The position numbers and the translations under genes were made by a program. The notes under the pieces were generated by a model. The model did no database searches and was not told the DNA's origin. It saw only the letters and a list, made by a program, of their open reading frames with translations. A DNA stretch of 10,236 bases from an uncultured Methanosarcinales archaeon (GTDB taxonomy: Archaea; Nanobdellota; Nanobdellia; Woesearchaeales; CAZYIM01): assembly GCA_964647565.1 (NCBI GenBank), contig CAZYIM010000058.1:1-10236 (forward strand). Direction: 5' to 3'. This document shows, piece by piece, positions 1 through 10,236 of the stretch (position 1 is the first letter of the stretch; each line of letters starts with the position of its first letter).

Positions 1-50
1 TTATAGGAGATTTTCTCCTAAATTGCACGTGTTAGCTTAACGGGGAGCAG

Positions 51-56
51 TATAAT
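51..56 (+). promoter_or_regulatory. Candidate -10 element for dnaE
   Basis: Perfect TATAAT ending 32 nt before the ATG at 89. No -35 at canonical spacing (TTGCAC at 23-28 is 22 nt away). Confidence 0.35.
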
Positions 57-79
57 TTCGGGTTTCGAAATTCGGATTT
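56..79. repeat. Degenerate 7-bp tandem repeat (about 3.4 copies)
   Basis: TTTCGGG TTTCGAA ATTCGGA TTT, period 7. Confidence 0.55.
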
Positions 80-88
80 TTTAAGATT

Positions 89-3000
89 ATGGTGCACAGC
101 GATTTTGTCCATCTTCATGTCCACACCCAATACAGCCTTTTAGACGGGGCTTGCATCCTGGAGAGACTGGTAGATAAGGCCTGCGAATATAAGTTACCGG
201 CTTTAGCCATGACTGATCACGGCAATTTGTACGGAGTAATAAAATTTTATAACTTATGCATGGCCAGGGGGATAAAGCCGATAATCGGGTGTGAGGTCTA
301 TGTTGCTTCCGGTTCCCGTTTTGATAAGGAGTATAAGTCCGGCGAAGAAACTAATTATCACCTTCTTTTGCTGGCTAAAGACGAAGAAGGGTATTCCAAC
401 CTCATAAAATTAGTCAGCTTAGCCCACACCGAAGGTTTCTATTACCGGCCCCGGGTAGATAAAGAGCTGCTTCGGACTTACAGCAAGGGGTTAATCGCCT
501 CCAGTGCCTGCATTAAGGGAGAAATCCCTTCTTGTATTATAGCGGATAAGGTAAACCAGGCCTATAAATTAGCCGATGATTATCTGCACACTTTCGGCCC
601 GGGTAATTTTTATCTTGAACTTATGGAAAACGGCCTGTCCGAACAGAAGAAGGCCAATTCCTGTCTGCTCAAAATATCTAAAGATTTAGGCATCCCCCTT
701 ATTGCCACTAACGATATCCACTACCTGGAGAAAGAGGAAGCATTCGCTCACGAGGCGCTCCTGGCTATCCAGACCCAGACCACTCTTTCTGATCCCCAGA
801 GGTTTCGCTTTAACAGCGAAACATTTTATTTCCGCAGCCCCCAGGAGATGGCCGCTGTTTTTAAGGATATACCGGAGGCCATAAAAAATACTTTGGAAGT
901 CACCCAGAAGTGCAACCTTACCCTGGATTTTTCTAAAATACACCTGCCTCATTTTCCCCTGCCTAAGGATGAGACCGAATTTGAATACTTAAAGAAAATC
1001 TGTTACCACAATTTAAAGGAAAGATATCCGAATTCAAATCAGGCAGTACTTGACCGCCTGGAATACGAGCTGGGCATAATAAAAAGAACGGGGTTTTCCA
1101 GTTACTTTTTGATCATCTGGGATTTGGTTAAGTTTGCCAAAGAAAACCATATTCCGGTGGGCCCCGGCCGAGGTTCCGCTTCCGGGAGTATTGTCAGCTA
1201 TATTTTAAGGATAACCGACATCGACCCCTTACGCTACGATCTTCTTTTTGAACGATTTTTAAATCCGGCCCGGATATCTATGCCGGATATTGATATCGAT
1301 TTTTGTTATGAAAAGCGGGCCGCGGTCTTAGATTATGTGGCCAATAAATACGGCAAAGACAGTGTGGCCCAGATAATTACCTTCGGGACCATGCTGGCCA
1401 GAGCGGTAGTCCGGGATGTGGGCCGGGTTATGGGGTTTGGCTATTCAGAAGTAGATAAAATCGCCAAGATGATCCCTTATTCCGTAGGCCACCATATAAA
1501 TTTGAAAAACGCCCTGGTTGAAAGCCAGGACCTTTCGGAAGTATATCGGGCCGATTCGAGAGTCAAACGCCTGATCGATGTGGCCATGCAGTTAGAGGGG
1601 CTTTCCCGCCACGCCTCTACGCATGCCGCCGGAGTAGTTATCTCGGACAAACCGCTCATGGAAAGAATTCCCCTGGTGAGGGGAGTGGACGGAGAACTGG
1701 TAACCGGTTTTGATATGGGCTCTTTGGAAAAGACCGGTCTGCTTAAGATGGATTTTTTAGGGCTTAAAACCTTAACCGTGATCGAGGAGACGGTAAAGAT
1801 TATAAAGCGCACCCAGAAAAAAGAGATCAGCATTCCTAAAGTACCCTTGGATGACCGGAAAACATTTTCACTTCTCCACCGGGGGGATACGATCGGCGTT
1901 TTCCAATTGGAAAGCCGGGGGATGCGGGATATCTTAAAGAAAATAAACCCGACCCGTTTTGAAGACCTGATCGCGGTCCTGGCTCTTTACCGGCCCGGTC
2001 CCTTAGGCAGCGGCATGGTTGATGATTTTATCAATCGTAAGCAGGGTAGACGGCAGATTTCTTATATTCACCCCCGATTAGAGCCGATTTTAAATAAGAC
2101 CTACGGGATAATTCTTTATCAGGAGCAGATTATGCAGATAGTTTCCCAGCTGGCCGGCTTTGATATGGCCCGGGCTGACCTTTTAAGAAAGGCTATCGGT
2201 AAAAAAATCCCCGAGATTATGGATGAACAGCGGCACCTTTTTCTGGAGGGCTGCCGTAAAAATGATATATCTACCTCTATAGCTAACCAGATTTTTGATT
2301 TAATCGATTACTTTTCCGGTTACGGCTTTAATAAAAGCCACAGCACCGCCTACGCTTTAATTTCTTACCATACGGCATACCTGAAGGCGAATTATCCGGT
2401 TGAATTTATGGCCGCCCTGCTTACCAGCGAGCGAAATAATACCGATAAGATCGTGGAGTATGTAAATGAATCGAACCGGATGAAAATCAAAGTCTTGCCT
2501 CCGGATATAAACACCAGCTTTACTAATTTTACGGTTACCGATGATAAGAATATTCGCTTCGGGTTGATGGCCATTAAAAATGTCGGCAAAGCCGCCCTGG
2601 AGAACATTATTGCCATCCGGAAAGGGAGTAGATTCGAAAGCATCTTTGACTTCTGCTCCCGGGTTGACTCCCGGACCGTAAACAAAAAAGTCATCGAGAG
2701 TTTAATCAAGTCCGGGGCGATGGATTCTTTCGGTTTAAAGCGGGCCCAAATGGTAGCCTTGCTGGACCGGCTTCTAAGTAGATCCGGGCGCAAAGAAGAT
2801 GCCTCTCAGCTGATGCTTTTTGAGCCTTCCAAGGATGAAAGCGTGCCCGACATCGAGGAGTGGCCGCTCCCGCAGATTCTTAATTTTGAGAAGTCCCTTT
2901 TAGGCATATATTTAACCGGCCATCCCCTTTTTACCTATTCTAAAATAATCAACTATTTAAACCGCGATAAAATAGCTGCCTTTTACGAAATGCCGAAATT

Positions 3001-3496
3001 TAAAAAAGAAGTTATCGTCTGCGGTGTGGTCGAGAAAGTAAGGCTTATCACTACTCGCAGAAAGGGCGAGCGCATGGCGATTATCAAGATCGAGGACGAG
3101 ACCTCCAGCGTGGAGGCATTCATTTTTCCGCGCCTCTTTGATGAGGCCGGGATCTATCTGAGGGAAAAAGCGGTCATCGTCTTAAAAGGGCAGGTTGAAG
3201 CCAAGGAAAGGGTCCCCAAGATTTTAGCCGCTAAGATTATCCCGATGAATAAAATTGCCGCCAGCATTACCGCCGTTAATATTTCCGTTCAGGATAACGG
3301 TTTACCCCTCAACCGGCTGAAGGATGTTTTTGTTAAGAATAAAGGCGATACCCCGGTATTTTTCTCCTTCAAAAATTCTAAATTGAAGGGGGTAAAAGTT
3401 AAGACCGGCGATACCTTAAAGATTTCTTCCAGCGAGGAGACTTTGGGAGAAGTAGGGGCTATAGTCGGCCGGGAAAACCTGACCCTCTCTCTCTGA
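89..3496 (+). CDS. dnaE: DNA polymerase III subunit alpha (DnaE1-type)
   Basis: 1135 aa. N-terminal PHP domain (FVHLHVHTQYSLLDG, TDHGNLYG, GCEVY, TNDIHY), VGPGRGS, LLFERFLNPAR, catalytic PDIDID and KMDFLGL, YGFNKSHS, a clamp-binding-like QLMLF, and a C-terminal OB-fold-like region. Confidence 0.98.
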   Translation: MVHSDFVHLHVHTQYSLLDGACILERLVDKACEYKLPALAMTDHGNLYGVIKFYNLCMARGIKPIIGCEVYVASGSRFDKEYKSGEETNYHLLLLAKDEEGYSNLIKLVSLAHTEGFYYRPRVDKELLRTYSKGLIASSACIKGEIPSCIIADKVNQAYKLADDYLHTFGPGNFYLELMENGLSEQKKANSCLLKISKDLGIPLIATNDIHYLEKEEAFAHEALLAIQTQTTLSDPQRFRFNSETFYFRSPQEMAAVFKDIPEAIKNTLEVTQKCNLTLDFSKIHLPHFPLPKDETEFEYLKKICYHNLKERYPNSNQAVLDRLEYELGIIKRTGFSSYFLIIWDLVKFAKENHIPVGPGRGSASGSIVSYILRITDIDPLRYDLLFERFLNPARISMPDIDIDFCYEKRAAVLDYVANKYGKDSVAQIITFGTMLARAVVRDVGRVMGFGYSEVDKIAKMIPYSVGHHINLKNALVESQDLSEVYRADSRVKRLIDVAMQLEGLSRHASTHAAGVVISDKPLMERIPLVRGVDGELVTGFDMGSLEKTGLLKMDFLGLKTLTVIEETVKIIKRTQKKEISIPKVPLDDRKTFSLLHRGDTIGVFQLESRGMRDILKKINPTRFEDLIAVLALYRPGPLGSGMVDDFINRKQGRRQISYIHPRLEPILNKTYGIILYQEQIMQIVSQLAGFDMARADLLRKAIGKKIPEIMDEQRHLFLEGCRKNDISTSIANQIFDLIDYFSGYGFNKSHSTAYALISYHTAYLKANYPVEFMAALLTSERNNTDKIVEYVNESNRMKIKVLPPDINTSFTNFTVTDDKNIRFGLMAIKNVGKAALENIIAIRKGSRFESIFDFCSRVDSRTVNKKVIESLIKSGAMDSFGLKRAQMVALLDRLLSRSGRKEDASQLMLFEPSKDESVPDIEEWPLPQILNFEKSLLGIYLTGHPLFTYSKIINYLNRDKIAAFYEMPKFKKEVIVCGVVEKVRLITTRRKGERMAIIKIEDETSSVEAFIFPRLFDEAGIYLREKAVIVLKGQVEAKERVPKILAAKIIPMNKIAASITAVNISVQDNGLPLNRLKDVFVKNKGDTPVFFSFKNSKLKGVKVKTGDTLKISSSEETLGEVGAIVGRENLTLSL

Positions 3497-3617
3497 AACA
3501 AGCTATATTTTTTATAATTTATTTTGGCTCAAGAACTAATGTAAATTGTCCGGAAATTTATCCCTTTTTGGCCCGGCCGGTAAGGCTCTGCTTTTCTCTG
3601 CCCTTAAAAAAATCCCC

Positions 3618-3646
3618 TTGACACTAAAGACTGGGGCTGATAGACT
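3618..3646 (+). promoter_or_regulatory. Sigma70-type promoter with extended -10 for the HU/IHF gene, possibly also driving hisS-aspS
   Basis: TTGACA (3618-3623), 17-nt spacer, TG at 3638-3639, TAGACT (3641-3646), and an upstream A-tract at 3606-3612. Confidence 0.8.
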
Positions 3647-3652
3647 TAGAAT

Positions 3653-3925
3653 ATGAGAAAAAGAGACATAGTTCTTAAAATCAGCCAGGAGACCGAGATA
3701 AAACAGGTTGTGGTCAAAGAAGTGGTGCAGAGAACCTTTGATGCCATTTTGGGAGCCTTGAAGGAAGGACGCAGGATTGAGCTGAGAAATTTCGGGGTAT
3801 TCGAGGTCAAAAAGAGAAAGAAAAGAGTCGGCCGCAATCCTAAGACCGGTGACGTCGTTCCTATCCCTGAGAGGCGCGTTGTCGATTTTAAGCCTGGCCT
3901 GGAAATGAAGAATTCCATAAAATAG
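3653..3925 (+). CDS. HU/IHF family nucleoid-associated DNA-binding protein (IHF-beta-like)
   Basis: 90 aa and basic, with the family signature RIELRNFGVFEVKKRKKRVGRNPKTG...IPERRVVDFKPG. Confidence 0.95.
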   Translation: MRKRDIVLKISQETEIKQVVVKEVVQRTFDAILGALKEGRRIELRNFGVFEVKKRKKRVGRNPKTGDVVPIPERRVVDFKPGLEMKNSIK

Positions 3926-3987
3926 CCGCCGCTGTTTGAGATGGGCCTCAATTATTCCCTTCCGCGGTTAGCCTACCCGATGATACT

Positions 3988-3993
3988 AGGAGG
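3988..3993 (+). promoter_or_regulatory. Shine-Dalgarno site for hisS
   Basis: AGGAGG 9 nt upstream of the GTG at 4003. Confidence 0.7.
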
Positions 3994-4002
3994 AAGACAG
4001 AG

Positions 4003-5250
4003 GTGAAAAAAACCTATTCTAACGTACGGGGAACATCTGATTTTGATGCCGCTCAGAGCCTGCTCTTTCAAGATACACTTAAAAAATCAAGAGAAGTTTT
4101 TAAGCGATTTAATTATCAGGAGATTATTCTTCCCCTGCTGGAAGAAAGAGATTTGTTCGTAAAAGGGGTAGGGCAAAATACCGAGATCGTCGAGAAGCAA
4201 ATGTTTAAGATCGAGGGCAAAGATATAGTTTTACGGCCCGAAGGCACAGCCCAGGTAATCCGTTATTACCTCCAGAACGCGCTTTTTAAAAAAAGTGACT
4301 TTTCTAAGTTTTTCTATACCGGGGCGATGTTTAGAGGGGAACGCCCCCAAAAGGGAAGATTGCGTCAATTCCACCATATCGGCGCGGAAGCGATCGGCTC
4401 GGATAGTTACTACTTAGATGCGGAGATAATTGATTTGAGTTTAAAAATTCTAGATTCAGCCGGCATAAAAGAAAGGAGGCTGCTCTTAAACTCTTTAGGC
4501 TGCCAGGGAGATAAAGAAAAATTCGCCCTGATTCTAAAAGATGAACTTCCCCGGTACAAAGAACACCTTTGTGAAGATTGTCGCCGAAGATTAGGCAAGA
4601 ATCCTCTAAGAATTTTAGATTGCAAAAAACAAAGGTGCCGTCAAGCGCTTAAAGATTTTGTAGCTCAGACAGGAGGCCCGCATGCGCACCTGTGCTTAAG
4701 ATGTTTGGATAATTTTAAAAATTTAACGCTGCTGCTTGACGATTTACAGATAAAATATATTCTCGATTTTTCTCTTGTTCGCGGGCTTGACTATTATACT
4801 AATACTGTTTTTGAAATTACGTCTCCGAGATTAGGGGCTCAGGATGCTATCGGAGCCGGCGGAAGGTATAATAACCTGGTTAAATTGCTGGGCGGGCCGG
4901 ATACCCCGGCCGTAGGCTTTGCTTTAGGGGTAGAGAGGATGCTGCTGGTTTTAGGCCAAAGCGATTGCCAGCAGACAATAGATGTTTTTGTAGCCCTGAC
5001 CGGCAGCAGTCTGGCCAAAATTGGCTTTGACATTTTAAGTAATTTACGCCAAAATAACCTCACCGCTGACTATGATTATTGCGGTAAATCTTTGAAGGGT
5101 CAGTTACGAGCTGCCCAGAAGAAAAATGCCCGATATGTGGTAATCGTCGGTGATGAGGAGTGGAAAAATAATTGCGTGCTCCTTAAGGATATGGCCAAGG
5201 GCACCCAGGAAAAAGTAAAAATTAACGATTTGATCAACAAAATTATGTAG
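4003..5250 (+). CDS. hisS: Histidine--tRNA ligase
   Basis: 415 aa, GTG start. VRGTSDF, LRPEGTA, motif 2 FRGERPQKGRLRQF, HisA peptide RGLDYY, GGRYN, motif 3 GFALGVERM, and a C-terminal anticodon-binding domain. Confidence 0.98.
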   Translation: MKKTYSNVRGTSDFDAAQSLLFQDTLKKSREVFKRFNYQEIILPLLEERDLFVKGVGQNTEIVEKQMFKIEGKDIVLRPEGTAQVIRYYLQNALFKKSDFSKFFYTGAMFRGERPQKGRLRQFHHIGAEAIGSDSYYLDAEIIDLSLKILDSAGIKERRLLLNSLGCQGDKEKFALILKDELPRYKEHLCEDCRRRLGKNPLRILDCKKQRCRQALKDFVAQTGGPHAHLCLRCLDNFKNLTLLLDDLQIKYILDFSLVRGLDYYTNTVFEITSPRLGAQDAIGAGGRYNNLVKLLGGPDTPAVGFALGVERMLLVLGQSDCQQTIDVFVALTGSSLAKIGFDILSNLRQNNLTADYDYCGKSLKGQLRAAQKKNARYVVIVGDEEWKNNCVLLKDMAKGTQEKVKINDLINKIM

Positions 5251-5276
5251 GGGCCGCAGATCTGCGGCCCGATACA
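5246..5276. repeat. GTAG-type REP-like palindrome overlapping the hisS stop codon
   Basis: GTAG (5247-5250) is followed directly by the perfect palindrome GGGCCGCAGATCTGCGGCCC (5251-5270). The outer TGTA...TACA can also pair. Confidence 0.65.
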
Positions 5277-5283
5277 ATAAATT

Positions 5284-6690
5284 ATGCTACGCACCCATAC
5301 CTGCGGACAGTTAACCGAGGAAGATGTAAACAAGGAAGTGACTCTTTGCGGTTGGGTTGCTGCCCGCAGAGATCACGGTAAGCTTATTTTCATTGATATC
5401 CGGGATCGCTACGGGTTAACCCAGGTGGTATTTTTACCTAAACCCAATAAAGAGACTTACCAGCAGGCTAAGAAGTTAAGAAGCGAAGACGTGATTAAGG
5501 TTAAGGGAACGGTTAACCCCCGGCCCAAAAATACCGAAAATCCCAAACTTCCCACCGGTTTAATTGAAGTTTGTGCGGCCGAGCTGGATGTTTTAAGCCC
5601 CGCCCTGGATTTACCTTTTGTTATTGAAGACAATACTGATGCCAGCGAAGAAGTGAGGCTGCTTCACCGCTATCTGGATTTAAGAAGGCCCCAGATGGCT
5701 CAAAGAATAATTTTACGCCATAAGTTAAACCAGGAATTTCGCAATTTTCTTAATAACCGGGGTTTCATCGAGGTGGAAACCCCTTTTTTGACTAAATCTA
5801 CCCCGGAAGGGGCCCGGGATTATCTGGTTCCCTCCCGGCTTAACCCGGGTAAATTCTACGCCCTTCCCCAATCTCCGCAATTGTTTAAGCAGATTTTGAT
5901 GGCCAGCGGAATGGATAAGTATTATCAGATTGTGCGCTGTTTCCGGGATGAAGATTTAAGAAAAGACCGCCAGCCGGAATTCACCCAGCTGGATATGGAG
6001 TTTTCTTTTGTCAATGAGGAAGATATTCTTTCCTTAGTCGAGGAGATGATGGCCCGAATTTTTTCGGAGGGCCTGGGAGTAAAGATAAAGACACCTTTTT
6101 TAAGAATTTCCTATCCGGAGGCTATAAAAAAACACGGGAGCGATAAGCCGGATATCGGCGAACCTGCCTGCCGGCAGGCAGGGGCAGATTATCGTTTTCT
6201 TTGGGTAGTGGATTTTCCTTTATTCGAGCGCAACGATGAAGAAGGGCGCTGGCAGACCTGCCACCACCCTTTTACTTCTCCCCGGGATGAAGATGTAAAA
6301 TATTTGGATAAAGATTTATCTAAAGTAAGGGCACGTTCTTACGACCTGGTTTTAAACGGCGCCGAAATCGGGAGCGGCTCGATAAGAATACACTCTCCGG
6401 AATTACAACAGAAAATCTTTAACATTCTGGGGATTTCTCAGGAAGAAGCCGAGAGAAAGTTCGGGTTTCTGCTGCGGGCCTTCAACTACGGGGTTCCTCC
6501 CCACGGCGGAATTGCATTTGGCCTGGACCGGTTATATGCTATAATAACGGGGTCAGAAAGCATCCGGGATGTAATCGCTTTTCCCAAGACCCAGAAAGGG
6601 GTTTGTCCTTTGAGCGATGCCCCTTCGGAAGTTACCGAAAAGCAGTTAGAAGAGTTATCTATAAAGTCGATAGATGAAGAGGCAGGGTAA
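5284..6690 (+). CDS. aspS: Aspartate--tRNA ligase, bacterial type, short form lacking the GAD insertion domain
   Basis: 468 aa. RTHTCG, GWV..RRDHG, RYLDLRR, TPEGARDYLVP, LPQSPQLFKQ, CFRDEDLRKDRQPEFTQLD, HHPFT, GSIRIH, PPHGGIAFGLDR, IRDVIAFPKT. Follows hisS, a common gene order. Confidence 0.98.
   Translation: MLRTHTCGQLTEEDVNKEVTLCGWVAARRDHGKLIFIDIRDRYGLTQVVFLPKPNKETYQQAKKLRSEDVIKVKGTVNPRPKNTENPKLPTGLIEVCAAELDVLSPALDLPFVIEDNTDASEEVRLLHRYLDLRRPQMAQRIILRHKLNQEFRNFLNNRGFIEVETPFLTKSTPEGARDYLVPSRLNPGKFYALPQSPQLFKQILMASGMDKYYQIVRCFRDEDLRKDRQPEFTQLDMEFSFVNEEDILSLVEEMMARIFSEGLGVKIKTPFLRISYPEAIKKHGSDKPDIGEPACRQAGADYRFLWVVDFPLFERNDEEGRWQTCHHPFTSPRDEDVKYLDKDLSKVRARSYDLVLNGAEIGSGSIRIHSPELQQKIFNILGISQEEAERKFGFLLRAFNYGVPPHGGIAFGLDRLYAIITGSESIRDVIAFPKTQKGVCPLSDAPSEVTEKQLEELSIKSIDEEAG
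6163..6182. repeat. Perfect 20-bp intragenic palindrome, translated in frame in aspS
   Basis: CCTGCCTGCCGGCAGGCAGG equals its own reverse complement and encodes PACRQAG from codon 294. Confidence 0.85.
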
Positions 6691-6703
6691 AGAGGAGGTA
6701 AGA

Positions 6704-7195
6704 ATGAGAAGGTTACTGGCATTGCTGGTCATTGTCTTTTTTGCCGGTTGTATGACCGTGAAGACTTATACTATTGAGAAGCCCCGAGTAGATACGGACA
6801 TCGAAGGAAATCGCGGGTATTTGGCCGGTGAGCCTGAGGAAGAAGCCGAGGAAAGTAGATTGGGCGATACCCGCAAGGTATCGGTTGTCGAGGTTGAGTT
6901 CGGTTCTCGTAAGCCGAAAGGCATAAGTATAGAAGATAAGGAAGAAACCTATCCGGAGACGGTGTTTGAAGAGGAGGCCCCGGTTAGAGAAGAGGAGATC
7001 GTATATACCACAGAAGAGGGATCTAAAGAGGAGTACAGTTACTACACCGTTAAGAATAACGATACCCTGCAGAAGATTTCTCATAAGTTTTACGGGACGA
7101 CCCGGAAATGGAAGTCGATTTATAAGGCCAACAAAAACGTGATCAAGAATCCGGATCGAGTTTATCCGGGTATTAAGCTAAGAATCCCTAAGTGA
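6704..7195 (+). CDS. LysM peptidoglycan-binding lipoprotein
   Basis: Start moved from the track's 6674 to ATG 6704, which has SD AGGAGGT at 6693-6699 and removes the aspS overlap. Signal peptide MRRLLALLVIVFFAG-C (lipobox), Glu-rich linker, and C-terminal LysM YTVKNNDTLQKISHKFYG...W..IY.AN...IKNPDRVYPGIKLRIP. 163 aa. Confidence 0.9.
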   Translation: MRRLLALLVIVFFAGCMTVKTYTIEKPRVDTDIEGNRGYLAGEPEEEAEESRLGDTRKVSVVEVEFGSRKPKGISIEDKEETYPETVFEEEAPVREEEIVYTTEEGSKEEYSYYTVKNNDTLQKISHKFYGTTRKWKSIYKANKNVIKNPDRVYPGIKLRIPK

Positions 7196-7248
7196 GGCTT
7201 AGCTTTTTTGAAGTCTGCCGAAGGCAGACGCACAAAAAAGCTGTAGCC
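7196..7248. repeat. Intergenic hairpin 1
   Basis: AGCTTTTTTG (7201-7210) and CAAAAAAGCT (7233-7242) enclose GTCTGCC-GAA-GGCAGAC (7213-7229). Outer GGCT/AGCC also pair. Confidence 0.8.
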
Positions 7249-7254
7249 GAACTT

Positions 7255-7308
7255 ACCCCCACACCAATTGGTTGACTTTCTTTAGTTACCTACAATTGGT
7301 GTGGGGGT
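7255..7308. repeat. Intergenic hairpin 2: perfect 16-bp inverted repeat with a 22-nt spacer
   Basis: ACCCCCACACCAATTG (7255-7270) and CAATTGGTGTGGGGGT (7293-7308). Confidence 0.9.
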
Positions 7309-7315
7309 TCAATTC

Positions 7316-7365
7316 GCGCATACGACTTATGTTCATTCGCTGTGCTCATTCCATAAGTCGTGCGC
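7316..7365. repeat. Intergenic hairpin 3
   Basis: GCGC-(AT bulge)-ACGACTTATG (7316-7331) pairs with CATAAGTCGT-GCGC (7352-7365) around a 20-nt loop. Confidence 0.8.
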
Positions 7366-7372
7366 TCATTGA

Positions 7373-8347
7373 ATGCAGAAGATAATAGCCGTCGAAGATT
7401 CAGCTTATTTAAACTATATAGTAGGCGTTGCGGATTCTAACTTAAAGTTTCTGGAGGAAGAGCTAAAAGTCAGGATAGCTATCAGCCCCCGGGGAATTCT
7501 GATTAAGGGGGCCAAAGATCCGATTGAGAAAGCCAGCCGTATTATCGGCAAAATGCTCGGTCTGGCCAAGGAAGGCGTTATCCTGGCCGAAGAGGAATTA
7601 AAGCAATATCTAAATTCACATATTTTGGACAAGAAAGAAGTTGAATCCGGCAGTGAGAAAAAAGGATATCCTTTAGGCATAAAAGTTCCTTCCGCGCGCA
7701 AAAAACAAGTTTTCCCCAAGACCTCCGGCCAGAGTGCGTATATAGAGGCCATGCAGAATTACGATATTGTTTTTTCGACCGGCCCGGCCGGCACCGGAAA
7801 GACCTATCTGGCTATGGCCGTGGCCGTGAATTTTTTGATGGAAAAAAAAGTGCGCCGGATTATATTGGCCCGGCCGGCAATTGAAGCCGGAGAATCTTTG
7901 GGGTTTTTGCCGGGAGATATGCATGAGAAGTTAGGGCCGTATCTGCGTCCGCTCTATGATGCTCTTTATGATATGATGGAGCTCGAGTCCATCGAAAGTT
8001 ACCTGGAGACGGGCGTTATTGAAATTGTGCCTTTAGCCTATATGCGCGGAAGAACCCTCAATAATGCTTTTGTTATTCTGGATGAAGCCCAAAATTGCAC
8101 TTCCGAACAGTTAAGGATGTTCCTGACCCGCTTAGGGTTTGATTCGAAAACAGTGATCACCGGAGATTTGACCCAGAGCGATCTTCCCAACGGAAAGCCT
8201 TTAGGGTTAGTCGAAGCAACGCAGCTCTTGAAGGCCATAAAGGGTATAAAATTCATTCACCTGGGCAAGGCGGATGTAGTCAGGCATCCCTTGATTCAAG
8301 AAATTATTCAGGCTTATGAAAGTCACTATAGCCGGAAAGAAAATTGA
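7373..8347 (+). CDS. phoH: PhoH-family ATPase (PhoH/YbeZ-like)
   Basis: 324 aa. Walker A GPAGTGKT, RPAIEAGESLGFLPG, PYLRPLYDAL, AYMRGRTL, ILDEAQN, GDLTQSDL, DVVRHPL. Confidence 0.96.
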   Translation: MQKIIAVEDSAYLNYIVGVADSNLKFLEEELKVRIAISPRGILIKGAKDPIEKASRIIGKMLGLAKEGVILAEEELKQYLNSHILDKKEVESGSEKKGYPLGIKVPSARKKQVFPKTSGQSAYIEAMQNYDIVFSTGPAGTGKTYLAMAVAVNFLMEKKVRRIILARPAIEAGESLGFLPGDMHEKLGPYLRPLYDALYDMMELESIESYLETGVIEIVPLAYMRGRTLNNAFVILDEAQNCTSEQLRMFLTRLGFDSKTVITGDLTQSDLPNGKPLGLVEATQLLKAIKGIKFIHLGKADVVRHPLIQEIIQAYESHYSRKEN

Positions 8348-9707
8348 ACTCAACGATCTAATCGTAGGGTTAGTGTTTTTTAGCGTCATCGGGTTCGTAT
8401 TTTTCATTTACTCCATTGATTTTTCCCCCCTGGTAGTAGCCCTCATTCTTTTTATTTATGCCCGGTTTTTAAGAAGAATCGAGAATCTGCCTTCCTGCCT
8501 GGACCTTTCCCTCTTAGGCGCAATAGCGGTGCTCATACCCCTTTTGACCCTGTCCACTCTTAAGATCCCCGGCTACGGCATTATCGCTATCGGCTTCGCC
8601 ATGCTTATTACCCTTTTGTTCGATAACCTGGAGCTTTCTTTTATTTTTGCTCTTTTCATATCGCTTTTAAGCGCGATCATTGACGATAATAACCTTAACG
8701 TGGGGATCAGCTTGCTTTCCGGCTCTCTGGTAGCGGCAATGCTTACCTTTAGGGTCAGGCGCCGATTTCAGGTAATCCGAGCGGGTTTACTGGCGGGAAT
8801 TGTTCAGTTTATCGTGGCTTTTATCGTGGAAAGGGAGCAGAGCTTTTTTGTTCTTTCCGGTCCGGATTTAAGCCTTTTAAAGCTCTGTTTGCTTAGCGGT
8901 ATTATATCTTCTATTCTTATAATCGGGACCTCGTCGCTTTTTGAGTATCTGTTTAAGGTAGTTACTAATATATCCCTTATTGAATTGTCCGACTTTAACC
9001 AGCCCCTGCTGCGGAAATTGATTTTAGAGGCTCCGGGAACGTATCAACATTCTTTAGTGGTGGCCAATTTAAGCGAAGCCGCGGCCGAGGCCATCGGAGC
9101 GAACCCGCTGCTGGCCCGGGTGGGCGCGTATTACCATGACGTCGGGAAGATAATCAAGCCGGATTACTTCGTGGAAAACCTGGTGAATTACAAAGATGTG
9201 CATAAAAATTTGAAGCCGTCGATGAGTAAGCTCATTATTTTTAACCACGTAAAAGACGGGATCGAGCTGGCCCGAAAACACCGTTTGAACCCGAAGATTA
9301 TTGATTTCATATCCCAGCACCACGGTAAAACCCTGGTTTATTATTTTTATCAGCGGGCCAAGGAACTGGAGCCGGAAGGAAAACACGAAGAAGAGTATCG
9401 TTACCCCGGGCCTAAGCCGCAGAGTAAAGGGACGGCCATCGTTTCTTTAGCCGACTCTATCGAGGCTTTATCCCGGACCCTGGAGGTACCTACTCCTTCC
9501 CGAATTGAAGAGATGGTCAGAGAGGTAGTTAAAAAAAGATTTATGGCCGGAGAGCTGGATGAGTGTAATCTTACCTTAAAGGATTTAGAAAAGATAACCC
9601 AGAGTTTCGTGCGCATGCTAAACGCCATTTTCCATACCCGCGTAAATTACCCTAAGGATGAAAGTAAGAATAATAAATCGGCAAAAAATAAAGAGAATAA
9701 ATCTTAA
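8316..9707 (+). CDS. Membrane HD-domain (HDIG) phosphohydrolase, PgpH/YqfF-like; putative cyclic di-AMP phosphodiesterase
   Basis: 463 aa. About 8 hydrophobic segments, then APGTYQHS, YYHDVGK, QHHG, YRYPGPKP, LADSIEA. Lies between phoH and ybeY as Bacillus yqfF does. The start overlaps phoH by 32 bp and is not certain. Confidence 0.88.
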   Translation: MKVTIAGKKIELNDLIVGLVFFSVIGFVFFIYSIDFSPLVVALILFIYARFLRRIENLPSCLDLSLLGAIAVLIPLLTLSTLKIPGYGIIAIGFAMLITLLFDNLELSFIFALFISLLSAIIDDNNLNVGISLLSGSLVAAMLTFRVRRRFQVIRAGLLAGIVQFIVAFIVEREQSFFVLSGPDLSLLKLCLLSGIISSILIIGTSSLFEYLFKVVTNISLIELSDFNQPLLRKLILEAPGTYQHSLVVANLSEAAAEAIGANPLLARVGAYYHDVGKIIKPDYFVENLVNYKDVHKNLKPSMSKLIIFNHVKDGIELARKHRLNPKIIDFISQHHGKTLVYYFYQRAKELEPEGKHEEEYRYPGPKPQSKGTAIVSLADSIEALSRTLEVPTPSRIEEMVREVVKKRFMAGELDECNLTLKDLEKITQSFVRMLNAIFHTRVNYPKDESKNNKSAKNKENKS

Positions 9708-10128
9708 GTCTTTTAATCAATACTTAAAAAAAGCCCGCACGTACTTAAATATCTCTTCCCAAAGGCTGTCTATCCTTTTTTGCGATAACCGTTTTATAAA
9801 AAAGCTGAACCAAAAATATTTCGCAAAGGCCGAAGCGACCGATGTTATTGCTTTTCCTCTCTGCGATGAACTGGAGCCCGATTATTTAGGCGATATAATT
9901 GTTTCGGTAGAGGAAGCGGTAAAAACTGCTCGTAAGATTAAGGTACGCTGGCAGGACGAGTTGTTTCTTTATTGTCTCCATGGTATTTTACACCTCTTAG
10001 GCTACGATGACCGCAATCAGGCTCAGCGAAAACGCATGGAGCAAAAACAGCTTCAAATAATGGGGACGGTTCTCAACCGGAAACAATGGGGACGGTTCTT
10101 TCGCTCAGCAGACCCTGGGGGGCAATAG
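9658..10128 (+). CDS. ybeY: rRNA maturation factor / endoribonuclease YbeY
   Basis: 156 aa. LN..Y....ATDVIAF, LGDIIVS, HGILHLLGYDD, and synteny with phoH and the HD gene. Overlaps the upstream gene by 50 bp. Confidence 0.93.
   Translation: MKVRIINRQKIKRINLKSFNQYLKKARTYLNISSQRLSILFCDNRFIKKLNQKYFAKAEATDVIAFPLCDELEPDYLGDIIVSVEEAVKTARKIKVRWQDELFLYCLHGILHLLGYDDRNQAQRKRMEQKQLQIMGTVLNRKQWGRFFRSADPGGQ
10059..10099. repeat. 15-bp exact direct repeat, 2 copies, period 26
   Basis: AATGGGGACGGTTCT at 10059-10073 and 10085-10099. Confidence 0.85.
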
Positions 10129-10166
10129 GTTGCAAACTTAGCATTATTAAATTGGTAGCATTCTCA

Positions 10167-10196
10167 TTGCGGCGATTTCTGTCCTGCTTTTATAAT
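10167..10196 (+). promoter_or_regulatory. Candidate sigma70 promoter for a gene beyond the window
   Basis: TTGCGG (10167-10172), 18-nt spacer, TATAAT (10191-10196). Confidence 0.4.
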
Positions 10197-10236
10197 GGTC
10201 TGTTTGTAACTTGTTGGTGCTCAATGCCCGGGGAAA

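Follow-up and report, generated by a model that had tools for sequence, protein, structure and literature searches.

The perfect 20-bp palindrome within the aspS gene of the DNA analyzed here, a stretch of 10,236 nucleotides that we refer to as the window, is probably a solo copy of a 20-bp insertion element, dispersed and able to form a hairpin, which we named PAL1. Its sequence, CCTGCCTGCCGGCAGGCAGG, consists of two abutting arms of 10 bases each that are 100% complementary, and 16 of its 20 bases (80%) are G or C, compared to 45% for the window; the first-pass annotation had likewise described it as richer in GC than its surroundings. That annotation placed the palindrome at 6163..6183, and while it was right that the repeat is perfect and 20 bp long, the last base is one position earlier (Table 1). 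The first base of PAL1 occupies codon position 1 of the ORF, and the repeat is translated in AspRS as PACRQAG (P294-A-C-R-Q-A-G300) between GSDKPD and FLWVVDFP, the short linker to which it had originally been assigned. Translation also confirmed that none of the three frames (PACRQAG, LPAGRQ, and CLPAGR) holds a stop codon, as claimed. PAL1 occurs once in the window, even when 3 mismatches are allowed, and was absent from 200 shuffled sequences. Palindromes with arms of at least 10 bases number 2 in the window versus 0.016 per shuffled window, with 15 of 1,000 shuffles having any; the second, GGGCCGCAGATCTGCGGCCC, lies at 5251-5270, directly 3' of the hisS stop codon.

Table 1. Positions in the window of the palindrome, its host gene, and the associated insertion site
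Feature	Coordinates	Strand	Basis
PAL1, perfect 20-bp palindrome, probable solo copy of a dispersed repeat	6163..6182		Sequence, arms, exact matches elsewhere
Candidate compensating +1 base (A), which would restore the aspS frame after a 20-bp insertion	6186..6186	+	Read from the sequence
AspRS linker, I291 to R304, probable site of the insert	6154..6195	+	PDB alignment, Pfam, linker lengths of relatives
aspS, aspartate--tRNA ligase, 468 aa, bacterial type without GAD domain	5284..6690	+	ORF, Pfam, relatives

PAL1 is predicted to fold into an 8-bp stem with a 4-nt loop, and we considered that this hairpin could be kept in aspS for a function, whether to pause translation between domains, to bind a protein, or to act in regulation as an RNA stem. 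The stem is stable (-13.9 kcal/mol as RNA by itself and -18 kcal/mol with its flanks) and the aspS copy is perfect, both of which would fit such a role. However, none of the 119 aligned aspS relatives has the palindrome, and mutated copies elsewhere decay without compensating changes. The hairpin is not terminator-like: a scan of positions 5000 to 6400 for a GC-rich stem-loop followed by a T run listed neither palindrome, and PAL1 lies inside an ORF. An Rfam search of the window and 7 loci at the gathering score returned only tRNAs and one LOOT RNA, with no family for PAL1. We regard a conserved function in aspS as very improbable.

The relatives of the host protein point instead to an insertion. 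In the aspS ORF, Pfam matched PF00152 (at 4.9e-121) and PF01336, with only the OB fold and tRNA-synt_2 found, and its best relatives, 458 to 495 aa long, carry the name of aspartate--tRNA ligases from Omnitrophota. Against the PDB structure 1efw, residues 1 to 291 of the query align with residues 1 to 293, and residues 302 to 460 with residues 417 to 575; the linker between them stands where bacterial AspRS has an insertion (GAD) domain of ~123 residues. When the linker was masked and a tree of 120 AspRS sequences was built, the window protein grouped within sequences whose linker is short. The linker is a tolerant site, a remnant at the place of the absent GAD domain. It measures 14 residues in the window AspRS versus 7 residues in 96 of 119 relatives, the commonest linker among which is GEGDYR (33/119). 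When 6163-6182 and A6186 are removed, the window sequence reads GGC GAA GGC GAT TAT CGT, which encodes GEGDYR. These comparisons argue that PAL1 in aspS is an insertion that would have entered an ancestral GEGDYRF linker after the E293 codon and before that of the next G. Since one extra base brings the total to 21 nt, seven residues are added and AspRS stays whole. Alternatively, the alignment can be read as an ancestral GEADYRF interrupted by 21 contiguous nt, PAL1 together with G6183. The first-pass annotation had proposed looking for an empty site among aspS relatives, which we found, with an insert of 7 residues; its two candidate lengths, 18 and 21 bp, both miss the 20-bp unit, although 21 nt is what aspS gained in total. 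Given that 20 is no multiple of 3, in-frame copies of PAL1 need a second, 1-nt change, and the need for two nearly simultaneous changes in an essential gene counts against the reading of PAL1 as an element. The window AspRS protein is also encoded on 2 other contigs (P0002).

Evidence for an element also comes from other genomes. We scanned a collection with one genome per species for the exact 20-mer only, and recovered it from at least 123 loci and at least 131 distinct sites with unrelated flanks in ~120 genomes, whereas 0.03 to 0.5 occurrences would be expected by chance in the full 596 Gb at 40 to 50% GC. None of the loci listed belongs to the genome from which the window derives. This outcome agrees with the earlier proposal of a very small dispersed element, and across genomes the 20-mer is not the single-copy sequence that was named as its refutation. 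The scan also bears on whether the aspS palindrome could be a one-off local mutation, for example by template switching or snap-back synthesis, in a linker that tolerates indels, with no repeat family behind it. The linker is an indel hotspot, with lengths other than 7 residues in 23 of 119 relatives, and the window has a single copy, but a local event does not account for the same 20 bases at 131 or more other sites in these genomes where less than one is expected. With the exact 20-mer at so many loci, we rejected this explanation, to which we give almost no weight.

Among the matches listed, carriers belong to Patescibacteria, Bacteroidota (cultured isolates included), Omnitrophota, Planctomycetota, and others, although most are MAGs, and some MAG labels are possibly wrong; no Rickettsia appeared among 79 titled PAL1-bearing contigs listed. 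The cultured carriers include Winogradskyella, Flagellimonas, Longitalea, Flavivirga, and Dokdonia relatives. The carriers tend to be low in GC, with 61 of the 79 listed loci of at least 1 kb below 50% and a median locus GC of 43% versus 80% for PAL1. Several sites with unrelated flanks occur within one locus in L014, L023, L029, and L036, and degenerate copies were found near exact ones. No longer shared element surrounds PAL1 in these loci, whose flanks are unrelated, and left and right arms split by other sequence were seen in decayed copies only. Phage records (2.3 Gb) gave 3 partial matches and no full match. Partial matches of 17 to 29 nt were found in 292 plasmid records, mostly from high-GC taxa, and the 103 of these that were listed did not include the full exact 20-mer. 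Literature searches with the 20-mer, LPAGRQ, and PACRQAG returned no relevant paper, and the titles listed for GGCAGGCAGG or CCTGCCTGCCGG dealt with methods and with eukaryotic or mammalian systems, none of them naming a repeat element of prokaryotes. That one 20-mer without coding capacity should be identical across phyla is hard to explain, which also counts against the element reading. An identical short sequence in unrelated organisms, most of them MAGs, resembles contamination, and we asked whether a sequencing, assembly, or database artifact, such as adaptor-like or synthetic sequence joined into contigs, could account for it. However, PAL1 is carried by large contigs of cultured isolates and by a complete chromosome (L009, L012, L066, and L067), contig names of carriers indicate several assemblers and read types, and PAL1 peptides are present in independently predicted proteins from other sources. 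The lack of a full match in the phage records, the existence of decayed and nested copies, and the reading frames described below also speak against it. An artifact is hardly credible on this evidence, and we rejected it.

Within genes, in-frame PAL1 was found inside Pfam-matched FtsK, dehydratase, S6, ScpB, and GatB, as well as in a PMT_2 protein and HsdS. Solid in-gene copies make up 8 of 132 sites among the matches listed, with the window counted. Where a gene is supported by Pfam, the copy within it always preserves the frame, and no such gene broken by PAL1 was seen among these matches. Over the insert stretch, the GatB host exceeds 3al0_B by 7 residues. Inside genes, only frame-preserving copies in variable regions were seen, much as the first-pass annotation had supposed when it proposed survival only at tolerant loops with a gain of 6 to 7 residues (7 in aspS).

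Five comparisons of filled and empty sites show that PAL1 inserts as exactly 20 bp and that the target is not duplicated. In L037, L108, and L121, an upstream tRNA fragment compared to the intact tRNA shows a precise insertion of PAL1, and the same comparison in L016 shows that of a copy with one mismatch. In L061, an HsdS gene, the protein minus PAL1 reads AVMGRLVP-QDPNDPP and resembles uninserted HsdS; in parallel to aspS, PAL1 is accompanied by an extra C 15 nt downstream. Among the matches listed, the flanks share 0 to 2 nt at 124 of 131 sites, the same as in controls. Six sites with flank repeats of 5 to 8 nt were considered as target-site duplications and rejected, as they are tandem-repeat contexts. 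The combination of terminal inverted repeats and a fixed-length target-site duplication that characterizes MITEs was not seen in the listed matches, and no TA or other fixed target was found at PAL1 sites. A weak flank bias was apparent in this set, with A at -1 in 56/129 and T at +1 in 51/129 sites. At 14/129 PAL1 sites, a stem of 6 bp or more is found no further than 6 nt from the junction, compared to 2.1% of 10,960 control positions, and copies nested within other copies were found in L018, L042, and L021. Among the matches listed, an intact tRNA lies within 100 nt of 9/131 sites and within 400 nt of 14/131 sites, versus 6.1% of controls. PAL1 sites favor hairpin tips, tRNA genes, and tRNA fragments.

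These preferences could also be explained if PAL1 copies were repair scars, in which breaks made at hairpin-prone DNA by GIY-YIG or other structure-specific nucleases were patched by templated copying of an existing PAL1, which would spread as filler DNA. The absence of target duplication, the enrichment at hairpin tips and inside other PAL1 copies, and the clustering of copies beside nuclease genes are all consistent with such scars, and the extra base near the insert in aspS and L061 is what error-prone repair would leave. Templated filler, however, usually copies nearby sequence and varies in length, whereas PAL1 is an exact 20-bp unit with the same sharp ends at all of the sites recovered, and no homology is visible between flanks and a donor. 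We consider repair scars unlikely, though the likeliest of the alternatives to an insertion element.

With respect to a possible mobilizer, none was found within the window by Pfam on its 8 ORFs or by hmmsearch for the GIY-YIG family, in keeping with the first-pass annotation. Co-occurrence with GIY-YIG nucleases, a check that the same annotation had suggested, was found at other loci. Among the matches listed, 13 GIY-YIG domain matches fall in 12 of 122 PAL1 loci. Exact PAL1 ends 29 to 60 nt upstream of a GIY-YIG gene, on the same strand, in 4 loci, and a degenerate copy lies 44 to 45 nt upstream in 2 more. Taking the fetched loci together with two protein searches, PAL1 recurs 10 to 60 nt upstream of Slx1/YhbQ-like GIY-YIG genes. 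The exact PAL1 peptide precedes the domain by 4 to 10 residues in 7 of the 12 nearest GIY-YIG homologs with at least 12 residues upstream. Within the best 150 cluster representatives, it is present in 12 of the 100 domains with upstream sequence and absent from the other 88. The commonest upstream motif is DLPAPRPG (26/115), and cassettes without PAL1 exist; the peptides of the second window palindrome and of TCCGCCAGCTGGCGGA were not found upstream of the 115 domains. Most PAL1 copies are not beside a nuclease gene (among the matches listed, 4 exact copies of 131 are, plus the 2 degenerate ones).

Eight HsdS proteins carry an in-frame GIY-YIG cassette, and exact PACRQAG stands ahead of it in 5 of the 8. 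Of the remainder, one has PVCRQAG and one a duplicated altered form, and extra solo or decayed copies lie nearby. The cassette is found in P0122 and 7 others and is cleanly absent at the same point from P0123, P0124, P0126, P0127, and P0129. By this pattern of presence in some alleles and clean absence from close homologs, the GIY-YIG ORFs would qualify as homing cassettes. The ORFs, which at ~80 residues amount to a bare nuclease domain, can be assigned from sequence to the Slx1/YhbQ (UPF0213) branch of the GIY-YIG superfamily: Y5, Y15, G17, R25, H29, and E61 are invariant in 8 of them, and PF01541 matches those of L061 and L121. Matches to the UPF0213 structures 1ywl and 1zg2 are weak (E ~6e-4), and in NCBIfam the 6 ORFs searched matched nothing but the N-terminal part of a group I intron endonuclease model, below threshold. 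Those of the nearest homologs that are named belong to Patescibacteria and Bacteroidota, where PAL1 is also most abundant among the matches listed. In an all-against-all BLAST limited to ORFs of 90 aa or more (1125 in total), a size above that of the GIY-YIG ORFs, no gene cluster was found in more than 6 of ~80 long loci. Pfam found no HUH domain in the 44 PAL1-spanning frames to which it was applied. Literature searches on GIY-YIG with tRNA, palindromes, COG2827, HsdS, YhbQ, and Patescibacteria returned no description of a PAL1 system.

We also considered that solo PAL1 could be what remains of a whole GIY-YIG cassette after deletion of its ORF, with PAL1 alone never moving. The position of PAL1 just upstream of many GIY-YIG ORFs, the truncated GIY-YIG ORFs near PAL1 in L010, L039, and L075, and the duplicated cassette ends in HsdS P0134, as after an internal deletion, would all suit this explanation, but cassettes without PAL1 are common. 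In L037, L108, L121, and L061, moreover, PAL1 sits between uninterrupted host sequence, apart from the cassette junction, and the solo copies in aspS, the S6 gene, and HsdS P0202 have no other cassette trace: aspS and P0202 gain 7 residues relative to aligned homologs, and the S6 frame holds only the palindrome residues. A cassette remnant is improbable in light of these sites. At the same time, PAL1 in the cassettes is itself an insertion into flanking host sequence, so the adjacency could reflect a shared target preference.

Returning to PAL1 as an insertion element, its distribution suggests that it moves, and the GIY-YIG nucleases may be what mobilizes it. In such a mechanism, GIY-YIG proteins would supply nicking in trans through a structure-specific cut at junctions of single- and double-stranded DNA. 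The cut would free the 20-nt hairpin from an extruded cruciform and would also open targets, leaving it to host ligase or repair to close the target around the hairpin; GIY-YIG enzymes, which are hydrolytic nucleases, have no known capacity for joining DNA, and this counts against the mechanism. The nuclease genes and PAL1 would have spread jointly by horizontal transfer. A bolder and more tentative possibility, which we hold to be less likely than not, is that PAL1 is the smallest mobile DNA yet described, moved from cruciforms into such junctions by the ~80-residue nucleases with help from a host ligase, and that it makes up a two-part selfish system with the nuclease gene. Such a system would have crossed at least 7 named bacterial groups and would still be inserting a constant 7-residue peptide into essential proteins at their surface loops.

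Short palindromic repeats are, to our knowledge, known in single lineages (REP and RPE) and in organelles. Finding one and the same 20-mer in Patescibacteria, Bacteroidota, Omnitrophota, Planctomycetota, and others points to an insertion mechanism that is very simple and widely portable, and the tiny GIY-YIG nucleases offer a testable partner for repeats that lack a clear mobilizer, mitochondrial GC clusters included. PAL1 may also explain odd 7-residue loops (LPAGRQ and PACRQAG) and N-terminally overextended gene calls in MAGs, and it marks the broken tRNA fragments next to intact tRNAs as candidate products of a selfish cassette. It could serve as a natural marker by which to trace recent horizontal exchange between uncultured phyla, and its cultured carriers among the Flavobacteriia make experiments possible.

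Several known systems share features with PAL1. REP and REPIN sequences are imperfect palindromes with a conserved 5' tetranucleotide that are extragenic, species-specific, and high in copy number, and their partner is RAYT, an HUH (Y1) enzyme whose gene carries repeat copies beside it. PAL1 is similar in being a short palindromic repeat that may be paired with a single nuclease-type gene, but it is a perfect palindrome with variable flanks that enters genes, is identical across phyla, and lies beside GIY-YIG genes. Members of the IS200/IS605 family and their ORF-less derivatives have two different subterminal hairpins, a fixed tetra- or pentanucleotide target, and an HUH transposase. PAL1 shares with this hairpin-dependent family a hairpin and the lack of target duplication, and it differs in having a single symmetric hairpin with only a weak flank bias. 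The Rickettsia palindromic elements, restricted to Rickettsia and ~100 to 150 bp long, occur as in-frame insertions in housekeeping genes, whose proteins thereby gain a surface peptide; PAL1 likewise lies in frame in housekeeping genes (for AspRS, FtsK, S6, GatB, ScpB, and a dehydratase), but at 20 bp and in several phyla. The nuclease ORFs beside PAL1 resemble GIY-YIG homing cassettes in that the 8 HsdS proteins have one in frame where close homologs lack it. Classical GIY-YIG homing enzymes carry DNA-binding domains, according to one published account, whereas the ORFs associated with PAL1 are the bare domain and PAL1 encodes nothing; that account contains neither the string "palindrom" nor a link to tRNA genes.

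PAL1 also resembles GC-rich palindromes of mitochondria, which in Neurospora reportedly flank tRNA genes. In yeast mitochondria, GC clusters are short GC-rich palindromes in an AT-rich genome that are mostly intergenic, lie close to tRNA genes, occur in frame in the protein gene var1, and are regarded as transposable in passages of one account (PMC8811140). PAL1 is, in the same way, a GC-rich palindrome of low-GC genomes, mostly intergenic, with some in-frame copies and some near tRNA genes, but it is found on bacterial contigs of several phyla and not in organelles. GC clusters vary in sequence, and their AG or TAG terminal repeats are read as target duplications in those passages (PMC8811140), whereas PAL1 is one invariant 20-mer with no terminal repeats and no duplication. 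Finally, while the same passages name no nuclease partner for GC clusters (PMC8811140), GIY-YIG genes adjoin some copies of PAL1.

The palindrome that we call PAL1 is perfect, as the first-pass annotation had it, although its end lies at 6182, one base short of the 6183 then given. PAL1 was also described there as GC-rich relative to its surroundings and as translated in frame inside aspS. Both points agree with our analysis, given that 16 of its 20 bases are G or C compared to 45% GC for the window, and that its first base is codon position 1 of the aspS ORF, in which it reads PACRQAG (P294 to G300). PAL1 is single-copy in the window, also with 3 mismatches allowed, and was not found in 200 shuffled windows. 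The actual window has two palindromes with arms of at least 10 bases, compared to 0.016 per window in 1,000 dinucleotide-preserving shuffles, 15 of which had any. The second palindrome (80% GC; fold -16.1 kcal/mol, z -4.8) is not terminator-like, given that it lacks a T run. The 1.2 Mb of fetched PAL1 loci do not contain it, and its encoded peptide was not found upstream of GIY-YIG nuclease domains; it may belong to the same class of GC hairpins as PAL1. By Pfam, the window genes are dnaE, an HU-family gene, hisS, aspS, a LysM protein, phoH, a 7TM-HD protein, and ybeY, and no tRNA genes were found in the window.

Features of the window and of loci (L numbers) fetched by an exact-match genome scan for PAL1
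Locus	Position	Feature	Detail
Window	5251-5270	Second perfect 20-bp palindrome, GGGCCGCAGATCTGCGGCCC	Directly 3' of the hisS stop, 13 nt 5' of the aspS start
Window	5284-6690	aspS ORF	
Window	6163-6182	PAL1, CCTGCCTGCCGGCAGGCAGG	Abutting arms of 10 + 10 bases, complementarity complete
Window	7175-7242	More small inverted repeats	
Window	7255-7308	Inverted repeat, ACCCCCACACCAATTG / CAATTGGTGTGGGGGT	LysM-phoH intergenic; 16-nt perfect arms, 22-nt spacer
L053	7766	21-base variant, CCTGCCTGTCCGGTAGGCAGG	7-bp stem, 7-nt loop
L040	14091	21-base variant, CCTGCCTGTCCGGTAGGCAGG	Identical to L053; unrelated genome
L078	152-290	LOOT RNA (Rfam)	52.9 bits vs gathering score 46.4; Bdellovibrionales MAG
L013		PAL1 well inside protein	FtsK (Pfam)
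L021		PAL1 well inside protein	NDP-sugar dehydratase (Pfam); nested in older decayed copy
L047		PAL1 well inside protein	S6 (Pfam)
L054		PAL1 well inside protein	ScpB (Pfam)
L106		PAL1 well inside protein	GatB (Pfam)
L072		PAL1 well inside protein	PMT_2 glycosyltransferase (Pfam)
L061		Seventh in-gene copy of PAL1	HsdS

We compared the window AspRS with the best 120 of 8,000 scored relatives, which are 450 to 495 residues long, belong to Omnitrophota wherever named, and reach 76% identity in the nearest non-self protein. The earlier suggestion of an insertion was upheld by this comparison: the linker from DKPD to F has 7 residues in 96 of the 119 listed relatives, most commonly xGEGDYR, compared to 14 in the window. 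In a linker-masked FastTree of 120 sequences, the window AspRS is nested among short-linker proteins (P0012, P0034, P0053, P0011, and P0022), and the insert is thus derived. Removal of 6163-6182 and A6186 leaves GGC GAA GGC GAT TAT CGT, or GEGDYR, and A6186 is probably the compensating base. Alternatively, a contiguous 21-nt insert could have entered GEADYR, a reading that the sequence does not distinguish from PAL1 plus A6186. The window protein is also present on 2 contigs with a different start call (P0002). Two AspRS proteins of a distant clade with short-linker sequences all around, P0081 and P0097, have GAPTGQAGGQ and GASAGQAGGQ at the codon of the window insert; their 7-residue inserts (PTGQAGG and SAGQAGG) probably represent an older, decayed, independent copy of PAL1 in the same frame.

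The window AspRS consists of an OB fold and a class II core by Pfam, and no further Pfam domains were found in the best 120 relatives. Its residues 1-291 align with 1-293 of the Thermus enzyme (1efw) and 302-460 with 417-575, so that ten residues, GEPACRQAGA, stand in place of ~123 from the bacterial insertion domain. This insertion (GAD) domain of roughly 123 residues is absent from all 120 listed relatives, though they are of the bacterial type. A few keep longer linker stubs, e.g., LRNPNSTEKENEYK in P0008, and the stub is an indel hotspot, with a length other than 7 residues in 23 of 119 relatives.

When the exact 20-mer was sought in one genome per species (596 Gb), at least 123 loci matched; one contig occurred twice among them, and there are at least 131 distinct PAL1 sites in 122 loci. 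The flanks of the 131 sites listed are mutually unrelated, as expected for the dispersed element that had been proposed from the window alone. Four loci (L014, L023, L029, and L036) each carry two sites with unrelated flanks, and the window's flanks are absent among those of the matches listed in this exact scan of one genome per species. Chance would yield 0.03 to 0.5 copies at 40 to 50% GC in the whole collection; GC is below 50% in 61 of the 79 PAL1 loci of at least 1 kb (median, 43%). By the records' own labels, the 79 titled contigs belong to Patescibacteria/CPR (23), Bacteroidota (22), Gammaproteobacteria or Pseudomonadota (8), Planctomycetota/PVC (7), Omnitrophota (6), "delta," Thermodesulfobacteriota or Bdellovibrionales (6), Thermodesulfovibrio-type (2), and Chloroflexi (1), with 4 unclassified. 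Cultured carriers include Winogradskyella, Flagellimonas, Longitalea, and Flavivirga, with one complete Flagellimonas chromosome. No full match was found in phage records, and no full exact match among 103 of 292 plasmid records.

PAL1 is an exact 20-bp unit that enters without target duplication. Filled and empty sites could be set side by side at five places, either inside a single record or with the help of close homologues. In each of L037, L108, and L121, a tRNA fragment with PAL1 lies upstream of an intact tRNA without it, and the difference is exactly 20 bases; L016 shows the same pattern, also of 20 bases, with a one-mismatch copy. Without PAL1, the L061 frame reads AVMGRLVP-QDPNDPP, matching uninserted HsdS homologues. 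Flank identity is 0 to 2 nt at 124 of the 131 listed sites, as at random positions, and the six sites with 5 to 8 nt all lie within tandem repeats. Short tandem repeats (period, 6 to 9 nt) appear to flank PAL1 often, e.g., in L045, L059, L051, L102, L083, L025, L005, and L023.

The element has a preference for junctions of a stem with its loop or base and for the stretch immediately 5' of GIY-YIG genes. At 14 of 129 sites, the insertion point is no more than 6 nt from a pre-existing stem of 6 bp or longer, compared to 2.1% of 10,960 controls, and copies in L018, L042, and L021 are nested one base off the center of another copy. Across the 129 sites, position -1 is A in 56 and T in 13, position +1 is T in 51 and A in 10, and the flanking pair is A..T in 36 and C..C or G..G in 35. 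An intact tRNA lies within 100 nt of 9 of the 131 listed sites and within 400 nt of 14 (controls, 6.1%); in L086, L100, L108, and L121, PAL1 is inside a tRNA fragment.

Given that PAL1 has no stop codon, stop-free frames of 100 codons or more span 59 of the listed sites. We ran 44 of these frames against Pfam, omitting a duplicate plus 14 frames from the short end (102 to 133 aa), and 17 matched a family at an E of ≤1e-5. Besides the seven in the table, the remaining ten have PAL1 at their extreme start or end. Including the window, there are eight solid in-gene copies, of which six read LPAGRQ, two PACRQAG, and none CLPAGR. Survival in essential genes, at tolerant loops, had been suggested, and the FtsK, S6, ScpB, GatB, and dehydratase copies all leave the frame intact; none of the 17 frames with a family was visibly broken by PAL1. 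Removing PAL1 lengthened the frame in L065 and L069, in both of which PAL1 lies no more than 36 codons from the frame's 5' end. Since 20 is not divisible by 3, each surviving in-gene copy needs a further change, which in L061 is an extra C 15 nt downstream, with native QDPND now read as KTPTT. The GatB host has 7 more residues than 3al0_B across the PAL1 stretch. Of the predicted addition of 6 to 7 residues, the seven in aspS were borne out, but the inserted unit is 20 bp, neither 18 nor 21. Near exact copies we found 13 approximate matches, plus 9 left and 18 right arms, and no compensating changes were seen in decayed copies; decay is neutral, and frame-preserving copies survive.

Pfam placed a GIY-YIG domain just 3' of PAL1 in L061 and L121. 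A profile built from three such ORFs was run over all frames of at least 45 aa. Across the 122 loci it detected 13 domains, in 12 loci; it had no hit in the window, consistent with the first-pass statement that no mobilizer is encoded there. Co-occurrence with GIY-YIG genes, which had been suggested as a check, was found: in L061, L121, L037, and L108, an exact PAL1 ends 29 to 60 nt upstream of a same-strand ORF of this kind, and a decayed copy lies 44 to 45 nt upstream in L016 and L078. Five of these six loci share a layout in which a 5' tRNA part interrupted by PAL1 is followed by an ORF of ~80 residues and the complete same tRNA. The interruption point varies between the five tRNA-type cassettes, and in two other cassettes (L029 and L039) the tRNA fragment bears different GC hairpins. 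PAL1 has inserted into host sequence next to the cassette and does not belong to it, so that their adjacency could instead reflect a shared taste for tRNA-like DNA.

GIY-YIG ORFs lie directly 5' of an intact tRNA, after a duplicated 5' part of it (~20 to 60 nt), in L037, L108, L121, L016, L078, L075, L039, and L029. TCCGCCAGCTGGCGGA occurs in L016 and recurs in L011, L015, L032, L040, and L113; these loci, from Patescibacteria and Gammaproteobacteria MAGs, have a perfect GC-rich palindrome with the core CCGCCAGCTGGCGG, which in L016 is within the PAL1-bearing pseudo-tRNA. Three loci from Bacteroidota (L053, L063, and L071) share CCCGATAGCTATCGGG, and the 21-base form in the table would, by its length, be frame-neutral unaided.

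The partner ORFs conserve the GIY, YIG, Arg, His, and Glu positions and have weak structure matches to UPF0213. Protein searches support the nuclease link independently. Homologues of the L037 ORF (120 listed) were named from Patescibacteria and Bacteroidota, and in 7 of the 12 listed with at least 12 upstream residues, the exact PAL1 peptide lies 4 to 10 residues upstream of the domain. Among 1.84 billion representatives, the profile matched 34,733 at an E of ≤0.001 and 11,003 at ≤1e-10; the best 150 contained 100 domains with at least 12 upstream residues, with the exact peptide 3 to 22 residues upstream in 12 and absent in 88. The domain is embedded elsewhere too, many of the best 150 being 300 to 675 residues long.

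Eight relatives of the L061 HsdS (P0122, P0125, P0134, P0174, P0181, P0202, P0206, and P0236) carry a GIY-YIG cassette in frame within the central conserved region; at that point, QDP[NK]DPP stands alone in five aligned homologues. At the left end of the cassette, exact PACRQAG stands right after GKLV in five, with PVCRQAG, a duplicated altered form, and no such peptide in one each. PACRQAG itself is fixed but is followed by five residues that vary (KTPTT, RISDT, KIPTS, QNPNS, and KTPST), which may point to constraint or conversion. An additional solo DLPAGRQG, a 7-residue insert, is present in P0202 ~120 residues downstream, and P0236 has two decayed PAL1 peptides. The cassette ends of P0134 are duplicated.

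Slx1, a eukaryotic relative of the small GIY-YIG proteins, cuts branched and stem-loop DNA. We propose that the small GIY-YIG protein could make a structure-specific nick that would liberate the PAL1 hairpin from a cruciform and could also open the target DNA, with host ligation or repair finishing the move. Two ligations would suffice to seal a free blunt hairpin into any nick, which would account for the exact 20-bp unit and the absence of duplication.

Searches of the openly accessible literature gave no prior description of PAL1, of the peptides it encodes, or of how the cassettes are built. Prokaryotic Slx1-like GIY-YIG proteins have been described, one of them recently inserted into HsdR, and neither a palindrome nor a link to tRNA genes is mentioned there (PMC1564403). 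The closest analogues are the mitochondrial GC clusters, which, like PAL1, are palindromic and lie in frame in a protein gene (var1); they are regarded as transposable and are bypassed in translation in one yeast (PMC8811140).
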